Shown: positions 1 through 64,000 of the stretch, piece after piece | How the letters are laid out: the number at the start of each line of letters is the position of its first letter | How positions within the stretch are numbered: position 1 is the first letter of the stretch | Virus record (IMG/VR): IMGVR_UViG_3300030330_005471 | DNA: 64,000 nucleotides | Strand: one strand, 5' to 3' | DNA from: a virus | Taxonomy: Duplodnaviria > Caudoviricetes | Program-made: the position numbers and the translations under genes | The notes under the pieces: model-generated | Told to the model about the DNA's origin: nothing | Database searches by the model: none | Seen by the model: the letters and a program-made list of their open reading frames with translations, nothing else

Positions 1-2
1 TT

Positions 3-362
3 GATTTTGTCGGAGCTTCAGTTGTTGCAAGTAACAGTGGAAACAATGTTACAGTAACTTTATCAGACAGTGTTTATACTAGAACAACAGTAACAACAAC
101 TATAACATCTTCTGCTTCAAGTAAGATCCTCGCAGTTTCAGCGTCATCTGCATTAGATATAAGACTACCAGCCGCAACAGGATTTTCTAATGGTCAACAT
201 TTTATAATCAAAGATGAAGCAGGAAATGCAAATACAAACAATATTACCGTTAGAACGTCTGGAGGTGATACTATTGACGGGCAAAGTTCAATTGTGTTAG
301 AATCACCCTACGCAGCGGTCAATCTTTATACAAACGGAAGTAATAAATTCTTTATCTATTAA
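3..362 (+). CDS. 5'-truncated virion fibre/decoration protein (C-terminal beta domain)
   Basis: Frame open from base 3 to TAA 360-362; ends ...IRLPAATGFSNGQHFIIKDEAGNANTNNITVRTSGGDTIDGQSSIVLESPYAAVNLYTNGSNKFFIY, paralogous to the C-terminus of 472..2376. Confidence 0.7.
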   Translation, partial: DFVGASVVASNSGNNVTVTLSDSVYTRTTVTTTITSSASSKILAVSASSALDIRLPAATGFSNGQHFIIKDEAGNANTNNITVRTSGGDTIDGQSSIVLESPYAAVNLYTNGSNKFFIY

Positions 363-384
363 AGTAGATACGCATTCATTTTAA

Positions 385-392
385 CTATTTAT
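385..392 (+). promoter_or_regulatory. Putative late promoter CTATTTAT
   Basis: CTAnTTA motif recurring upstream of structural genes. Confidence 0.55.
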
Positions 393-471
393 ATCGAAAT
401 GGGCGTACGCGTCCATGAATCGTTATATTCGCTATAATGATTCAGCTATTATATCTATGGAGGATTAAAAA

Positions 472-2376
472 ATGGCTTATAAATTTCTAATTGGAACAAT
501 GAAAACCGTTGGTACTATTGATGTATCTGGTGGTGACATTGATCTTCCAAACAACGCAGTAGATGAGGCTGACATTAGCAACTCTGCTGTTTCAAATGAC
601 AAACTTGCTGGTTCAATTGCTGATTCAAAGTTGTCTCAAATCACCACAGCAGATAAGGTTGCCGGTTCTGCTGTTCAATTGTCCGCTCAAACGGCTATTG
701 AAAACAATACAGGTCTTCGCTTGAAATCAGCTATTGCTGGTAGCGGTCTTGCCTTGAGTGCTGCTCAGGTTCTTTCTGTTGAAGTTTCTGGTGCTTTAAA
801 AATTACTGGTGACAAGGTCGGTCTTTCTGGTTCATTTGCAGGAACTGGGCTTGAATATGATGGTGGGGTTGACTCTATTTCAAGTCTTTCCGTTGAACTT
901 TCTGACACAGGTGGTCTTCAACATAGTGCTGGTGGTATTGAAATTGTTCTGAACGACGAAGGTGGTCTCGAGTTGGTTGAAGACGGTATGGGACTTAAAG
1001 CTGCTGTTGCTGGTGATGGACTTGCTCATAATTTGGGTGTTCTTTCTGTTTCAGTTGATGACTCATCTATCGAAACTAATTCTGACACTTTGCGTATTAA
1101 AGCAGCTGGTGTTACCAATGCTATGCTTGCAGGTTCTATTGGAAACGCTAAATTAGCTAACTCTTCTGTGACAGTTACCGCAGGTGACGGTCTCTCTGGT
1201 GGTGGTTCTGTATCGCTTGGAGGCACAGTTTCTGTTGCTGTTCAGGTCGACGATTCATCAATCGAAACTAGTGCTGATACTTTACGTGTTAAAGCAGGTG
1301 GTGTTACTAACGATATGTTGGCTGGTTCTATTGATCAAGCTAAACTAGCTGGTTCAATTCCTGATACAAAGCTAAACGCTATTTCAACTGCTAATAAGGT
1401 TGAAGCATCTGCTCTCGAACTTGCAACCAACACTGCTATGGAAGATGACGGTGGTCTTTGTCTTAAAGCCGGAATTGCTGGTGATGGTCTTGCAATCGCA
1501 GAATCTGGTGGAAATCAGGTTTTATCTGTTAGTGTTGATGATTCATCAATCGAAACTAATTCTGATGCTCTTAGAATCAAAGCCGCTGGTGTTACAAATG
1601 CCATGCTTGCTGGTTCAATTGAAAATGCTAAATTAGCAAACAGTGCAATGACCATCGCTGGAACTTCTGTTTCACTTGGTGGAAGTATTGCTGCTAGTGT
1701 TGTTGCAGCTGCTATTGACGGTGAAAACATGGCTATCACAGGTTTGACTGATCTTGATGTTGCTTCTGCTGGTAACATCACTATTCTTGACACAGTTGGA
1801 GCTAACACTCTTACTGTAGGTGCGGCAGGAACTACTGTTAATATTGCTGGTAACTTAACCGTTGCTGGATCTACAACAACTATTAACACTGAAACAGTTA
1901 CAATTGCCGATCATAACCTTGTTTTAGACAGTAATAATGCAACATCAGACGTTGTTAATCAGGCCGGTATTACGATTGAAGGTGGTTCTGGTGATGACAT
2001 AACCTTCCAGTACAATTCAACATCAGGTAACATGGAACTTAAGAAGGGTTCTGATGTAATGACACTTATAGCAAACATTTCTGGAGCTAGTACTGAGACT
2101 GTTCAAACAATCTCAGCTGATGCTACCTTGAACTTAGGAAATGGAACAATTGTTTTGTGTAATGCTTCTTCTGGCAATGTTACAATCACTCTACCTGCGG
2201 CTTCTGGTAACTCAGGAAAGATTGTTAAGTTTAAAAGAACTGACAGTTCAGGTAATTCAGTTATTTTAGATGGTAACGCTAGTGAAACAATTGATGGAGA
2301 AGCTACGGTGACTATGTCTTCTGCTTTTGCTGCTCTTAGTTTGGTTTGTAATGGTACTGCTTGGTTCATTATGTAA
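472..2376 (+). CDS. Gly/Ser/Ala-rich virion fibre protein with internal repeats
   Basis: 634 aa; three VDDSSIET.xDxLRxKAxGVTNxMLAGSI repeats; GGAGG RBS; structural context. Confidence 0.7.
   Translation: MAYKFLIGTMKTVGTIDVSGGDIDLPNNAVDEADISNSAVSNDKLAGSIADSKLSQITTADKVAGSAVQLSAQTAIENNTGLRLKSAIAGSGLALSAAQVLSVEVSGALKITGDKVGLSGSFAGTGLEYDGGVDSISSLSVELSDTGGLQHSAGGIEIVLNDEGGLELVEDGMGLKAAVAGDGLAHNLGVLSVSVDDSSIETNSDTLRIKAAGVTNAMLAGSIGNAKLANSSVTVTAGDGLSGGGSVSLGGTVSVAVQVDDSSIETSADTLRVKAGGVTNDMLAGSIDQAKLAGSIPDTKLNAISTANKVEASALELATNTAMEDDGGLCLKAGIAGDGLAIAESGGNQVLSVSVDDSSIETNSDALRIKAAGVTNAMLAGSIENAKLANSAMTIAGTSVSLGGSIAASVVAAAIDGENMAITGLTDLDVASAGNITILDTVGANTLTVGAAGTTVNIAGNLTVAGSTTTINTETVTIADHNLVLDSNNATSDVVNQAGITIEGGSGDDITFQYNSTSGNMELKKGSDVMTLIANISGASTETVQTISADATLNLGNGTIVLCNASSGNVTITLPAASGNSGKIVKFKRTDSSGNSVILDGNASETIDGEATVTMSSAFAALSLVCNGTAWFIM
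1039..1640 (+). repeat. Intragenic repeated module (about 30-40 codons, three copies near 1050, 1245, 1530)
   Basis: gttgatgactcatctatcgaaactaattctga / gtcgacgattcatcaatcgaaactagtgctga / gttgatgattcatcaatcgaaactaattctga. Confidence 0.85.
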
Positions 2377-2411
2377 TATTTTAGAGAAATAAGATTATTA
2401 TCTTTGCTCAT

Positions 2412-2440
2412 AAAAGGTCGGGTCTTTACCCGACCTTTTT
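2412..2440 (+). terminator. Rho-independent terminator (possibly bidirectional)
   Basis: aaaa-ggtcgggt-cttt-acccgacc-ttttt. Confidence 0.9.
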
Positions 2441-2448
2441 CTATTTAC
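2441..2448 (+). promoter_or_regulatory. Putative late promoter CTATTTAC
   Basis: Directly after the terminator, 20 nt before the ATG at 2468. Confidence 0.6.
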
Positions 2449-2467
2449 TGTTAAAAGGAGATATAAT

Positions 2468-3805
2468 ATGGCCTATAAATTTTCAAAAGGTTCGCAAGTT
2501 ATCGGAGATCTAAAAGCAGAAGATGATGCTCAAGGAGATACTGAGATAGATTTTAGCGAAGATAAAATAGATCTAAAGACTGGTGGTTCGACAAGGTTGT
2601 CAATCGAGAATAATGAAATAACCACAACGGTACCGATTCATATCAGCGGATCTGTAACTGAAGGGTTGAGAATAGGAAAAGCGGGAAGTCATTATAGAGA
2701 AATACAATTTGAGACCGACGGTGTAGATACAGCGTTTATACAAGTTGATTCATCCGAAGGTTTGGTAATTGGCTGCCAGTCTGTCAATGATGAAATAATT
2801 TTTCAAACAACTGATGGTGTCGGTATTGCCGAAAGGATGAGAATAGCGGCAAATGGCAAGGTTGGTATCGGAAACACAGATCCACAAATTGATTTACATA
2901 TTGAAGGAGTTCACCCTAGAGTAAGGGTTGAATCAAGTAATGGATCTTATCCCGGCTTCGAACTGTCGGATCAAGGCACTAGAAAATGGGCTTTACTTAA
3001 TGACCCATCTGACGATAAATTTTTAATCAAGACAGATGCAAATACTAGATTTGTTATAGAGCAAGATGGCAAGGTTGGCATTGGTTCTGATAGTCCATCT
3101 CACAAACTTGACATTAACGGAGATATCCGAGTTAGAGGAAATGATATACGAGACAACTCAGGAAACCCTGCGATTACTTTTGACGGCTCAGCAAACACAA
3201 CAATCAATGGAACTCTATCAGTTAACAATTACACATTGCCTGCCTCTGATGGAAATAATGGACAGGTTCTTCAAACAAACGGAAGTGGACAGCTTAGTTT
3301 TGTTGATGTTGATGATGGAGAAGGCGGTGGCGGCGGTGAAACACCAGAAGTTTTAAAAGTCGGATTGAATTCAGATCTTACATTACAGACAGGAACATAT
3401 CACACACTTGCTCTAGATGTTGTTCAGTTTGACACGTTTACCGGAGGAGCAGGATGGAACACAGGGTCTTACAATTTTGTTGCTACGGAAGCAGGATATT
3501 ATGATATCCAAGCAGCCTTAGTTTTTGACGCAATTCAAAGCGATATAACTCAATATCAAATATATTTGGTCAGCACCAGCTCAGCTAGCACTACAAATTC
3601 TTCTGGTATCCCATTTATAGCTCTAAACCAATACAACAATAACCCAGCACAAGTAGATATGAGAACATTTCATCTTAGCACAATAGCTCATTTTAGCACA
3701 AACCAAAGTGCTAGTATACAGATTCGTCAAGTTGGCGGAACGAGTAATAGTACAAAAGTAAAAGCTGGTTCAAACATAAGTTATGTTACTATAAAAAAGC
3801 TGTAG
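2468..3805 (+). CDS. Fibre/adhesin protein with GKVGIG repeats and a C1q-like C-terminal domain
   Basis: ERMRIAANGKVGIG and RFVIEQDGKVGIG repeats, LPASDGNNGQVLQTNGSGQLSF motif, C-terminal FDT..YNFVATEAGYYDI. Confidence 0.7.
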   Translation: MAYKFSKGSQVIGDLKAEDDAQGDTEIDFSEDKIDLKTGGSTRLSIENNEITTTVPIHISGSVTEGLRIGKAGSHYREIQFETDGVDTAFIQVDSSEGLVIGCQSVNDEIIFQTTDGVGIAERMRIAANGKVGIGNTDPQIDLHIEGVHPRVRVESSNGSYPGFELSDQGTRKWALLNDPSDDKFLIKTDANTRFVIEQDGKVGIGSDSPSHKLDINGDIRVRGNDIRDNSGNPAITFDGSANTTINGTLSVNNYTLPASDGNNGQVLQTNGSGQLSFVDVDDGEGGGGGETPEVLKVGLNSDLTLQTGTYHTLALDVVQFDTFTGGAGWNTGSYNFVATEAGYYDIQAALVFDAIQSDITQYQIYLVSTSSASTTNSSGIPFIALNQYNNNPAQVDMRTFHLSTIAHFSTNQSASIQIRQVGGTSNSTKVKAGSNISYVTIKKL

Positions 3806-3847
3806 CCTCGACTTTTATAATGGTTTGTCCTTTTCTCCTTGTGATCA

Positions 3848-3855
3848 CTATTTAT
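3848..3855 (+). promoter_or_regulatory. Putative late promoter CTATTTAT
   Basis: Upstream of the scaffold/capsid operon. Confidence 0.6.
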
Positions 3856-3886
3856 TGTTGATAAACGTTTATTAGGAGATGTATTA

Positions 3887-4915
3887 ATGTCATCATTATT
3901 AGAACAAGCAATTGTGGATGCACAGGCACTACGCGAAGCAGCGTTAAAGAATGCTGAGCAATCTGTAATTGAGAAGTATGCACCTGAAATTAAGGCTGCT
4001 GTTGAGTCTCTCTTGGAAGGAGACAATAAACAAGAAGTAATTAAAGAAGAGTATGATATTCCATATGCCGCCGATCCTGTTGATGAAGCACAGAATGTTG
4101 AAATGGTTGTTGAGTATGAGTTCAATCCAGAAGACTTTAGTCTTGATTTGAATTCTCTTCAAGACGGACCAGAACAAGGTACTGAAGCTCCCGAAATGGA
4201 TATGGGCATGGAAACCCCTGCTGCGACTGAAGAGGCTGCTCCTGCTGGAACTGAGGGCGGTTTAGAGGATCTCTTGGCGGAGTCTGACCTTGATGAGGAG
4301 AATGACCTTGTCAGCGAGATTCTAGCAATTCTCGAAGAATCTGATGAAGACGAAGAAGAGGTTGTTGAAGAGGGTTTGACCGTTGATGTCGGAGCTGAGA
4401 AGCATGGTTGGATAACAACTGATGACGCAACCAGAAAGTACGACCAAGAATTGGAATTGGCAAAACGCCAGTCTGATGAATATAAAGAAAAAGCAGATAA
4501 GTTGACCGGAGAGCTAGAAGGCTTGAAGAACTCATTAGCAACTTATCAAACAAATCAAGACAAACTTCATGGAGCCATTGCTGACATGAAGGACAAGCTT
4601 GAAGAAGCATTGATTAGCAATGCCCGTTTACTATATACAAATAAAGTTTTAAGCGATGCCTCCTTGAATGAGCGACAAAAGTCAAAACTTGTCGAAGTCA
4701 TCGCTAAGGCAGAAACAATAAAGGAAGCAAAGTCTATGTACGAGACCCTTAAAGAAGCTACAGTGGGAGCAAACAAAAAGTCTCCACAATCACTTAGTGA
4801 GTCCGTAAATCGTAGATCAAATCTTTCTCATGTTATGCCACGCCGCAAGCAAGAAACTTTAAATGAAAACCATTCTTTCACAGATAGAATGAAAAAGCTT
4901 GCAGGCATAGACTAA
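3887..4915 (+). CDS. Prohead core scaffolding protein (T4 gp22-like role)
   Basis: Acidic coiled coil immediately before the capsid gene; many (L/I/V)xE sites; ends RMKKLAGID. Confidence 0.75.
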   Translation: MSSLLEQAIVDAQALREAALKNAEQSVIEKYAPEIKAAVESLLEGDNKQEVIKEEYDIPYAADPVDEAQNVEMVVEYEFNPEDFSLDLNSLQDGPEQGTEAPEMDMGMETPAATEEAAPAGTEGGLEDLLAESDLDEENDLVSEILAILEESDEDEEEVVEEGLTVDVGAEKHGWITTDDATRKYDQELELAKRQSDEYKEKADKLTGELEGLKNSLATYQTNQDKLHGAIADMKDKLEEALISNARLLYTNKVLSDASLNERQKSKLVEVIAKAETIKEAKSMYETLKEATVGANKKSPQSLSESVNRRSNLSHVMPRRKQETLNENHSFTDRMKKLAGID

Positions 4916-4938
4916 AATACAATTAAGGAGGTATAAAA

Positions 4939-6765
4939 ATGTCTATAATTGAAAAATTGACAGAAGGCATCGTTAACCGTGATATGAAAGCGGAAGGTAG
5001 TGCACTTCTTAACAAGTGGTCCCAAACTGGACTTCTTGAGGGTCTTGAGACCCAACACGAGCAATCAACCATGGCTCGTCTTTTGGAAAACCAAGCAAAA
5101 GAACTTCTTCGTGAGGCTTCATCTATGGGAGCTGATAATGTTGACGGTTTTGCTGCTGTTGCTTTTCCTATCGTTCGTCGAGTATTCGCTGGACTTATTG
5201 CAAATGAACTTGTAAGCGTTCAACCAATGTCTTTGCCATCTGGTTTGATCTTCTTCCTTGACTTCACTTATGGTAGTGAACTTAACGGAGATCTTACATC
5301 TGCTAGTCGCTTTGGTAACACCATGGGTGGAACTAAGTCGATTTACGGTACAGATGATGTTGCATCACAAATCGCTGATGGTGTGAGCCTAGTTGGTGCT
5401 TCTTCAAAAGCAGGATTTGGTGGACCCGGACGTGATGGTTCTTTTGCCGGAGCTTACGCTTCTCCAACTGGAAGTAACAACACTGATATTGCTGCTGGTA
5501 TTACCGCTAAAGAAAGAACGTTTCTTTTAAATGGCAGTGTTTCTGAAGATGACGCTAAAAAAATCAAATATGATCCAGATCTTCTATCATTAACTGATGG
5601 AACAGGAGTTGTTGTATTGGACGTTCTTAAAGCTGAACATGATTCAACAGAGGGCGATCCAGATTATGATAATTTGGCAGCATTTATTCTAAACATCACT
5701 GGTGCTTCTGGGGATGACGTCTTTGCTGGTTTAAGTGGTACTTCTGCTTGTAACCAAATTCGTCGATTAACAGACACAATTCCTAGTGCTGATGCAATGG
5801 TTAATGGTGATGCGATTCGCTATGTTTATAGTGTCACTGCTGGTACCGTTGCGGCTTCTGCTGCTGGAACCAATATCACTAGTCTTATTCACAAAAGTCT
5901 GTCAGAATATCCTTTAAGGGAGAGTTTTACTGCATCTGGTACTCCCGTTGGAGCTATTGACGGATATGCATATCCTTTGGAAAACAATCCAAACATTCCA
6001 GAGATCGATATCAAGGTAGATAGTATCGCTATCACAGCACAAACCAAAAAGTTGAAAGCCAAGTGGACTCCTGAATTGGGACAAGACTTGAATGCTTATC
6101 ACAATTTGGATGCTGAGGTAGAGTTGACTTCTATCCTTTCTGAGCAAATTGCTCTTGAGATTGATCGTGAGATTCTTGCTGACCTTGTAAATGGTGCAAC
6201 TGCTGCAACATACTACTGGTCTCGTTCTCCCGGATTGTTTGTTAACAGAGAAACTGGTGCTGAACTTGGCGCAACTTCGGCTGCTCCTGACTTTACCGGA
6301 ACTGTTTCTGAGTGGTATGAGACTCTTATTGAAACCATCAATGATGTTTCCGCTCAAATCCATAGAAAGACACTTCGTGGCGGAGCTAACTATGTTGTAG
6401 TTTCTCCTGAAGTTGCTAATATCCTTGAGTTCACAAGCGGATTCCGTGCAAACGTAACTGCTGATGCTGACAAAGGTGATATCGGTGCTGTTAAGGCAGG
6501 AAGTCTTTCTCGTAAGTTTGATGTGATCGTTGATCCTTATTTCCCAAGAAATGCTATTCTTGTTGGACGTAAAGGAGCTTCTTTCCTTGAGTCTGGTTAT
6601 GTATATGCACCTTATGTGCCTCTACAAACTACACCTACAATCTTCGGACCAGAAGACTTTGTTCCTCGTAAAGGCGTAATGACTCGTTACGCTAAGAAGA
6701 TGGTACGTTCTGATATGTACGGTCTTGTTATCGTTCGAGGTCTTCTAGGTGAAGCTGGTGCATAA
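4939..6765 (+). CDS. gp23: Major capsid protein, T4 gp23 family
   Basis: VSVQPMSLPSGLIF, TKKLKAKWTPELGQDLNAYHNLDAEVEL, GYVYAPYVPL, GVMTRYA motifs. Confidence 0.97.
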   Translation: MSIIEKLTEGIVNRDMKAEGSALLNKWSQTGLLEGLETQHEQSTMARLLENQAKELLREASSMGADNVDGFAAVAFPIVRRVFAGLIANELVSVQPMSLPSGLIFFLDFTYGSELNGDLTSASRFGNTMGGTKSIYGTDDVASQIADGVSLVGASSKAGFGGPGRDGSFAGAYASPTGSNNTDIAAGITAKERTFLLNGSVSEDDAKKIKYDPDLLSLTDGTGVVVLDVLKAEHDSTEGDPDYDNLAAFILNITGASGDDVFAGLSGTSACNQIRRLTDTIPSADAMVNGDAIRYVYSVTAGTVAASAAGTNITSLIHKSLSEYPLRESFTASGTPVGAIDGYAYPLENNPNIPEIDIKVDSIAITAQTKKLKAKWTPELGQDLNAYHNLDAEVELTSILSEQIALEIDREILADLVNGATAATYYWSRSPGLFVNRETGAELGATSAAPDFTGTVSEWYETLIETINDVSAQIHRKTLRGGANYVVVSPEVANILEFTSGFRANVTADADKGDIGAVKAGSLSRKFDVIVDPYFPRNAILVGRKGASFLESGYVYAPYVPLQTTPTIFGPEDFVPRKGVMTRYAKKMVRSDMYGLVIVRGLLGEAGA

Positions 6766-6798
6766 TCACTAGCGATTTAAACCAAAGAACAAAAAAAT

Positions 6799-6827
6799 GC
6801 CCTCAACCTTTTGGTTGGGGGTTTTTT
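6799..6827 (+). terminator. Rho-independent terminator after capsid gene
   Basis: gccctcaacc-tttt-ggttggggg-tttttt. Confidence 0.85.
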
Positions 6828-6840
6828 CCTTTTGGAGAAA

Positions 6841-6848
6841 CTACTTAC
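6841..6848 (+). promoter_or_regulatory. Putative late promoter CTACTTAC
   Basis: Between terminator and next gene. Confidence 0.6.
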
Positions 6849-6897
6849 TATGAAACGAACCTTTATGGTTCTCAACTTTTATTAAGGAGATTATATT

Positions 6898-7347
6898 ATG
6901 GCTAAAGTTGGAAGAGCGGCTCGTGTCGCAAGTCGTCAGAGAGTTGAAATTCTTGGTGACGCTGATAAAACAATTCAATCTGCTGAGACAGGTGAGCTTT
7001 ACATTTTGACTAGTGACCTTACTGGTTTGCGTACTGTAACCTTACCAGCCCCACAAGATGGTGCTTATTTTAAGTTTATGGTTATGGCGCTCTTAGACGG
7101 TGCGTCACTAAAAATCAAAACTCATGATGCCGGTACTCACTTCATAGGTGGACTGCTACATCAAGATAGTGATAACACTACTGCTAATTTTGTTGAAGAG
7201 GATGGTAGTGGTAATGCTGATGAGATTTTAATTAAGCACGATAACGATGGTACGAAATTCGGTAGTTGGGTTGAGTGTGTATCTGACGGAACTAGTTGGT
7301 ATGTAACTGGTGTTATACATGCTGATGAGGCTCCAACAATTAGTTAA
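6898..7347 (+). CDS. Putative capsid decoration/structural protein
   Basis: Follows capsid gene; TVTLPAPQDGAYFKF...CVSDGTSWYV resembles the C-terminal domain of the fibre genes. Confidence 0.55.
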   Translation: MAKVGRAARVASRQRVEILGDADKTIQSAETGELYILTSDLTGLRTVTLPAPQDGAYFKFMVMALLDGASLKIKTHDAGTHFIGGLLHQDSDNTTANFVEEDGSGNADEILIKHDNDGTKFGSWVECVSDGTSWYVTGVIHADEAPTIS

Positions 7348-7357
7348 TAGGTGACCT

Positions 7358-7723
7358 ATGGGACGTAAAGCAAAAAGAGCTAAAGTACTCGTACGACAAA
7401 TGCGAATCACAGGACAAGAGATTGATCCTGTGGTTGCTCGTCGTTGCGGTGTAGAAAAACAAAACCAACAACTCATTGATGCTCGACTTGAAAAAGAAGC
7501 AGAAGAGCGTCGCTTAGCTGAAGAAGCCGAACGCAAAGAGCGTGAAGCATTGGAAGCAAAACAAAAAGCAGAAGCCGAGGCAAAACGTAAGGCTGAAGAA
7601 GCCAAGCGAAAAGCCGAAGAAGCAGCAAAGAAAAAAGCAGAAACCGCTCGTAAGAGAAAAGAGGCTGCTGCTAAAAAGAAAGCTGCTGCTAAGAAAAAAG
7701 TACAATCTCCTGAAGAAAACTAA
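7358..7723 (+). CDS. Lys/Ala/Glu-rich basic protein (histone H1/TolA-like composition)
   Basis: AEEAKRKAEEAAKKKAE...AAAKKKAAAKKK tail. Confidence 0.6.
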   Translation: MGRKAKRAKVLVRQMRITGQEIDPVVARRCGVEKQNQQLIDARLEKEAEERRLAEEAERKEREALEAKQKAEAEAKRKAEEAKRKAEEAAKKKAETARKRKEAAAKKKAAAKKKVQSPEEN

Positions 7724-7751
7724 TTACTAATATTAATATTAGTCCTCCGTT

Positions 7752-7781
7752 GCCCCTTGCTTATGCTTGGGGCGTTTTCTT
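7752..7781 (+). terminator. Probable terminator
   Basis: gcccc...ggggc stem followed by ttttctt. Confidence 0.6.
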
Positions 7782-7791
7782 ATAAGGAAAA

Positions 7792-7799
7792 CTACTTAC
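7792..7799 (+). promoter_or_regulatory. Putative late promoter CTACTTAC
   Basis: 22 nt before neck gene ATG. Confidence 0.6.
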
Positions 7800-7820
7800 T
7801 AAAGACTGGAGGAATCATGC

Positions 7821-9071
7821 ATGTCATTACCCACTTTAACACCAACATCAACCACATCAGCGATCACATTACCTGAAACAGGCAGTGCTGCCGATGTCGC
7901 CGCAGCCTTGCCTCTTGGCGTATATTCAAGCTCACAGCAGTTCTTAACAGGAGCCGCAGCGCAGGTTGCTTTTGTATATAAAAGACTTGGCGGAGATATT
8001 CTTGATATCGAAATAACAGCAAAGAACGTCTATGCTTCCTTCGAAGATGCAGTATTAGAATACTCTTATATTGTAAACCTTCATCAATCGAAAAATGCTC
8101 TTGGATCTGCTCTTGGATCTCCCACAGCATCATTTGATCACAAAGGTGAAGTATCGTCAGGAGCAGATGGAGCTTCACTAAAGTTTCCAAAGTTTACTTT
8201 TGATTATGCTTTTGATATCGGAGATACATTCGCAACAGAAGCAGGAGTTGGAGGTTCCGAGCCTATCTACAGTGCGTCATTTTCACCATCTTCCAACCAA
8301 CAAGATTATGATCTACAAAATATTGTCAGTGCATCATCAGCGGCTGGTGGTGTTCCTTATGCCGGATTAGTAGGTAATAATAGAATTAAAATAAGGCAGC
8401 TGTATTATATCACACCTCGGCAGATGTGGAGATTTTATGGATATTATGGCGGACTCAATGTTGTTGGAGACTTTCACAACTACGGACAGTTTGCAGACGA
8501 ATCAACCTTTCAAGTTATTCCAGCGTGGCAAAACAAACTACAGGCAGTTTCTTATGAGGATCATCTTTACACAAGAACTTCTCATTATTCATATGAGATA
8601 ATTGATAACAAGCTTAGAATTTATCCAATACCAACGAGTATATCTCCCGAAAAGTTCTGGTTCAGATTCACAATTGATGGCAATCAGTCTCCATTTACCG
8701 GAGATGCAGCATCAGGACAAGAAGGCGTCAATAATATGAACACTCTTCCGTTCCAAAATATACCATATGATAACATAAACTCGATGGGTAAACAATGGAT
8801 TAGAAGATTCTCACTCGCTCTTTGCAAGGAAGTCCTTGGACAAGTCAGAGGAAAGTTTGGTGGAACCGTTCCAATTCCCGGCGAGACCGTCAATCTCAAC
8901 GCTTCGGACCTATTGTCTCAAGCGAAAGACGAACAAGCAGCACTCAGAGAAGAATTAAACAAGATACTTGATGAAACAGTATACAGCAAACTTATCGAGA
9001 CAGATAAAGGTATGATCGACAATCAAAATGCGATTATCGCAGCCTCACCTCTCAAGATATTCGTAGGATAA
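7821..9071 (+). CDS. Neck/head-tail adaptor protein (gp13-like)
   Basis: KRLGGDILDIEIT, WIRRFSLALCKEVLGQVRGKF..IPGETVNLNASDL; position before sheath. Confidence 0.75.
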   Translation: MSLPTLTPTSTTSAITLPETGSAADVAAALPLGVYSSSQQFLTGAAAQVAFVYKRLGGDILDIEITAKNVYASFEDAVLEYSYIVNLHQSKNALGSALGSPTASFDHKGEVSSGADGASLKFPKFTFDYAFDIGDTFATEAGVGGSEPIYSASFSPSSNQQDYDLQNIVSASSAAGGVPYAGLVGNNRIKIRQLYYITPRQMWRFYGYYGGLNVVGDFHNYGQFADESTFQVIPAWQNKLQAVSYEDHLYTRTSHYSYEIIDNKLRIYPIPTSISPEKFWFRFTIDGNQSPFTGDAASGQEGVNNMNTLPFQNIPYDNINSMGKQWIRRFSLALCKEVLGQVRGKFGGTVPIPGETVNLNASDLLSQAKDEQAALREELNKILDETVYSKLIETDKGMIDNQNAIIAASPLKIFVG

Positions 9072-9075
9072 ATAA

Positions 9076-9570
9076 ATGTCAGATGATAACAAATGGTCAA
9101 AACCCGATGCTCCTCCCCCTCCATTATTTCTTGGAGAGAAAGAACGAAATCTTGTAAAACAAGTTAACGATGAAGTTATTGAACGAGTCGTTGGACAACA
9201 GATACTCTATTTTCCCATTGACATCGAGCACACAAACTACCATCCCGTCTACGGAGAAGCCGTTGAAAAGACATTTCTGCCGCCTGTGAGGGTTTATGCC
9301 CTTGTTGAGTATGGAGGCGTTGAAACGGCGTTTATGGACGGTGTAGCCATAGATAAGAAGACAACCGCAACTGTCAAGTTCCACAAGCGGAGACTAACCG
9401 AAGACCAAAATCTCTTTGTAAGAGAAGGAGACTTCATAAGGTACGGAACTATCTTCTATGAGATAGTTAAAACAAACGAACCAAAACAACTGTTTGGTCA
9501 AATTGACCATAAGTTCGAGATTATTGCTGAATGTATAAGAGCGAGAGACGGACTATTTAATGCGGAGTAA
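9076..9570 (+). CDS. Head closure/neck protein (gp14-like)
   Basis: GQQILYFP..HPVYGEA..REGDFIRY..FYEI; gene order. Confidence 0.6.
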   Translation: MSDDNKWSKPDAPPPPLFLGEKERNLVKQVNDEVIERVVGQQILYFPIDIEHTNYHPVYGEAVEKTFLPPVRVYALVEYGGVETAFMDGVAIDKKTTATVKFHKRRLTEDQNLFVREGDFIRYGTIFYEIVKTNEPKQLFGQIDHKFEIIAECIRARDGLFNAE

Positions 9571-9573
9571 ACT

Positions 9574-10431
9574 ATGAGCGAAAAGAAAGCAGAATTATCG
9601 ACCCTTGAAAACATTGACACCGGTTTTTATAACCATATTAACGAAATATGGGATATTCATGTCAATACAAACCGAGGATCCTATAAAGTTCCCGTATTAT
9701 GGCTCTCTGCTGAACGTACATATCAGATAAAGAACGACAGAACGTTCAGAGATTCAATTGGAAAACTCAAATTACCAATCATAACCATTGAGAGAGATAC
9801 ATTTGAAAAGGATCGTACGTTCAAGGGAGCATTCCAAGCAGATATTCCCACAGATGTGACAGAAGGTCGTCAATATAAAGCGAGACCGTTGACCGTTAAG
9901 ACGAGAATCCTTCAAGACAAGACGAGACATTATGCCTCATCTCGTTCAAACAAAGTAAACAAGGGAGATAAGAACTTTCCCGATGATAAATTTAAGACAA
10001 TTTCTAAAAAGAAGATTGTCCAAGAGGTTTTAAAGGCTCCAATGCCGGTTTATGTTAAGATCATGTATAAGATAAACCTCAGAGCCGAATATCAACAACA
10101 GATCAACGATATGATCACACCATTCATCTCGAGAACAGGACAGGTAAGTCAGTTTGTATTCGAGAACAATGGATATAGATATGAAGCTTTTATTGATGGT
10201 GCTTTTAATCAGACGAATAACTCCGAAAATCTCGGAGAAGAGGAACGCTCATTTATGACGTCCGTCAATATAAAAGTCCTTGGATATGTGATGGGCGATG
10301 GAGAGAATGATCCCCTCCCGACCATAACAACAGAGGAAAATATTGTTGAAGTCAAAATATCTCGAGAAAGAGCCATCACTCAAGATGAAATACCTTGGCT
10401 TCCAAAAGATAATAAATATCGGAGCATATAA
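9574..10431 (+). CDS. Tail terminator/sheath stabiliser (gp15-like)
   Basis: KVPVLW..ER..LKLPIITIER..PVYVKIMYKINL; directly upstream of sheath. Confidence 0.6.
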   Translation: MSEKKAELSTLENIDTGFYNHINEIWDIHVNTNRGSYKVPVLWLSAERTYQIKNDRTFRDSIGKLKLPIITIERDTFEKDRTFKGAFQADIPTDVTEGRQYKARPLTVKTRILQDKTRHYASSRSNKVNKGDKNFPDDKFKTISKKKIVQEVLKAPMPVYVKIMYKINLRAEYQQQINDMITPFISRTGQVSQFVFENNGYRYEAFIDGAFNQTNNSENLGEEERSFMTSVNIKVLGYVMGDGENDPLPTITTEENIVEVKISRERAITQDEIPWLPKDNKYRSI

Positions 10432-10451
10432 GTTTTTGCCCGTTCACTATA

Positions 10452-10459
10452 CTATTTAT
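10452..10459 (+). promoter_or_regulatory. Putative late promoter CTATTTAT
   Basis: Upstream of sheath gene. Confidence 0.6.
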
Positions 10460-10494
10460 TACGAATATAGTTTTAAAAATAAGGAGATTTTTTA

Positions 10495-13400
10495 ATGCCT
10501 AGAAAATTTGATTTTATCTCGCCCGGTATCGAGTTAACAGAAATAGACAACTCCGTGTTGCCTCCTGCAAGGGATAATGACGGACCTATTATTATCGGTA
10601 GAACGAGAAAGGGACCTGCTCTCAAACCTGTCAAGATTAGAAGTCTTGATGACTACATCGCCGTATTTGGACGACCAAATGCTGGTGGCTCATCACCTTC
10701 TGGTGACCTTTGGAGAGACGGTGCTGGGGCATCTGCTCCTACTTACGCTTCATATGCTGCTCAAGCATGGTTGGCTGGTGGAACCGCACCTGTGACTGTG
10801 GTGAGACTACTTGGAGAAGACCACGCAAATGCAACCGGTGCAGCTTTGGCTGGCTGGAAGCTTGATAACAGTAAGACAAGTAACAATGCTACAAACTCAA
10901 CAGCATATGGCTTGTTTATTGTTGATAAAGCAGACCCAGCTCTTGCAAGCGGATATGGGCAAATTACAGTTGGTGGAACTGTTAACGATGGTAACAAATA
11001 TACCATTGGCAGTGTTGAATTTCAATTCGAACCATCTGCTAATTTGACAGAAAGTGCTACTCTTAGAGAAGTTATTATTCAAGGCAGTCAGAATGATAAT
11101 ATGGCAGCTTTGGTAACAAAAATAGAAGAAGCTATTACATTGGGTTTTCTAACAGATATCACAGTAGTATATAATAGTGGTACAAACACTGCTAAACTTT
11201 TTAAGACTGCTGGTGGAGCAGTGACAATCACATCAAGTGGTGGAGGTTTGGGAGTCAACGATAGTTCCATTGACGCCTATGATAGCTCAAAAGTGATAAA
11301 AACAGGTGCTTTAGCTGCCATTTTTTATGCCGCCACAGGATCTTTGGCTCTTAAAGGAGATCGTGCAGGTGGAGGTGGATCTAAGACAGCTTCATGTGTC
11401 TTGGTTGAATCTGCAAATGCTGACGTTGGTTTCCAACTAGTTGTTGTAGGTGCTGATGGCGTTACGGATGAAACAACTCCTTTTAACTTCAACAGAAATA
11501 GTGGAAACTACATCAGAAAAGTATTTAATACCAATCCTACACTAACAAACAGTAGGACAACAGCTAATGATGATTTGAAAACTTATTGGCTTGGTGAAAC
11601 ATTTGAAAGACACTTGAAGACGTACGTTACAACAACAACTGCTGGTCAGCAATATGGCGTCCTACTTCCATTAGAAAGTGGTTCTGATAACTGGGCGGAC
11701 CGGAAAGAAGGATACGCAGCTGCAACATCAGGGTGGGTAATTTCCAACTATGATGGAGATTCAGCGCTCTACGACATTACTAAGCAACCAAAAATGTTTA
11801 GGTTTGTGGCATTACAAGAAGGAGAAGATATTCAAAAGAATGTATTTATCTCAATTGAAAACTTGAACCTTCCACCGAACCCCGAGGTTTATCCTTACTC
11901 AACATTTGATGTTGTTGTGAGAAGTATTGATGGAAATGCTTTGGAAAGATTCTCAAATCTTTCAATGGATGAAAACAATGCTAACTTTATCGCACGTAGA
12001 ATTGGAGATATGTATCAAACTTGGGATTCGTCAAAAAGACGATGGAGAATGTATGGAGATTATCCAAACCAATCAGACTACATTCGTGCCGTAATGCCAG
12101 ATGTGTTACCTTCTAAGGAATCAGCTTTACCGTTTGGTTTCTTGGGACCCGGTATGCCAAAAGGCTTTGGTATAGTGGACAATGATACTAGTGCAAAATC
12201 TTTTGATCTTGGATCTGATTTTGCTGGTGCTTTTGTTGAAAATGGAGACCCATCAGATACAGAGAGTCACACAACCGACTTTATTGCTCATAATCTTACT
12301 GATTACGCAGTAAAGTTCACTTGGCCAAAACTTCAGTTGAGAAATAAAGGAACAGACGGAAATGCTTCGAATCCTTATCAAGCAATGTATGGAATCCGAC
12401 CAAAGATTAGTGACAGTTCAAGTCTTCATGATAACGACTATTGCGATTATCTCAGAGGACTACCAGCAGCTGTTAGAACAAACAATCTAGCTCCAACCGG
12501 AGATTATGAACACTCAATTACATTCTCACTAGATGAGCTTGTAATCGACTCTTCAGCTGTTACAGTAGAATATACAGAAGGTTCTCATAAGCTCAACACT
12601 GCTTATAGATCAAGTGGAAACAGCACAGCCAATCAGAACGGTTCGGTTGAAGACCTTCTTAACTTAGGGGTTTCAAACTGGGCGATGCCACTGTTTGGCG
12701 GTTTTGATGGACTTGATATTACAGAGGTTGAACCCTTCAATAATGACTTAATCAGCAGTACAGCTACTAATCTTACAGACTCTCTTACAAACTCTTTCAA
12801 CATGGCAGTAGATTCTATTGCAGATGAAGAGTTAGTACCAGCCAATCTATTGTTGGCGCCGGGTTTTAAGGCAGCACACTTGACAAACAAGCTTATCTCC
12901 GTTGCAGATAATCGTCAAGATGTTTTAGCTATTGTTGACCTTGAAGGTGACTATAAGCCAAAAGCTGAAGCTGATACATCGGATACCAAGTCTAGTAGAC
13001 GAGGCTCAGTAACTTCGGCCATTTCAAGTCTCAAGACAAGAAATATTGACTCAAGTTTTGCTTGCGCTTTCTACCCATGGGTACAAATCACAGACCGACT
13101 TGGAGGTTCAGAACTTGTATGGGTTCCACCTTCAATCGCGGCACTTGGTGCAATGGCAAAGTCTGACTCAATGACAGACGTATGGTTTGCTCCTGCTGGG
13201 TTTAACCGTGGTGGACTTGGTTCACTTGGTGGACCTTCTGGACCTACCGTCGTTCAAGCCAGACAAAGACTTGACGCAAAGGACAGAGATGATTTGTATG
13301 CTGTTGGCGTTAACCCAATCGCTTCATTTCCGAACGAAGGCCTTGTTGTTTTCGGACAAAAGACTCTTCAACAAAGATCATCAGCTCTTGACCGTATCAA

Positions 13401-13704
13401 TGTTCGTCGCTTGATGCTTTACCTCAAGAGAGAAGTTGGGCAAGTTGCAAAAGATACATTGTTCCAAAACAACGTACCAGCAACATGGGCAGATTTTAAA
13501 GGAAGGGCAGAGCCAATCCTTGCAGATGTTAAAAACCGATTCGGGTTGACCGATTACAAACTTATTCTTGATGAGACCACTACTACGCCAGATCTCATTG
13601 ATAGAAATATCTTGTATGCTAAAGTATTCCTTAAGCCTGCAAGAGCGATTGAGTATATAGCTATCGACTTCGTCATCACAAAAACTGGTGCGGATTTCGT
13701 ATAG
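10495..13704 (+). CDS. gp18: Contractile tail sheath protein (gp18 family)
   Basis: FISPGIELTEID N-terminus; WFAPAGFNRG, VVFGQKTLQ..SALDRINVRRL, KPARAIEYIAIDF C-terminus. Confidence 0.96.
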   Translation: MPRKFDFISPGIELTEIDNSVLPPARDNDGPIIIGRTRKGPALKPVKIRSLDDYIAVFGRPNAGGSSPSGDLWRDGAGASAPTYASYAAQAWLAGGTAPVTVVRLLGEDHANATGAALAGWKLDNSKTSNNATNSTAYGLFIVDKADPALASGYGQITVGGTVNDGNKYTIGSVEFQFEPSANLTESATLREVIIQGSQNDNMAALVTKIEEAITLGFLTDITVVYNSGTNTAKLFKTAGGAVTITSSGGGLGVNDSSIDAYDSSKVIKTGALAAIFYAATGSLALKGDRAGGGGSKTASCVLVESANADVGFQLVVVGADGVTDETTPFNFNRNSGNYIRKVFNTNPTLTNSRTTANDDLKTYWLGETFERHLKTYVTTTTAGQQYGVLLPLESGSDNWADRKEGYAAATSGWVISNYDGDSALYDITKQPKMFRFVALQEGEDIQKNVFISIENLNLPPNPEVYPYSTFDVVVRSIDGNALERFSNLSMDENNANFIARRIGDMYQTWDSSKRRWRMYGDYPNQSDYIRAVMPDVLPSKESALPFGFLGPGMPKGFGIVDNDTSAKSFDLGSDFAGAFVENGDPSDTESHTTDFIAHNLTDYAVKFTWPKLQLRNKGTDGNASNPYQAMYGIRPKISDSSSLHDNDYCDYLRGLPAAVRTNNLAPTGDYEHSITFSLDELVIDSSAVTVEYTEGSHKLNTAYRSSGNSTANQNGSVEDLLNLGVSNWAMPLFGGFDGLDITEVEPFNNDLISSTATNLTDSLTNSFNMAVDSIADEELVPANLLLAPGFKAAHLTNKLISVADNRQDVLAIVDLEGDYKPKAEADTSDTKSSRRGSVTSAISSLKTRNIDSSFACAFYPWVQITDRLGGSELVWVPPSIAALGAMAKSDSMTDVWFAPAGFNRGGLGSLGGPSGPTVVQARQRLDAKDRDDLYAVGVNPIASFPNEGLVVFGQKTLQQRSSALDRINVRRLMLYLKREVGQVAKDTLFQNNVPATWADFKGRAEPILADVKNRFGLTDYKLILDETTTTPDLIDRNILYAKVFLKPARAIEYIAIDFVITKTGADFV

Positions 13705-13708
13705 CAGT

Positions 13709-13716
13709 CTAGTTAT
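13709..13716 (+). promoter_or_regulatory. Putative late promoter CTAGTTAT
   Basis: Upstream of tail tube gene. Confidence 0.5.
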
Positions 13717-13742
13717 AATAGTATTAATAGGAGAACTACATA

Positions 13743-14348
13743 ATGGCATTTTGGACAACAGGGGGTGACGCTAAAGACCCGAAAAGAAATTTTAGATTTA
13801 AGGTTATCATTAATGGATTTGCTGTAGGAGCAAATGGCGGACAAGCCAACGTCGAAGGTGATTCTACAGTTTGGTGGGCAAAAAAAGTTCAGAAGCCCAA
13901 TTTTACAGTAGCCGAATCAAAGCATGTATTTATGGGACACTCTTTTTATTGGCCCGGAAAAACAGAATGGCAAGAAATCAGTTTGACTCTTGTTGATCCT
14001 GTTTCGCCTGATGCGGTTGCTATTTTAAGCAATATCCATGAGAGATCAGGATATCGGTTGCCAAAAACAGAAGAAGGCGGTCTAGTAACCCAGTCGAAGA
14101 GCAAGTCAAAAGCTGCTCTAAATACAGTTAAAATTGTTCAAATCGATGCAGATGATAGACCAGTTGAAACTTGGACCTTGCATCATCCATTTATCAAAAA
14201 AATATCCTTCTCGGATCTTGATTATGAAAATGATGATTTGACAACAGTAGACCTCACCCTAAGATATGATTGGGCTGAATGTGATACTAGTGTTACTGAA
14301 GGAACTGGTACCGGATTCTTTAATGCCAATGGACCAGCTCTTCCTTAA
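13743..14348 (+). CDS. gp19: Tail tube protein (gp19-like)
   Basis: PKRNFRF, YWPGKTEWQEISLTLVD, ETWTL..FSDLDY..LTLRYDWA; follows sheath. Confidence 0.88.
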   Translation: MAFWTTGGDAKDPKRNFRFKVIINGFAVGANGGQANVEGDSTVWWAKKVQKPNFTVAESKHVFMGHSFYWPGKTEWQEISLTLVDPVSPDAVAILSNIHERSGYRLPKTEEGGLVTQSKSKSKAALNTVKIVQIDADDRPVETWTLHHPFIKKISFSDLDYENDDLTTVDLTLRYDWAECDTSVTEGTGTGFFNANGPALP

Positions 14349-14362
14349 GAGAGGAGTAACTC

Positions 14363-15412
14363 ATGGCATTTTGGACATCAGTTGACGTAGAACCTAAACG
14401 TAAATCTCGCTTCCTTGTTGAACTTGGTAGCGGGTTTATTTTAACCAGTGTAAAGACGTGTTCCAAACCAACAGCTGATGTTGATATAAAAGAGTATCAA
14501 CTCATCAATCATAAGTTTAAATATCCGGGCATCGTTACATGGCAACCGGTAAAAATAACTTTTGTTGATATGGCGGGGCAAAAACCGGAAGGACATCAAA
14601 CAGTTTCAACAGCTATTATGCTTGAAAGAATGTTGAAATATTCTGGATACAATATTCCTACAAGGGCAAATGGACCAATTGCAAAAGACGGCCCACAAAG
14701 AGAACTCTCAGCTCCAGAAAAGGCATCAACAATAGCAAACTCGTTTGGTACAGGTCTTCATGGCGCAGCAGATACCAACATGGCACAGGTTTTAAATTCA
14801 GCTAAGAAGGGTGGAACGAACAACCAATCAATTAAAATACACCAACTGACACCTGATGGTACAAAGTCAGTTGAAACTTGGATTCTACACAATCCTCAGA
14901 TAAAAAGTGTTTCTTGGGGAGATCTAGCATATGACTCCGATGATTTTATAGAATATTCGGTAGAGATAGTGTATGATTTTGCAGAGATGCAAATAGGAGC
15001 TAAAATACCGGCTCTTAGTGATTTTGATAAAGCTGCTGCGATGAATGCTGGTATCTCATCAGAGCTTAATGCTCAAAAAAGTTTTGAAGAAGTTCAAGCA
15101 GAGATTGCAAGAAGGGCGGCAGTCAATGATGCACTTGACAGTGTTCAGTTATCAGATACTAGTGGTATTGGTGGAGGACGAGATCTTGGAGCAGTAACCG
15201 GAATGGGTGGCGGCACAGTAGGTGAGCTCGGAGCAACAGACACTGCTAGCATATCAGAAACATATTCAAATACTTATGAAAGAAAAAAGAAATCTACTGC
15301 ATACTTTGGTTCTTATGAATCAACACAAAATAATTTTATAGAGCCAGAACATATTCAGATAGAAAATGCTTTTTACGAACCTGATAGATATCAGAAGAAA
15401 AACAAAGAATAA
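14363..15412 (+). CDS. Second tail tube-like protein with C-terminal extension
   Basis: MAFWT start, KYPGIVTWQPVKITFVD, ETWILHNP..WGDLAY..IVYDFA, plus about 140 extra residues. Confidence 0.8.
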   Translation: MAFWTSVDVEPKRKSRFLVELGSGFILTSVKTCSKPTADVDIKEYQLINHKFKYPGIVTWQPVKITFVDMAGQKPEGHQTVSTAIMLERMLKYSGYNIPTRANGPIAKDGPQRELSAPEKASTIANSFGTGLHGAADTNMAQVLNSAKKGGTNNQSIKIHQLTPDGTKSVETWILHNPQIKSVSWGDLAYDSDDFIEYSVEIVYDFAEMQIGAKIPALSDFDKAAAMNAGISSELNAQKSFEEVQAEIARRAAVNDALDSVQLSDTSGIGGGRDLGAVTGMGGGTVGELGATDTASISETYSNTYERKKKSTAYFGSYESTQNNFIEPEHIQIENAFYEPDRYQKKNKE

Positions 15413-15413
15413 T

Positions 15414-15421
15414 CTAATTAC
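15414..15421 (+). promoter_or_regulatory. Putative late promoter CTAATTAC
   Basis: Upstream of chaperone gene. Confidence 0.5.
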
Positions 15422-15429
15422 AATACGAG

Positions 15430-16287
15430 GTGAAAATGATTAGAAATAACGAAGACCGAACAGGTCCACGGTCCACGGCAGCCGATGAAGTGCCCGCTGA
15501 AATAAAAGAAATGATGAATCCAATGGATTTCGTCGCACCAACTGAGTTTGTTGAGCTTCCATCACAAGGAGTAGGATATCCGCAAGGACACCCCCTCAAT
15601 GGTCAAGACTCAATTGAAATACGCTTTATGACAGCAAAAGAAGAAGATATATTGACTTCCCAAACTCTTTTGAAAAAGGGAGTCGCTATTGAACGCGTAT
15701 TGCAATCTCTCGTCAAAGATAAATCAATCGATGTTGGGACAATGCTCATAGGAGACCGTAACGCTATATTGGTCGCCGCCAGATCATCAGCATATGGTGA
15801 GTGGTATAAGACAACAGTTAACTGCCCCAATTGCGGAGAACAGAACAAGAAAGCCTTCAAATTGACCAATCCATCAATATATCATGGAGATAATTTTGAA
15901 GATTACGATATTGAAAAAACAGAGAACGGAACATATAATGTTTCTCTTCCATATTCAAAACTTGTTATTGAATGTCGACTATTAACAGGAGCAGATGAGC
16001 TCTCTATTGTCAAGCACATGCAAAAGAAAAATAAAAAGAGCGAAGAGGGCTTGGTATTAAATCAAATGGCTCTTTATATTGTCTCCGTCAATGGATATAC
16101 AGAACAAAAAGCAATTATCTATACGATACAAAATATGGTAGCAGCAGATTCTAGATATCTCAGAAATGCTGTTAAAACCTTCACACCTCAGTTAAAAATC
16201 TCTGAACACTTTGAGTGCAACTCCTGTGGCCACGAACAGGAATTGGAGGTGCCCTTTGGGGCGGACTTTTTTTGGCCTGACCGATGA
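15430..16287 (+). CDS. Baseplate hub/tail assembly chaperone (gp26-like)
   Basis: VELPSQG..Y, IRFMTAKEEDIL, two CxxC motifs, ends ADFFWPDR; precedes tape measure. Confidence 0.75.
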   Translation: MKMIRNNEDRTGPRSTAADEVPAEIKEMMNPMDFVAPTEFVELPSQGVGYPQGHPLNGQDSIEIRFMTAKEEDILTSQTLLKKGVAIERVLQSLVKDKSIDVGTMLIGDRNAILVAARSSAYGEWYKTTVNCPNCGEQNKKAFKLTNPSIYHGDNFEDYDIEKTENGTYNVSLPYSKLVIECRLLTGADELSIVKHMQKKNKKSEEGLVLNQMALYIVSVNGYTEQKAIIYTIQNMVAADSRYLRNAVKTFTPQLKISEHFECNSCGHEQELEVPFGADFFWPDR

Positions 16288-16456
16288 ATATTCTGAGCAA
16301 GTATATGAGACATTCTTTACTCTGAAACATTATGGTGGATGGTCACTTTATGAACTTTATAACCTTCCGGTCGGTCTCCGACAATGGTGGTTAGAAAGAA
16401 CAATGAAAGAGTATGAGAAAGAAAAAGAGCAGATGGAGAAGTCCATGAAAAGATAA
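16268..16456 (+). CDS. gp51-like chaperone segment, probably reached by frameshift from the upstream gene
   Basis: YETFFTLKHYGGWSLYELYNLPVGLRQWWLER; no ATG with RBS ahead of the conserved part; overlaps upstream gene at a T7 run. Confidence 0.65.
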   Translation, partial: FFGLTDEYSEQVYETFFTLKHYGGWSLYELYNLPVGLRQWWLERTMKEYEKEKEQMEKSMKR

Positions 16457-16479
16457 AATGCCTTAACGGGCATTTTTTT
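16455..16479 (+). terminator. Rho-independent terminator
   Basis: aaaatgcc-ttaacg-ggcattttttt. Confidence 0.75.
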
Positions 16480-16486
16480 GTTGAAG

Positions 16487-16494
16487 CTAATTAC
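16487..16494 (+). promoter_or_regulatory. Putative late promoter CTAATTAC
   Basis: Between terminator and tape measure ATG. Confidence 0.6.
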
Positions 16495-16514
16495 ATATAG
16501 TAAGAGGGCATTAT

Positions 16515-19013
16515 ATGACAACAAAAGCAGAAAAAAGCGAAGGTGTCGATACAGCACAACAAGCAAAAAACGCTGAGGAAATGAGAGAGAATCTTTTGAT
16601 TGCTCTTGATAACGCAATCAAACTAGACGAACTTGAAGGAAAAAAAGCGCAAAAACTAGGACAACAGTTGGATTTGACTCAAAGACGCCTTGATGTTTCA
16701 ACGAAGCTTTTAGCGCAAAGTTCAAATCAATTGAGAAACTTAATAGCCCAAAAAGATTCATTGGGCCAAACGGTTGCATCAGCTGAGGAATTGCAAGCCA
16801 TATTTGATGTTGTGTCTAAAAAACAAATTGAAGGTGTACAGGCAGGTGCAAAATATAAGCAAATACTTAAAGACATGGCAGATATTAATAAAAAAGCTGC
16901 GGGAGATGATGCTGAAAGGCTTAGATTAATTAGAGAATCAGCTAAAGCAATGGAAGAACTTCGTGCAGAACAGGAAGATGTTAAGAAGTTCGGAGATAAA
17001 TTTAATAGTCAATTGGGAAATTGGGGATCAAATTTAGGTGTTGCCAACAATCTAATGTCAACATCTAGTGGAAAGATTAGCTCAATGGTGGCCGACTTAA
17101 CAACAGGGCTGACAACGGATAAGATTGCAATGGTTGGAAAAGCGTTCACTCAATTTGGGATAACAACTCTTGCATCAATTGTTGATGAGGTCTTTAAACT
17201 AGCAATTGCGCTTGATACTTTAGGAAAAGAATTTAAAAAGACAAACGGATATGCTCAAGATTTTGAATCAACTATCAAGAAAATAGACAGTAATTTATAC
17301 GCTGCTGGTTTGTCAATGGAAAAATCAGTTGAAGCTATGCAAAGTTTGAGCGACACGTATACTGATTATAATCCAAATGCAGTTTTACAAAACGAATATA
17401 TGACAACAACAATAGGTTTGCTGACCTCGGTAGGTGTTCAATCGGGTCATAGCGCAAAGGGTATTCAAATGTTATCTAAAACTTTTAAAATGACTGGAGA
17501 AGAAGCAACTGATACCTTCCAAAAAATTGTGACCTCGGGTAATTCTGCTGGGATTAGTAATAGAAAAATGGCAGCCGATTTTGAAGCTAATTTTTCTAGC
17601 TTGATTCAATTTGGAAACAGGGCAAAGCAAGTATTTAAGGAACTCGCAGCAATGTCTAAAGCAACTGGTGTTGAGATGAGTGCTCTTGTTGGAATTGCAC
17701 AAAAATTTGACACATTTGAAGGAGCAGCAACACAAGCAGCCAAATTAAACTCTGTATTGGGAGTGAACGTATCTGCCATGGAACTGATGAATGCAGATTA
17801 TGCTGAGACTATAGAACTCATTCGAGACGGAATGTCTGGTGTCAACTTTGATGAGCTTAATCGTTTCGAACAAAACTACTTAGCTCAAGCTATGGGTGCT
17901 AAGGATGTTTATGAAGCACAAAGACTTCTATCGGGTGAAGCGGATGAATATGAAAACAAAATGAAAGCTCAGGCTGAAACTCAGGACGAATTGATGAGGA
18001 TTGTGAAAGAAAACCTTCCAGTGATGGAGCGTTTGAGTATAGCTATTGGTAAAATAGCTAGGGCTGCTGAGATTGCTTTATTTCCAATTACTTTATTATT
18101 GGATCTGTTTTTGTTCATTGATGATATTACTGGTGGAATTTTGATGCCAATTTCAATGTTAGCTATTACAATAAAAGGTCTTTTTTCTGCATTTATTGCG
18201 GGAACAGAAGCATTTTGGATGTTTAAAATGGGAGTTGATGGAATAGCAGGTTTGTTGGCAGAGCTTGGAGCTGCGGGTACAGCAGCTACAGCAGCTACAA
18301 TGGGAATAATTCTGCTTTTAGCAACTGGTTGGAATATGGTTTCTAATGCTCTTAGAGAGTGGAAACCAACTTTTGAATGGCTTTGGAAAGGATTGGATTT
18401 TCTTATTATGGGTCTCTTAGCAGCTGCTGCGGCGTTAGTTCTTTTTTCAAATCCCGTTGGATGGGCTGTCGTGCTTTTCGGAGCTATTACTGGTGCAATA
18501 TATGCTTTTCGAAAGGAGCTTGCTGATTTGTGGGAGACTTTTAATTTGACGGGCTCTCCAAAGTTATATAGCATGCCAGATGTTTTTGCTTGGGGAATGA
18601 ACAAGATGGCCATTGGGATTGCAAAAGCAAAAAGTGCCCTTCAAGCGTTTGGTTCTATTCTTGTTTCGATTCACAACACCGCAATGAAACCTTTCATAAG
18701 TGCCTTCTCAAAAGTTGCTGGTGTTCTTGGTTTCGATATGGAAACCACAGAAGACGGATCAGAAGCTCAAACAGTAACCCCAACGGGTCCAAAAATGACC
18801 GCCGGGGCAGCGGGCAACGCTATTCAACAAGCAGCAATGGAAGTAAAGACTATCGTCGTTGCTCAATTGAAAGAAACAGGAATTCAAGAAACTGCTGACG
18901 AGTTAGCTAAAATAGCTAAAATAATGGACGGAAAAGACCCCATAACAAATGTAACCATCAACCTAGACGGTAGACCTCTTAAAGACTTCATTTGGAGGAC
19001 CATAGCGGGATGA
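16515..19013 (+). CDS. Tape measure protein
   Basis: 832 aa helical Ala/Gly-rich protein with hydrophobic segments; follows tube and chaperone genes. Confidence 0.85.
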   Translation: MTTKAEKSEGVDTAQQAKNAEEMRENLLIALDNAIKLDELEGKKAQKLGQQLDLTQRRLDVSTKLLAQSSNQLRNLIAQKDSLGQTVASAEELQAIFDVVSKKQIEGVQAGAKYKQILKDMADINKKAAGDDAERLRLIRESAKAMEELRAEQEDVKKFGDKFNSQLGNWGSNLGVANNLMSTSSGKISSMVADLTTGLTTDKIAMVGKAFTQFGITTLASIVDEVFKLAIALDTLGKEFKKTNGYAQDFESTIKKIDSNLYAAGLSMEKSVEAMQSLSDTYTDYNPNAVLQNEYMTTTIGLLTSVGVQSGHSAKGIQMLSKTFKMTGEEATDTFQKIVTSGNSAGISNRKMAADFEANFSSLIQFGNRAKQVFKELAAMSKATGVEMSALVGIAQKFDTFEGAATQAAKLNSVLGVNVSAMELMNADYAETIELIRDGMSGVNFDELNRFEQNYLAQAMGAKDVYEAQRLLSGEADEYENKMKAQAETQDELMRIVKENLPVMERLSIAIGKIARAAEIALFPITLLLDLFLFIDDITGGILMPISMLAITIKGLFSAFIAGTEAFWMFKMGVDGIAGLLAELGAAGTAATAATMGIILLLATGWNMVSNALREWKPTFEWLWKGLDFLIMGLLAAAAALVLFSNPVGWAVVLFGAITGAIYAFRKELADLWETFNLTGSPKLYSMPDVFAWGMNKMAIGIAKAKSALQAFGSILVSIHNTAMKPFISAFSKVAGVLGFDMETTEDGSEAQTVTPTGPKMTAGAAGNAIQQAAMEVKTIVVAQLKETGIQETADELAKIAKIMDGKDPITNVTINLDGRPLKDFIWRTIAG

Positions 19014-20437
19014 CATGGTTTAACAAAACAACAAAGACCTATTCCGGAGAGACTGATCTCGATCAAGGAACAGATGGTTCAAGTGAATACTTGAAGTCTA
19101 GAAAGATTCGGCTTATAATAGGTCATCATAACACAGGAGCAACAATCTCCTTTAAACCCTTTTTGACTGGCTATTCGATGGCATTGAGCAGTAAACAGAT
19201 TGACAAGACAAACGAATATCTGAGATTAACAAAGCAAAATATCTTCGCAACAGATTCTCTTGGTATTGATGTAACTTTTTCATTAGACTTGTTAGCACAT
19301 TCTGTCAATGAAGCAAAAGTCAACATGATGAGAATAAACGAATTGGAACACATGCATAAGTCAGTAGTGCCAAATGATGAAAATGGAAATTTTTACTTAA
19401 TGAATATCTACTATGTTTCTTTCGCAAACATTTTAACAGCAAAATATACCAGCAAACAGACCATATCCAACATGACCCAATTAAAACAAATTGGAGTTCC
19501 TTGTTTCATGGAAGGTTTTACATTCTCCATAGATAAAGAAATGGGAATGTTTGAACATAATGGGTCCCTATATCCAAAAAAATATAGTTTGGAATTAAAG
19601 TTTAAGATCTCAAACGCAGCCTATAAAGAAGCGCAACCCACAACCAAAGTTGAATATCTATGGCTTCCTCTTCTAGAAGAGATCAATAGTCATTATGATG
19701 AAGATATCAAAACTTTTCCTTTCGGAATAACTAGTCCGAAGGGTAGAAGAGGAACTGATGGTGCTGACGAGTGGAGTTCAAATCATGGAGCACATATCTA
19801 TATTGGTGGAACTTCTAATCGTTTCTTTCAAAAATTCAAGCCTTACCTAGACTCTTTCAGTTGGACATATACCCACAGTAATTTAAAAATAGAAGAAGAA
19901 AAGTTTGTCGGAGGAGGCTTAAGATATCAAGGTGGTGGGGGAGAAACTCTTTTAGAACATAAGGTGTCTTTTTCTGTCTTGAGTCATAGTGTTAACGAAG
20001 CGATAAATAATATGTGGAAATTACAAATGCTTATCAGATTAGCTGATCAATTCTACCCACAATATCTCTCCGATGGTGAGTTAGAGTGGAGCAACGATTA
20101 TCCAGACGCACCAACAATATATTTCAAATTTAATGATATAAATTCCAGCCAAAAAAACAGCACAATAAATTCTTGGGATGATCTTTATTTGGCATCAAAA
20201 AAATACTATATGAAGGGTATCTCTTTTAACTTTGATATATCAATGGGAATGTTCGAACACAAAGGAATGCTTTATTTTAAAAAATATGATGTCTCTCTTG
20301 ATTTGAAAAGAGTAAGTGCTGGAACCGGTAAGTGGCGAACAGAAACTAGCTGGTATGGGAAAGATAAGCCCGAGCTTAAGCAAGGTAAAAAACATAAAAA
20401 CTACCACCATGCCATTGACCATCACATATTTAAATAA
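19010..20437 (+). CDS. Baseplate/tube-initiator-like protein with a tandemly duplicated domain
   Basis: Two copies of FKPxL..F..HSVNEA..NM..MGMFEHxGxLYxKKY; ATGA overlap with tape measure stop. Confidence 0.6.
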   Translation: MTWFNKTTKTYSGETDLDQGTDGSSEYLKSRKIRLIIGHHNTGATISFKPFLTGYSMALSSKQIDKTNEYLRLTKQNIFATDSLGIDVTFSLDLLAHSVNEAKVNMMRINELEHMHKSVVPNDENGNFYLMNIYYVSFANILTAKYTSKQTISNMTQLKQIGVPCFMEGFTFSIDKEMGMFEHNGSLYPKKYSLELKFKISNAAYKEAQPTTKVEYLWLPLLEEINSHYDEDIKTFPFGITSPKGRRGTDGADEWSSNHGAHIYIGGTSNRFFQKFKPYLDSFSWTYTHSNLKIEEEKFVGGGLRYQGGGGETLLEHKVSFSVLSHSVNEAINNMWKLQMLIRLADQFYPQYLSDGELEWSNDYPDAPTIYFKFNDINSSQKNSTINSWDDLYLASKKYYMKGISFNFDISMGMFEHKGMLYFKKYDVSLDLKRVSAGTGKWRTETSWYGKDKPELKQGKKHKNYHHAIDHHIFK

Positions 20438-20449
20438 AAGGAAAATACC

Positions 20450-20770
20450 ATGCCAGAATATTCACAACAAATAGTAAAAAATGATGATGAAGTTTACGAC
20501 TTCTTGTTTCAACCAAGAGGAATACCTTATGCTATTCAATACAAAACAAAAGTGTTTTCAAAAGATATCAAAGAAGTTAATATTCGAGTTTATAAGCACA
20601 CTTGGAAACAAGGCGATAAATTATACAAATTGGCTGCGAAACACTATAGAACATTCAAATACTGGTGGGTTATCGCAATCGCCAATAAAATCTCCTCAGA
20701 AGCAGATCTGGATTATGGAGATCAAATTGTAATTCCAATAAGAGCGGAAGACATAATAAACAATATTTAA
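20450..20770 (+). CDS. LysM-like baseplate wedge protein (gp53/tail X-like)
   Basis: HTWKQGDKLYKLAAKHY..YWWVIAIANKI..GDQIVIP. Confidence 0.8.
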   Translation: MPEYSQQIVKNDDEVYDFLFQPRGIPYAIQYKTKVFSKDIKEVNIRVYKHTWKQGDKLYKLAAKHYRTFKYWWVIAIANKISSEADLDYGDQIVIPIRAEDIINNI

Positions 20771-20779
20771 GGAAAAACC

Positions 20780-23700
20780 ATGGCAGATCCAGTCAATTTA
20801 GATGCAGTACTAAAGAAAGTTGAAAATAAAGAACCTCTCAGTACCGAAGAACATAAAGCACTTAATGATGCTTGGGCAATTACGGATGAAACGGAGCTTG
20901 TCATCAGCAACGGAGAAGAGTATGAGAGTCTTCAGTCCTTAGAATCATCCGATGGAGGTGTTGTTGTATTTGAAGACGATATCGAAAGAGCCTTGGCTAT
21001 AGGCGATGAAAAAACGTTTGCTGAAAAGTTAGCTGCTGAAGGAGAAAAAGTAGGAAAACATCTAGGAAATAAACACAAAGATGATGGTACGCCTTTAACA
21101 AAGGAGGAAGCATTAAACATTTGGAACTCTTTAACGACCGAGTCAAAAAAAGAAATATATAAAGGATATTTTGATGATGGATCATTATATACATCTATGG
21201 ATGACGCTCTGCAAAGGGCAAAGAATGAACAAGCCGACACACAGATGGGTATTTGGGCAACTGCTGGTGCTGCTTATGGACTTACCAATACAAAAGATAA
21301 TCTACAGCAAGCACAACAAGCAGCTCTCGACGGAAACGCAAATAAACCAGCGGCTTCACCTTCCGAAGAAGACGATGAGGATAAAAAGAACGAAGTACTT
21401 GGAGAAGGCAATGGGATTCTGTTTCAATGTTATTTATTAAACGGTGTTACTCAAATAACAAACGAATTTAATAGTTCCAACGATGGGACATACGCAGATC
21501 GTTTACGAAGAATAAGATTAGATCGTCCAGAAAAGTTCTTTAACTCAATGGGTTTTCCAAAAGATGGAGAAAGGTTATATCAAGTAAACAGTGGATACAC
21601 AGCAAAACCAGACTTTGATTTATATCTTGTCAAAGGTGGTGACAAGATAGATCTTAAAGAGTCAATGAAAAAACAATCAACAGGTGCTAAGCCAAAAATC
21701 AGTTCAATAAACGTTAGCTTTAACGGAACCGATCCGGCATCAGCTAGAAGTGACATTAAGGTTGACATAGAAATCACAATAAAATCTAATTTGTCAATTT
21801 TGGGAAAGAACTTTGACAAAGTACGTGTATTACAAAATGGAAAGTGGAAAACAATACCACAAAACCCAAGCGCAGAAACTGCTCACAAAATTATGGACAT
21901 GGTTGTAAGACCAGAGTTCATAAGAGAGGGCGGAGATATTAAGGCATACGAAAGAAGCCAATATCATCCAGAATACAATCGATGTGAATTGGTGTTGACA
22001 TCTGTTTTTGATCACAAAGAAAATGAAAAGATAAAAAACTCTGTTAGCTTTGGACTAACCATGGTAGATCATGAAGTAGATTACTCAATAACACCAGCAG
22101 AAGGACCAGTTGTAAAATTGAGACTTAGCTATTATTCATACGTTCAATCGTATTTAAATCTTCCATACATGGATGTACTTGGTGGAAAAGAAGTGTTGAA
22201 TAGGCGTATGCAAAGAGAAAAAACAATTCAAATTGCTGTTGGAGAAGGTTGTGACGAAGCTTCGATCCACAGAGCAAAAAAAGCAATGAAATCAGCTAAC
22301 GTAGCAGAAATACAAAACTCCAAAACAAGAATATTTGAAGAACTGAAAGAACAGAAGCTTATATGGAGAACCGATGTTTCAGACAGTGAACTTGAGAAGG
22401 TTCGAAAAGCAACAGAAAAAGGAGAAGTTGGATTCTACGGAAATAAACTACAAAAAGGTTATGAGATAGTTAAGTCTGAAGAGGGAGAGATTGATAAGGA
22501 AACTTTGGATTACTCAACAGGATCAAGCGGGAATGCAAAAAAATATATTTATTTTGTTTCTCTCGGAGATTTGATATGCTCATTGGCAGATATATTTTAT
22601 GAAAACAAATATCCAGCTTCCGGCGGCTATGATTCAAATTTTGTTGGAAAACTTGAGATAAAATTTTTGCTTTTAGACATTTTAGTTAAAAATCCGGAAG
22701 GCAAAGATGTTAAAGTAAATCTAGCAGACATTCCAATATCAATGGAGTTTCTTGGAGACTTTCTTCTCGAGAACTACTTCAAGAAAGAGGTTCAATATGC
22801 ATCTTTCATGACGTTTATTCGCAATCTTGTCGAAAAAGCTGTTTCAAATATGCTTAAAAAGACTTGTTTCATGGAAAAGCCTTGGAGTGGCAACGTTCGA
22901 GTAACAAGTTTTCGAGCGTTAAAGACGTCGTGGGAAAGTTTATCAGTAGATGAAAAATATGTTCCCGGCAGTAAATTGAAAAACATCGGAGCCCAAATGG
23001 GAGGCATTGATAGATCCGAAGATGATTATTATACATATATCATAGTGCATGCATCAAACCAAAACTACCAATCAGAACTTATAAAATCAGTTTCCAAAAG
23101 AAGCTCGGATGTTGAGAAAGAATTTCCAATCTTGCGAGATATGGGAAAAGCAAAAACAGGCGCCGATGGTGCTGCGATCCCGAAAGGAACGGAAAATCCC
23201 GTATATGGTACAGATATTGGCTGTTTTTTATCATTCAAAAAGACAGATTCAACAGGACTCAGAGAAAGTAGATACTTTCAATATCAAGCCGATGAATTTG
23301 TAGCAATTGGTAACGTTTACGATTGTACAATTAACTTTAAAAACAATTTATTAAATTGGTTTCTTCCCGGTCACATTGTCATAGTAGATCCGTATGTTGG
23401 AACAGACGCTCGTGCATGGAACGATGCGAAATCAATAGGTAACAGGTTAGGGCTTACCGGTTTTTATCTTGTAACTAAAGTTGAGCACAAATATGGAGGT
23501 GAGGATTCTTCGTTTTGGGACACTACACTGCAAACGAAGTGGATAGCTAGCGTGACGGGAAATATTAGAGGAAGAAAAGGGGCTATTCAAAACATCAACG
23601 ACGGACCCAAGGGATGTGATATCAATATATTTGCCGATGAATTAAGTGCAGATAGTGTATTAATTTCGACGACACCACCGGCTAAAGAGAACCCTCCCAG

Positions 23701-23962
23701 TGTTGCAGAAGAACAAAACACACAGCCCACCGAAGAACCTGCCACAGAACCGAGTACAGAACCGAGTCAGGAACCAACAACAGAGCCAACTTCAGAACCT
23801 AAAACAATAAAGCAACAAACATCAAAGCAACAAACACCAAATATTCCGGAGACGAAGACGCCTGTGAAAAAGCCAGAACCTGAGCAAGATAAGAAAAAGA
23901 AGGACAATCCCGGAAAGGAATTAAAGGCTTCTGATGGCACTGAAGCGCCAGTACTCGAATAA
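20780..23962 (+). CDS. Large baseplate hub-like structural protein with Pro/Thr/Glu-rich tail
   Basis: C-terminal PGHIVIVD..LTGFYLVTKVEHKY..TTLQTKW hub-type signature; position after LysM gene. Confidence 0.55.
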   Translation: MADPVNLDAVLKKVENKEPLSTEEHKALNDAWAITDETELVISNGEEYESLQSLESSDGGVVVFEDDIERALAIGDEKTFAEKLAAEGEKVGKHLGNKHKDDGTPLTKEEALNIWNSLTTESKKEIYKGYFDDGSLYTSMDDALQRAKNEQADTQMGIWATAGAAYGLTNTKDNLQQAQQAALDGNANKPAASPSEEDDEDKKNEVLGEGNGILFQCYLLNGVTQITNEFNSSNDGTYADRLRRIRLDRPEKFFNSMGFPKDGERLYQVNSGYTAKPDFDLYLVKGGDKIDLKESMKKQSTGAKPKISSINVSFNGTDPASARSDIKVDIEITIKSNLSILGKNFDKVRVLQNGKWKTIPQNPSAETAHKIMDMVVRPEFIREGGDIKAYERSQYHPEYNRCELVLTSVFDHKENEKIKNSVSFGLTMVDHEVDYSITPAEGPVVKLRLSYYSYVQSYLNLPYMDVLGGKEVLNRRMQREKTIQIAVGEGCDEASIHRAKKAMKSANVAEIQNSKTRIFEELKEQKLIWRTDVSDSELEKVRKATEKGEVGFYGNKLQKGYEIVKSEEGEIDKETLDYSTGSSGNAKKYIYFVSLGDLICSLADIFYENKYPASGGYDSNFVGKLEIKFLLLDILVKNPEGKDVKVNLADIPISMEFLGDFLLENYFKKEVQYASFMTFIRNLVEKAVSNMLKKTCFMEKPWSGNVRVTSFRALKTSWESLSVDEKYVPGSKLKNIGAQMGGIDRSEDDYYTYIIVHASNQNYQSELIKSVSKRSSDVEKEFPILRDMGKAKTGADGAAIPKGTENPVYGTDIGCFLSFKKTDSTGLRESRYFQYQADEFVAIGNVYDCTINFKNNLLNWFLPGHIVIVDPYVGTDARAWNDAKSIGNRLGLTGFYLVTKVEHKYGGEDSSFWDTTLQTKWIASVTGNIRGRKGAIQNINDGPKGCDINIFADELSADSVLISTTPPAKENPPSVAEEQNTQPTEEPATEPSTEPSQEPTTEPTSEPKTIKQQTSKQQTPNIPETKTPVKKPEPEQDKKKKDNPGKELKASDGTEAPVLE

Positions 23963-23974
23963 GGAAAACAAACC

Positions 23975-25255
23975 ATGACTAAATTTAACGGTTCAAATAA
24001 AACAAAATCATCATTTGAGGCTTACTTCAACAGAACCAAATGGAACAGTGAAGCATATGATACAGACATATTAGACCCTCAGACAAACAAAAACGAACAG
24101 ATCGAGCCAATAGTGTCGAAAAAATTTAATCTTTCCGAACGGCATTTGTTTGGGCTTGTGAATTACGAAGGAAAACCGGTTGAGCCAATGACAGCATATT
24201 TGGAATCGTTTCCGTTAAAAATGGCCAAGGAAGAACTCAAGTCAGTATTCCCGTTTTTTAAGAATCAAATCTTAGACCTTAAGAAGGTGCTAGACAAAAC
24301 AAAACTTATTAATGTTTCTCAAAACAATAAATGGATAAACAATATCACAATTTATCGAGCATATGACCCTCCTCAAGAATTGTATACACAATATCTATCA
24401 ACAATAGTCTCAGACTTTGTCGATAATGGCATAAATGCCGAAGATGATATTGGTAAAAGGTTCCGCTCTTACAATATAACACATTTTGAGAGCTTTGTCA
24501 ACAATTTTTTATCTTTTTGTGAGATAAAATATGAAAAACAACCAATATTGTATAGCACATGGTATCTATCTGGTAGAAATTCGATGTATTCATCAGGACT
24601 TAGAGTGAAGATAAGTGATCTTGAGTACGGAGAAGACCAACCATTGTATAGTCAGTTAATAAACACACCAGAATTTGAGTGCTACAAAAAAGCCGTTAAG
24701 TCAGTTGGCCTTGCCTTTGACTTTAATGACCCATCGGTCTTGGTACCAGACTTCGGTTCTCCAGCGATAGAACCATATTTATCTTCTCAAACTAATATAT
24801 TTACTTATTATAGATCTACCAATTATAATGATTATAATTTATTATATAATATATTAATTAATTTATATAATTTATATACAACTAAACAACAGTTTGTAAT
24901 TAAATTCTCAGATTCATGTGGTAAATTAAAATGGGATTTTAAAAAGTTATTTATTGCTCCAATCAATCCAGAATTAAATGATCTTTCGATATATCTTAAA
25001 TTAAAATCAATCGAGGATCCTTCATTAAACAACCGTCAGCTCGCAACTCTTAAAAAAAATGCGGAATTCTTTCAAAAAAGATTTGACAACCAAACCTCAA
25101 TAGGATATATTAATGATATCTACTTGAATTTGTATTATTCAAAACCATTTTCGTTTAAAGATCTTTACAATAAAGTACTTTTACGAGAACAGAAGAAACA
25201 AGAACAAATAGGTACCAGCATATTCGGAGGTAAGCATGGTATTTCAGGTTATTGA
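23975..25255 (+). CDS. Hypothetical protein, last gene of structural module
   Basis: 426 aa ORF with RBS; no motif recognised. Confidence 0.6.
   Translation: MTKFNGSNKTKSSFEAYFNRTKWNSEAYDTDILDPQTNKNEQIEPIVSKKFNLSERHLFGLVNYEGKPVEPMTAYLESFPLKMAKEELKSVFPFFKNQILDLKKVLDKTKLINVSQNNKWINNITIYRAYDPPQELYTQYLSTIVSDFVDNGINAEDDIGKRFRSYNITHFESFVNNFLSFCEIKYEKQPILYSTWYLSGRNSMYSSGLRVKISDLEYGEDQPLYSQLINTPEFECYKKAVKSVGLAFDFNDPSVLVPDFGSPAIEPYLSSQTNIFTYYRSTNYNDYNLLYNILINLYNLYTTKQQFVIKFSDSCGKLKWDFKKLFIAPINPELNDLSIYLKLKSIEDPSLNNRQLATLKKNAEFFQKRFDNQTSIGYINDIYLNLYYSKPFSFKDLYNKVLLREQKKQEQIGTSIFGGKHGISGY
25083..25111 (+). promoter_or_regulatory. sigma70-like early promoter for the polA gene
   Basis: TTGACA-17-TATATT inside upstream CDS. 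Confidence 0.6.
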
Positions 25256-26423
25256 CGACAAAAAAGAGTGCTTAGGGTATTTCTCAAATGGAAAATTGAG
25301 GTTTCGCAAACCAAATGATACTCTAACCGCTACTTGGGATTGGTCATCCCACATTGGAGATCTCGATGTTCAGTTGGCAAGAATATATGCCGACGGAAAG
25401 AGCATTTCCGAAGCGTGTCCCGAACATCTCAAAACGAGATGGGAGACGCATGAGAGAAGAATAAAAGCACATATTCGTTCATTCATCCATTCGGGTGTCA
25501 ATATGGAAGATGTTTGTTTTTATGACCTCGTACCAGAGAGACATGTTGCTCATTACTACGAAACTCTCAATGAAATAACCGAATGGGTTCTTCAAAACAA
25601 TGACAGACCCCGTCATTATCGCTTACTTCACGACACAACAGTAATGTGTAAAGAAATAGCTAACCAAGAGGTGAGAGTGGATTGGCCTCTTCTCAAGAAA
25701 TACGCAAAAACCGATCAAAAAGCTTTTCATATTGCTAAGCGATATTGGGAACAAAAAGTTTTTGTTAAATATAACCCTTATGGAACGGTCACAGGCCGTT
25801 TGGGACTTGAGGAGGGGTCTTTCCCCATCCTTAACTTTAAGAAAGAAATAAGAGACGTTATCGTCCCTAAATGGGACGGTTTTGTTGAGCTTGACTTCAA
25901 TGGTGCCGAGTTAAGGACCCTACTACACCTCTCCGGGCACCCACAACCCACAGGAGACATTCATGATTTCAATCAAAGCCACATTTTTAATGATAATATT
26001 TCTCGAGATGATGCGAAGACAAAGATCTTTGCATGGTTATACAACCCGACTTCAAAAGCAGTTGACACTGAGTACTACGATAAATCGAAAGTATTGGAGA
26101 AGTGCTATAATGATGGAGTTGTCACTACTCCGTTTGGAAGAACAATACCTTCAGATGATTTCCATGCACTCAACTATCTCATACAATCAACTTCGTCGGA
26201 CAATTTCCTTGATAGGGCAAACGCCATCCATCGATTCTGTCGAAACCTCAAAACAAATGTAGCGTTCCTTGTGCACGATTCAATTATATTAGATGTTCAC
26301 GCATCTGAACGAGACGAGATAAGAAAACTTATTGAGATATTCTCCGATACAAAACTTGGAGAGTTCAAGGTAAACGTTTCAATGGGCAAAACCCTTGGAT
26401 CAATGGAGAAAGTACAAGGGTGA
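25236..26423 (+). CDS. polA: Compact family A DNA polymerase
   Basis: GTVTGRL; motif A ELDFNGAELR; motif B RDDAKTKIFAWLY; ALNYLIQST; motif C VHDS. Confidence 0.85.
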   Translation: MVFQVIDDKKECLGYFSNGKLRFRKPNDTLTATWDWSSHIGDLDVQLARIYADGKSISEACPEHLKTRWETHERRIKAHIRSFIHSGVNMEDVCFYDLVPERHVAHYYETLNEITEWVLQNNDRPRHYRLLHDTTVMCKEIANQEVRVDWPLLKKYAKTDQKAFHIAKRYWEQKVFVKYNPYGTVTGRLGLEEGSFPILNFKKEIRDVIVPKWDGFVELDFNGAELRTLLHLSGHPQPTGDIHDFNQSHIFNDNISRDDAKTKIFAWLYNPTSKAVDTEYYDKSKVLEKCYNDGVVTTPFGRTIPSDDFHALNYLIQSTSSDNFLDRANAIHRFCRNLKTNVAFLVHDSIILDVHASERDEIRKLIEIFSDTKLGEFKVNVSMGKTLGSMEKVQG

Positions 26424-26448
26424 TTTTACAAAAAAAGGAGAAAAGACA

Positions 26449-27258
26449 ATGGTGATTATAGGACTTGGTGAAGCAGGAAAAAACATATGCTCTAAAATGC
26501 CCAAAAACGGCAACATACGGACAATAGTTGTCGACGGGGGTAAACACCTTCCGAAGTGTTCAACACACGAAGAATACGAAGCTAGCGTCCCTAAGATGGC
26601 AAATAAGCTTAAGCTTGGCAAACAACAAGATATCTGGCTCATCACAGCAGGAGCTGGCAAGGTTTCTGGTGCATGTTTGGCAATATTGGAACAACTTAAA
26701 GACCGAATAATAAATGTAATCCATATCTCGTCCGATCCTATTCTTCTTTCAAAGACTCAAGTAAAACAAGAACGAGTGGTTTTCAATGTTTTACAGCAAT
26801 ATGCAAGGTCTGGCATGATAGATGGTTTGTGGTTGTTCTCAAACCCTCAAATTGAAGAGTTCGTTGGAGAAGGTTCAATCGAGAACTATTATGACAATAT
26901 TGACAATGCGATCGTCAACTTTATTTCAAACTATGGATATTTCTCAAATACCGAACCGTTTATGGGATCGCATCATGAGCCCAAGGAGATCTCCCGAATT
27001 CGTACCGTGAGTCTCGGAAACATAGAAAATAATCAAGAAAATTTATATTTTTTACTTGACAACATAACAGAATCATGTTATTATTATAGTGTAAGTGAAG
27101 AGGATAAAAAAAATAACAAAAACTTCTTGACAAATGTTAAGAAACATGTTATAATAGATAAAGAGAAAAACATTGAGTCATCATTTGGCTTATGGGAAAA
27201 CTCTTCCAACTTCTCTTATTTTTATTCAGTAAAATATACACACTATATCCAAGAATAA
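26449..27258 (+). CDS. Divergent tubulin/FtsZ/PhuZ-like protein
   Basis: IIGLGEAGKNI N-terminal loop; degenerate signature AGAGKVSG; ATG 26449 after GGAG. Confidence 0.6.
   Translation: MVIIGLGEAGKNICSKMPKNGNIRTIVVDGGKHLPKCSTHEEYEASVPKMANKLKLGKQQDIWLITAGAGKVSGACLAILEQLKDRIINVIHISSDPILLSKTQVKQERVVFNVLQQYARSGMIDGLWLFSNPQIEEFVGEGSIENYYDNIDNAIVNFISNYGYFSNTEPFMGSHHEPKEISRIRTVSLGNIENNQENLYFLLDNITESCYYYSVSEEDKKNNKNFLTNVKKHVIIDKEKNIESSFGLWENSSNFSYFYSVKYTHYIQE
27056..27155 (+). promoter_or_regulatory. Two sigma70-like promoters inside the tubulin-like CDS
   Basis: TTGACA(27056)-17-TATTAT and TTGACA(27127)-17-TATAAT, both with TG extended -10. Confidence 0.7.
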
Positions 27259-27310
27259 AAAAAATAAAAAAATAATTTGACAAACTTAACAAAGTATGTT
27301 ATAATATAAA
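27257..27310 (+). repeat. Promoter direct repeat, copy 1 (A8TA7 UP element + TTGACA-17-TATAAT)
   Basis: 53/54 identical to 27739-27792. Confidence 0.92.
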
Positions 27311-27324
27311 ATATCGGAGACACA

Positions 27325-27762
27325 ATGTATAGAGACACATCAAATCGTTCTGGTGATAAGAACCAGACAATAGTTAAACTCGACCTCATTAACAAAGGTT
27401 GGATCATTCTAGAACCTAGTTCCAGAGACTCAATCTATGACTTAGTGGTTGATCGAGGAAACGGAATGTTTGAAAGAGTTCAGGTCAAAACAATGTCCAA
27501 CAACTCTATCTCTAAAATTATTGATCGCTCTGGTGAAAGAGTTAGTCATAATGGAAAAACAAGAAACTCGATGGATTATGCACAACATGGCATTGAATGG
27601 CTAGTTGGAGTTGATAAAGAGGGAAAAACTTACTACTATCATATCTCAAACTATTCAAAGATCCCAACCAAGTCATTCAGTGTTAATAAGTATAAACCTG
27701 ATTTGTTTCCAAAATTCGACGTTCCAAACAGACACTCGAAAAAAAATAAAAAAATAATTTGA
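27325..27762 (+). CDS. Free-standing PD-(D/E)XK endonuclease (I-Ssp6803I/PDDEXK_5-like)
   Basis: GD..Q..V..DL..KGW.I.EP..IYDLVVDRG..ERVQVKT. Confidence 0.75.
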   Translation: MYRDTSNRSGDKNQTIVKLDLINKGWIILEPSSRDSIYDLVVDRGNGMFERVQVKTMSNNSISKIIDRSGERVSHNGKTRNSMDYAQHGIEWLVGVDKEGKTYYYHISNYSKIPTKSFSVNKYKPDLFPKFDVPNRHSKKNKKII

Positions 27763-27792
27763 CAAACTTAACAAAGTATGTTATATTATAAA
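27739..27792 (+). repeat. Promoter direct repeat, copy 2
   Basis: TTGACA 27759, TATATT 27782; the endonuclease stop codon lies in the -35 box. Confidence 0.92.
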
Positions 27793-27841
27793 TACATTAA
27801 AAAACAAACCTTTATTAAGGTCGCTCTTACATCGCTAAAAT

Positions 27842-27890
27842 AAAAAAAATAAAAAAATAATTTGACAAAATGTTGAAAACATGTTATAAT
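27842..27890 (+). promoter_or_regulatory. sigma70-like promoter with the same A8TA7 UP element
   Basis: TTGACA 27862-17-TATAAT 27885. Confidence 0.88.
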
Positions 27891-27973
27891 AATAACACGA
27901 TGGTTGTTCTGGGAGGTCAACCGAAACTCAACTCTCAAAAACAATTGACATTAACATTATATAAGGAGGAAAT

Positions 27974-28240
27974 ATGTCTACAACTAATACTACTATCATC
28001 AACGCTAACGTTTACACCGGAAGCTTCACAAAGAAAGATGGAACTGTGCGTACAATGCGTTTCTTGAAAGAGAATGCTGTTCCACAACGTCTTCGAGGTT
28101 CTGGAGTAAAGCCACGCTATCTTGACTCAAAGCACGAAGTAGTCTTTGATCTTGACCAAAATGGGTGGAGAGTGTTCAATCACAATACAGTCATTGACTC
28201 ACCAACCTTCAGTAAAGAAGAAGTCACCATCCAAGGGTAG
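27974..28240 (+). CDS. Small SH3/Sm-like (WYL_2/DUF2693-type) protein
   Basis: FTKKDGTVRTM..VFDLDQNGWRVF. Confidence 0.7.
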   Translation: MSTTNTTIINANVYTGSFTKKDGTVRTMRFLKENAVPQRLRGSGVKPRYLDSKHEVVFDLDQNGWRVFNHNTVIDSPTFSKEEVTIQG

Positions 28241-28250
28241 TAACACCTTA

Positions 28251-28370
28251 GTTGTTTGCCAAGATAACCAACGTTGGTAAAAAACTTGGCCCCTTATCTT
28301 CTTATTGGGGTACAAATAGAAGCGAACTCGGTTGGAGGTGATATTTAACCTTCTGCCTTAGACAAACAAG
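28251..28370 (+). ncRNA. Candidate structured cis-regulatory leader of ssb
   Basis: Nested helices ttgtttg/caaacaa, gccaag/cttggc, cccc/gggg with loop pairing to aatagaag, ggaggt/accttc. Confidence 0.5.
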
Positions 28371-28396
28371 TCATTTAAATAACAAAAGGAGAAAAC

Positions 28397-29152
28397 ATGG
28401 CTATAAATTTAGAAGCAATGCGAGCTAAACTAAACGCAAGCAAAAACGGCGTGAAAGCCAAAAAAGATAATACGAAGTGGCGCCCGAAAGAAGGTGATCA
28501 AACCATTCGTATTCTGCCAACGAAAGATGGCGACCCTTTTAAGGAGTTTCACTTTCACTACAACGTAGGAAAGAATCCCGGAATCCTTTGCCCCAAAGCA
28601 AACCATGGAGAAGATTGTCCTATTTGCAACTTTGCCTCAACATTATGGAGAGATGGAGTTCAAAATAACGACGATACAGCGAAACGAGAAGCAAAGAAAT
28701 TGTTTGTTCGTAAGCGATACTTCTCACCTATCTTGGTTCGAGGTGAAGAGGATGAAGGTGTGCGAGTCTGGTCTTATGGCAAGATGGCATATGAAACTCT
28801 ACTCGGACTTGTATTAGACCCAGACTATGGTGATATTACAGACTCTGAGGCCGGCACCGATATAGTACTGAACTATAACGTCCCCGGTACACCCGGTTCT
28901 TTTCCAAAGACCATTCTTAAGCCTCGTAGACGACCATCGGTTTTGTGTGATGATGATGTCGCGGATTGCGAAGCTCTACTAGACTCTGTTCCTGATATCT
29001 CAGGTCTGTTTGAACGTAAGACCTCCGATCAAGTTCAAGCTATATTAGATGAATTTCTATCGAATGAGACCTCCTCCGAAGGTCGATCATCTGAAACAGA
29101 GAAGTATGGGACTGACGCAGTCAACGATGCTTTCGATAAGTTAATGAGTTAG
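28397..29152 (+). CDS. Single-stranded DNA-binding protein (gp32-like)
   Basis: WRP..TIRILP, CP..GEDCPIC, RYFSPILVRGEEDEGV, DYGDITD..GTDI, acidic tail. Confidence 0.85.
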   Translation: MAINLEAMRAKLNASKNGVKAKKDNTKWRPKEGDQTIRILPTKDGDPFKEFHFHYNVGKNPGILCPKANHGEDCPICNFASTLWRDGVQNNDDTAKREAKKLFVRKRYFSPILVRGEEDEGVRVWSYGKMAYETLLGLVLDPDYGDITDSEAGTDIVLNYNVPGTPGSFPKTILKPRRRPSVLCDDDVADCEALLDSVPDISGLFERKTSDQVQAILDEFLSNETSSEGRSSETEKYGTDAVNDAFDKLMS

Positions 29153-29164
29153 GAAACCGAAGCC

Positions 29165-29192
29165 TGCCCTCGGCGTTGTAGGGGGCATTTTT
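29165..29192 (+). terminator. Rho-independent terminator
   Basis: tgccctc...gggggca-ttttt. Confidence 0.7.
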
Positions 29193-29212
29193 ATCATTAT
29201 AAAGGAGACAAA

Positions 29213-29344
29213 ATGATATTATTTTCAGCACTTATGTTCGCTTGTGGCGACGAAGAAGAAGTAGTAGAACCAGCCGAAGAAGTGGTTGACTCTGCACAAG
29301 AAGGAGAAGATTCTTCAGCAGAATCTGAAGAACCTGCGGAATAA
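29213..29344 (+). CDS. Small acidic lipoprotein (43 aa, absent from ORF track)
   Basis: AAGGAG RBS; MILFSALMFA-CGDEEEVVEPAEE...; lipobox-like FAC. Confidence 0.7.
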   Translation: MILFSALMFACGDEEEVVEPAEEVVDSAQEGEDSSAESEEPAE

Positions 29345-29383
29345 CGCACTAAAACCTCATAGTTATTAAAAAGAGGTATTTAT

Positions 29384-29932
29384 ATGGAAGTTTTAATAGT
29401 TTGTGGTTTGTTTTATTTGGGTTTAGTTTATGCTCAATTACTTGAATGGGTGATACATAAACATCTTTTACACAAACTAGGAAAAGATAAAAAGAACAAG
29501 TTTTTTGCTTATCATTTCTACGAACACCATAGGTCATCAAGAAACAATCTTTTCTACGATGAACCATCAACAAAAGAAACCCTTTCCCTTGCTTTTTTAG
29601 CATTTCTACATATACCAGTTTGGTTTATTTCCGTGCCACTTTTCTGTGGTACTATTGCCGGTGCTCTGAGATACTATTATGTTCATCGAAAGGCACATTT
29701 AGAACCTGAATGGTGTAGAAAACATTATCCTTGGCACTATGCTCACCATATGGCAATAACACAGGAAAAAAACTGGGGAGTTACCACGGATTTGTTTGAT
29801 AGAATATTTGGAACCCGATTGGTGTATGTCGGAACTGAGAAAGAAAAGAAAGATACACAAAGAAGAATCAACAGACTAAGTAAAAGGAGAAACAATGGGA
29901 GAACTGATTCAAATGAAAGCAGGAAAGATTAA
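29384..29932 (+). CDS. Fatty acid hydroxylase/sterol desaturase family membrane enzyme
   Basis: His boxes EWVIHKHLLH, HFYEHH, VHRKAH, HYAHH; NWGVT..DRIFGT. Confidence 0.88.
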   Translation: MEVLIVCGLFYLGLVYAQLLEWVIHKHLLHKLGKDKKNKFFAYHFYEHHRSSRNNLFYDEPSTKETLSLAFLAFLHIPVWFISVPLFCGTIAGALRYYYVHRKAHLEPEWCRKHYPWHYAHHMAITQEKNWGVTTDLFDRIFGTRLVYVGTEKEKKDTQRRINRLSKRRNNGRTDSNESRKD

Positions 29933-31010
29933 CATCAATGAGATGAAAAAGAAAATTAATAAGTCAATGGGCCTTGAAGCGGCTTTTGACCTAAGAGAGA
30001 AGAATCCAACAGAAGTAACTGATTGGATACCGACAGGCTCTCGCTGGCTAGACTCTATTATCTGTAAGGGTAAGATGGCTGGAATACCAATAGGAAAGAT
30101 CACCGAACTCGCTGGTCAATCCTCTGTCGGTAAGTCTTATATGGCAGTACAGATAGCGGCAAACGCTCAGAAGAAAGATATCTTCGTAGTGTACTTCGAC
30201 TCAGAGTCTGCCATTGACCCAATGTTCTTAGAAGAGTCAGGAATAGACTTAGATAATAACTGGATGTACGCTCAAGCTATTTCAGTTGAAAAGGTACTAG
30301 GAACAATACAAGATTTGTTGGATAACTATCCTGAACAAAGATTCTTGTTTATTTGGGACTCAATAGCAGCAACTGCTTGCGAGAAAGACATTGAAGGAAA
30401 CTTTAACCCACAAGCGACTATGGCTGTGAAGCCAAGGATACTTGGAAAAGGTTTTAGAAAACTTACACTACCACTAGCGAACCAACAGTGTGCTTTATTA
30501 CTTGTAAACCAACTCAAAACGAATATTACAACAAATATAGCAGAAGCACTGACTACTCCTTGGTTTGCACCCGGTGGGAAGGCGATTGAGTATATGTCTT
30601 CCCTACGAATCTGGCTTACCTCCAGAAAGTCCAAAGCTTCATTCGTTTTTGACGAAAGTGGACGGAGAGTGGGATCAGAAGTTAAGGCAAAGTTGAAGAA
30701 GTCGCGTTTTGGAACACAAGATCGAATGTGTGGCTTTCAGATACTTTGGGGTGATGGAATAGGCGTAATGGACGAAGAGTCTTGGCTTGAAGTCATCAAA
30801 CAGTCATCCTCCTATCGAGTTGGGGGAGGTTGGTGTTACCTTAAAGATCCGAAAGGAAAGGAGCACAAGTTCCGACAAAAAGAATGGAAAAAGAAACTTG
30901 AAGACGACAAGTTTAGAGAAATGGTCATCAAAATGATGGACTATGAACTGATCGAACAATTTGATAGTGGAAACTCAAATATCAAATTAGAAGGTGAAGA
31001 CGAAGAATAA
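29895..31010 (+). CDS. recA: RecA/UvsX recombinase
   Basis: IPTGS..LD, GKITELAGQSSVGKS, FDSE, WDSIAA, NQL, PGGKAIEY. Confidence 0.93.
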   Translation: MGELIQMKAGKININEMKKKINKSMGLEAAFDLREKNPTEVTDWIPTGSRWLDSIICKGKMAGIPIGKITELAGQSSVGKSYMAVQIAANAQKKDIFVVYFDSESAIDPMFLEESGIDLDNNWMYAQAISVEKVLGTIQDLLDNYPEQRFLFIWDSIAATACEKDIEGNFNPQATMAVKPRILGKGFRKLTLPLANQQCALLLVNQLKTNITTNIAEALTTPWFAPGGKAIEYMSSLRIWLTSRKSKASFVFDESGRRVGSEVKAKLKKSRFGTQDRMCGFQILWGDGIGVMDEESWLEVIKQSSSYRVGGGWCYLKDPKGKEHKFRQKEWKKKLEDDKFREMVIKMMDYELIEQFDSGNSNIKLEGEDEE

Positions 31011-31035
31011 CAGCATGTAAGTTCTCCTATGTTGG

Positions 31036-31061
31036 CCCCCGACAAAGCGTCGGGGGTTTTT
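31036..31061 (+). terminator. Rho-independent terminator
   Basis: cccccgac-aaagc-gtcggggg-ttttt. Confidence 0.9.
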
Positions 31062-31102
31062 CGTTTGTTGAAAATCTACTTATATGATACAACTATGGAG
31101 GA

Positions 31103-31372
31103 TTGTTAATGCTGGATATTTTTTGGAATAAGATATGCAAAGATGCAGGAGTAACAACAAAAAAAGAAATACTCGAGATGGAAGGTCAAATAAAAAAACT
31201 TGAAAAAGAGATCTCAAACAGAAAGGAACTGATCGAGTTATTTGAAAAAGATCCAACAACTCTAAACAAGAAGCATATCGACAGACACATCATTGGCATC
31301 AAAAAAGCAGAAATGAAGATCGCCGAGATACAAAAAGAAATAAAAAACTGCAAAAAAGAATTTGACAAATAA
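31103..31372 (+). CDS. Coiled-coil hypothetical protein preceded by the late motif (start may be ATG 31109)
   Basis: CTACTTAT at 31076; GGAGG RBS. Confidence 0.6.
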   Translation: MLMLDIFWNKICKDAGVTTKKEILEMEGQIKKLEKEISNRKELIELFEKDPTTLNKKHIDRHIIGIKKAEMKIAEIQKEIKNCKKEFDK

Positions 31373-31389
31373 CTTAAACGTGTTATATT
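31362..31389 (+). promoter_or_regulatory. sigma70-like promoter
   Basis: TTGACA-16-TATATT with TG. Confidence 0.7.
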
Positions 31390-31410
31390 ACATATACATT
31401 CGGAGGATAT

Positions 31411-32343
31411 ATGGATAACTACAATCTAGGTTATGCTTGTATTAACAAAAGCTTTTCGGAGCTTCCAAAGAAACAACGCATAACAACAAACCGTGGTATG
31501 ATAAGACGCACCTTTCTTGAGAAGGGTTTGCCTTACGTATCAGAACTGGCTTTGGCTAATTGCCAAGACCTATACAAAATACTACAATGGAACAAGAAGA
31601 ACGACATAAACTTTTTTCGTATGTCATCTGGTCTGTTTCCTTGGGGTTCGGAGTATGCATTTGAAGATCTACCAGATTACGAAGCAATCGCTGAAACCTT
31701 ATATGAATGCGGTCTTTTCGCTGCTGAGAACGACATTCGCATCACAACACATCCAGATCATTTCAACAAACTAACATCTCCAAAAGAGTCTGTGATTCTC
31801 AATACAATCAAGGACTTGGAACTACATGGTAGAATGTTTGACTTGATGTGCTTGGCAAACTCACCATATGCTAAGATTAACATACATGTCGGTGCAGCGT
31901 ATGATGACAAACAAATGGCTTTGGACAACTTCTGCAAAAACTTCAAAAGACTATCAGAATCTGTACAAAGTCGCCTGACAGTAGAGAATGACGACAAACC
32001 TTCACTATATACTGTGAGGGAGCTCTATGATAATATCTATAAACGCATTAATATTCCTGTGGTGTTTGATTACCATCATCACCTTTTGCACGATGGAGGG
32101 CAAGGAGAGCGAGAAGCTTTGGATATGGCTTTGTCTACTTGGCCTGTGGGTATTCGTCCTGTGGTCCACTATTCTGAGTCTCGAGCCGACGAGCACGGAG
32201 ATCCTAAAATCAAGCCACAAGCTCATTCTGATTCTTATGTTCGGCCCATAAACACATATGGACACGAAATGGATATCATGCTTGAGGCTAAACACAAAGA
32301 GCAAGCACTCTTTAAAATGCGTCAACTTATGGAGGAAAAATGA
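31411..32343 (+). CDS. uvsE: UV damage endonuclease
   Basis: LGYACIN, FFRMSS, HPDHF, INIHVG, LTVENDDK, FDYHHH, HYSES, AHSD, MLEAKHKE. Confidence 0.95.
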   Translation: MDNYNLGYACINKSFSELPKKQRITTNRGMIRRTFLEKGLPYVSELALANCQDLYKILQWNKKNDINFFRMSSGLFPWGSEYAFEDLPDYEAIAETLYECGLFAAENDIRITTHPDHFNKLTSPKESVILNTIKDLELHGRMFDLMCLANSPYAKINIHVGAAYDDKQMALDNFCKNFKRLSESVQSRLTVENDDKPSLYTVRELYDNIYKRINIPVVFDYHHHLLHDGGQGEREALDMALSTWPVGIRPVVHYSESRADEHGDPKIKPQAHSDSYVRPINTYGHEMDIMLEAKHKEQALFKMRQLMEEK

Positions 32344-32432
32344 GTTATACTTATCTCTGGGCTTTGTTTGCCCTTGTGTTTATTGTAATGCCCGCTATTG
32401 GATCTTGGGCGATCCATCAGGAGTGGAAATGA
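32340..32432 (+). CDS. Small membrane peptide (30 aa)
   Basis: GGAGG RBS; ATGA-coupled at both ends; MSYTYLWALFALVFIVMPAIGSWAIHQEWK. Confidence 0.6.
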   Translation: MSYTYLWALFALVFIVMPAIGSWAIHQEWK

Positions 32433-33379
32433 AAAAACTAGTAATAATTGACGGTCTCAACATGTTTTTGAGATCATATATCATAAACCCAACAATGGAC
32501 CCTCAAGGTAATATGATAGGAGGAGCCATAGGCTTCTTAAAAAGCCTTCAGAAGACATGCAATGACTTCGACCCAGATGAAATAATAATCGCTTGGGATG
32601 GCTCAGGAGGGTCACAAAAAAGAAAGGATATGGACAAGGGCTACAAAGCTGGGAGAAAGCCCGTAAGGTTCAATAGAAGAATGTTCGAACTTTCGGAAAC
32701 GGAAGAAGAAAACAATAAAGCTTACCAGCACGTTAGACTTATGGAGTATCTTAATGAAATGCCGATTATACAACTTATTATTGACTACGTGGAAGCCGAT
32801 GATATTATCGCTTATCTTGATGGACACGATAAATATCGAGACTATCACAAGTATATTGTCTCAAGCGATAGAGATTTCTTCCAACTCGTCGGAGACAGAA
32901 CAAGCCTCTATCGACCAATTCAAAAGAAACTTGTCAACAAAGCTGATCTTCTTTCTGAACATGGTATTCATCCCAATAATTTTGCCCTTGCTAGGGCTAT
33001 TGCAGGCGACAAGTCAGATAACCTTGACGGGGTGCCTCGTGTTGGGCTTAAAACAGTTAAAAGTCGTTTTCCTTTTATGGCTGACGAAAAGGTTCAAACT
33101 GTTGAAACGCTTACAGAGTATTGTAAAAACTTGGACAAAAAGGTTAGCGTTCACACAAAAATTATTGAACATGCTGATCTGATTCAACATAACTATGAGA
33201 TCATGCAATTGTACGATCCATTGATAGGTGGAAACGCAATAAGACAGATTGATTACGCAGTTGACAATTTCGAACCAGAATTTAACAAAATAGCGTTTCA
33301 GAGGCTCCTAATGAAAGATGGCCAGATAACGATGAAGCTAGATAATCTTTATCGTGTATTTAAAAAAATAATTTCTTGA
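32429..33379 (+). CDS. 5'-3' exonuclease/flap endonuclease (T4 RNase H, PolI N-domain type)
   Basis: IIDGLNMF, AWDG, YKAGR, EADDII, SSDRDFFQL, GDKSDNLDGVPRVGLKT. Confidence 0.93.
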   Translation: MKKLVIIDGLNMFLRSYIINPTMDPQGNMIGGAIGFLKSLQKTCNDFDPDEIIIAWDGSGGSQKRKDMDKGYKAGRKPVRFNRRMFELSETEEENNKAYQHVRLMEYLNEMPIIQLIIDYVEADDIIAYLDGHDKYRDYHKYIVSSDRDFFQLVGDRTSLYRPIQKKLVNKADLLSEHGIHPNNFALARAIAGDKSDNLDGVPRVGLKTVKSRFPFMADEKVQTVETLTEYCKNLDKKVSVHTKIIEHADLIQHNYEIMQLYDPLIGGNAIRQIDYAVDNFEPEFNKIAFQRLLMKDGQITMKLDNLYRVFKKIIS

Positions 33380-33403
33380 CAATACGTGAAAACGTGTTAT
33401 ACT
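33376..33403 (+). promoter_or_regulatory. sigma70-like promoter
   Basis: TTGACA-16-TATACT with TG. Confidence 0.7.
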
Positions 33404-33426
33404 TAATATTACATTCGGAGGAAAAC

Positions 33427-34782
33427 ATGGATAGAAAAGAAACATTTAGCAATATCGGAGGAAGACACTTTCAAGAGAGTTTGTGTCAGATTATGTTGGA
33501 GGATCGCCCTTTTTGCGATCAAATTATGGAAGTGCTTGAGATTGATTTCTTTGAGAGCGTCGATATCAGAGCATTTGTACAAATATTAACAGAATATAAA
33601 GAGAAATATTCTCCAACACCACATCCTAGTTATGAAATGATGGCATCGCTTATCAAAAGTAACATAAAAAACTTTGACAAAAGTACTGGTGAGAGATTAA
33701 AGAAGTTGTTCATTAGTTTTAAAGATAGACATATTGAGAACAAAGAGCATGTTGTTAACACATCAATAGACTTTTGTCGAAAACAAGCCTTGAAAAAAGC
33801 AATGATGAAGTCTGTAAAGCTAATACAAAATTCTTCTTTTGACGAGATCGAAAAAGAGATTCAAGCAGCTTTAACACTAGGTACAGATAACAATTTTGGC
33901 CATGATTACAGAGCAGACGCTGAGGCTCGTTTCGTAGTTCAGTCACGAAACCCAACAACAACTGGTTGGCCCCAATTGGACGAGATCACAAGAGGTGGTT
34001 TCGGAACAAGGGAACTTGCCGTCGTTATTGCTCCCACAGGAGCTGGTAAGTCGATGGTTTTGGTTCACCAAGGAGCAACAGCCCTTCAACTTGGAAAGAC
34101 GGTTGTACACTATACTCTGGAGCTTGCAGACACTGTTGTAGGTCAAAGATATGACTCTTGTATAACAGAGGTTGGATTAAAAGATTTGATTCATTCTAAA
34201 GATATTGTCATGGAAAAAATAAAAGATGTACCCGGTCGACTAATTATCAAAGAGTATCCGACGAAATCGGCGTCGACAAAAAATCTTGAAAACCATGTGG
34301 AAAAGTTATTAAAACGTGGCATCAAGCCGGATGTTATTATCGTTGATTATGCGGATCTATTGAGACCTAGAAAGTCATCATCAGAAAAGAGGCATGAATT
34401 GGAAAACATTTATGAAGAACTTAGAGCAATCGCCCAAAAACACGAATGCACTGTACTAACAGCATCACAAACAAACAGGGGCGGACTTAATGCCGAAGTT
34501 ATCACAATGGAGTCCATATCAGAAGCGTTTAATAAATGCTTTGTTGCTGACTTTATATATTCACTGTCTAGGACACCAACAGATAAGCAGTCCAACAAAG
34601 GACGCATATTTATTGCAAAAAACAGAAACGGACCCGATGGGCTCGTATATAATGCTTTTGTTGATTGGTCTAATGTCAAGATAAAGATTTTAGAAGAATC
34701 ACCAGAAGAGCCAGAGATAGGCGCTAAAGACGCCTTGTCATATTTAAAGAACAAATATTCAAATTTATCAGGATCAAAATAA
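33427..34782 (+). CDS. dnaB: Replicative DNA helicase (DnaB/gp41 family)
   Basis: APTGAGKS, YTLEL, IIKEYPT, IVDYADLL, TASQTNR, AKNRNG. Confidence 0.93.
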   Translation: MDRKETFSNIGGRHFQESLCQIMLEDRPFCDQIMEVLEIDFFESVDIRAFVQILTEYKEKYSPTPHPSYEMMASLIKSNIKNFDKSTGERLKKLFISFKDRHIENKEHVVNTSIDFCRKQALKKAMMKSVKLIQNSSFDEIEKEIQAALTLGTDNNFGHDYRADAEARFVVQSRNPTTTGWPQLDEITRGGFGTRELAVVIAPTGAGKSMVLVHQGATALQLGKTVVHYTLELADTVVGQRYDSCITEVGLKDLIHSKDIVMEKIKDVPGRLIIKEYPTKSASTKNLENHVEKLLKRGIKPDVIIVDYADLLRPRKSSSEKRHELENIYEELRAIAQKHECTVLTASQTNRGGLNAEVITMESISEAFNKCFVADFIYSLSRTPTDKQSNKGRIFIAKNRNGPDGLVYNAFVDWSNVKIKILEESPEEPEIGAKDALSYLKNKYSNLSGSK

Positions 34783-34792
34783 GGAGAACAAC

Positions 34793-36649
34793 ATGGGAAC
34801 TGCGAATAAAATATTATCAGAAATAACCGTACATATGAAGTACGCTAGGTATCTGCCGGAAAAACAGAGAAGAGAAAACTGGGACGAATTAGTTACCAGA
34901 AACAAGGAAATGCATCTTAAAAAATTTCCCAGTTTAAAAGAGGAAATTGAGTGGGCATATGCTTATGTTTACGACAAAGAGGTGCTGCCTTCAATGCGTT
35001 CAATGCAGTTTGGTGGAAAACCTATTGAAGTGTCGCCAAACCGTGTGTTTAACTGTGCATATGCTCCTATTGATGATATTCGCGTGTTTGGAGAAATTAT
35101 GTTTCTTCTTCTCGGAGGAACTGGTGTTGGCTATTCAGTTCAAACAAACCATATTGAAAAGCTTCCTTCTATCAACAAGCCAAACCCAAAGAGAGCCCGT
35201 CGTTATTTGATCGGTGACTCTATTGAAGGTTGGGCTGACGCTGTTTCTATGCTTATTAAATCGTACTTCAAAGGTACAAGTAAGGTGCGTTTTGACTTTT
35301 CTGATATCCGTCCGAAAGGTGCAAGACTAGTTACATCCGGTGGAAAGGCTCCCGGCCCACAACCACTGAGGGAATGTCTTGTCAAGGTTGAAGGAATATT
35401 GGATTCAAAGGATGAAGGAGATCAACTTTCATCTATCGAGGTTCACGATATTGTATGCCATATTGCAGACGCCGTTCTTGCTGGTGGTATTCGTCGTGCT
35501 GCTCTTATTTCGCTATTTTCGGCAGACGACCAAGCGATGTTATCAGCAAAAGCAGGTAACTGGTGGGAAACAAACCCCCAAAGAGGACGTGCAAACAACT
35601 CGGTAGTCATCATGAGGCACCGCATCGACAAAGACACCTTCTTGGACCTCTGGGAGCGTGTAAAGCAATCAGGAACAGGAGAGCCCGGTTTTTACTTCAC
35701 AAATGATAAAGATTATGGTTGCAATCCTTGTTGCGAGATCTCTCTTCGTCCCTTCCAATTTTGCAATCTCACAGAGATAAACGTAAGCGATGTCGAGACA
35801 CAAGTAGATTTCGAGAACAGAGCCCGAGCAGCAACCATCATTGGAACCCTTCAAGCTAGTTATACAGACTTTCACTATCTCAGACCGGTATGGCAGAGAA
35901 ATACAGAGAAAGATTATCTTATTGGTGTATCAATGACAGGTATCGCATCAGGAAATGTTCTTAAAATGGATATGCCTCAAGCTGCGGAGATTGTGAAAAT
36001 AACCAACGCAGAAATTGCGGAGAAAATAGGAATCAAACCTGCTGCCCGTTGCACAACAGTAAAACCTGCTGGAACCACCAGTTTGACCCTTGGAACATCA
36101 AGTGGTATTCATGCTTGGCACAACGACTATTATATCAGAAGGCTACGAGTTGGAAAGAACGAAGCAATATATCAATACCTTGCCATAAGACACCCAGAGT
36201 TGGTTGAGGATGAATATTTTAGACCACATGACACAGCAGTTATATCTGTACCGCAGAAAGCTCCTGAAGGCTCTATAACACGTCATGAGACCGCCTTAGA
36301 GTTACTAGAGAGGGTAAAGACTGTTCACCTTAACTGGGTCAAAAAAGGACATCGTTCCGGACAAAATACCAACAATGTTTCTGCTACTATCACCATCAAG
36401 CCTGACGAATGGGAAGAGGTTGGTGAATGGATGTGGGAGAACAAACACAACTATAATGGCTTGTCTGTTTTGCCCTACTCTGATCACACCTATATGCAAG
36501 CACCGTTTGAAGATTGTGACGAAGAAACGTACAACAAACTATTTACTACACTAGCTGTTATCGATTTGGACAATGTTGTCGAGATAGAAGATAACACAGA
36601 TCTAAAGGGTGAAGCCGCTTGTGCCGGTGGAGCTTGTGAAATAATCTAA
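34793..36649 (+). CDS. nrdJ: Class II (B12-dependent) ribonucleotide reductase
   Basis: LPSMR, FNCAY, GTGVGYS, GGIRRAA, NPCCEI, TVKPAGT, C-terminal ACAGGACE. Confidence 0.92.
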   Translation: MGTANKILSEITVHMKYARYLPEKQRRENWDELVTRNKEMHLKKFPSLKEEIEWAYAYVYDKEVLPSMRSMQFGGKPIEVSPNRVFNCAYAPIDDIRVFGEIMFLLLGGTGVGYSVQTNHIEKLPSINKPNPKRARRYLIGDSIEGWADAVSMLIKSYFKGTSKVRFDFSDIRPKGARLVTSGGKAPGPQPLRECLVKVEGILDSKDEGDQLSSIEVHDIVCHIADAVLAGGIRRAALISLFSADDQAMLSAKAGNWWETNPQRGRANNSVVIMRHRIDKDTFLDLWERVKQSGTGEPGFYFTNDKDYGCNPCCEISLRPFQFCNLTEINVSDVETQVDFENRARAATIIGTLQASYTDFHYLRPVWQRNTEKDYLIGVSMTGIASGNVLKMDMPQAAEIVKITNAEIAEKIGIKPAARCTTVKPAGTTSLTLGTSSGIHAWHNDYYIRRLRVGKNEAIYQYLAIRHPELVEDEYFRPHDTAVISVPQKAPEGSITRHETALELLERVKTVHLNWVKKGHRSGQNTNNVSATITIKPDEWEEVGEWMWENKHNYNGLSVLPYSDHTYMQAPFEDCDEETYNKLFTTLAVIDLDNVVEIEDNTDLKGEAACAGGACEII

Positions 36650-36656
36650 GGAGTAT

Positions 36657-36845
36657 ATGATGAAAGAAAAAATGGAAGCACTTATTGAGAATCTCCAAGC
36701 AGCCATCGCTGACTTAGAGAAAGTTGAAGAACATGCATATGGCTACAAATCAGCAGCTGTTAGAGTTCGTAAAGTAATGCATGAAGCAAGAGGTGAACTT
36801 CAAGAGTTGAGAAAAGAAGTTCAAACAAAGAAAAATTTGGGTTAA
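36657..36845 (+). CDS. Histone H1-like Hc1-family small protein
   Basis: DLEK..GYKSAAVRVRK..LQELRKEV resembles Hc1 GNKAAxxRxR motif. Confidence 0.6.
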   Translation: MMKEKMEALIENLQAAIADLEKVEEHAYGYKSAAVRVRKVMHEARGELQELRKEVQTKKNLG

Positions 36846-36847
36846 AC

Positions 36848-36876
36848 TTGACAAATACACTAAAGTGTGTTATAAT
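36848..36876 (+). promoter_or_regulatory. sigma70-like promoter
   Basis: TTGACA-17-TATAAT with TG. Confidence 0.85.
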
Positions 36877-36964
36877 ATATATATGCTGTCTTGTCTTGGG
36901 TACAAGATAGAGCCTGTGGCAACTCTTCTTTGCGTGACAGGCCGTTATTAAATTTGGAGGTATA

Positions 36965-37252
36965 ATGTTAAAAGATATATTTAATAGGCATGTTTGGATC
37001 GAACTGCTTGAAGAGGAAGAAAAGAAAGAAGATAAGGGCTTTTTATTGCCTGAAGGGTACGAAAAACCAAAGTCACCGTATGCAATAGGCAAAGTCTTAA
37101 TTTGTTCTGAGGATGGCAACCTGCATTTAAACACAGGAGACCTTATAGTTTTTCAAAGATCTATGCTTCAAGAGATGGAGATAAAGGGTGAGAAGATCTA
37201 TTTAATATTAGAAAACTACATCTTTGGGAGTATAGACAATGAAGTTAACTAG
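36965..37252 (+). CDS. groES: Co-chaperonin GroES-like
   Basis: 95 aa; mobile loop GFLLPE, GKVL, GDLIVF, EIKGEKIYLILENYIFG. Confidence 0.75.
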   Translation: MLKDIFNRHVWIELLEEEEKKEDKGFLLPEGYEKPKSPYAIGKVLICSEDGNLHLNTGDLIVFQRSMLQEMEIKGEKIYLILENYIFGSIDNEVN

Positions 37253-37916
37253 AGAATATTTAAAAAAACTGATCATGGAGCAAATGGGCCTACCTCCAGT
37301 AAATGAAGCACAAATGTCTCTTGGAGAAGCAAGAGCAGCCTTGGCATCACAGTTTGACGCTGGTGGCCCTTTTACAGTTGCGATGCTATCAGCTGAGAAC
37401 CCACCAAATCCGCCACCAGATTGGAACAACGAACAGATGATGAAAAATCTTGAAAATGACATGATTCAGAGAAATATGAATTACTACCTTATCGACGGTC
37501 AGTATTTTGGAACAGCAGAGAAATCTTATCTTGTTGTTAATTCACCAAAAGGTCAGATCATACATTTGGGCAAGAAATATCTTCAAGATTCTGTTATTTG
37601 GGGAGAAAAACAAAGAGCAATGGCCGACGAAGGTGCTGGTCCGAATATCTTTTTCCGTTTCTTCTTTATTCAATGCCACCCAGAAGAGGGACCAAAGTCT
37701 CCGAAGTATACTATTTCAGATGAAAAAGACGTTATCTTGAGTGACGAAAGTATCCAAGCAAGAGAGGATATGTTCTCAAGGATTGGTGGAGAAAAATTTG
37801 TTATTCCTTTCTTCACAGACCCAGAGATGGAATATAAAGCAAATGTCAGACCAGAAAAGATGGACACTATCGACGGTAGACAGGTTGGTGGAATATATGA
37901 GGTGAAAGGTGAGTGA
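37239..37916 (+). CDS. Head-protein-like leader fused to a DUF3293/SAM-lyase-like domain
   Basis: MKLTREYLKKLIMEQ leader; LSAENP..N..L..GQY...EKSYLV..LGKKYLQDSVI; CTATTTAA at 37198. Confidence 0.55.
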   Translation: MKLTREYLKKLIMEQMGLPPVNEAQMSLGEARAALASQFDAGGPFTVAMLSAENPPNPPPDWNNEQMMKNLENDMIQRNMNYYLIDGQYFGTAEKSYLVVNSPKGQIIHLGKKYLQDSVIWGEKQRAMADEGAGPNIFFRFFFIQCHPEEGPKSPKYTISDEKDVILSDESIQAREDMFSRIGGEKFVIPFFTDPEMEYKANVRPEKMDTIDGRQVGGIYEVKGE

Positions 37917-38655
37917 TCGATACAATCGAACATTATTTTTATATAATGATCAGATTGGTAGGGTTAGTTATGTTGACCATATGGGTTCTGACCTTACCAT
38001 CGTTAATAGTGCTAGGGTCAGCTTTGGTAATACAAAAGATGAACTTGATGATAGGGATAAACGATTGGTTAAATATCTCGTTAAGCACAAGCACACTTCA
38101 ACATTTGAGCACAACGTTGTTACTTTTAAATTTGTCGTGCCTCTCTTTATACGTTCTCAGCACCACCGACACCGTACGTGGTCTTATAACGAGATATCGA
38201 GAAGGTATACAGATAAGGGCATGGAATTCTATTTACCGAGAGTATTTAGAACCCAACATAAAAGCAACCGACAAGCATCAAACCCCGAAGACTTGATAGA
38301 CCCAAAGGCATGGCCAGAAGACAGTATTTTGGCAAAAAGCTCATTGACGATGTCCGATCTTTTACGCATCAGAACAAACGAGTGTCTTGGCACATATAAC
38401 GACATGATAGAGCGAGGAGTATGCCGAGAACAAGCAAGAATGGTTCTCCCTCAGAATCTATATACAGAATACTATGGAACTTGCAATCTTTCGAATCTAC
38501 TTAAATTTATAGACCTTCGCACCCATGAGGGTGCTCAGTGGGAGATTCAAAAAGTTGCAGAAGCATGTTTGGAAATTGCTAGCGACTTGTGGCCTGTGGC
38601 TGTTGAGTCGTATCGTGACATCAAACATGGAAGAATTTCAGAAAGCACCACCTAA
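37909..38655 (+). CDS. thyX: Flavin-dependent thymidylate synthase
   Basis: SARVS, HTSTFEH, QHHRHRTWSYNEISRRY, REQARMVLP, LRTHEGAQWEI. Confidence 0.96.
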   Translation: MSDRYNRTLFLYNDQIGRVSYVDHMGSDLTIVNSARVSFGNTKDELDDRDKRLVKYLVKHKHTSTFEHNVVTFKFVVPLFIRSQHHRHRTWSYNEISRRYTDKGMEFYLPRVFRTQHKSNRQASNPEDLIDPKAWPEDSILAKSSLTMSDLLRIRTNECLGTYNDMIERGVCREQARMVLPQNLYTEYYGTCNLSNLLKFIDLRTHEGAQWEIQKVAEACLEIASDLWPVAVESYRDIKHGRISESTT

Positions 38656-38908
38656 ATTTAAACTCGGAGACTTGGTTAAAATTCGAAACCTCGGTCTCTT
38701 ATTTGCTCAATATGAAGGTGCTCAAGCTGAATATGGCTTGATAAGTTGCGAAGCATATCATTATACAAAATCAAGCACCAAAGACTTACTTCTTTTTGGT
38801 TGGTGGACTTATGACGTTTTAATAGATGGACAACTAATTAAGATGATGCCAGAAACATTTTTAGAAGAGGTAAAAGTAGATGAAAATAAGGATACTGAGA
38901 GAGAGTAA
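38627..38908 (+). CDS. Small KOW/SH3-like hypothetical protein
   Basis: PKFKLGDLVKI..YGLI..YDVLI. Confidence 0.55.
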   Translation: MEEFQKAPPKFKLGDLVKIRNLGLLFAQYEGAQAEYGLISCEAYHYTKSSTKDLLLFGWWTYDVLIDGQLIKMMPETFLEEVKVDENKDTERE

Positions 38909-39944
38909 GGTACCTATAACAACAGGTCGATATCTTCAAACTCAAGCAAAACAAGCAGTTGGTGATTTCTCCCATGCACCAGAAGAAGTTCAAAGCTCTA
39001 GAATGGAAATAGCTATGAATATAGATAGATTTCTTCAAAGACCATTCGTCACAGTTGGGGACGAGTTTGAAGAGCCCGATGGTTCGGTAACAACCATCAG
39101 CAATCCAAAAGAAACGAATCTTCTTCTTTATGTATACAGAGGTGTTGATGAAGAAGGAAATTTACAACAAAAAGAAGACGTATCAGCAGTCAACAGAGAA
39201 CTTGATGAAAGAGTTAACCATTTTTTAATGTCATTAAGTCCGTTTGAAAAGAAAGTGTTGGCTTCGGATATAGATTTTATAATCAAAAGCATGGCTGACG
39301 AACGCTCCGAAGAACAAGAACAAACACACCAGTCAACACACATGTTAGCAAATGCTCCCGGACACTTTGATGATTACGTTTTTGCAACAAGAACCCGCTC
39401 AGTCTACAAAGACACCCGAGCCGGTAAAGATTTTATGCTCAAGAAGACACCCGAGCTGAAAAACATCCCAGAACAACACCACTTTTTATTCTCAATGGAA
39501 AACTTGATGGAAAGAGTAAAGCAAGGACTCAACCAACAACCAGATCCTGAGATTCCACCTCTAGATGATGTTGGGTATGATGCGAACTATCGTTTGGGCA
39601 CCAGAACGGAACAAATAGAGAAAGAGCAAAAACGCGAAGCTTCTGATTCTGATAAAGCTCTTGCCAAGACCGTTCAAAATTTGTTTATGATAACATACAC
39701 CAATCCTGCTTCTTGGGTATTGAAAATGAGCGATCAAGATCAGTTGGAGTTATTTGGTCCTTATTTCGAAGCCTTGCTATACAAGATAAAGGATAGACTA
39801 GACAACGCTGAGTATCCCAAAGAGTTTTTTGAACTCGAGAAGATAGCTGACAATGTTCCTTTGGTATTTTTTGACAAATACGAAGAAGCATTGGAATCAT
39901 ATATAGCTGGTATAGAAGCTTACGGATTCGAGCCGGAAGATTAG
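38880..39944 (+). CDS. Acidic hypothetical protein, candidate internal head protein
   Basis: MKIRILRES start; CTAATTAA at 38834. Confidence 0.5.
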   Translation: MKIRILRESKVPITTGRYLQTQAKQAVGDFSHAPEEVQSSRMEIAMNIDRFLQRPFVTVGDEFEEPDGSVTTISNPKETNLLLYVYRGVDEEGNLQQKEDVSAVNRELDERVNHFLMSLSPFEKKVLASDIDFIIKSMADERSEEQEQTHQSTHMLANAPGHFDDYVFATRTRSVYKDTRAGKDFMLKKTPELKNIPEQHHFLFSMENLMERVKQGLNQQPDPEIPPLDDVGYDANYRLGTRTEQIEKEQKREASDSDKALAKTVQNLFMITYTNPASWVLKMSDQDQLELFGPYFEALLYKIKDRLDNAEYPKEFFELEKIADNVPLVFFDKYEEALESYIAGIEAYGFEPED

Positions 39945-39952
39945 GAGGAAGT

Positions 39953-40759
39953 TTGGATAAATTATTTTTCGACAAAGTTGTTGTTGGTGGTTCTCTAACC
40001 GCTGTTCTTTATGCTTATAAAAATAACCTTCCTATAATAGTTGATATTCCTCACATACCTTTTCAACTTGATTTGTGCCCTGATCATTGGGATTTATCAT
40101 TTATTGGCTTTTCTAACAAAACGAGACATAGAAAGAGTCAAGTATGGGACAGATTGCTCTTTATAATGTCAATGGCTGGTCTTGTGGTCTTTCCAAACAA
40201 TATACAAACGTTCAGATTTCAAGATAATGAAATAACAATAATAACACTGGATAACAAGAAGATTGAAGTATCGTTTAATCAGGTTGTAGAGTTTGATAAA
40301 GAAAAGACCGATGAAATAGTACTATATGACTGGTTTGCAGTCAGATCTGGTGCAAGGCACAAGTTTAACGCCTTGGCAGACCCAACATCAGAGTTCTGTC
40401 ATACACTGTTGTTTCACCCATCGACCAGAAAGGCAACTAGAAACGATGTGAAAGATGTTTGTGCGATATCAACCATTTCAGAAAAAGACGTCGATGATGC
40501 GTATTACTCAGAGACATATGCCAGACTGAAAACATTAAGAATGATGAAGGAAGCAGGAATCCGAGGTCAATCAAATGGTTATAACAAACATGGAAAACAG
40601 CTTCACTATGCTGTAAAAATAGAACATATGTATCGAGAGATATACTACAAATACAACAATGGTTTTTCAATAGAAGAAATACTTAAAACAGATTTAGATA
40701 AACGGAGTCAACTTTGGAAATTAACTCAAAACCTCATAATACAAACTCTTACCACTTAG
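39953..40759 (+). CDS. Protein with degenerate Rossmann (FAD/NAD-binding-like) N-terminus
   Basis: FDKVVVGGSLTAVLYAY; GGAGG before TTG start. Confidence 0.45.
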   Translation: MDKLFFDKVVVGGSLTAVLYAYKNNLPIIVDIPHIPFQLDLCPDHWDLSFIGFSNKTRHRKSQVWDRLLFIMSMAGLVVFPNNIQTFRFQDNEITIITLDNKKIEVSFNQVVEFDKEKTDEIVLYDWFAVRSGARHKFNALADPTSEFCHTLLFHPSTRKATRNDVKDVCAISTISEKDVDDAYYSETYARLKTLRMMKEAGIRGQSNGYNKHGKQLHYAVKIEHMYREIYYKYNNGFSIEEILKTDLDKRSQLWKLTQNLIIQTLTT

Positions 40760-41625
40760 CCGGTATTGTTCCTTGTGCGGGACAACCCTTAGACTTTGGC
40801 ATGGAATGGCCAGACTTTATGATGCCAGTAGCAGCAAATTATACAATGCTCGAGGCTGCCATATATGAGTGTGCATATGCCGGATGTGAAACGATATGGG
40901 TTGTCCTACATGCAGATACCGCACCATTTGTAAGATACCGTATCGGAGACTTTATTCAAGATCCTGTTTGGGCGTTTAGAAAACACGACCCATATCCTGA
41001 CGAGTCGAGACGAAGGATACCGATATTTTACGTACCAATACACCCGAAAGATAGAGACCGAAGAGATTGCCTCAGTTGGTCAGTCATCCAAGGAGCACTA
41101 ACTTGTCTCAAGGTGTCTTCAAAGCTCTCTAAGTGGTTAATACCGGATAAGTATTGGGTATCTTTTCCATATGGAATATTCAATCCATCTGAGATAAGAG
41201 AACATAGGGGTAAAATCTCTTCTGACAAAAACTTTTATATCACATACAAAGGTCAAGCCATGAATGAGAATAATTTCACTTCGTTCTCGTTTGGTAAAGA
41301 CGAGTTCATTCGATATCGACGCAATATACGAACAGGAACCGGAATGTATGCCGATGGTGAATATAATGCTTCCGGAGCTCCATCAAGAGTATTACCAACT
41401 ACAGAACAATACTCCGCCAGATGGTTTGACCTTAAATATGTGTTTACAGAACTAGATATAACACCGGACAATTCTTATGAGCCAAAAGAATTTTTTAATC
41501 TCGGATCATGGGATGATTATAGAAACTATTTATCTTCGGAGTACTCGCGTTCTGTTAAGAGACCACATGAAAGAATAATAAAATATTCAGAATTTCAAAG
41601 AATTGCACTTGACAGAACAGACTAA
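40714..41625 (+). CDS. Sugar-phosphate nucleotidyltransferase-like protein
   Basis: LAGIVPCAG..PDFMMPV..MLEAAIYECAYAGCETIWVV; C-terminal FFNLGSWDDY. Confidence 0.6.
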   Translation: MEINSKPHNTNSYHLAGIVPCAGQPLDFGMEWPDFMMPVAANYTMLEAAIYECAYAGCETIWVVLHADTAPFVRYRIGDFIQDPVWAFRKHDPYPDESRRRIPIFYVPIHPKDRDRRDCLSWSVIQGALTCLKVSSKLSKWLIPDKYWVSFPYGIFNPSEIREHRGKISSDKNFYITYKGQAMNENNFTSFSFGKDEFIRYRRNIRTGTGMYADGEYNASGAPSRVLPTTEQYSARWFDLKYVFTELDITPDNSYEPKEFFNLGSWDDYRNYLSSEYSRSVKRPHERIIKYSEFQRIALDRTD

Positions 41626-41637
41626 GTGTGTTATAAT
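41609..41637 (+). promoter_or_regulatory. sigma70-like promoter
   Basis: TTGACA-17-TATAAT with TG. Confidence 0.8.
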
Positions 41638-42223
41638 GTCAATAAGAATAAAAAAATATAAAAAACTCTTAATGGAGGTCAAATTCTTTCGAACCGAACT
41701 CGAGTATCAAGAAGAAGTGTTATCTGAATATCATCAGCTTTTCGAAGAGTATTATCAAAGATGGTGCGGCGAGAATGATATTGATTTAAATTCAGTGAAC
41801 AAAGAAAACACAGAGAGGGTAGAAGCAGCAATCAATTCCTCAGAACAAAGGCTGCTTAATATAAACAAAAAACCAGAGAGAAAAGAAGAAAAAAAGATTA
41901 GTAAACTCTACAAACAATTGGCAAAAGAATCTCACCCAGATAAAAATAATGGTGACGATAAAGAGTTTAAAATAATAAACCAAGCGTATGAGAATGGAGA
42001 TTGGTCCATACTATTAGAAAAGGCCTTAGAAAGAGAAATAGAACCAGACAATATTCATGAAATGATTCCATTGCTTAGACAAGAGTCTGAAAAACTTAAA
42101 CAAAAAATAGAGAGAAATAATGGAATGTATTCGTGGAAGTATTATCAATGCGATGAAGACGAAGAATGTAAGACCAAACTAGTTAAGAATTTCTTAAGAC
42201 AATTATTTAAAATGGAGATATAA
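41636..42223 (+). CDS. J-domain (DnaJ-like) protein; start may be 41672
   Basis: LYKQLAKESHPDKNNGDDKEFKIINQAYE with HPD motif. Confidence 0.85.
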   Translation: MSIRIKKYKKLLMEVKFFRTELEYQEEVLSEYHQLFEEYYQRWCGENDIDLNSVNKENTERVEAAINSSEQRLLNINKKPERKEEKKISKLYKQLAKESHPDKNNGDDKEFKIINQAYENGDWSILLEKALEREIEPDNIHEMIPLLRQESEKLKQKIERNNGMYSWKYYQCDEDEECKTKLVKNFLRQLFKMEI

Positions 42224-43134
42224 TGATACTATCAATACTATTAGGGTGCTATGGAGATGTAAGCATCATAAAGAGAGAAGAAGAGCCGAAAGACTCTGCC
42301 ACAACTGTTGTTATAACAGAACCAAGCGATACACAACCAGAACCAACGTTCGAGCCAAGCTGGGAACCATCAGGAGAACCATCATTTGAGCAAACTGAGC
42401 GTAATGGTATATCTGGATATACTTATTTAAAATTAAGACAAGTTGCCTGCCCAGCGTGTATGGGAGAATCTCAAGAGATTTCTATAAATTTTCGAGCCGT
42501 CTTTCACCAGCCATCTTCTGATGGGCACACCCAATGGGTTCCACCAAACGGACAGTGCACAAATAACTTGATATCAACAAGCCCGTCAACAGTTCCTATT
42601 GACCTAGGAGTTGACATATATGTTGAAGGAGAGTACCACACATTTACAGCCAATTCGGTTGGACTTGGAATCTACGAGAACAACCAAATTTGGGAATCAC
42701 AATTAGAAAGGGATATGAGATATGATGTATTTACAAACGAAGGTAACTATAGTTTTGTTTCCTCTCATGGTTTCGATTTTATTGAACCATATACCATGTT
42801 ATGGGTTGACCCACTTTATGCTTTTGAAGCACCAATATTTAGATCAGGTGCAACTTTCACATGGGGACCAACCAGTGCCAACTCTGTTTTTATCATCACC
42901 ACAGCAGTCTACTCTTGGGACGGATCACAATTTCTTGGATACGTTACCTGTGCCGGAGCGGACAACGGTTCAATGACAATCCCAGCTCAATATTTACAAT
43001 CTTTTCAAGCCGGCTCTTTAGTTGCAATTCATCTTGCACGTCATAAAATCGAACTTGTAGAGACTGACATCAACAATTCATATATTGAAACCCATATGGA
43101 ATGGGAAGTCGTAGGTACCGGAACTATTTATTAG
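42223..43134 (+). CDS. Putative lipoprotein with EP-rich linker
   Basis: MILSILLG-C lipobox-like; EPTFEPSWEPSGEPSFE; CPAC. Confidence 0.6.
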   Translation: MILSILLGCYGDVSIIKREEEPKDSATTVVITEPSDTQPEPTFEPSWEPSGEPSFEQTERNGISGYTYLKLRQVACPACMGESQEISINFRAVFHQPSSDGHTQWVPPNGQCTNNLISTSPSTVPIDLGVDIYVEGEYHTFTANSVGLGIYENNQIWESQLERDMRYDVFTNEGNYSFVSSHGFDFIEPYTMLWVDPLYAFEAPIFRSGATFTWGPTSANSVFIITTAVYSWDGSQFLGYVTCAGADNGSMTIPAQYLQSFQAGSLVAIHLARHKIELVETDINNSYIETHMEWEVVGTGTIY

Positions 43135-43152
43135 ATAAAGGAGGAATATGTT

Positions 43153-43275
43153 ATGGAAAATGAAATGTGCGAATGTTGCGATTGCAACAAAGAAGCTTGT
43201 GTGTGCGAATGCTGCTGCCAAGAAGAAGATTCTTTTAATCCTGATTGGATCGATCAGTTGTGGGGTGATCAATGA
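43153..43275 (+). CDS. Metallothionein-like Cys-rich peptide (40 aa, absent from ORF track)
   Basis: MENEMCECCDCNKEACVCECCCQEEDSFNPDWIDQLWGDQ; AAGGAGG RBS; stop overlaps next ATG. Confidence 0.7.
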   Translation: MENEMCECCDCNKEACVCECCCQEEDSFNPDWIDQLWGDQ

Positions 43276-43712
43276 GTTCTGCTTGTCCTATTTGCGAATG
43301 CGATCCATGCGATTGCGGCTGGGGAAACTATTGTGGAACTAAGGAAGGGAAGCTTGATACAATATCTGTCATTGACAAACAATGGTGGGAACAAGATGGG
43401 GATGATCTTATGCACCCCGTCCCTTCGACTTGGTCTCACTATGATGACTGTTTGGAACATATCGAGCAGCTCTGTGGAGCGGGTGGAATTTCACCAACTT
43501 ATACGGGTACTGTGGTATTAACATTCAAGATAGGAGACCCAGTTAGGTATTTCCCAAACTGTAGCCTTACACATGATGAAGGTATCTGGATAGTAAAAGA
43601 TATTATTAATAAACATTCACTAGATTGTTCATGGTTTGATTACGAAATAACAAATGGTCTACAAACAGCTCTTTGTAGACAAGACGAACTAGTAAAACTG
43701 GAGGAAAAATGA
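43272..43712 (+). CDS. ORF with Cys-rich N-terminus and KOW/SH3-like C-terminus (may be two genes)
   Basis: CPICECDPCDC at start; FKIGDPVRY..GIWIV..YEI at end. Confidence 0.45.
   Translation: MSSACPICECDPCDCGWGNYCGTKEGKLDTISVIDKQWWEQDGDDLMHPVPSTWSHYDDCLEHIEQLCGAGGISPTYTGTVVLTFKIGDPVRYFPNCSLTHDEGIWIVKDIINKHSLDCSWFDYEITNGLQTALCRQDELVKLEEK
43333..43521 (+). CDS. Overlapping KOW/SH3-like small protein
   Basis: MELRKGSLIQY..MGMIL..TVW..; GTG start after GGGGA. Confidence 0.45.
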   Translation: MELRKGSLIQYLSLTNNGGNKMGMILCTPSLRLGLTMMTVWNISSSSVERVEFHQLIRVLWY

Positions 43713-44104
43713 AAGAAAAGGAATTTATATGGAAAAGGCTATCAAAATATTTGAACCAAGATAAAAAAGATTTTGTGCTCAAGATATTCTCCAATTGTTA
43801 CGATTATTCGCCGTATAGTGCTTGGGATAAAGTCATCGCAGAATTGGTAAAACTAATATATAAAAGAAAACAGCGGCATGGCAAAAATATTCAAGTTGTA
43901 CAAGTGAAGAGTAAGTTTGGAGGTCTTCGCTTCTATACAGACGGTGATCAAGACGACTATTTACAAGGTGCCATATACATGGCTGAGATTCAATGTTCAA
44001 AGATCTGTCCATACTGCGGATCTGTTGATGAAGAGAGGGAAGATACTGGAAGATTTGTAAAAAGATGTGTTAGATGTGACGAAGGGAGTTTCGAAATGAC
44101 ATGA
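43709..44104 (+). CDS. Phage hypothetical protein with Zn-ribbon
   Basis: VQVKSKFGGLRFY; CPYCG..CVRC. Confidence 0.7.
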   Translation: MKEKEFIWKRLSKYLNQDKKDFVLKIFSNCYDYSPYSAWDKVIAELVKLIYKRKQRHGKNIQVVQVKSKFGGLRFYTDGDQDDYLQGAIYMAEIQCSKICPYCGSVDEEREDTGRFVKRCVRCDEGSFEMT

Positions 44105-44406
44105 CCATCTTGCCTGAAAAACTTATAATTGTTGATGTAGAGGAGCTTCCCTCGGATAAACGACCTAAATATAAGATCGGAGATCTAATACTCATCAGAC
44201 CGGGTTCTGATAAAACAGTTTATGGTTTTTATTTGAAAGATGGCATGGCCGTCATAGCCGAAATATTGCCATATAGAGTTGTTGGTTTTGATTACTACAG
44301 CCCACAACCAATCTATATGATAGAATACAAGGTAAAAAGAGTGGATAAGGACGAATACTGTTATGTTTTGGAAACTTCAATCCAACTAGTCGAAACCGAT
44401 AAATAA
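44101..44406 (+). CDS. KOW/SH3-like hypothetical protein
   Basis: PKYKIGDLILI..GMAVI..EYKV. Confidence 0.55.
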   Translation: MTILPEKLIIVDVEELPSDKRPKYKIGDLILIRPGSDKTVYGFYLKDGMAVIAEILPYRVVGFDYYSPQPIYMIEYKVKRVDKDEYCYVLETSIQLVETDK

Positions 44407-44421
44407 CACACTATTTACTAT

Positions 44422-44628
44422 ATGAGACATAAGGGAAAATACTTTACCGTAATCAAAGAACAGGGCATATTTAAAAATGGAATGGTCTGCTATTGCTTTG
44501 ATCAACAAGAGTCTTATGTCCGAATGTGGTTTCAGAAACCTTTGTTCTCCGACATTCATGAAGTCAAGATTCCAATAGACCAAATGCATTTATTTCAAGA
44601 AAATTACACTTCTTTGCTTGACAAGTAA
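44422..44628 (+). CDS. Hypothetical protein, possibly on a leaderless late transcript
   Basis: CTATTTAC at 44411 ends 3 nt before ATG; no SD. Confidence 0.5.
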   Translation: MRHKGKYFTVIKEQGIFKNGMVCYCFDQQESYVRMWFQKPLFSDIHEVKIPIDQMHLFQENYTSLLDK

Positions 44629-44646
44629 ACCATAATGTGTTATAAT
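44618..44646 (+). promoter_or_regulatory. sigma70-like promoter
   Basis: TTGACA-17-TATAAT with TG. Confidence 0.85.
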
Positions 44647-44675
44647 ACTTTTATAAACAAAAGAAGGAGGATGAC

Positions 44676-44825
44676 ATGATGGATGCATATGTTTTATTTA
44701 TAGTTAGCTATCTTATAGCAGGAATTGGCATAATAGCTTGCATAATGGCATATTTTACATTACCAATGGTAATAAAGACAGTACTTGATTTAGATGATGA
44801 AACTGAAGAATCGGAGAAAGAATGA
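44676..44825 (+). CDS. Small single-pass membrane protein (49 aa)
   Basis: AAGGAGG RBS; MMDAYVLFIVSYLIAGIGIIACIMAYFTLP..acidic tail. Confidence 0.65.
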   Translation: MMDAYVLFIVSYLIAGIGIIACIMAYFTLPMVIKTVLDLDDETEESEKE

Positions 44826-45097
44826 AGATATTTAAAAGGCGAGGACGAATGCCCGAGGTTAAAGTAGCAAAATTTAAATATAAAGTAGGAACAGTTGTCG
44901 AGGTCCAACCATTTTCACTGGGAAGATTCCATAGAACAGCTGTTTCCAAATATAGAGGACAACTCGGCATCGTAGTTGATCTTGGAAATAAGCAACCATT
45001 GATGGTAGATGTTTTATTGTTCTCAGGAAAACACATAACAATAAGAAAAGAATTTTTAAAAATAAAGTTTGACTTATTACCAAAGAAAGGGAGGTAA
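44822..45097 (+). CDS. KOW/SH3-like hypothetical protein
   Basis: FKYKVGTVVEV..GQLGIVVD..VDVLL. Confidence 0.55.
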   Translation: MKIFKRRGRMPEVKVAKFKYKVGTVVEVQPFSLGRFHRTAVSKYRGQLGIVVDLGNKQPLMVDVLLFSGKHITIRKEFLKIKFDLLPKKGR

Positions 45098-45098
45098 A

Positions 45099-45989
45099 AT
45101 GGTAGAATTACATTGTCACTTAGACGGGTCGTTGAGACTCAGTACATTGGAGGATCTCCTCCGCCAAAAAAATTACCAAATACCCGATAACATCAAGTTC
45201 TATCCGGGAATGGGAATAGAAGAAGCACTCTCACGGTTCCAAACAACACTATCGGTTCTTCAAGAACCCGACGCTGTTGAGAGGGTTACAAGAGAGATAT
45301 GTGAAGATGCAAGAGAGTTAAAGCACACTCACACGGAGATAAGGTTTGCTCCACAACTACACAACGGAGCTCCGGTTGAAGAAATCGTTGACGCCGCAAT
45401 TAGTGGACTTGACCATCGCTCCAATCTTATTCTTTGCGGGCTATACGGAGAGCCACCAAGCGTTCTCAATAGTCTAGTAGAGATTGCAAGGACTCGACCA
45501 AGAGTCGTTGGTATCGACCTCGCGGGGGCGCCTCATAACAGCCACAAATATAGTTTAATGGATTATGACGAACCCTTCACTCGAGCGAGAGATTTAGGCA
45601 TCGGAAGAACCGTACATGCCGCCGAAGGGCGTTCGCCCAAGGAAATCGAAGTTGCGATTAATTTCCTCCATGCTCAACGTATTGGTCACGGACTAACTCT
45701 TTTGGAAGACTGGAAGACCCTTGACCTTGTAATGCAGAAAGGAGTAACTATTGAGGCTTGCATAACATCTAACTGGCACACTGGAACCATAACTCACCCA
45801 TCAAAGCACCCAATAAAACAGTGGCTTGACCACGGAGTTAACGTTGCAATATGTGCCGACAACACCCTTTTATCGGACACCGTTCTTCCGATAGAATATA
45901 CGAGAGCTAACCAACAATGTGGGCTTTCGAACAGAGATATCTTGCAATGCAAGATCAACGCAGAACGAGCAATATTCCAAAGGAGGTAA
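45099..45989 (+). CDS. add: Adenosine deaminase family protein
   Basis: ELHCHLDGSL, EIRFAP, GIDLAG, TVHAAEG, RIGHG, CITSN, ADN. Confidence 0.92.
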   Translation: MVELHCHLDGSLRLSTLEDLLRQKNYQIPDNIKFYPGMGIEEALSRFQTTLSVLQEPDAVERVTREICEDARELKHTHTEIRFAPQLHNGAPVEEIVDAAISGLDHRSNLILCGLYGEPPSVLNSLVEIARTRPRVVGIDLAGAPHNSHKYSLMDYDEPFTRARDLGIGRTVHAAEGRSPKEIEVAINFLHAQRIGHGLTLLEDWKTLDLVMQKGVTIEACITSNWHTGTITHPSKHPIKQWLDHGVNVAICADNTLLSDTVLPIEYTRANQQCGLSNRDILQCKINAERAIFQRR

Positions 45990-45991
45990 AT

Positions 45992-46081
45992 ATGAGTTTA
46001 TTGTATATTTTATTTGGCATGGCATCGATTAGCCTATCCGTAATCGTTTATGGACTATACACACAGGGAGGCAAGAGATGA
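45992..46081 (+). CDS. Small membrane peptide (29 aa)
   Basis: AAGGAGGT RBS; MSLLYILFGMASISLSVIVYGLYTQGGKR. Confidence 0.55.
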   Translation: MSLLYILFGMASISLSVIVYGLYTQGGKR

Positions 46082-46416
46082 CAGAAAGAAAAAAGACAAC
46101 AAAAAAGGGAACCGGAACTGGCATTGATGTCAAAGACCGAGAAAAGGAAAAGCATAAGCTTCAACCACCAAAGAAGTATAAAATTGTGTTTCACAACGAT
46201 GATTATACTCCAATGGAGTTTGTTGAATTGCTCCTTATGGATGTGTTCAATAAAAATAAATGGGTTGCCGAAACACTAACCATGTTGATTCATCATAAGG
46301 GAAAAGGCGTTGCCGGTGTATATTCAAAAGAGATTGCCGAAATGAAGCTCAAGGATTGCCATGAGTGGATTAAAACATATCAGCACCCTTTATTGGTGAC
46401 ATTGGAGCAAGAATGA
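46078..46416 (+). CDS. clpS: ClpS N-degron adaptor
   Basis: PPKKYKIVFHNDDYTPMEFV..IHHKGKGVAGVYSKEIAEMK..HPL. Confidence 0.95.
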   Translation: MTERKKTTKKGTGTGIDVKDREKEKHKLQPPKKYKIVFHNDDYTPMEFVELLLMDVFNKNKWVAETLTMLIHHKGKGVAGVYSKEIAEMKLKDCHEWIKTYQHPLLVTLEQE

Positions 46417-46586
46417 ACGAATCAGATCAAAAAATGTGGCTTCTTGTTGACGGCATTGTTAAAAAATTAAAAAGAGCAAGATATTGGACAACATCCGCAG
46501 ATGAATACCATCAAGAGTTTATGAAAGCTCTTTTCTTGCTCGAAGAGGTTTTGAGAATAATCGAAAAAAAAGATAAAAAAACTTGA
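46413..46586 (+). CDS. Hypothetical protein (57 aa)
   Basis: ATGA-coupled to clpS; fills the gap; stop lies in next -35 box. Confidence 0.5.
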   Translation: MNESDQKMWLLVDGIVKKLKRARYWTTSADEYHQEFMKALFLLEEVLRIIEKKDKKT

Positions 46587-46610
46587 CAAATAACACAAAC
46601 GTGTTATAAT
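46583..46610 (+). promoter_or_regulatory. sigma70-like promoter
   Basis: TTGACA-16-TATAAT with upstream A-tracts. Confidence 0.8.
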
Positions 46611-46638
46611 AAAAATATATTCAACAAAGGGAGAAAAT

Positions 46639-47037
46639 ATGAATATTAATATTAACAATCTTGAAAACAAAGTGAAAAGAGAAAACAACTGGGACGAGGA
46701 AACTTGGAATCTCGCTTCCAAAGAATACATGAGGTTTCTCACACTACGTCAGAAGTACCCTTCGGCAACACTAGTTCCGAATGAATTGATTGACGCAGTT
46801 TGGCATGCCCATATCCTTAATACAGAGCAATACCATGCTGACTGTGATCGCCTATTTGGTAAATACCTTCACCATGTTCCGCATCTAGATGATGACGTAT
46901 CTGAAGAGAACGAACAAGGGTACCTTGAGACGCAAGATCTCTTCCAAAGAGAATTTGGAGAACCAATGTACGTCTCACAGGCAGCGAGGTGCCAAGGCAA
47001 ACCATGTCATGCACCAACGCCCTGTCGTTGCAGATAA
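46639..47037 (+). CDS. Glycine-rich-domain-protein (GRDP)-like family protein
   Basis: EYMRFL..LVP..IDAVWHAHILNT..Y..DC..FG.YLHH.P. Confidence 0.7.
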   Translation: MNININNLENKVKRENNWDEETWNLASKEYMRFLTLRQKYPSATLVPNELIDAVWHAHILNTEQYHADCDRLFGKYLHHVPHLDDDVSEENEQGYLETQDLFQREFGEPMYVSQAARCQGKPCHAPTPCRCR

Positions 47038-47085
47038 AAAAAATAAAAAAACCCCTTGACAAACAAGGGGTTTTGTGTTATAATA
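47034..47085 (+). repeat. Promoter direct repeat, copy 1, with inverted repeat over the -35 box
   Basis: 52/52 identical to 49127-49178; aaaaccccttg-acaaa-caaggggtttt; TTGACA 47056-17-TATAAT. Confidence 0.95.
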
Positions 47086-47111
47086 AATATAACAGACAAT
47101 AAGGAGAATAT

Positions 47112-49130
47112 ATGTCGGAAGAATTAGATATAAGAAAAAAATTTGACAACAACACAGACATTACAAGATCAATAAAAGAACTATTTGGACCAGAAAAAAT
47201 GTGGTTCAACTCTGCTAATGGTATTAATATAGCAAATCAAATATTATCAACAGCTAGAGTGTTTGATGAAAAGCATGGTCCAATTTTTAATTACAGTTTA
47301 ACAGCCCCAATGCAGTGTGGAAAAACACAAGCAATTAATACTGCGATTGCTCACATTTTTAAAACTAGAAAACAAAATATAAATTTAGTGTATTATATAT
47401 CAAACGCCAACAACGGCTTACAGGTAAAAACAATAAATGAGATAGCAAATTTTTGGCTTGAACTCCAAAAGTATGACAATTCATGGGAAATTTATAATAA
47501 CGGTGATGGTAAGATTGATGTTGTGTATAAAGATCAATGGAAATTGGAGATAAGAGTTATCCACAACGGAAATGCTAAAAGAATAAAAGACTCAATAGCT
47601 GATGAAATCAAGGCAAACAAAGAACAAGCAATACAAATAATCATATACGATGAAGCAGATCAAGCCTATGGAAAAGAGTCTCAAAGAGATAAATTTTCTC
47701 AACGAATCCTTCAAAGAGAACATGCTTATGATAAACAAAGCTTCTATCAAAGGCAGCTGCTTAACATGCTTGAGATATCAATTTCTGCTACAGACTTTGC
47801 AAACAAATTAGACTTTGAAAACACAACGATAAAAGAGTATACAAATTTTTTAAATTTCGAAGTCCACCCAGCATATTACGGATTGGACAGAATTCACGAT
47901 GAAGGCTATTATAATGAATCTTGGGGACTCATTGAAAAAAGTAATTTTGTGCAAGAAAAAGTTGATAAGTTTGTTACCAAGGTTATAAATCCATTTTTAA
48001 ATGGCACACACCGAGAACAAAACACAAGACCTTTAGGCATGATGAGGGTCAAACGTGGTAATAAAAATAAATTTCGGTTTGTCGATGCACTGAAAAACTC
48101 TACTAATTTAAACACAAAAGTAGCATCAGCCAACAACATACAAGAATTTAATAAACTAGTACATGATGATAAAACCAAACTAATCATCCTCTCTTACAAT
48201 GGAAAAGACTTTTCTAGAAGTGATGTTGAACAGATTATTCAAACTTTCAGAAAGGCAACAAAACCTGCATTTAAAAGTAAATTTTATAATTTTAATAAAC
48301 ATCAGAAAAAAGTTATTATTACTGTTGACGGAGTTATGAAAGCCGGAGATGATTTAATAGGTAAAAGCCTTGAATTTGTTGCTTTTTGGTGGGAAAGGTC
48401 ATTAAGTCAAAATTCAACATTTGAAGCTCCTTTGCAAAGTCTTGGGAGGGTATGTAAGATATCCTATAACAAGATTTTACCACCAATAGTATACAGTGAC
48501 CTTAGACTACCAAATATCATCAAACAATATACCACGGGTGAAAAAACAGCACACGAAATACCAAACAGAAATATTGGTAAGGTGAAAGAGAACAAGAAAA
48601 ATACAAACAGTTTTGTATTCTATTATGATTCAGAAGATGCAGAGCAGGCAAAAACCAAGATGGAAAAAATTGCTTCATTTTTTAATGAACATATTCCCAA
48701 CTTATTTCACCTTTGTGGCAAACCACGCTTCTATTATGGAGATAACTGGCCTGACGAGCATAAAGTGTGGAAAGGAAAGAGTTTTAAACACAATCAATCC
48801 TATCAGGAAAACGTCTCACCAACAGTTAATACGATCTGTGATAAAAGAGACTTCGTACTCAAAAACAATATCTTCCCACCGAACCTTGTGCAAGACGGTT
48901 TTGGCCAACTCCACAAGAACAAAGCAAATACTCGAATTTACGCTAAGAAGATTGGTAATATCTATAGATGTGCTTATGTGTCGACTTTTTTAGAGACAGA
49001 AAAAGTTATATGCGATTCTTTTGAAAAGTTTTCAAAAAGACCATCAGCCACCAACACAGTATATATAAAAACTAAACCTGAACAATACAAACCAAAAAGA
49101 GAAACACAGGTTAACAAAGAAGCATCATAA
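47112..49130 (+). CDS. SF2 helicase-like ATPase resembling Z1-domain R-M-associated proteins
   Basis: APMQCGKT, IIIYDEADQ, SATDFAN, YYGL, LQSLGR. Confidence 0.65.
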   Translation: MSEELDIRKKFDNNTDITRSIKELFGPEKMWFNSANGINIANQILSTARVFDEKHGPIFNYSLTAPMQCGKTQAINTAIAHIFKTRKQNINLVYYISNANNGLQVKTINEIANFWLELQKYDNSWEIYNNGDGKIDVVYKDQWKLEIRVIHNGNAKRIKDSIADEIKANKEQAIQIIIYDEADQAYGKESQRDKFSQRILQREHAYDKQSFYQRQLLNMLEISISATDFANKLDFENTTIKEYTNFLNFEVHPAYYGLDRIHDEGYYNESWGLIEKSNFVQEKVDKFVTKVINPFLNGTHREQNTRPLGMMRVKRGNKNKFRFVDALKNSTNLNTKVASANNIQEFNKLVHDDKTKLIILSYNGKDFSRSDVEQIIQTFRKATKPAFKSKFYNFNKHQKKVIITVDGVMKAGDDLIGKSLEFVAFWWERSLSQNSTFEAPLQSLGRVCKISYNKILPPIVYSDLRLPNIIKQYTTGEKTAHEIPNRNIGKVKENKKNTNSFVFYYDSEDAEQAKTKMEKIASFFNEHIPNLFHLCGKPRFYYGDNWPDEHKVWKGKSFKHNQSYQENVSPTVNTICDKRDFVLKNNIFPPNLVQDGFGQLHKNKANTRIYAKKIGNIYRCAYVSTFLETEKVICDSFEKFSKRPSATNTVYIKTKPEQYKPKRETQVNKEAS

Positions 49131-49178
49131 AAAAAATAAAAAAACCCCTTGACAAACAAGGGGTTTTGTGTTATAATA
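49127..49178 (+). repeat. Promoter direct repeat, copy 2 (dnaE promoter)
   Basis: TTGACA 49149-17-TATAAT 49172. Confidence 0.95.
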
Positions 49179-49205
49179 TAAACATCAATATCTCGGAGGA
49201 TAATA

Positions 49206-52200
49206 ATGAAATTTGTAAACTTACACGCACATAGTGGTGTAGGCTCGCCCTTTGACGGCTTTGGCTACCCACAAGAACACATGGACTTCGCATTCGAAAA
49301 CGGATGTGAGGCTCTCGCACTTACCGATCACGGTAATATGAATGGCTTTGCTTATCAAGTTCTTCACGCAAAGAAGATGAAAGCAGCCGGAAAGAACTTT
49401 AAGCCGATATTCGGAGTTGAGGCTTATTTTATTCCATCGGTTGACGAGTGGAAGGTCCAACTTGAAGAGTTCAAGAAGGATAAGAAGAAGGCCAAGACGA
49501 TCAACGCTGATCGCTCTGGTACAAACATCGAGGCTGATGGTGAGTCCAAGGGCATGTCCAAGTCGGACATCAATCGTACTCGTCATCTGATTCTTATCGC
49601 AATGAATCAAACAGGTCTCAACAATATTTTCAAGATGGTCTCGGAGTCTTATCACGGAGACTATTATTATCGTAAGCCAAGAGTTGACTATGATCTTCTA
49701 TCAAAGTATGGCGAAGGCGTTATTGCCATGTCCGCTTGTCTTGGTGGAGTTTATGCTGGTTGCTATTGGCAAAAGCGTGAAGAAGGTGATGAAGCTGTGT
49801 TGGATTGTATGCGAGAGGTTACTCGCGAAATGCAAAGCATCTTCGGTGATCGCTGGTATGGCGAACTGCAATGGAACGGAGTACCAGAGCAACACGAACT
49901 AAACAAATATATTATCCAAATTGCTGACGAGTTCAATATGAAACTGGTCTCAACTGCTGACTCGCATTATCCAAATCCTGACGCTTGGAAGGACCGAGAG
50001 TTATACAAACGCCTTGGTTGGCTCGGCAAGGGTAAACCGGAATGGTTGGATATGAATATCCCATCAGAAGTTCAAGAACTTGAATACGAATTATATCCAA
50101 AGAATGGCATTGAGATGTGGGACGCATACATTCAATACTCTGAGGAGTGTGATGTTGAATATGATGACGACTTGGTTCGAGATTCTATTGAAGAATCTTA
50201 TCGTATTGCGTTCGAACGTTGCGAAGACTTTATGCCCGACACAACTGTTCGTCTTCCCGACTTTGTCGTTCCTGCTGGATATGACGAGGACGGATATCTC
50301 AAGCGTCTTGCTTCCGAAGGTCTATTCTCTATTCTTAAGTCCAAAGGGCTCACTCAGAAACAAACTAAGTCTAAGTCTCTTATTCATGAATATGAACAAA
50401 GACTTGAACACGAACTATCGGTCATTGCTGATCGTGGTTTCTCAAAATACTTTCTAACTATGAAAGCTATCTCGGACAAAACAAATGAAGTACAATTATC
50501 GGGGCCCGGTCGAGGCTCTGCGGCTGGTTCTCTGGTTGCTTATGCTCTTGGCATTACTCAAATTGATCCAATTAAATATGGCCTTTTATTCTCGCGTTTC
50601 CTCAGATCGGATGCGACTGATTATCCTGATATTGATTATGATGTTTCCGATCCTATGGTTCTTAAGGACATTCTAATTGACGAGTGGGGAGACTCAACCG
50701 TTGTTCCTATTTCTAACTGGAACACTCTACAACTGCGTTCGCTTATCAAGGACATATCAAAGTTCTATGAGATTCCGTTTACGGAGGTGAACGCAGTAAC
50801 AGGCAAGATGTTGGCAGAAGCAACCCCTCTTGCAAAGAAGAAGCATGGCATCAAGGCTGGTGTTTACACTCCAACCTTTGAAGAGGTCATTGAGTTTTCG
50901 GACTCTCTCCAGAAGTTCTTCAAGAAGTATCCAGACGTCAAAGACCATTGTGAGGCTCTACAAGGCTCATACAGGTCGTGCTCTCGACACGCTGGTGGTG
51001 TTGTGGTCGGTGAAGGCTTAGACCGTTATATGCCTCTTATCTCGTCCAAAGGCGTCAGACAGACTCCTTGGTCCGAAGGTCAGAACGTTCGTCAACTTGA
51101 GCCAATGGGTTTCATCAAGTTTGATATCCTCGGTTTGTCAACCCTTCGTATGATTGAAGATTGTATTGGCAAGATTCTTCGACGTCATCACGGTATTGAG
51201 AACCCAACGTTCGAGGACATCAAAAAATACTATGACGAAAAGCTTCATCCCGATAACATAGATCTAAACGACCAACAGGTTTACGATACTATATTCGGTG
51301 AAGGTAGGTGGATTGGTATCTTCCAGTTCACAGAGAACGGAGCACAACGTTTTGCAAAACAGGTAAAACCAAAGTCTATCATTGACCTCTCCGCTATTAC
51401 TTCTATCTATCGTCCCGGTCCGTTATCGGCTGGTGTTGATAAGTCTTATGTCGAAGCGGTTGAAGATCCATCGAGTGTACGATATCTTCATCCAATCGTT
51501 GAAGAAGTAACCAGAGAAACACATGGGTTCCTTATCTTCCAAGAACAGATAGCTATGCTAGCTTATCGTCTAGGTGATGGCATCACAATGGACGAGGCTA
51601 ACTTGCTTCGTAAGATTTTAACTAAGAAGGGAACTGGCAAAGGTTTCGAGGTCAAGGATAGAATCCACACCAAGTTTATTCGCGGTTGCAAAGGTCATGG
51701 TATATCTGAGCATGAAGCACAAAGACTGTGGCAAACCTTTGAGTATTTCTCTGGCTACGGTTTCAACAAATCTCATGCTGTCTCGTATTCTGTTATATCC
51801 TATCAGTGTGCTTGGCTCTGTACCTATCATCAAACAGAATGGGTTGCTTCATTCTTGGACAAAGAGCCAGAGTCTCGCAAGGAGAAAGCTATTAACTTAG
51901 CTAAGCAACATGGCTACAATATCAAACCTTTAAATGTCAATTATTCAGAAGACACTTGGCGTATTGAAGATGATGAAACTCTTATCGCTCCTCTCACTGG
52001 TATCAAAGGTTTTGGAGATTCAGCGTTCGAACAGATTATGCTACACAGACCTTTCAACACTGCTGAGGAACTGTTGTTTCATCCAGATGTTAAGTATTCT
52101 AAACTCAACAAGAAAGCATTGGATGTTCTTTGTCGTGCTGGTGCATTGAGTGATTTGGTTGATGAAAGGTTCACTGGAGATAAACACTTCTGGTCTGCTG

Positions 52201-52652
52201 TATGTGTTGATAAGCCGAGAACAAAGAAAAAGCTTGACGAGAACATTGAGACATATCGTCCCGAAGGTTCGTTCACTCAAGAGGAAAAGATAGAACACAT
52301 CGCAGATCTCACAGGCATCTTTCCCATCTCAATGGTTATGACAGACCATATTCAGAATAGACTAGCAGAGAAATTTGTCCCACCTATCTCAGAGTATGAC
52401 AACGACTTGCAGCTTTGTTGGGGTATTCCTCGCAAAGTTGAGCTAAAGAAGACTCGTAATGGTAAGCATTATTTTATGATTACACTTATTGATTCCAATT
52501 CGGTTGAGACAAGAATACGCTGTTGGTCTGTTGACCCCAACAAAGATGTAATATACCCAAACAGACCATATATGTTGAAGCCTAAATATTCGCTTGACTG
52601 GGGTTTTAGTACTTACGGGAGGGTTGACCAGTCATGGGTTCTTTTAGGATAG
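49206..52652 (+). CDS. dnaE: DNA polymerase III alpha subunit
   Basis: PHP LHAHS..ALTDHG, GPGRGSAAGSLVAY, PDIDYD, HAGG, KFDILGL, YGFNKSHA. Confidence 0.97.
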   Translation: MKFVNLHAHSGVGSPFDGFGYPQEHMDFAFENGCEALALTDHGNMNGFAYQVLHAKKMKAAGKNFKPIFGVEAYFIPSVDEWKVQLEEFKKDKKKAKTINADRSGTNIEADGESKGMSKSDINRTRHLILIAMNQTGLNNIFKMVSESYHGDYYYRKPRVDYDLLSKYGEGVIAMSACLGGVYAGCYWQKREEGDEAVLDCMREVTREMQSIFGDRWYGELQWNGVPEQHELNKYIIQIADEFNMKLVSTADSHYPNPDAWKDRELYKRLGWLGKGKPEWLDMNIPSEVQELEYELYPKNGIEMWDAYIQYSEECDVEYDDDLVRDSIEESYRIAFERCEDFMPDTTVRLPDFVVPAGYDEDGYLKRLASEGLFSILKSKGLTQKQTKSKSLIHEYEQRLEHELSVIADRGFSKYFLTMKAISDKTNEVQLSGPGRGSAAGSLVAYALGITQIDPIKYGLLFSRFLRSDATDYPDIDYDVSDPMVLKDILIDEWGDSTVVPISNWNTLQLRSLIKDISKFYEIPFTEVNAVTGKMLAEATPLAKKKHGIKAGVYTPTFEEVIEFSDSLQKFFKKYPDVKDHCEALQGSYRSCSRHAGGVVVGEGLDRYMPLISSKGVRQTPWSEGQNVRQLEPMGFIKFDILGLSTLRMIEDCIGKILRRHHGIENPTFEDIKKYYDEKLHPDNIDLNDQQVYDTIFGEGRWIGIFQFTENGAQRFAKQVKPKSIIDLSAITSIYRPGPLSAGVDKSYVEAVEDPSSVRYLHPIVEEVTRETHGFLIFQEQIAMLAYRLGDGITMDEANLLRKILTKKGTGKGFEVKDRIHTKFIRGCKGHGISEHEAQRLWQTFEYFSGYGFNKSHAVSYSVISYQCAWLCTYHQTEWVASFLDKEPESRKEKAINLAKQHGYNIKPLNVNYSEDTWRIEDDETLIAPLTGIKGFGDSAFEQIMLHRPFNTAEELLFHPDVKYSKLNKKALDVLCRAGALSDLVDERFTGDKHFWSAVCVDKPRTKKKLDENIETYRPEGSFTQEEKIEHIADLTGIFPISMVMTDHIQNRLAEKFVPPISEYDNDLQLCWGIPRKVELKKTRNGKHYFMITLIDSNSVETRIRCWSVDPNKDVIYPNRPYMLKPKYSLDWGFSTYGRVDQSWVLLG

Positions 52653-52807
52653 GTGAATTGGTGCAATATGCATTGGCAAACGAACCACTGGGTCTTATCA
52701 TTGATCATCGCGATGAATGGAAGGTTATGAAGATCTTGTGGTTCACATGTGACCGACCCATGTGGGTTGAGAAAAAATATATAAAAAAATACTTGACAAA
52801 AACTTGA
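52634..52807 (+). CDS. KOW/SH3-like small protein (57 aa, absent from ORF track)
   Basis: MGSFRIGELVQY..LGLII..KILWF. Confidence 0.5.
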   Translation: MGSFRIGELVQYALANEPLGLIIDHRDEWKVMKILWFTCDRPMWVEKKYIKKYLTKT

Positions 52808-52820
52808 AACGTGTTATAAT
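52793..52820 (+). promoter_or_regulatory. sigma70-like promoter of the R-M pair
   Basis: TTGACA-16-TATAAT with TG and A-tracts. Confidence 0.8.
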
Positions 52821-52846
52821 ATGAATATGAAAAAAAGGAGGATGAT

Positions 52847-53365
52847 ATGACTATCATACACAATCATGGTGCTGCTGTGTCTGGCACTAAATCAGAAAAA
52901 GAATTACACAGGATAACCGAATCTGTTGGTTTTGCTTACTTAAAAGTTAAAGAAGACTTTGAAAAGCGAGGTTTGTCTGAGTGGGGTAGGAGATACCACA
53001 AGCCTCCAAAACTCTGGAACCAGAAAACAAAGAAAGGAAAGCAAAGAAAGTTTGTTTCTGATGGTTTCATACCGATAACAGAAGATGGAAGAGGAATTAT
53101 CATAGAACAAAAGCATTCCGATAAACATGGAACAACCGAAGAAAAAGTCTTCTATGACTTAAAGAAAATACAAAAAGGTGTTTATGGAAGTGAAAATGTT
53201 TTATGGTACGTATTCACCGGAGAAGCAGCGGGAGATATCGAGGTTTACAAAGAATTCTGCTTGGAAGCTGAGGCTCTTAACTTAGATGTTAGAATAATTT
53301 GGGGCTTCGACAATTATAAAAAACAACTACAAAAATTAAAGGAGAAAATCGATGGACAAGGATAA
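52847..53365 (+). CDS. PD-(D/E)XK restriction-like endonuclease
   Basis: SG..SE..FVSDGFI..IIIEQKHSDKHGTTEEK; adjacent to MTase. Confidence 0.7.
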   Translation: MTIIHNHGAAVSGTKSEKELHRITESVGFAYLKVKEDFEKRGLSEWGRRYHKPPKLWNQKTKKGKQRKFVSDGFIPITEDGRGIIIEQKHSDKHGTTEEKVFYDLKKIQKGVYGSENVLWYVFTGEAAGDIEVYKEFCLEAEALNLDVRIIWGFDNYKKQLQKLKEKIDGQG

Positions 53366-54497
53366 AAAAATAACAACCTATGGTATTCGTTACTTGGGAA
53401 GTAAAAACAAAATATTGCCACTAATCACACAGGTTATAAATGACTTGGACAAACAAGACATGAGAGTAATTGATGTGTTTACAGGCACGACAAGGGTCGC
53501 TCAGGCCCTTAAACAAGAAGGTTACGAGGTTATCACTAGTGACCTATCTTGGGCCTCTGAGGTGTACTCTGAGGCGTTTATATGCAATAATGGAGATGTA
53601 TCACATCTCGAGCAATACATCGATCAGCTTAACTTGGTTAAGCCAAAAGCTGACTGGTTGACGAAACACTATTGTAATGTTGCAGCACAAGCAGATCCTA
53701 GTGTCAATATTAAAGTGTGGACAAAGAAGAACGGAGAAAAGGCCGACGCAATAAGAGAGGAGATAGAGAGCATGGAAATAGAACCATGGGAAAAGTCTTA
53801 TCTAATAGCGTGTCTTATCTTTTCCCTAGATAAGTTAGACAACACCGTTGGTCTACAACAAGCTTATCTTAAGGGATGGAAGTCAGACAGAGTTCATAAA
53901 GACTTGGTTCTTTCTCCTCTGCCGGGTATTGAAGGATTGAAAGGAGAGCACATCTCCGGAGACGCCTTGAAGATAGCATATCCAAGTGCATCCGTTGCTT
54001 ATCTTGATCCACCATACACAGCAGCAGACTATTCAACGTATTATCATATTTGGGACAGTATTGCCCGTTGGGATAAACCGCAAGTAAGTCTCAAGACCAA
54101 CAGAAGAATCGACAGAGTAAAGCAAAAAACAAATGAAAAATGGGATAAAACTATGAAAAGTCCTTGGTATTCTAAGAAAACAGCTTTGAAGGCAACTAAA
54201 GAGCTCATAGACCGACTCCCAGTTAGATATTGCGTATTCTCTTATTCTGATGAAGGTCTTATCAAGTATGATGAAATGGAAGATTTATGCAGCAACTATG
54301 AAAGCTATGAGTTTCACCAACAAGAGCACGACAGACATGTTATGTCTCGTATTGGTGCTGGTGGTGACAAAGCAGAGAATGCAAAGAAGAAAAAGAATGT
54401 CGAGTATGTTATAGTAATCGACAAAGGTGAAGAAGTAGATATGGATGACGTAACTGCTGATTATACCGGTGAGATATACAAAGGAAAACATTTATAA
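53352..54497 (+). CDS. N6-adenine DNA methyltransferase (D12 class)
   Basis: RYLGSK, DVFTGT, YLDPPY. Confidence 0.9.
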   Translation: MDKDKKITTYGIRYLGSKNKILPLITQVINDLDKQDMRVIDVFTGTTRVAQALKQEGYEVITSDLSWASEVYSEAFICNNGDVSHLEQYIDQLNLVKPKADWLTKHYCNVAAQADPSVNIKVWTKKNGEKADAIREEIESMEIEPWEKSYLIACLIFSLDKLDNTVGLQQAYLKGWKSDRVHKDLVLSPLPGIEGLKGEHISGDALKIAYPSASVAYLDPPYTAADYSTYYHIWDSIARWDKPQVSLKTNRRIDRVKQKTNEKWDKTMKSPWYSKKTALKATKELIDRLPVRYCVFSYSDEGLIKYDEMEDLCSNYESYEFHQQEHDRHVMSRIGAGGDKAENAKKKKNVEYVIVIDKGEEVDMDDVTADYTGEIYKGKHL

Positions 54498-54527
54498 CAT
54501 TGTTACAATAACAAAAGGAGGTAAATA

Positions 54528-54833
54528 ATGTGGAATGACAATAAAGACAATATAGTGATGGTCGCTGAGTGGGATGATGAGTCCGTCGACAAAGACGAGG
54601 CTGGTCACATGATCGACTTCATCAAATCAGTAAAAGCGATTGAGGATGCAATGGCTCCGTACAAAGAGCAGTTGAAAGACCTCAAGGCAAACTATAAAGA
54701 GCAAGAGTGGTTGGATGCAAAACAACAACGAATGGCTATTAAGATTCATCGTATGATTAAAGATGATGTTGATCTATCTGAGTTTATAGATCTGTACAAT
54801 TCAATTAACACCATTGTTAAAAAGGAGGACTAA
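54528..54833 (+). CDS. dsDNA-binding protein (T4 DsbA/GapR-like)
   Basis: FIK.V..IE......EQLKDLK..YK...LD.K..R.AIK pattern. Confidence 0.5.
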   Translation: MWNDNKDNIVMVAEWDDESVDKDEAGHMIDFIKSVKAIEDAMAPYKEQLKDLKANYKEQEWLDAKQQRMAIKIHRMIKDDVDLSEFIDLYNSINTIVKKED

Positions 54834-55093
54834 TGGAAGTAACAAATGAAAACCCGCAAGAAACTCACCTGTTAACTCAGGGGGACTTGGCAATAGCAGC
54901 GTATGCTTTGTCTGAAGTGTTTAACTCATATCTTGAACAATACCAACAAGAAGAGTTTGGAGAATTAACCAAAGAGCAGATGGAAACATCCATGAACAAC
55001 TTGAGATTGACTTTTGTAAAGTTTGACTCAATGTTGAGAGCATTAGACCCAGAACAGGAGGAAACAAATGAAAGTCAAAATCAAAAAGCTTAG
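54833..55093 (+). CDS. Hypothetical protein
   Basis: RBS GGAGG; coupled to neighbours. Confidence 0.6.
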   Translation: MEVTNENPQETHLLTQGDLAIAAYALSEVFNSYLEQYQQEEFGELTKEQMETSMNNLRLTFVKFDSMLRALDPEQEETNESQNQKA

Positions 55094-55487
55094 TCCCGAT
55101 GCCAAGATACCTAGGTATGCTAAGCCCGGTGATGCCTGCATGGATCTCTATGCTGTTAGTCACACGCTTGATAAATATGGCAATCAGGTATATGATACTC
55201 AAATAGCTATAGAAATACCGGAAGGTTATGTTGGCTTAGTGTTTCCAAGATCGTCCGTATCCAAGACTAGACTCTCATTACGAAATGCCGTAGGAGTGAT
55301 CGACTCTGGATACAGGGGTCCAATAATGCTAAAATACGGTGGAGACTCTGCCGGTTGTTACTTAGCAGGAGACAGAATAGGTCAGATAATGATTCTACCA
55401 TATCCTCAAATAGAGTTTGAAGAAGTTAATGAACTTTCTGATTCCGAGCGTGGATCGGGTGGTTTTGGTTCAACAGGAACTAATTAG
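55068..55487 (+). CDS. dut: Trimeric dUTPase
   Basis: GDACMDL, PRSS, GVIDSGYRG, GDRIGQ, RGSGGFGSTG. Confidence 0.96.
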   Translation: MKVKIKKLSPDAKIPRYAKPGDACMDLYAVSHTLDKYGNQVYDTQIAIEIPEGYVGLVFPRSSVSKTRLSLRNAVGVIDSGYRGPIMLKYGGDSAGCYLAGDRIGQIMILPYPQIEFEEVNELSDSERGSGGFGSTGTN

Positions 55488-55490
55488 GAT

Positions 55491-55811
55491 ATGTCAGAAG
55501 TTAAGAAGAAAGTACAGTTCGTAGACACGGACATACGACATGCACAACTCAGAATTCAGCTTGAACGAGAAGATCTCACACAGGCTGAATTCTTTCGTGC
55601 CTGTCTAACGGGAATGATTGAAAATGACCCAGCGTTCATGAAGTATATAAGAAAATACAAGGACTCAAAAAACATCGGACAGAAGCGGTCAGCTAAGATA
55701 TTAGAAAAAGAAGACCAAGCCTCAGACGATCTTATGAAAAAGTTCGGTATTAAAGACGATGAACTTGAAAATATTTTTGATTTAATTGCTGAAGAACATC
55801 CGGATCTATAA
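55491..55811 (+). CDS. Hypothetical, possibly ribbon-helix-helix DNA-binding protein
   Basis: KKVQF..HAQLRIQL..LTQAEFFR. Confidence 0.45.
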   Translation: MSEVKKKVQFVDTDIRHAQLRIQLEREDLTQAEFFRACLTGMIENDPAFMKYIRKYKDSKNIGQKRSAKILEKEDQASDDLMKKFGIKDDELENIFDLIAEEHPDL

Positions 55812-55869
55812 TACTTTTCTACTTTTAGCTTCTATTTATATTAGATTTAACATTAAGGAGATACAATCA

Positions 55870-56460
55870 ATGTCTAAAAAACTTTTATCAGAAGCCCAAG
55901 TTCGCCGTTTCCAAAGCTTGGCAAGTATCAAGCCCCTTCAAGAAATGGGTAGTTACGCTATGAAGCGTGACGAAAAAGAAAACAATGAAGGTTTATATCA
56001 AGAAGAAGTTGTTTCTGAGGAAGAAGAAAAGCCTATGGAAACAATGTATGAGGAAGAAGCCGAAGATGAACCAGCACCAGCACCAGAACCAGAAATGGAC
56101 ATGGCTGACGCTGATGGCGATGAAGTCGATATGACCTCTGATGATCTTTCAGCTGTGGCAGATGCTCTTGACACTCTTTCAAGCAAACTAGCACCCTTAT
56201 TGGACGCAGTTGACGCACCAGAAGGAGAAGACGAAGCTGCTGAAATGCCTGCTATGGAACCTTCAGCTGATGCTGGCGAAGAAGATGAAGAAGAACCAGC
56301 TGGTGCAATGGATGATATCCTTCAAGAAGCTCTTAAAGGTATTGAGTACGAACCATCTCAAGGCGAGATTGTTAAGGCTGTCGCTCTTCGTGTAGCTAAA
56401 AGACTACAAGAAGCAAAGAAAGCTCAAGCAAAATTAGATAAAGCGTTAGGAAGAAAGTAA
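55870..56460 (+). CDS. Highly acidic candidate internal head/core protein
   Basis: CTATTTAT at 55832; LLSE..RRFQSLASI..LQE N-terminus echoing scaffold RMKKLAGI. Confidence 0.6.
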   Translation: MSKKLLSEAQVRRFQSLASIKPLQEMGSYAMKRDEKENNEGLYQEEVVSEEEEKPMETMYEEEAEDEPAPAPEPEMDMADADGDEVDMTSDDLSAVADALDTLSSKLAPLLDAVDAPEGEDEAAEMPAMEPSADAGEEDEEEPAGAMDDILQEALKGIEYEPSQGEIVKAVALRVAKRLQEAKKAQAKLDKALGRK

Positions 56461-56462
56461 AA

Positions 56463-56765
56463 ATGAAAATTACCAACGAACAATTAAAGCAAATTATCAA
56501 AGAAGAGCTTGAAGGAGTTCTTGAAGAACAACCTATCAATGAATCAATCAGTAATTTTTATGATAAACTTTTCAGATTAATTTTTGATTTCAGAAGAACA
56601 GCTTTTACCAGTCACGAAGACATGGTAAATAAAGTAAATGGAGCCGTTAAAGAAATTTTACAAAAAATGGAATCAGCACCAAATATCGGTCAAAGCAAAG
56701 CTGATCAAGCAAATGCCGAAAGTAGTGTTGTAGTTGGTGATCCAATGATGGAAACAAAAAAATAA
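56463..56765 (+). CDS. Candidate internal head protein
   Basis: MKITNEQLKQIIKEELEGVLEEQPINES leader. Confidence 0.6.
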   Translation: MKITNEQLKQIIKEELEGVLEEQPINESISNFYDKLFRLIFDFRRTAFTSHEDMVNKVNGAVKEILQKMESAPNIGQSKADQANAESSVVVGDPMMETKK

Positions 56766-56766
56766 T

Positions 56767-56820
56767 TTGACAAGCATACAACAGTATGTTATAATATATA
56801 AGGATGCTTGACATCCTTTT
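56767..56820 (+). promoter_or_regulatory. sigma70-like promoter followed by a stem-loop
   Basis: TTGACA-17-TATAAT then aaggatg-cttga-catcctt. Confidence 0.8.
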
Positions 56821-56836
56821 ATTTTCTGGAGGCTAA

Positions 56837-57226
56837 ATGGAAATACTACTTTATATCTGCATTTTCTTTTGTGGATGGGTATGTCACTCCTTATTCTCCT
56901 ACACAATGTCTCTCGGATATTCCGTAATGTTGCTTCGGAAAGTCTTGAGAGACATTGTGTATATGATAACAAAGATAGTAGAAACAGCCTATCTTGTTCA
57001 TGAGATGAAGATCTTACAACTTTACAAGTTGAATCTTTCAGATCGAGAAATAGAGAATCACATAAAACTTCATGAGATTCAAATGGGCAACATAAAAAGA
57101 GATATTGTAGTTTCAATTACGAGAAACTTTCCAAATGCTTTTAGCAACTTGATTGAGTTTAACGATTGGGACACAATGATGAAATGGATAGATAAAGAAC
57201 TAAAAATCAAAAAGGAGGCCAAATGA
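56837..57226 (+). CDS. Membrane-anchored hypothetical protein
   Basis: Hydrophobic N-terminus; GGAGG RBS. Confidence 0.6.
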   Translation: MEILLYICIFFCGWVCHSLFSYTMSLGYSVMLLRKVLRDIVYMITKIVETAYLVHEMKILQLYKLNLSDREIENHIKLHEIQMGNIKRDIVVSITRNFPNAFSNLIEFNDWDTMMKWIDKELKIKKEAK

Positions 57227-57930
57227 GATTTAGTAAACAATTCACAACACCAAAGAAAGATAAGAAGAAGAGAAGAGCAAAACCGGTGCCTATCAAAGAG
57301 GCCCAAGAAGAGGCCCAAGATGGGGCCCAAGAACCAACAGAAGAGGAAAGAGAAGCCGCAGCTGCGTTGATGGCCGCCCTCACAGGTGGAGGCGAACAGA
57401 AAGACCTTCGCTCCATACTAATGTATGGCGATGTCAACGAAGACCGAGCAGCAGAAGTAATAGTTGGTATTATCAGCCTTTCGGAACAAGATCTAAAAGA
57501 AGGACAGGAACGACTGGATGATATGAAAATATATGTATCAACTTATGGTGGTTCTGCCGATGATATGATGTCAATATATGATATTATGCGGCTTGCAAAA
57601 AGCAAGTGCGACATTGAAACAATCGGAATGGGAAAGGTTATGTCAGCAGGGACGCTTATCCTTGCAGCAGGAACCAAAGGAAAGAGAAAGATTATGAAGA
57701 ACTGTCGAGTTATGATCCATGCAGTATCTGCTGGATCTGTTGGAGCGATTCACAATCTTCAAAACGAGATGGAAGAGATACAAGCGATTCAAGATGCTTA
57801 TATCCGTTGTCTTGTTGAGGAGACCGACTTGACAAAGAGACAACTCAAGAAGTTGTTAGACCAAAAGGTTAACGTATACCTTACAGCTGAAGAGGCTGTT
57901 GAATACGGCTTAGCAGACGAGGTAATATAA
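57223..57930 (+). CDS. clpP: ClpP protease subunit
   Basis: STYGGS, IYDIM, VMSAG, GTKGKR, RVMIH, YLTAEEAVEYGLAD. Confidence 0.92.
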   Translation: MRFSKQFTTPKKDKKKRRAKPVPIKEAQEEAQDGAQEPTEEEREAAAALMAALTGGGEQKDLRSILMYGDVNEDRAAEVIVGIISLSEQDLKEGQERLDDMKIYVSTYGGSADDMMSIYDIMRLAKSKCDIETIGMGKVMSAGTLILAAGTKGKRKIMKNCRVMIHAVSAGSVGAIHNLQNEMEEIQAIQDAYIRCLVEETDLTKRQLKKLLDQKVNVYLTAEEAVEYGLADEVI

Positions 57931-58803
57931 ATGGACGCAGAGTTTTACAATGAAGCCTCAGCATCTCGTCTTGGATGGACACCCGACTGGTTCGGGTGTT
58001 CTGAATTTGACGAAGAGCTGACGAAGGCTATTAAAAAATATCAAAAAGATAATGGCTTAAAGGCTGATGGCCTTTGTGGACCCGGAACATATCGAAGAGT
58101 ATGGACCGACCGACAAGCCACTTTGGAATACAGAAGAGACAGTATACCGGGACATAAGAATACAAGCATTATTTATAATAGTGATTACTTTGATATCGAA
58201 TGGGAGAAGGTTTTCCTTCCATTCATGTTTGGTGGTATGAAGTCTACCAAAGGCTACAAGAAGGTGGTTGAGAAGAGAGACATCAAAAATTTCGTATGTC
58301 ATTGGGACGTTTGTCTCAACTCTAAGTCGACTTGGAAAGTCTTGGAGAACCGTGGCTTGTCGGTACACTTCCTCATAGACAATGATGGAAGTATATACCA
58401 GTTGCTCGATATGAATCATATAGCATATCATGCCGGTTCATCCAAATGGAATGCAGCATCTGTTGGTGTTGAGATAGCAAACGCATACTACCCTAAGCAC
58501 CAGTCATGGTATGTTAAGCACGGTTTCGGAGAGAGGCCTATATGGGATAAGGCAAAAGTTCATGGCAAGACTCTAAAGCCATTCTTGGGCTTTTATGACG
58601 TACAAATGGAAGCTCTTAAGGCTTTAATGAAAGCTGTACACAACGCTACTGGTATCCCTTTGAAGACGCCAAATACCGATACAACATACAGAACGGCGGT
58701 TAATGGAACATATCGTGGGTTTATCTCGCATTATCATTTGAAAAAAACCAAGATCGATTGTGCCGGATTGAACATTGAAGAACTAATTAAGGCAATAGAA
58801 TAG
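57931..58803 (+). CDS. Endolysin: peptidoglycan-binding domain + N-acetylmuramoyl-L-alanine amidase
   Basis: AIKKYQ..GLKADGLCGPGT; VCHW, SVHFLIDNDG, AYHAG, SVGVEI, SHY..KIDC. Confidence 0.9.
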   Translation: MDAEFYNEASASRLGWTPDWFGCSEFDEELTKAIKKYQKDNGLKADGLCGPGTYRRVWTDRQATLEYRRDSIPGHKNTSIIYNSDYFDIEWEKVFLPFMFGGMKSTKGYKKVVEKRDIKNFVCHWDVCLNSKSTWKVLENRGLSVHFLIDNDGSIYQLLDMNHIAYHAGSSKWNAASVGVEIANAYYPKHQSWYVKHGFGERPIWDKAKVHGKTLKPFLGFYDVQMEALKALMKAVHNATGIPLKTPNTDTTYRTAVNGTYRGFISHYHLKKTKIDCAGLNIEELIKAIE

Positions 58804-58814
58804 GAGTTTCATAA

Positions 58815-60350
58815 ATGAAATTAGATGAAAAAGAAATAGAAAAACTTATTGAAGAGTTATTACAGGAGAGAAATGTTAAAATCAGAAATCCACAGAGCTC
58901 TGAGTCAGACGCGGATTATCTCCAAGCAATTTCTATTGGTCCCCAGTCAAAATCAAAGGCCCTAGATGCCGATCTTTCAAAAGCAAAAGGAAATGAACAA
59001 CCATTCGATAACGACGCAGAAATAAAGGCGGCTATTATCGCTCTCAGAGATCTTGTAGGAGAGCCAAATAATACTATTGATCTTGGCGATTTCGCCAGAG
59101 CCTCTGAGCTTGATGATGATGCACCAGCCAAAAAAATGGCACAATGGTTGAGTCAAAATGCTAATAGAGCCAAAGATCGATCAGAATATGGTGGCTATTT
59201 TCCTCAAGCGCGTGATTATGGAGACGAAGCAACTCAAGATTTGGCTAGTCCCGGTGATTCACCCAAGCAACAAGAGATAGACCCAGATAAACTTCCATTT
59301 TCAGATCCAAAAATATATAGTGCATCAGGTGGAGCTGGTCAATTTGGAGGAAAAATATTATCATCTTTTTCTTCTTTTTTCGAATCCATGGGGGCTGCTT
59401 CTTTGCAAGATAGAATCATAGCGATAAGTCAAGTTAGCAAAGCCATGATCAGTGAAGATACCACAGTCAAACTTAAAAATCTATTGCCAACCCACAGAGA
59501 ACAGCTTAATGCCGCTATATGTATGGATTATATGGCTGCACTGTTTAAAGAATTTGACCATGGAGCTGGGGCGTACTTTTTCGAAATGTTTGCCGGCATG
59601 ATAACCGGTGGCATTGTTTCTGGTAAGGGTATGAAAGGTGACGATTTTATAATGGTCAGCGATGGAGGCGATGCATTGGAAGGGAGCACTAAATTCTTTT
59701 CAGCCACCAAAGAAGCCGATCAAGCGTTAAGTGGCTTCACCGAAGGTGTAGAGGTCAATTACCTTTTTGCTTGGAAAAGAAGCGGAGGGGCAGTAGGTTC
59801 CGTTTCTTCAACAGCCGAACCAGATGAAATTTTAGAAATTGATCTTTATCAATTCTCTATCACAAAAAATAGCGACGGCTCAGTCACAGCCTCTGGCGAT
59901 GTTAGTGCCAGCGTAACTGGTGGACAAAACCCAAAAGTTCTGTTTGATATGAAATCTAGTTCAGGAGTGCCGGTCACAACAACTCTTTACCTTGCAAATG
60001 TATCAGGGAGACAAGGTTTCAAAACAGCACTTGAAAGTGGACTAAAGAAAGAAGAAAAGGGTTTACAAGATGCATATGAACATTTTAAGAAATATATTGA
60101 AAATATGCAATTATCATCCCAACTTACAAAGTCTTACATAGCCGATGGGAGGACCACAGATGCAACAGAAAGCATTAGCAAACTAAAACTGGCTGATACT
60201 AGTTTAAAAAACCTTTATAAAAGTGGAGATTCAAAAGCAGAAGGCTTCGGCAGAAAAGTATCAAGAGGAAAAGTCTCCGAATCCAAATTCGAATCCCTTG
60301 ATAAACTGATAGCCGAAACAATGCGAGACATAAGAAAAAAACGAAAATAA
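58815..60350 (+). CDS. Candidate internal head protein with possible nuclease-fold core
   Basis: CTAATTAA at 58783; MKLDEKEIEKLIEELLQE leader; GAYFFE..GG..DD..STK. Confidence 0.5.
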   Translation: MKLDEKEIEKLIEELLQERNVKIRNPQSSESDADYLQAISIGPQSKSKALDADLSKAKGNEQPFDNDAEIKAAIIALRDLVGEPNNTIDLGDFARASELDDDAPAKKMAQWLSQNANRAKDRSEYGGYFPQARDYGDEATQDLASPGDSPKQQEIDPDKLPFSDPKIYSASGGAGQFGGKILSSFSSFFESMGAASLQDRIIAISQVSKAMISEDTTVKLKNLLPTHREQLNAAICMDYMAALFKEFDHGAGAYFFEMFAGMITGGIVSGKGMKGDDFIMVSDGGDALEGSTKFFSATKEADQALSGFTEGVEVNYLFAWKRSGGAVGSVSSTAEPDEILEIDLYQFSITKNSDGSVTASGDVSASVTGGQNPKVLFDMKSSSGVPVTTTLYLANVSGRQGFKTALESGLKKEEKGLQDAYEHFKKYIENMQLSSQLTKSYIADGRTTDATESISKLKLADTSLKNLYKSGDSKAEGFGRKVSRGKVSESKFESLDKLIAETMRDIRKKRK

Positions 60351-60353
60351 TAC

Positions 60354-60382
60354 TTGACAAATAACACAAAAGCGGTTATAAT
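60354..60382 (+). promoter_or_regulatory. sigma70-like promoter of groEL
   Basis: TTGACA-17-TATAAT. Confidence 0.8.
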
Positions 60383-60412
60383 ATATACATAAGTTTAAAA
60401 CATGGAGGCCAA

Positions 60413-61984
60413 ATGAACAAAACTTATTCAAACGGTAGTGCTTTGTCCGAAGCTCTACTAAGAGGTATCGACACTCTTGCTGATAATGTAGCAAGTACTC
60501 TCGGGCCAAAAGGACGCAATGTGATTCTATATCACAAAGAACAGAACACTCCTGTCGTAACGAAAGACGGAGTAACCATCGCCAAGTTTGTTGAACTTGA
60601 TGACCCTGTTGAGCACGTTGGTGCACAGATTGTAAAGCAAGCAGCCGAACAGTCAGCCAATACAGCAGGTGATGGAACAACGACAACCACCGTTCTCGCT
60701 AGAGCCATGATCAAAGAAGCCCAGAAGTATATTGTGAGCGGTGTTTCTCCAATTGAAATAAAGAGAGGAATGGATCAAGCTTGTGAACAGATCGTTGAAA
60801 CACTCAAAGAGTCTGCGAGGCAAATAAGATCCGAAGAAGACATCAGAGATATTGCAACTATATCAGCAAACAACGATAAGTCCATTGGGACACTTGTGTC
60901 CACAGCTGTTGATAAAGCCGGAAAAGATGGCTCTGTGCTTATTGAAGAGGCTAGGTCTATGCGAACCACCTTGGAACTCATAGAAGGCTTTAGAATGGAC
61001 ACTGGGTACCTTGCAAGCTCATTTATAACCAATGAGAGAACAGGTACTGTAGAATATGATAATCCACTTATCTTGGTTACAGATGATAAGGTGGAACATG
61101 TAGAACAAATTTATCCAACTTTGGAATTAGCAGCAAGAGAATCCCGTCCTCTTGTTTTGGTGGCCTCCGAAGTGGAGGGTCAAGCTCTTGCTGCCCTTAT
61201 TATGAATAGCGTTAGAGGTACGATGAAAGTCTGTGCCGTTAAAGCACCCAGATATGGCGAGGAACGGAGAAAGATTCTTCGTGACCTCTGCCTGTCTGTT
61301 GGAGCCACTTTTATAACTAGGGAAGACGGGCTGCAACTAAAGGACATTCAACTCGGTCACTTTGGTCAGTCAAAGTCTATCTCCGTAGGAAAACTATGGA
61401 CAACTATCGTTGGAGGTAAAGGAGACTATGATGGTATTGATAAACAAATAGGTGCTCTCAAGGTCGAAATTTCTCAAACTGATAATATAAAAGAGTGTGA
61501 GCGTATCCAAGAAAGGATTACAAGACTCGCATCAGGAGTTGCAGTTATTAGAGTCGGTGCACCCACCGAGGTCGAAATGATTGAGAAGAAACATCGCATT
61601 GAAGATGCTCTCGAAGCAGTAAGATCTGCTCAAGAAATGGGGGTGATCGCCGGTGGTGGATCTTCGCTTGTAAGGATGTCTGAGGCAGTAACAGTCGTCT
61701 CTAAAGAGAAAGGTGCTATGTTAGGCTTCCAAATAGTTTTGGACGCTTGTGAGGCTCCTCTGCGGCAAATGTGTTTAAATGCAGGGGAGTCACCGGACAT
61801 TATCGTAAACAAAGTTAAAAGTTCAAGCAGAAACAATGGATACAACTTCATGACCGGAGAGATAGAAGATTTCTTTGAAACAGGTGTTATTGACCCTGTA
61901 AAAGTTACCATTTCGGCTCTTGAAAACGCCACATCTGTCGCATCAACACTAATTACAACAAATCATGCAATAGTCAAAACATAG
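60413..61984 (+). CDS. groEL: Chaperonin GroEL
   Basis: TLGPKGRNV, TKDGVTIA, AGDGTTT, VKAPRYG, ERITRLASGVAVIRVG, GVIDPVKV; lacks GGM tail. Confidence 0.97.
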   Translation: MNKTYSNGSALSEALLRGIDTLADNVASTLGPKGRNVILYHKEQNTPVVTKDGVTIAKFVELDDPVEHVGAQIVKQAAEQSANTAGDGTTTTTVLARAMIKEAQKYIVSGVSPIEIKRGMDQACEQIVETLKESARQIRSEEDIRDIATISANNDKSIGTLVSTAVDKAGKDGSVLIEEARSMRTTLELIEGFRMDTGYLASSFITNERTGTVEYDNPLILVTDDKVEHVEQIYPTLELAARESRPLVLVASEVEGQALAALIMNSVRGTMKVCAVKAPRYGEERRKILRDLCLSVGATFITREDGLQLKDIQLGHFGQSKSISVGKLWTTIVGGKGDYDGIDKQIGALKVEISQTDNIKECERIQERITRLASGVAVIRVGAPTEVEMIEKKHRIEDALEAVRSAQEMGVIAGGGSSLVRMSEAVTVVSKEKGAMLGFQIVLDACEAPLRQMCLNAGESPDIIVNKVKSSSRNNGYNFMTGEIEDFFETGVIDPVKVTISALENATSVASTLITTNHAIVKT

Positions 61985-62005
61985 ACTATTTAGACGGAGA
62001 TAAAT

Positions 62006-62269
62006 ATGACAGATGAACAAATGCAAAACTTATTAACTTCCATAATCGAAATGAAGAACAACATTGAGAGAATGGCAGAAAAGCAAGAAGAAATGATTGA
62101 CGATGTCAAGCAGATTAAAAAAGCAGTATACGATCCAGAGCAAGGCTTATACGCTCGACTTAAAGCTTTGGAGAATTGGAAAGAATCCACATCAAAAGTC
62201 ATTTGGGTTGTTATGACATCCACCATTGGTTTAGTGACAGCTACACTATATCAAAATTTTTTAAATTAA
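62006..62269 (+). CDS. Coiled-coil protein with C-terminal TM helix (holin/XhlA-like candidate)
   Basis: GLYARLKALE..VIWVVMTSTIGLV; CTATTTAG at 61986. Confidence 0.45.
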   Translation: MTDEQMQNLLTSIIEMKNNIERMAEKQEEMIDDVKQIKKAVYDPEQGLYARLKALENWKESTSKVIWVVMTSTIGLVTATLYQNFLN

Positions 62270-62278
62270 GGAGATAAT

Positions 62279-62572
62279 ATGAGAGTAAAAATAGCATACT
62301 CAATTGAGATAGAAGAGGTTGAGGATGAAGTCGTAGAAATAATGCAAAGAGCATTTAAACATATGGAAGAAGCGAACACACTGTCCACAGAGGCATCAAA
62401 CAGTTTGACAACAACTGATAACAATATCGAAACAATTGTCCAACAGATGGATACGGCAAGAATAAAACTAGCCAAAGCAGATATTATTCTATCAGATTGT
62501 CAGCAAATATTAACAGCTTATCATTCAACCCTTCAGAAGATAGCTGAAGGAGCTGAAGATGATGAAACTTAG
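62279..62572 (+). CDS. Hypothetical helical protein
   Basis: AAGGAG RBS. Confidence 0.6.
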   Translation: MRVKIAYSIEIEEVEDEVVEIMQRAFKHMEEANTLSTEASNSLTTTDNNIETIVQQMDTARIKLAKADIILSDCQQILTAYHSTLQKIAEGAEDDET

Positions 62573-62849
62573 AACAGGTGACTTGGTACATGTACCAGCA
62601 GGTGCCTACAGGATAAAGTTCATGGAAGATGAAGAAGATGGTCAAATGCACATTCCATGGAATTGCAATCTTTCAATGAAACCCTTGTTGGGAATATTCA
62701 AGGAACACATCAATGAGAGAGAGTGCGTCGTGTTGTTTCACGATGGAGAGTGGGTCGTAGACTCACAAAGCGTGTATGTAAAAAACAAAGGAGATAGAAA
62801 TGTTAGAATTAATAAACATAACAAAGACTGGGCGAACTTGGCATCTTAA
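62559..62849 (+). CDS. KOW/SH3-like hypothetical protein
   Basis: KLRTGDLVHVP..LGIF..VVLF. Confidence 0.55.
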   Translation: MMKLRTGDLVHVPAGAYRIKFMEDEEDGQMHIPWNCNLSMKPLLGIFKEHINERECVVLFHDGEWVVDSQSVYVKNKGDRNVRINKHNKDWANLAS

Positions 62850-63075
62850 CAAGGTCGTTGTGAATCCTGAACATATATCAATAGTTGTCGAGGCGAATGA
62901 CATAAATAATATGCTCAAGGAAGGCAAATTAAACATGGGCTTGAATGAGCATGTCACATTCAGCAAAATAACTATGTCTTCTAAGAGTGGTTTCGATGAA
63001 TTGATCGTTGTTGGATCTCCAACTGAACTGTTGGAGAAAATGAGAAAAACTTCAAAACAATTGTTAAAGGGATAG
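62800..63075 (+). CDS. FlbD-like small protein
   Basis: VVNPEHISIV..SKITM..LIVVGSPTELLEKM. Confidence 0.45.
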   Translation: MLELINITKTGRTWHLNKVVVNPEHISIVVEANDINNMLKEGKLNMGLNEHVTFSKITMSSKSGFDELIVVGSPTELLEKMRKTSKQLLKG

Positions 63076-63078
63076 TGT

Positions 63079-63336
63079 ATGTTTGTAATTTATGGTAAGA
63101 AAAAATGTGGTTTCTGTAAGAGAGCAATTGAATGGCTGAGAGTCAATGGATACGACTTTCGATACTGCTCTATGGATGAAAAGCTAGAAGAGTTAAAGGA
63201 ACTTTCAACTATTTATAATTGGAATACCGTGCCGATGATAATCCAAAACAAGGACGGTCAGGAGCTCTTTATCGGTGGATACGATGATCTTATCAAAAGA
63301 ATGCAAGTCAAGACATCTGAGGAAGATGATAAGTAA
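63079..63336 (+). CDS. Glutaredoxin
   Basis: IYGKKKCGFC, TVPMI, FIGGYDDL. Confidence 0.93.
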   Translation: MFVIYGKKKCGFCKRAIEWLRVNGYDFRYCSMDEKLEELKELSTIYNWNTVPMIIQNKDGQELFIGGYDDLIKRMQVKTSEEDDK

Positions 63337-63682
63337 AATAATAAAACTTATAGACCATGAGCTTTATTGTGAGGTTCACCTTAAAGAAGAATCTTCGTAC
63401 TTCTTTCCAGCAGAAGACTATTATGATAATGATGGGAACTATGGAGACTTATTGGTTAAAAGTCGAAGATCGAACTGGGACACAATATTAGAAATGGTTC
63501 CTTTGATTGGAGAAGCGCATACACACTATCTTATGTTGACTGAAGGAATAGAAGAGGAAGAGAAGCCACCAATAATAGAGTACTATGAACACTGGAGAAA
63601 GGGAATTTATTGGCTAAAGGCTCAAGGCTTTAAGGTAGATGAAGTCGAATGTTATAAAAGAATGTTAAAGAGGTTATCGTGA
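63326..63682 (+). CDS. Hypothetical protein
   Basis: ATG after GAGG; fills gap. Confidence 0.55.
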   Translation: MISKIIKLIDHELYCEVHLKEESSYFFPAEDYYDNDGNYGDLLVKSRRSNWDTILEMVPLIGEAHTHYLMLTEGIEEEEKPPIIEYYEHWRKGIYWLKAQGFKVDEVECYKRMLKRLS

Positions 63683-64000
63683 TAAACATAGTAAAAGAGA
63701 GAACACAAACAGAAAAAGTTATTTCTTTCCTTTCCACATTTAAAACAGAGAAGACAATTTATGTCCCAATGTTACAAGATGGTGTTATTGAATCTAGCCT
63801 ATCAGTAAACAACAAACTCCTTTGCAAACCAGCAGATGAAAACTTTAAAGTTCTCTGGGAGATATTAAAAGAACAACCAAAATCCTTATCTCGCTTTATT
63901 GAGATATATCAAGACCCATCAGAGACTAGTGCGTCTTTATCCAAAGTGTTGGAGATTCAACAAACAAAGCTACCTAAAGCATACACCCTACTCAGCCTGT
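63679..64000 (+). CDS. 3'-truncated hypothetical protein
   Basis: GTG start overlapping previous stop; open to window end. Confidence 0.5.
   Translation, partial: MINIVKERTQTEKVISFLSTFKTEKTIYVPMLQDGVIESSLSVNNKLLCKPADENFKVLWEILKEQPKSLSRFIEIYQDPSETSASLSKVLEIQQTKLPKAYTLLSL

Follow-up and report, generated by a model that had tools for sequence, protein, structure and literature searches.

A nuclease gene as a proposed single-gene module between duplicated promoters in an uncultured marine myovirus

T4-like phages carry free-standing homing endonucleases, encoded by the seg (GIY-YIG) and mob (HNH) genes. Another homing endonuclease, I-Ssp6803I, is a PD-(D/E)XK enzyme of a cyanobacterial tRNA-fMet group I intron (PDB 2OST), and to our knowledge every characterised member of its family is intron-encoded. 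The close homologues in that family have been described as mostly cyanobacterial (PMC3384342). Phages of the T4 type are also the setting in which promoter-early stem-loops (PeSLs) were described, namely in RB49/phi1, PST/T4 and nt-1/KVP40 (Arbiol et al. 2010, PMC2839356; Comeau et al. 2014, PMC4122927). PeSLs are repeated early promoters of sigma70 consensus. The AT-rich tract on their upstream side includes the stop codon of the preceding gene, and their stem-loop overlaps the -35 and -10 boxes or is placed between them. PeSLs are concentrated in hyperplastic regions, where they flank single non-essential genes, and the indels and replacements by which close relatives differ break within the repeats. 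For RB49/phi1, mini-circles have been demonstrated experimentally (PMC2839356, PMC4122927).

Here we describe a nuclease gene, phage-borne and enclosed by two copies of one predicted promoter, in a stretch of viral DNA of 64,000 nucleotides, the whole of which we call the window. The source phage is an uncultured marine myovirus and probably a distant relative of T4: the window encodes a gp23-like capsid protein, a tail sheath, gp32 and a RecA/UvsX-like gene. Its major capsid protein shares 47% identity with that of Flavobacterium phage immuto, the nearest cultured relatives lying at 41-47%, and in place of a family B polymerase it has PolA and Pol III alpha. We read the unit that contains the nuclease gene, with a probability of about 0.7, as a single-gene module of the PeSL type in a hyperplastic spot, exchanged by recombination between promoter repeats. 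Gene shuffling by promoter repeats is already known from T4-type phages; the present case concerns a distant marine relative, with a nuclease as cargo.

A promoter on either side of one gene

Two direct repeats of 54 bp, identical at 53 of 54 bases and 482 bp apart from start to start, enclose a gene for a protein of 145 aa, which is the only sizeable ORF between them (Table 1). The repeats differ at one base of the -10 box, which reads TATAAT in the left copy and TATATT in the other. The left copy starts within the TAA (27256-27258) of the upstream ORF (26395-27258). The right copy, here called Pb, encodes the final seven codons of the nuclease gene (KKNKKII) together with its TGA (27760-27762), which falls within the -35 hexamer of Pb, and it holds stops in all three frames (TAA 27747, TAA 27755, TGA 27760). 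An earlier note on this DNA had reported the one-mismatch repeats around a 482-bp unit with only the nuclease gene inside, the left copy starting in the upstream stop codon, the nuclease ending in the right copy, and a second such cassette in the window; the coordinates confirm each of these.

Table 1. Features of the nuclease locus and of the second cassette (window coordinates)
Feature	Position	Strand	Remarks
Upstream gene up270 (270 aa)	26446-27258	+	longest ORF from 26395; left border of the variable slot
Two near-consensus promoters	27056-27084 and 27127-27155	+	within the up270 coding region
Left promoter copy	27257-27310	+	12/12 consensus, extended -10; A8-T-A7-TAAT tract 27257-27276; -35 TTGACA 27277-27282; -10 TATAAT 27300-27305; 17-nt spacer with weak stem-loop and TG
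PDDEXK_5 (I-Ssp6803I-like) endonuclease gene	27325-27762	+	145 aa; GGAG 8-11 nt before ATG
Variable N-terminal segment of the nuclease gene	27350-27437 (approximate)	+	about codons 9-38
Right promoter copy (Pb)	27739-27792	+	A-tract 27739-27758; -35 27759-27764; -10 TATATT 27782-27787
Pb leader, without ORF	27793-27839	+	small conserved hairpin 27808-27821; in every allele
Third promoter (Pc)	27840-27896	+	-35 27862-27867; -10 27885-27890; predicted driver of the WYL_2 gene
WYL_2 gene (88 aa), Sm-like SH3 barrel	27974-28240	+	PF10902, E 4.8e-6; right border of the slot
gp32	28397-29152		PF08804, E 2.5e-16; next after the WYL_2 gene
Second cassette	47034-49187	+	promoter copies 47034-47094 and 49127-49187, 93% over 61 nt
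672-aa ORF in second cassette	47112-49130	+	upstream of the DNA Pol III alpha gene

The two copies are part of a promoter family that runs through the window, where the motif, with at most one mismatch, is matched 13 times against 0.01 expected; by strand, 15 motifs lie on the plus strand and 1 on the minus strand. Most copies have a stem-loop in the spacer (mean z -2.2). The nuclease-flanking pair has a weak, AT-rich one (-5.1 kcal/mol, z -2.5), which is unlikely to be a transcription terminator, unlike the G+C stem-loop of the second cassette, which lies over the -35 box as a putative terminator-promoter (pair 47056/49149; -14 kcal/mol, z about -5). The ORF in this second cassette has no family in Pfam, PHROG or PADLOC and is missing from all 26 closest relatives checked.

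The 14 spacer nucleotides are the same in both 54-bp copies, while the other promoters of the window differ there (62-86% identity), and the bases 3' of the -10 box are likewise identical between the copies and divergent elsewhere. At least 12 of 14 spacer bases are shared in 7 of 75 neighbouring promoter pairs, against 1 of 91 pairs that are not neighbours. Because the identity of the 54-bp copies extends through the spacer, it points to shared ancestry beyond the mere promoter consensus.

A free-standing relative of I-Ssp6803I

The enclosed gene matches the Pfam family PDDEXK_5 (PF11645) with an E-value of 6.6e-12 and 46.1 bits against a cut-off of 26.1, and PF11645 is found in all of the close homologues listed. 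Its AF2 model has a pLDDT of 89.9, and in Foldseek the top four matches are chains of 2OST (E 1.5e-6 to 1e-4; TM 0.63 for the best), with Hjc resolvases next. The catalytic motif D39, Q53 and K55 does not vary across 39 homologues and is aligned by phmmer with the D and the QVK of 2OST. Score, fold and invariant motif thus bear out the earlier assignment to the PD-(D/E)XK endonucleases, and the proposed kinship with I-Ssp6803I stands as well, 2OST being the nearest solved structure. The phage protein and I-Ssp6803I are similar in length (145 aa here, about 150 aa there) and align residue by residue over the catalytic stretch YDLV.D ... VQVK, but they are just 17-20% identical, and the phage gene is free-standing, in an intergenic slot between two promoters and outside any intron; Rfam at its gathering score finds no family and no group I intron in the whole window. 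The nuclease activity is predicted, as is that of the promoters, and the protein is probably a DNA-active, early product of infection.

Homologues number 102, at 44-94% identity and for the most part from marine metagenomes, and a dN/dS of 0.10-0.20 indicates purifying selection. The least conserved stretch of the nuclease alignment (A1) comprises approximately codons 9-38; a diverged version of this N-terminal segment stands in its place in L114, which by gp32 (97% identity) is the closest relative of the window, and in Logan contigs, where a joint from 27311 to 27438 occurs in runs X6 and X7. The INPHARED collection holds no close relative: DNA matches are promoter look-alikes in Staphylococcus phages, and protein matches are Paenibacillus phage ORFs of 32% identity.

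A hyperplastic slot and its breakpoints

The homologous loci, numbered with L below, include IMG/VR loci found with alignment A1. The slot between up270 and the WYL_2 gene is hyperplastic, its length ranging from 30 to 3396 bp in 44 metagenome relatives, 3 of which have the nuclease there. On its left border, up270 has orthologues of 89-96% aa identity in 9 viral contigs, and no Pfam family reaches threshold for it; of the promoters inside its coding sequence, the one at 27127 is a full match in L004 and L114 also and is degenerate in L001. On the right, an orthologue of Pb is found in every allele, filled or empty, and L016 shows a double change, C:G to G:C, in the stem of the hairpin in the Pb leader.

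The search for empty sites that the earlier note had proposed yields such alleles, among them L006, L007 and L011, in which three tandem promoters stand without any ORF, and the near-isogenic L012. Other loci hold other cargo. L008 has the window's promoter pair, spacer included, around ORFs for membrane proteins of 64 and 49 aa; L012 has a 109-aa ORFan between a similar pair, and both it and L001 carry a glutamine synthetase gene plus other cargo; L010 has an MzaB-like ATPase. The slot of L004 holds a 165-aa ORF that likewise ends in KKNKKII; Pfam, PADLOC and hhalign give no support for it as a nuclease, and atlas leads alone (DpnI- and PDDEXK_5-like folds) suggest that it is possibly another PD-(D/E)XK-like protein. 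The 205-aa ORF of L009 has no significant match in Pfam or Foldseek; VIA-align places T4 EndoII first, at a middling Z of 5.7, and then the GIY-YIG domains of UvrC and I-TevI, and a GIY...YIG-like motif is kept in 13 homologues, which makes it a probable GIY-YIG nuclease. Elsewhere in the phage family, the PDDEXK_5 nuclease occupies several intergenic sites beside gp32, recA, the FEN-like gene or tRNAs, and in several relatives it is fixed between recA and the FEN-like gene, where it abuts or overlaps the start of the latter.

The clearest comparison is between L001 (filled) and L012 (empty), which have 100% nucleotide identity in gp32 and recA. On the left their sequences agree in full as far as the A-tract/-35, and on the right they do so again from the next TTGACA onwards; between these points an 84-bp unit without an ORF is swapped for a 484-bp nuclease unit, with steps in identity at module borders (97.8%, 93.0% and 99.6%). 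When the window is compared with L008, the breaks come 3' of the -10 box and within the A-tract. Since the breaks fall at varied points of the promoter, the exchange would be homologous and not site-specific. The assembled Logan contigs from four marine runs, which end at promoter repeats, gave no circle junction and no recombination intermediate, gaps in coverage not being counted as absence; a joint from 27284 to 27876 was set aside as uninformative, with just 28 nt of A-tract/-35 on one side.

We therefore propose a model in which the modules are joined by a repeated early promoter. Its parts are an A-rich tract with stops in every frame, a consensus -35 box, an extended -10 box and, between the boxes, a spacer of 17 nt in which a stem-loop usually forms. 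By homologous recombination, two repeats of this kind would allow the genes that they enclose to be inserted, deleted or replaced, either between co-infecting relatives or by way of an excised circle with one promoter and one gene. A circle made up of leader, nuclease and A-tract that integrated into a resident promoter would leave its cargo flanked by a near-perfect direct repeat, and a double crossover within the two flanking promoters would have the same outcome. Each gene would thereby have its own promoter, and the ORF of the cargo would be ended by the A-tract/-35 of the next.

Both the anatomy and the proposed mechanism are those of the PeSL model in T4-type phages (PMC2839356, PMC4122927), and the PeSL traits outlined at the beginning, mini-circles apart, are common to both systems. 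The marine phage differs in its distance from T4 and its PolA and Pol III alpha, in the weakness of the stem-loop of the nuclease pair and in a cargo of recognisable function, where PeSL cargo is ORFan; moreover, circles were seen by experiment in RB49/phi1, whereas this cassette is known from assembled contigs alone. The earlier note had pictured a selfish nuclease that inserted itself by regenerating the promoter on both sides. The nuclease fold, the empty alleles and the predicted promoter left on each side agree with that picture, but the duplication is not tied to the nuclease: promoter pairs also enclose the cargo of L008 and L012 and the 672-aa ORF, and L114 carries the nuclease without a left copy. 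Because the anatomy matches PeSL shuffling, the promoter duplication needs no nuclease.

Competing readings and what the locus means

Homing would give the nuclease a part of its own. During co-infection it would cut nuclease-less relatives near the locus, and repair would copy the gene and its promoter, the promoter repeats being merely the nearest homology for repair; as a trigger of recombination, this is compatible with PeSL-type exchange. On balance we consider homing unlikely but still plausible, because the nuclease is patchy, with presence and absence in near-identical genomes (L001 and L012) and in so few of the metagenome loci, because it sits at several intergenic positions, and because the L009 slot holds a GIY-YIG candidate; the possible PD-(D/E)XK-like protein of L004 would be another nuclease in the same slot. 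The kinship with I-Ssp6803I by sequence and fold is in its favour, as is a weak PADLOC match to 'homing endonuclease' (E 0.0013), but the characterised members of that family are all intron-encoded, and the window has no group I intron. Between the window and L001, dS is 0.42 for the nuclease and 0.62-0.69 for the flanking core genes, and the window's nuclease is nearer to that of L001 (93% aa identity) than to that of L114 (81%); over larger distances, however, nuclease identity (57-65% in distant relatives) keeps pace with the identity of recA, gp32 and the FEN-like gene (51-72%), a pattern suggestive of long residence and not of sweeps. The same junctions serve cargo other than nucleases, so the nuclease is not required in cis, and L001 and L012 show no co-conversion tract, their right flank being identical anyway. 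The seg and mob genes are similar in being small nuclease genes among conserved replication and recombination genes, patchy, with their own promoter and in varying positions; they belong to other nuclease superfamilies, and differ from the present gene in that its divergence tracks the core genes.

The nuclease could instead serve the phage, as an early accessory enzyme that degrades host or competitor DNA, like T4 EndoII (denA), or resolves junctions, like Hjc, and would then be one of several interchangeable nucleases kept in the slot for the benefit of the phage. Strong purifying selection, the number of homologues in marine metagenomes and the fixed position between recA and the FEN-like gene in several relatives are consistent with such a role, as are the Hjc resolvases as second-best structural matches, the likeness of the L009 alternative to T4 EndoII, and the occurrence of PF11645 domains in bacterial anti-phage systems (PMC10952713). 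We find this account possible but doubtful, for the nuclease is dispensable in near-isogenic relatives, and so is not the essential resolvase, and its nearest solved relative is a site-specific homing enzyme.

A further reading, distinctly speculative, would make the protein the first homing endonuclease of the I-Ssp6803I family to be free-standing and carried by a phage, one that competes for an intergenic hot spot at gp32/recA and is retargeted through its N-terminal segment. If it is true, the competitors for the hot spot would be the GIY-YIG nuclease and perhaps another PD-(D/E)XK nuclease, and codons 9-38 or so would be the swappable part. A bolder version still would have nuclease cuts at or near promoter hairpins drive the shuffling of all cassettes in the phage family.

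Since L114 has the nuclease without the left promoter copy, the duplication could also have arisen in place. The nuclease would then already have stood 3' of up270, and the left copy would have come later, by ectopic conversion or duplication of the downstream promoter, so that the repeat would be a promoter gained by the nuclease and no mark of insertion. In L114 the order is up270, nuclease, Pb and Pc, and its alignment with the window shows, at the left copy, an indel of 53 bp with a microhomology of 6 nt (ATAAAA) at its bounds; the same data are explained by a 53-bp deletion in L114, and the nuclease gene of L114 is a mosaic, so L114 is no simple ancestor. L016 is another nuclease-bearing locus with no promoter adjacent to the gene on its upstream side, and the window's two copies are much more alike than the two that flank the nuclease of L001. 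The perfect pair around unrelated cargo in L008 is nevertheless easier to understand as an exchange between pre-existing repeats, and we regard duplication in place as improbable. Convergence on a strong promoter, which would make the copies alike with no common ancestry, we reject as extremely improbable: about 35 of the 54 positions (A-tract, -35, TG and -10) are near-invariant in this promoter class, but the copies are identical in the spacer as well, and in the bases 3' of the -10 box, and spacer identity is concentrated in neighbouring pairs.

If PeSL-type exchange is the correct reading, the view of promoter repeats as joints at which accessory genes recombine would no longer be limited to a handful of T4-type phages in culture and would take in uncultured marine myoviruses, a large group; a Pol III alpha related to that of this phage is encoded in at least 591 stretches in IMG/VR. 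The slot offers a natural allele series of empty, nuclease-bearing and otherwise filled forms, with breakpoints at the level of single bases. Its cargo brings to light an abundant, conserved and uncharacterised family of marine phage nucleases, a candidate for a free-standing homing or exclusion enzyme.

Paired promoters around the nuclease gene

Two direct repeats, identical at 53 of 54 positions and 482 bp apart, enclose the nuclease gene, and the arrangement that the earlier note had described is confirmed in its spacing, its identity and the stop codon inside the −35 box. Each copy is a predicted promoter: an A8-T-A7-TAAT tract leads into TTGACA, the spacer that follows is 17 nt long and ends in TG, and the −10 box reads TATAAT on the left and TATATT on the right (Pb). 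The left copy starts within the TAA stop that closes the 270-aa gene upstream, while the 145-aa ORF, the sole real ORF between the copies, ends in KKNKKII and a TGA that lies within the right-hand −35 box. Since the A-tract holds the stops TAA, TAA and TGA, each in another frame, any ORF entering it terminates.

Five promoters, all with an extended −10 box and scores of 11-12 of 12, are found at 27056-27890; in the whole window the motif was observed 13 times against 0.01 expected, and by strand there are 15 on the coding and 1 on the opposite strand. The two copies are identical in the spacer too, while the spacers of other promoters differ, and therefore the pair shares ancestry. Spacer likeness (at least 12 of 14 bases) occurs in 7 of 75 pairs of neighbouring promoters and 1 of 91 pairs of non-neighbours. 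Two near-consensus promoters with extended −10 boxes are embedded in the 270-aa gene itself, within its coding sequence; the motif at 27127 is fully matched in the related contigs L004 and L114 and degenerate in the L001 orthologue, its loss there amounting to a few synonymous or conservative changes. Promoter units without an ORF (84 and 103 bp) are retained in every allele. The Pb leader contains a small hairpin in which L016 carries the two-base change C:G to G:C; it may function as a small RNA or leader element, or terminate transcription of the opposite strand weakly.

The second cassette that the earlier note had mentioned is present; its duplicated copies surround a 672-aa ORF. In these copies a G+C stem-loop overlaps the −35 box, so each is a predicted terminator-promoter. 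The ORF has no family in Pfam, PHROG or PADLOC and, together with its GRDP-like neighbour, is absent from 26 of the 26 closest relatives checked, among the matches listed. A second variable spot thereby lies just ahead of the Pol III alpha gene.

Coordinates of features, and content of the slot between the 270-aa and WYL_2 genes
Feature	Contig	Position
Split PolA ORFs	window	23975-25255; 25236-26423
82-aa extra ORF	L001	2339-2587
Site lacking the 82-aa ORF	window	26420-26446
Promoters inside 270-aa gene	window	27056-27084; 27127-27155
Left promoter copy	window	27257-27310
Nuclease ORF	window	27325-27762
Variable nuclease N-terminal segment	window	27350-27437
Variable nuclease N-terminal segment	L114	about 1060-1150
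Right promoter copy (Pb)	window	27739-27792
ORF-less promoter units	window	27793-27839
ORF-less promoter units	L006	6657-6850
Pb leader hairpin	window	27808-27821
Fatty-acid-hydroxylase-family gene	window	29384-29932
Second-cassette copies	window	47034-47094; 49127-49187
672-aa ORF	window	47112-49130
Nuclease ORF beside FEN/RNase H-like gene	L018, L026-L029	about 3001-3430
Slot: Pb-like copy, nuclease, Pb, Pc (promoter before WYL_2)	window	
Slot: tandem promoters Pa, Pb, Pc only (318 bp)	L006, L007, L011	
Slot: Pb pair as in window, same spacer; 64-aa and 49-aa membrane-protein ORFs	L008	
Slot: 165-aa ORF with KKNKKII end, as in window nuclease; 60-aa ORF	L004	
Slot: 205-aa ORF	L009	
Slot: 509-aa MzaB-like GHKL ATPase (PADLOC E 4e-17)	L010	6786-8315
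Slot: glutamine synthetase; 109-aa ORFan flanked by two near-identical promoters; signal-peptide protein	L012	
Slot: glutamine synthetase, signal-peptide protein, nuclease	L001, L002, L003	3403-4431 (L001, glutamine synthetase/signal-peptide cargo)

The phage and its variable slot

An uncultured marine myovirus is the source of the window, which encodes a gp23-like capsid protein, tail sheath, gp32, a RecA/UvsX-like protein, a split PolA, DNA Pol III alpha, ribonucleotide reductase and GroEL. Within the phage collection its capsid protein reaches at most 47-54% identity, and among cultured phages the nearest are the Flavobacterium 'immuto' phages, a Microcystis phage and Rhodothermus RM378; the stretch around the nuclease cassette was found in at least 7 public marine metagenome runs from 3 studies. 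In L001 an extra ORF of 82 aa, which the window lacks, separates the 270-aa gene from the gene for the PolA C-terminal part. Between gp32 and recA, a space much shorter in L001 than in the window, stands a fatty-acid-hydroxylase-family gene, which is another accessory module, present in L004 and L008 and without a match in L001, L007, L009 and L012.

Across nine IMG/VR contigs the 270-aa gene keeps 89-96% amino-acid identity, and the content between it and the WYL_2 gene differs widely. Empty-site alleles, which the earlier note had proposed to look for, exist, both as promoters only and, in L012, as a slot without the nuclease. The ATPase in L010 and the glutamine synthetase in others mean that the cargo includes defence-like and metabolic genes. 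Among 44 metagenome loci with both flanking genes, the gap ranges from 30 to 3396 bp and holds the nuclease in 3.

The nuclease and its candidate roles

Sequence and predicted fold place the 145-aa protein among the I-Ssp6803I-family nucleases, and this earlier assignment is borne out by a Pfam PDDEXK_5 match (E 6.6e-12), by catalytic residues D39, Q53 and K55, which pair in the alignment with D and QVK in I-Ssp6803I and are invariant across 39 of the 102 homologues found (many marine, from Tara, most without a source name), and by an AlphaFold model (pLDDT 89.9) whose best match is the I-Ssp6803I structure 2OST (E 1.5e-6, TM 0.63), with archaeal Hjc resolvases ranking second. No group I intron or other Rfam family was found in the window, so the gene is free-standing. 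It is also mosaic, the N-terminal ~30 codons existing in at least two diverged versions and the C-terminal two-thirds being nearly identical; the N-terminal swap may be a change of specificity or partner binding.

Two roles fit about equally well: a selfish homing enzyme, and an accessory early nuclease of the denA-like or exclusion type. The family includes a proven homing enzyme, the gene is patchily present in near-identical genomes, its dS is somewhat below that of neighbouring genes, and in distant relatives it lies elsewhere, in the recA/FEN-like gap (L018, L026-L029) or beside tRNA genes (L019, L022, L033). The 205-aa ORF that fills the variable slot in L009 shows a conserved GIY...YIG-like motif and in structure comes closest to T4 EndoII (Z 5.7, middling), with the UvrC and I-TevI GIY-YIG domains next. 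Against homing, however, unrelated cargo occupies the same joints, nuclease identity follows core-gene identity in distant relatives, and purifying selection is strong (dN/dS 0.10, window against L001). In L018 and L026-L029 the nuclease ORF directly adjoins, or runs into, the beginning of the FEN/RNase H-like gene, with a G+C terminator and promoter upstream, and this fixed arrangement looks more like that of a resident gene than of a recent invader. Judged on sequence, the protein is a real, conserved, free-standing family member, with homing, exclusion and DNA degradation as candidate roles.

Breakpoints and the origin of the promoter duplication

Filled L001 and empty L012 share gp32 and recA without a single nucleotide difference (100% identity). 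Around the nuclease their identity runs on the left through the A-tract and TTGACAAA and resumes on the right at the next TTGACA, so that an 84-bp ORF-less unit is exchanged for a 484-bp nuclease unit; along the pair, identity steps through 97.8%, 93.0% and 99.6% at module borders, so each module has a separate history. The window and L008 part beyond the −10 box on the left side and rejoin within the A-tract on the right. Such differing breakpoints indicate crossovers at various points in the repeat, as expected of homologous recombination. The L008 cargo leader is alike in sequence to the end of the ORF-less unit of Pa, the first of the three tandem promoters in empty alleles, which suggests that empty units are remnants of lost cargo.

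In L114, the window's closest relative by gp32 (97%), the nuclease directly follows the upstream gene and the left promoter copy is absent, the indel being 53 bp between ATAAAA microhomologies; the left copy is thus not an obligatory footprint of nuclease insertion. The first ~30 codons of the L114 nuclease are a diverged version, and Logan contigs from two runs carry the same replacement downstream of a promoter (joint 27311 to 27438), so the nuclease gene itself recombines.

The earlier note had the nuclease insert itself by regenerating the promoter on both sides. That reading is supported in part: the nuclease and the duplication are real, and the family assignment stands; the nuclease as cause of the duplication is not supported, given the unrelated cargo at the same joints and L114 without the left copy. 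PeSLs, the promoter-early stem-loops of T4-type phages, are early promoters of sigma70 consensus that combine an AT-rich tract and a stem-loop and cluster in hyperplastic regions; through recombination between them single genes are deleted, inserted or replaced, and mini-circles can be released (PMC2839356, PMC4122927). The window's cassettes largely share this anatomy and allele pattern, the stem-loop being weak in the pair around the nuclease, and the duplication is best explained by PeSL-type recombination rather than by the nuclease. What is new here is the phage group, the clean series of filled, empty and other-cargo alleles, and cargo with a recognisable function.

Follow-up and report, generated by a model that had tools for sequence, protein, structure and literature searches.

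A predicted T3-type SAM lyase with a candidate head-targeting leader in a jumbo T4-type myovirus

Why should a phage place, in an operon with a GroES-like and a thymidylate synthase gene, a protein that combines a distinctive N-terminal leader with the signature residues of an S-adenosylmethionine (SAM) lyase? The gene, at 37239-37916, lies in a stretch of 64,000 nucleotides (the window, which was analysed as a whole) and comes from an uncultured marine giant phage, a jumbo T4-type myovirus. The original prediction held that its product is a SAM lyase that is made late, loaded into the head, trimmed at an x-x-Glu site and injected with the DNA. The open reading frame is real and conserved. Its protein has 35 close homologues, UniProt A0A516M7B3 is 100% identical to it, and the N-terminus and internal motifs on which the prediction was built are all present in the 225-aa translation. 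The gene and its immediate surroundings are as follows.

36848-36876, + strand: sigma70-type promoter, TTGACA-17-TATAAT with TG (12/12 match), 5' of the GroES-like gene
36965-37252, + strand: GroES-like co-chaperonin gene (Pfam Cpn10 E 3.5e-5; PHROG co-chaperonin GroES)
37198-37205, + strand: CTATTTAA, of the CTAnTTA class, candidate phage-specific (late) promoter of the SAM-lyase gene
37226-37230, + strand: ribosome-binding site GGGAG, 8 nt 5' of the ATG, invariant in relatives
37239-37916, + strand: leader-tagged SAM-lyase-family coding sequence, 225 aa
37909-38655, + strand: ThyX thymidylate synthase gene (Pfam Thy1 E 1.6e-48)

The sigma70-type promoter stands at the head of an operon made up of the GroES-like gene, the SAM-lyase gene and ThyX, and no terminator-like site was found between this promoter and position 39985. 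The three cistrons overlap, the last 14 nt of the GroES-like gene covering the start of the SAM-lyase gene and the ThyX start overlapping the SAM-lyase stop by 8 nt. An equivalent sigma70 promoter is present in three relatives (loci L002, L004 and L006), and the gene order RNR, Hc1-like, GroES-like, SAM-lyase gene, ThyX is kept in loci L002-L006. Since the SAM-lyase gene occupies second place in an operon whose sigma70 promoter is conserved, early expression is probable in addition to late expression, and the earlier statement that the protein is made late has been amended to that extent.

The late component of this expression would come from the element inside the 3' end of the GroES-like gene, which contains CTATTTA. 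A promoter motif had been proposed at 37198, and it is indeed there, 41 nt 5' of the ATG; the exact 8-mer CTATTTAA, however, is not enriched in the window (2 copies versus 4.0 expected), and it is the wider class CTAnTTA that is. This class occurs 34 times on the + strand of the window against 5 times on the - strand, and 19 of the 34 + strand copies are located 10-60 nt upstream of a called start, compared with a mean of 1.75 and a maximum of 6 for control motifs of the same composition (binomial p about 1e-15). It precedes 10 of the 14 genes of the structural block. The CTAnTTA class is a real signal. The copy at 37198 is invariant across three diverged lineages. Among conserved amino acids of the GroES-like protein with degenerate codons, the codon is identical at 9 of 10 positions from the motif onward, compared with 3 of 22 upstream of the motif (Fisher p 7e-5). 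The internal CTATTTA element thus shows synonymous-site conservation, a constraint at the nucleotide level, although translation initiation rather than promoter function could be the cause. The same 8-mer is also found 24 nt before the ATG of a homologue in locus L009, where the gene context is unrelated. We also considered whether CTAnTTA might be the -7 promoter element of Bacteroidota and rejected this, in our judgement, since the pattern differs and the early promoters of the window are classical TTGACA/TATAAT.

The fold of the encoded protein was assessed on an AlphaFold model (pLDDT 87.4). The protein divides into the following parts.

37239-37307, + strand: leader, codons 1-23, an amphipathic helix spanning residues 5-16, then a disordered linker with V21-N22-E23 as its last residues
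37344-37826, + strand: predicted T3-type SAM lyase fold, codons 36-196 (VIA and Foldseek on the AlphaFold model)
37497-37520, + strand: G87-Q-Y89 and E94, equivalent to Svi3-3 G56/Y58 and the essential E69, and to T3 G55/Y57 and E68
37584-37592, + strand: Q116-D117-S118, equivalent to Svi3-3 Q104-E105-S106 and T3 Q94-D95

With VIA-align, the T3 SAMase 7ock_L is the top match (Z 13.3, rmsd 3.0 Å), 136 of 152 residues being aligned over 7ock_L residues 2-153; the runner-up is Svi3-3 (6ZM9, Z 5.7), and the SAM-AMP lyase 9gab_D reaches Z 4.3. Foldseek likewise places a T3 SAM lyase, 8bb1_E, at the top (E 7.4e-4, TM 0.66), and all of its top six matches are SAM lyases. A first, weaker structure model gave the same ranking. 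The proposed SAM-lyase/DUF3293 fold is thus supported by two independent structure aligners and by the invariance of the signature residues, with a strong match to T3 SAMase and a weaker one to Svi3-3. In a profile alignment, G87-Q-Y89 falls on T3 G55-C-Y57, and E94 was aligned with T3 E68 in three separate comparisons. Among relatives, position 87 is G in 154/157, position 89 is Y or F in 155/157, position 94 is E in 156/157, and the equivalent of Q116 is Q in all 158. Members of the SAM lyase family are homo-oligomers with the active site between subunits. In Svi3-3, G56, Y58, E69, Q104 and E105 are conserved SAM-binding residues, E69 being essential, and G-x-Y packs on the ribose and sulfonium of SAM (Guo et al. 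2021, PMC7877911).

In its predicted fold and its conserved residues, the core of the protein is that of a T3-type SAM lyase. T3 gp0.3 (7OCK, 8BB1; PF23780) gives the best structural match, which extends along the entire T3 chain, and the two proteins have the same order of elements, V-S-A, N, G-x-Y, E and Q-D; the motif order originally cited for gp0.3 is correct, as translation of the T3 protein confirmed. The counter-defence context of T3 gp0.3 is plausible here too. The two also differ. Sequence identity is about 12%, the window protein is extended by a leader and a helix at the N-terminus and by a C-terminal tail of 30 residues, and gp0.3 is the first gene of a T7-like podovirus whereas the window gene belongs to a jumbo T4-type myovirus. 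In addition, the loop between Y89 and E94 lacks about six residues relative to T3 and Svi3-3, and substrate specificity may differ for this reason. Svi3-3 and the CorA-associated SAM-AMP lyase (9GAB) share with the window protein the PII-like ferredoxin fold, the Glu after the T-loop and the B-loop Gln, but the window protein has additional C-terminal strands of T3 type, and the corresponding Z values are only 5.7 and 4.3.

In sequence profiles the protein itself stays below the Pfam thresholds. Against Pfam DUF3293 (PF11697) it scores 18.8 bits (E 0.0026, residues 52-119; threshold 25 bits), while homologues at 81% identity and lower score 26.1-90.7 bits, above threshold. It has no match to PF23780 S-AdoMet_lyase at E <= 1 (threshold 28 bits), yet family members found with the window-protein profile reach 29.6-35.4 bits on PF23780 over the same stretch as DUF3293, so that its membership of PF23780, judged by sequence, is transitive and not direct. 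Compared directly, profile against profile, it shows weak similarity to the T3 family (E 0.004-0.007). Used as query, the window protein found no match among solved structures (phmmer and profile), in PHROGs or, by tblastn, among 50,697 phage records; links to cultured phages emerged only when more typical members of the family served as queries. Its homologues number at least 2,787 representative clusters (E <= 1e-3, 50% identity). In the ESM Atlas, both families occur in the same clusters, all of them (100%) viral. A literature search found no paper mentioning DUF3293.

The argument for head packaging begins with the leader. A six-frame pattern search of the window for the MK[LI]..-type leader returned exactly three open reading frame starts, 37239, 56463 and 58815, the same three that had been grouped together initially and no others. 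The two other tagged proteins, together with the capsid protein and the protease relevant to their processing, are listed here.

56463-56765, + strand: 100-aa open reading frame with the same leader type, ending P-I-N-E-S, predicted cut E-S, in the head-protease cluster
58815-60350, + strand: 511-aa open reading frame with a related leader, CTAATTA 32 nt upstream
5107-5118, + strand: L57-R-E59-A60 in the gp23-like major capsid protein, predicted maturation cut E59-A60
57223-57930, + strand: ClpP-family protease (PHROG head maturation protease E 2e-25; Pfam CLP_protease E 1.5e-35)

The leaders at 37239 and 56463 both end P-[VI]-N-E-[AS]; the 511-aa protein has no family match, and tblastn against phages returned nothing for it. 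In the protein at 37239, cleavage is predicted between E23 and A24, after V-N-E. The linker that holds this site is the sole segment of the model with pLDDT under 50. Leaders of relatives vary in length from 6 to 125 aa, and many resemble the MKTYQEFIAE of T4 IPII/IPIII, which is cut before A. A Glu is nevertheless found at the cut position in 143 of 158 relatives (152 aligned there), about 90%, and two residues before it stands L, I or V in 120 of the 152 aligned relatives (116 of the 143 that have the Glu). Conservation of Glu23 and the following helix could alternatively be due to a role in the structure, with no cut made there. Cleavage after Glu14 (I-M-E before Q) was rejected as a candidate because Glu14, unlike Glu23, is not conserved in relatives.

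The capsid protein of the phage offers a point of reference for this site. The gene at 4939-6765 encodes a gp23-like major capsid protein (Pfam Gp23 E 1.3e-74) whose propeptide is homologous to that of T4 gp23, with L-R-E-A at the position of T4 L-T-E65-A66, so that its predicted cut site is homologous to the one in T4. T4 also tags unrelated proteins, IPI-III and Alt, at the N-terminus and cuts them after hydrophobic-x-Glu, before Ala or Ser, as predicted here. IPI* of T4 is an injected anti-restriction protein. The systems differ in that the T4 capsid targeting tag has 10 residues, against 23 in the window protein, and is cut by the prohead protease gp21. No homologue of T4 gp21 (S77) was found in the 64-kb window (tblastn best E 0.63), where the ClpP-family protease is the only candidate for head maturation. 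Moreover, the T4 cargo consists of an inhibitor protein or an ADP-ribosyltransferase, whereas the predicted cargo here is a metabolite-degrading enzyme.

Relatives of the protein supply a context of packaging and anti-restriction. One parallel is gp6 of the Synechococcus phage S-CREM2 (OR473000), annotated 'S-adenosyl-L-methionine hydrolase (virion protein)' and detected by mass spectrometry in purified virions of this cyanophage, published in 2023 (PMC10665884). It is a member of S-AdoMet_lyase (70.1 bits, E 2.3e-19) and homologous to the family of the window protein (hhalign 95.8%, E 7e-9; BLASTP E 1e-4), with which it shares the Glu site, G-Q-Y, E-K-S-Y and L-G-K-K-Y-x-Q-D-S-V. Both come from T4-type myoviruses, both have a leader before the lyase domain, and both phages carry a Dam methylase, which in S-CREM2 is nearby. 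Unlike the 225-aa window protein, gp6 has 414 aa with a long basic C-terminal extension, and it matches PF23780 directly, unlike the window protein; its leader is of the short T4-like MKDFDSFLEE type, different from that of the window protein and common to other S-CREM2 virion proteins. Virion presence was measured for gp6, and we infer it for the window protein.

Giant virion proteins and polyvalent proteins contain the same DUF3293/SAM-lyase-like domain as one module of a multi-domain chain, in contrast to the stand-alone window protein with its own leader. A 3,694-aa 'structural protein' from Flavobacterium podophages (e.g. phage elemo) includes it, as do polyvalent-type proteins, and it was also found in a 559-aa protein adjoining the tail sheath gene of Mx1. 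Polyvalent and giant virion proteins are believed to enter the cell together with the DNA as infection begins, in a study that does not mention the SAM-lyase-like domain (Iyer et al. 2017, PMC5512222). In locus L009 the homologue adjoins an ArdA gene. The idea of head cargo trimmed at an x-x-Glu site thus gains support from the conserved leader and site, the disordered linker, the gp23-like L-R-E-A and S-CREM2 gp6. The protein encoded by 37239-37916 is probably packaged, a reading that these comparisons support well.

The phage retains SAM-dependent methyltransferases beside the SAM-lyase gene, including the following.

53352-54497, + strand: D12-class N6-adenine DNA methyltransferase, SAM-dependent (Pfam MethyltransfD12 E 2.9e-28)

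This enzyme had been put forward as a reason for caution about a SAM lyase. It is present as described, but the caution is weakened by the coexistence of a Dam-type methylase with the homologues in S-CREM2 and in locus L009.

How, then, should the combination of fold, leader and operon be explained? The protein might be a SAM lyase of the ordinary kind known from T3, made early, active in the cytoplasm and never packaged, whose N-terminal helix would serve folding, oligomerisation or partner binding and whose conserved Glu would belong, with the next helix, to the domain. Early cytoplasmic expression from the sigma70 operon alone could account for the presence of the gene: the promoter is perfect and conserved, no terminator follows, the cistrons overlap GroES-like and ThyX, the synteny in a nucleotide-metabolism block is kept in relatives, and the window lacks a gp21-type protease. 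In T3, the SAMase gene is the first to be expressed (PMC8406200). Yet this reading does not sit well with a homologue found in virions, with a leader common to two unrelated open reading frames in the head-protease cluster, with family leaders that differ in length and sequence while keeping the hydrophobic-x-Glu site, with the domain in giant structural and polyvalent proteins, or with an internal CTATTTA under nucleotide-level constraint, and we consider it rather unlikely.

A change of substrate is a separate matter. The same fold and chemistry might act on SAM-AMP, the type III CRISPR signal, making the protein an injected or early anti-CRISPR, or on another sulfonium metabolite. SAM-AMP lyases (CorA-associated type III CRISPR; AcrIIIB4 candidates) have an extended AMP pocket and a repositioned T-loop. 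All that they have in common with SAM lyases is the catalytic Glu and the Gln of the B-loop, and one such enzyme encoded by a phage does not cut SAM (PMC12255297). Both the Glu and the Gln are present in the window protein, and specificity is not readable from them in the sequence. Such an activity would avoid starving the phage's own methyltransferases, would suit the short loop before E94 and would fit the repeated coexistence of homologues with Dam-type methylases. It is made decidedly improbable, in our estimate, by a model far nearer T3 SAMase than 9gab, by the kept G-x-Y and by the ArdA neighbour in L009, which points to restriction and not to CRISPR. Finally, the protein might keep the SAM-lyase fold but have lost catalysis, serving mainly as a structural component inside the head and perhaps binding DNA or MetK, the SAM synthetase of the host. 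The internal head proteins of T4 are mostly non-enzymatic. T3 SAMase also binds and inhibits MetK independently of catalysis (bioRxiv 10.1101/2023.02.27.530186; PMC8406200). A dead enzyme is, however, not what one expects when residues known for SAM binding and catalysis are near-invariant in 158 diverged relatives, and we give this version very little credence.

The reading that we favour, at a probability of roughly 55%, is that of a T3-type SAM lyase carried behind a removable N-terminal address tag, packaged in the head and injected as an anti-defence protein. The leader would act like the T4 capsid targeting sequence and bring the protein into the prohead core, where the head protease would cut behind Glu23 and so detach it, following the hydrophobic-x-Glu rule that also applies to the predicted L-R-E-A cut of the capsid protein. 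The internal CTATTTA element would supply the late copies for packaging, while the early sigma70 operon would yield further copies of the enzyme. Leaving the head with the DNA, the trimmed enzyme would cleave SAM to methylthioadenosine and homoserine lactone by a unimolecular lyase mechanism and lower SAM around the entering genome, and this would blunt BREX and the SAM-dependent type I/III restriction systems ahead of all phage transcription. If the injected dose is small and acts early, this would also account for the phage keeping its own SAM-dependent Dam-type methylase.

For a myovirus, delivery in the head would matter. SAMase can protect T3 because T3 DNA enters slowly and the SAMase gene is expressed before all others; this strategy is closed to myoviruses, whose entire genome is delivered in one step. 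A SAM lyase that arrives ready-made in the head would act on SAM-dependent type I/III restriction and BREX before transcription.

For the family, the analysis proposes a function for DUF3293, an unannotated Pfam family, links it to the one published virion-associated "SAM hydrolase", S-CREM2 gp6, and points to the tag with its hydrophobic-x-Glu site as a near-universal feature. More tentatively, and at somewhat less than even odds, DUF3293, with at least 2,787 clusters at 50% identity, may be a very large and essentially viral group of SAM lyases for which loading into virions is the rule, either as stand-alone proteins with a cleavable T4-type capsid-targeting tag or as modules of giant injected structural and polyvalent proteins. 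If so, marine and other phages would widely use pre-emptive, protein-borne SAM depletion at DNA entry as a counter-defence, at a dose that leaves their own Dam-type methylases able to work later.

The window derives from a phage that belongs to the large T4-type myoviruses, its closest cultured relatives by capsid protein being Flavobacterium myophage immuto, Microcystis phage Mel-JY01 and Rhodothermus phage RM378. The window genes listed here are on the + strand.

4939-6765, + strand: gp23-like capsid protein gene (608 aa)
10495, + strand: tail sheath gene
36657-36845: 62-aa ORF between the reductase gene and the promoter; counterparts in relatives belong to the histone-like Hc1 family (PF07432)
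36848-36876, + strand: perfect TTGACA-17-TATAAT promoter ahead of the GroES-like gene
36965-37252, + strand: GroES-like gene (Cpn10, E 3.5e-5)
37239-37916, + strand: SAM-lyase-family ORF (225 residues)
49206, + strand: DnaE-type polymerase gene
53352, + strand: D12 adenine methyltransferase gene
57223, + strand: ClpP-family protease gene
57931, + strand: amidase gene
60413-61984, + strand: GroEL gene

The SAM-lyase ORF, whose UniProt counterpart is the unnamed entry A0A516M7B3, overlaps the end of the GroES-like gene by 14 nt, and its last 8 nt, stop codon included, are shared with a ThyX gene that starts with GTG; upstream are the genes for a class II ribonucleotide reductase and the small Hc1-like protein. 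Both the GroES-like and the GroEL-like protein are phage-encoded, from separate transcription units 23 kb apart.

Pfam assigned the protein only to DUF3293, below threshold (18.8 bits), and a profile of its 35 close metagenomic homologues retrieved 2,787 representative clusters at E <= 1e-3. When an AlphaFold model (pLDDT 87.4, 113-sequence alignment) was compared with the PDB using Foldseek, the best match was the T3 SAM lyase (8bb1_E, E 7.4e-4, TM 0.66) and the top six were all SAM lyases. An independent structure aligner run against 48,161 chains also placed the T3 SAMase first (Z 13.3, rmsd 3.0 Å, 136/152 residues), followed by Svi3-3 (Z 5.7) and unrelated folds (Z <= 5.6); an earlier, poorer model ranked the same proteins first. 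The SAM-lyase/DUF3293 fold put forward in the original prediction is supported, and the T3 gp0.3 motif order and all the motifs quoted there are present. Several relatives exceed the Pfam threshold for S-AdoMet_lyase (PF23780) on exactly the stretch assigned to DUF3293, and the ESM Atlas clusters around the model, entirely viral, contain both families. Therefore, DUF3293 is the N-terminal half of the SAM-lyase domain. No mention of DUF3293 was found in the literature searched, and both its SAM-lyase fold and the very large, purely viral nature of the family appear to be undescribed so far. Among the relatives, P0116, P0151, P0164 and P0207 carry 2-4 tandem DUF3293/SAM-lyase domains per 590-950-aa polypeptide, and P0190 combines the domain with an HC2 histone-like region.

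According to Guo et al. (PMC7877911), strict conservation among active SAM lyases is limited to Gly56, Glu69 and Gln104; the site further includes Tyr58 and Glu105, and mutating E69 abolishes nearly all activity. Profile alignment to the T3 family equates G87-x-Y89 with T3 G55-x-Y57, E94 with T3 E68, and Q116-D117 with T3 Q94-D95, at a weak score (E about 0.005) but in an identical register in all three comparisons. Across 158 relatives the positions are nearly invariant (G 154/157, Y or F 155/157, E 156/157, Q 158/158). The Y89-E94 loop is some six residues shorter than its T3 counterpart.

The domain is preceded by a leader that a six-frame pattern search of the window located at exactly three ORF starts, 37239, 56463 and 58815, as had been proposed. 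In the model, residues 5-16 are helical and residues 18-23 form the sole segment with pLDDT under 50, before a second helix and the domain. Glu23 is invariant in close homologues, and 143/158 members of the wider family have Glu at this position, preceded two residues earlier by L, I or V in 116/143 and followed mostly by S, E, A or G; the segment before it spans 6 to 125 residues (median 23). Many of these leaders resemble T4's own tag (MKRFEQYITE↓A and MKSFKQFVVE↓S, against MKTYQEFIAE↓A of T4 IPII/IPIII). This near-universal combination of tag and Glu site in the DUF3293 family also appears to be undescribed. The window's capsid protein and T4 gp23 have homologous propeptides, with a predicted L-R-E↓A site in the window protein at the place of the T4 cut, L-T-E65↓A66 (residue count verified on the T4 sequence). 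The match of this capsid protein to Pfam Gp23 falls into two parts, and ~200 residues are inserted behind the propeptide region. No gp21 homologue was found in the 64-kb window, whose sole protease is ClpP-like.

ORF 38880-39944 (354 aa; no Pfam or PHROG family found) starts with a short T4-like tag, MKIRILRE↓S, has CTAATTA 46 nt upstream within the preceding coding sequence (38834), and, lying in the early region, may likewise encode cargo. The ORF in 55832-56460 probably starts at ATG 55871, with CTATTTA 39 nt upstream; its very acidic product (N-terminus MSKKLLSE↓A, basic helix at the end) resembles a prohead core or scaffold protein. Leader ORF 56463 follows directly.

Evidence on packaging comes from relatives. 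Mass spectrometry of virions of the T4-like cyanophage S-CREM2 identified ORF6, annotated "SAM hydrolase", as one of six non-structural virion proteins (Table 3 values 19 and 26.3, read here as peptides and percent coverage), and its authors proposed that the product enters the host along with the DNA (PMC10665884). S-CREM2 gp6 clearly belongs to PF23780 (E 2.3e-19) and matches the window protein by BLASTP (E 1e-4) and its family by hhalign (95.8%, E 7e-9, 32% identity over 100 columns), the latter alignment beginning at gp6's own L-E-E↓S site. The N-termini of the virion proteins gp6 (MKDFDSFLEE), gp13 (MKDLHSFLTE) and gp14 (VKRFDAFLTEE), and also that of gp15 (MNFSEFNE↓S), look like the T4 tag MKTYQEFIAE, which the consulted passages of PMC10665884 do not note. 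Elsewhere, Flavobacterium podophages have the domain at ~residue 1,320 of a 3,694-aa "structural protein"; it also occurs in a 559-aa protein of Myxococcus phage Mx1, encoded beside the tail sheath gene, and in proteins annotated ART-PolyVal-like or polyvalent-associated, a type presumed to enter the cell together with the DNA (PMC5512222). In L009, a phage contig, ThyX precedes the homologue (6726-7430) and ArdA, an anti-restriction gene, directly follows it; a Dam methylase is encoded 5 kb beyond. SAM lyases, the T4 capsid-targeting principle and, from S-CREM2, a virion-associated SAM hydrolase were already known; to this kind the window gene adds a new, divergent member.

When is the gene expressed? 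As an exact 8-mer, CTATTTAA shows no enrichment in the window (2 copies, 4 expected). The class CTAnTTA is, with 34 copies on the + strand against 5 on the - strand; 19/34 lie 10-60 nt ahead of a called start (same-composition control motifs, mean 1.75, maximum 6), and most structural genes are preceded by one. The copy at 37198, within the GroES-like coding sequence, is unchanged across three lineages that share only 35-75% identity in their SAM-lyase proteins. At GroES-like amino acids common to all four sequences, codons are identical at 9/10 from the motif onward versus 3/22 before it (Fisher p 7e-5). In L009, where ThyX rather than GroES precedes the homologue, the same CTATTTAA occurs 24 nt upstream of the homologue's start codon. 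Because the promoter at 36848-36876 is perfect, no terminator was found between it and 39985, and three diverged relatives (L002, L004, L006) retain an equivalent promoter and the gene order, the SAM-lyase gene is very probably transcribed early together with its neighbours. The constrained CTATTTA would probably add late transcription, so that the late production originally predicted is probably right in part but not as the only phase. Within 36848-36964, the ~90 nt that separate the promoter from the GroES-like start hold inverted repeats and a GCAACT-TTCTTTGCGTGA-like block that the lineages conserve; L004 and L006 have a palindrome, CCGTTAT...ATAACGG, overlapping their -10 box. These could represent an operator or leader RNA structure.

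The conserved operon promoter is what an exclusively cytoplasmic early enzyme would show; given the leader, the constrained CTATTTA element and virion-borne gp6, we regard that reading as unlikely, if still worth serious attention. Dam-type methylases coexist with homologues in three phages (the window's, L009 and S-CREM2), which argues for either a small, early-acting dose or another substrate. The latter, for example SAM-AMP (PMC12255297), is to be set beside the shared SAM-lyase fold and site, and we think it rather improbable. A non-catalytic head protein, with the active-site residues kept almost throughout the family, seems very improbable. We favour a packaged SAM lyase: its leader would target the protein to the prohead and be removed after Glu23, and the enzyme, ejected with the DNA, would cleave SAM to MTA and homoserine lactone and so blunt SAM-dependent restriction and BREX early in infection.
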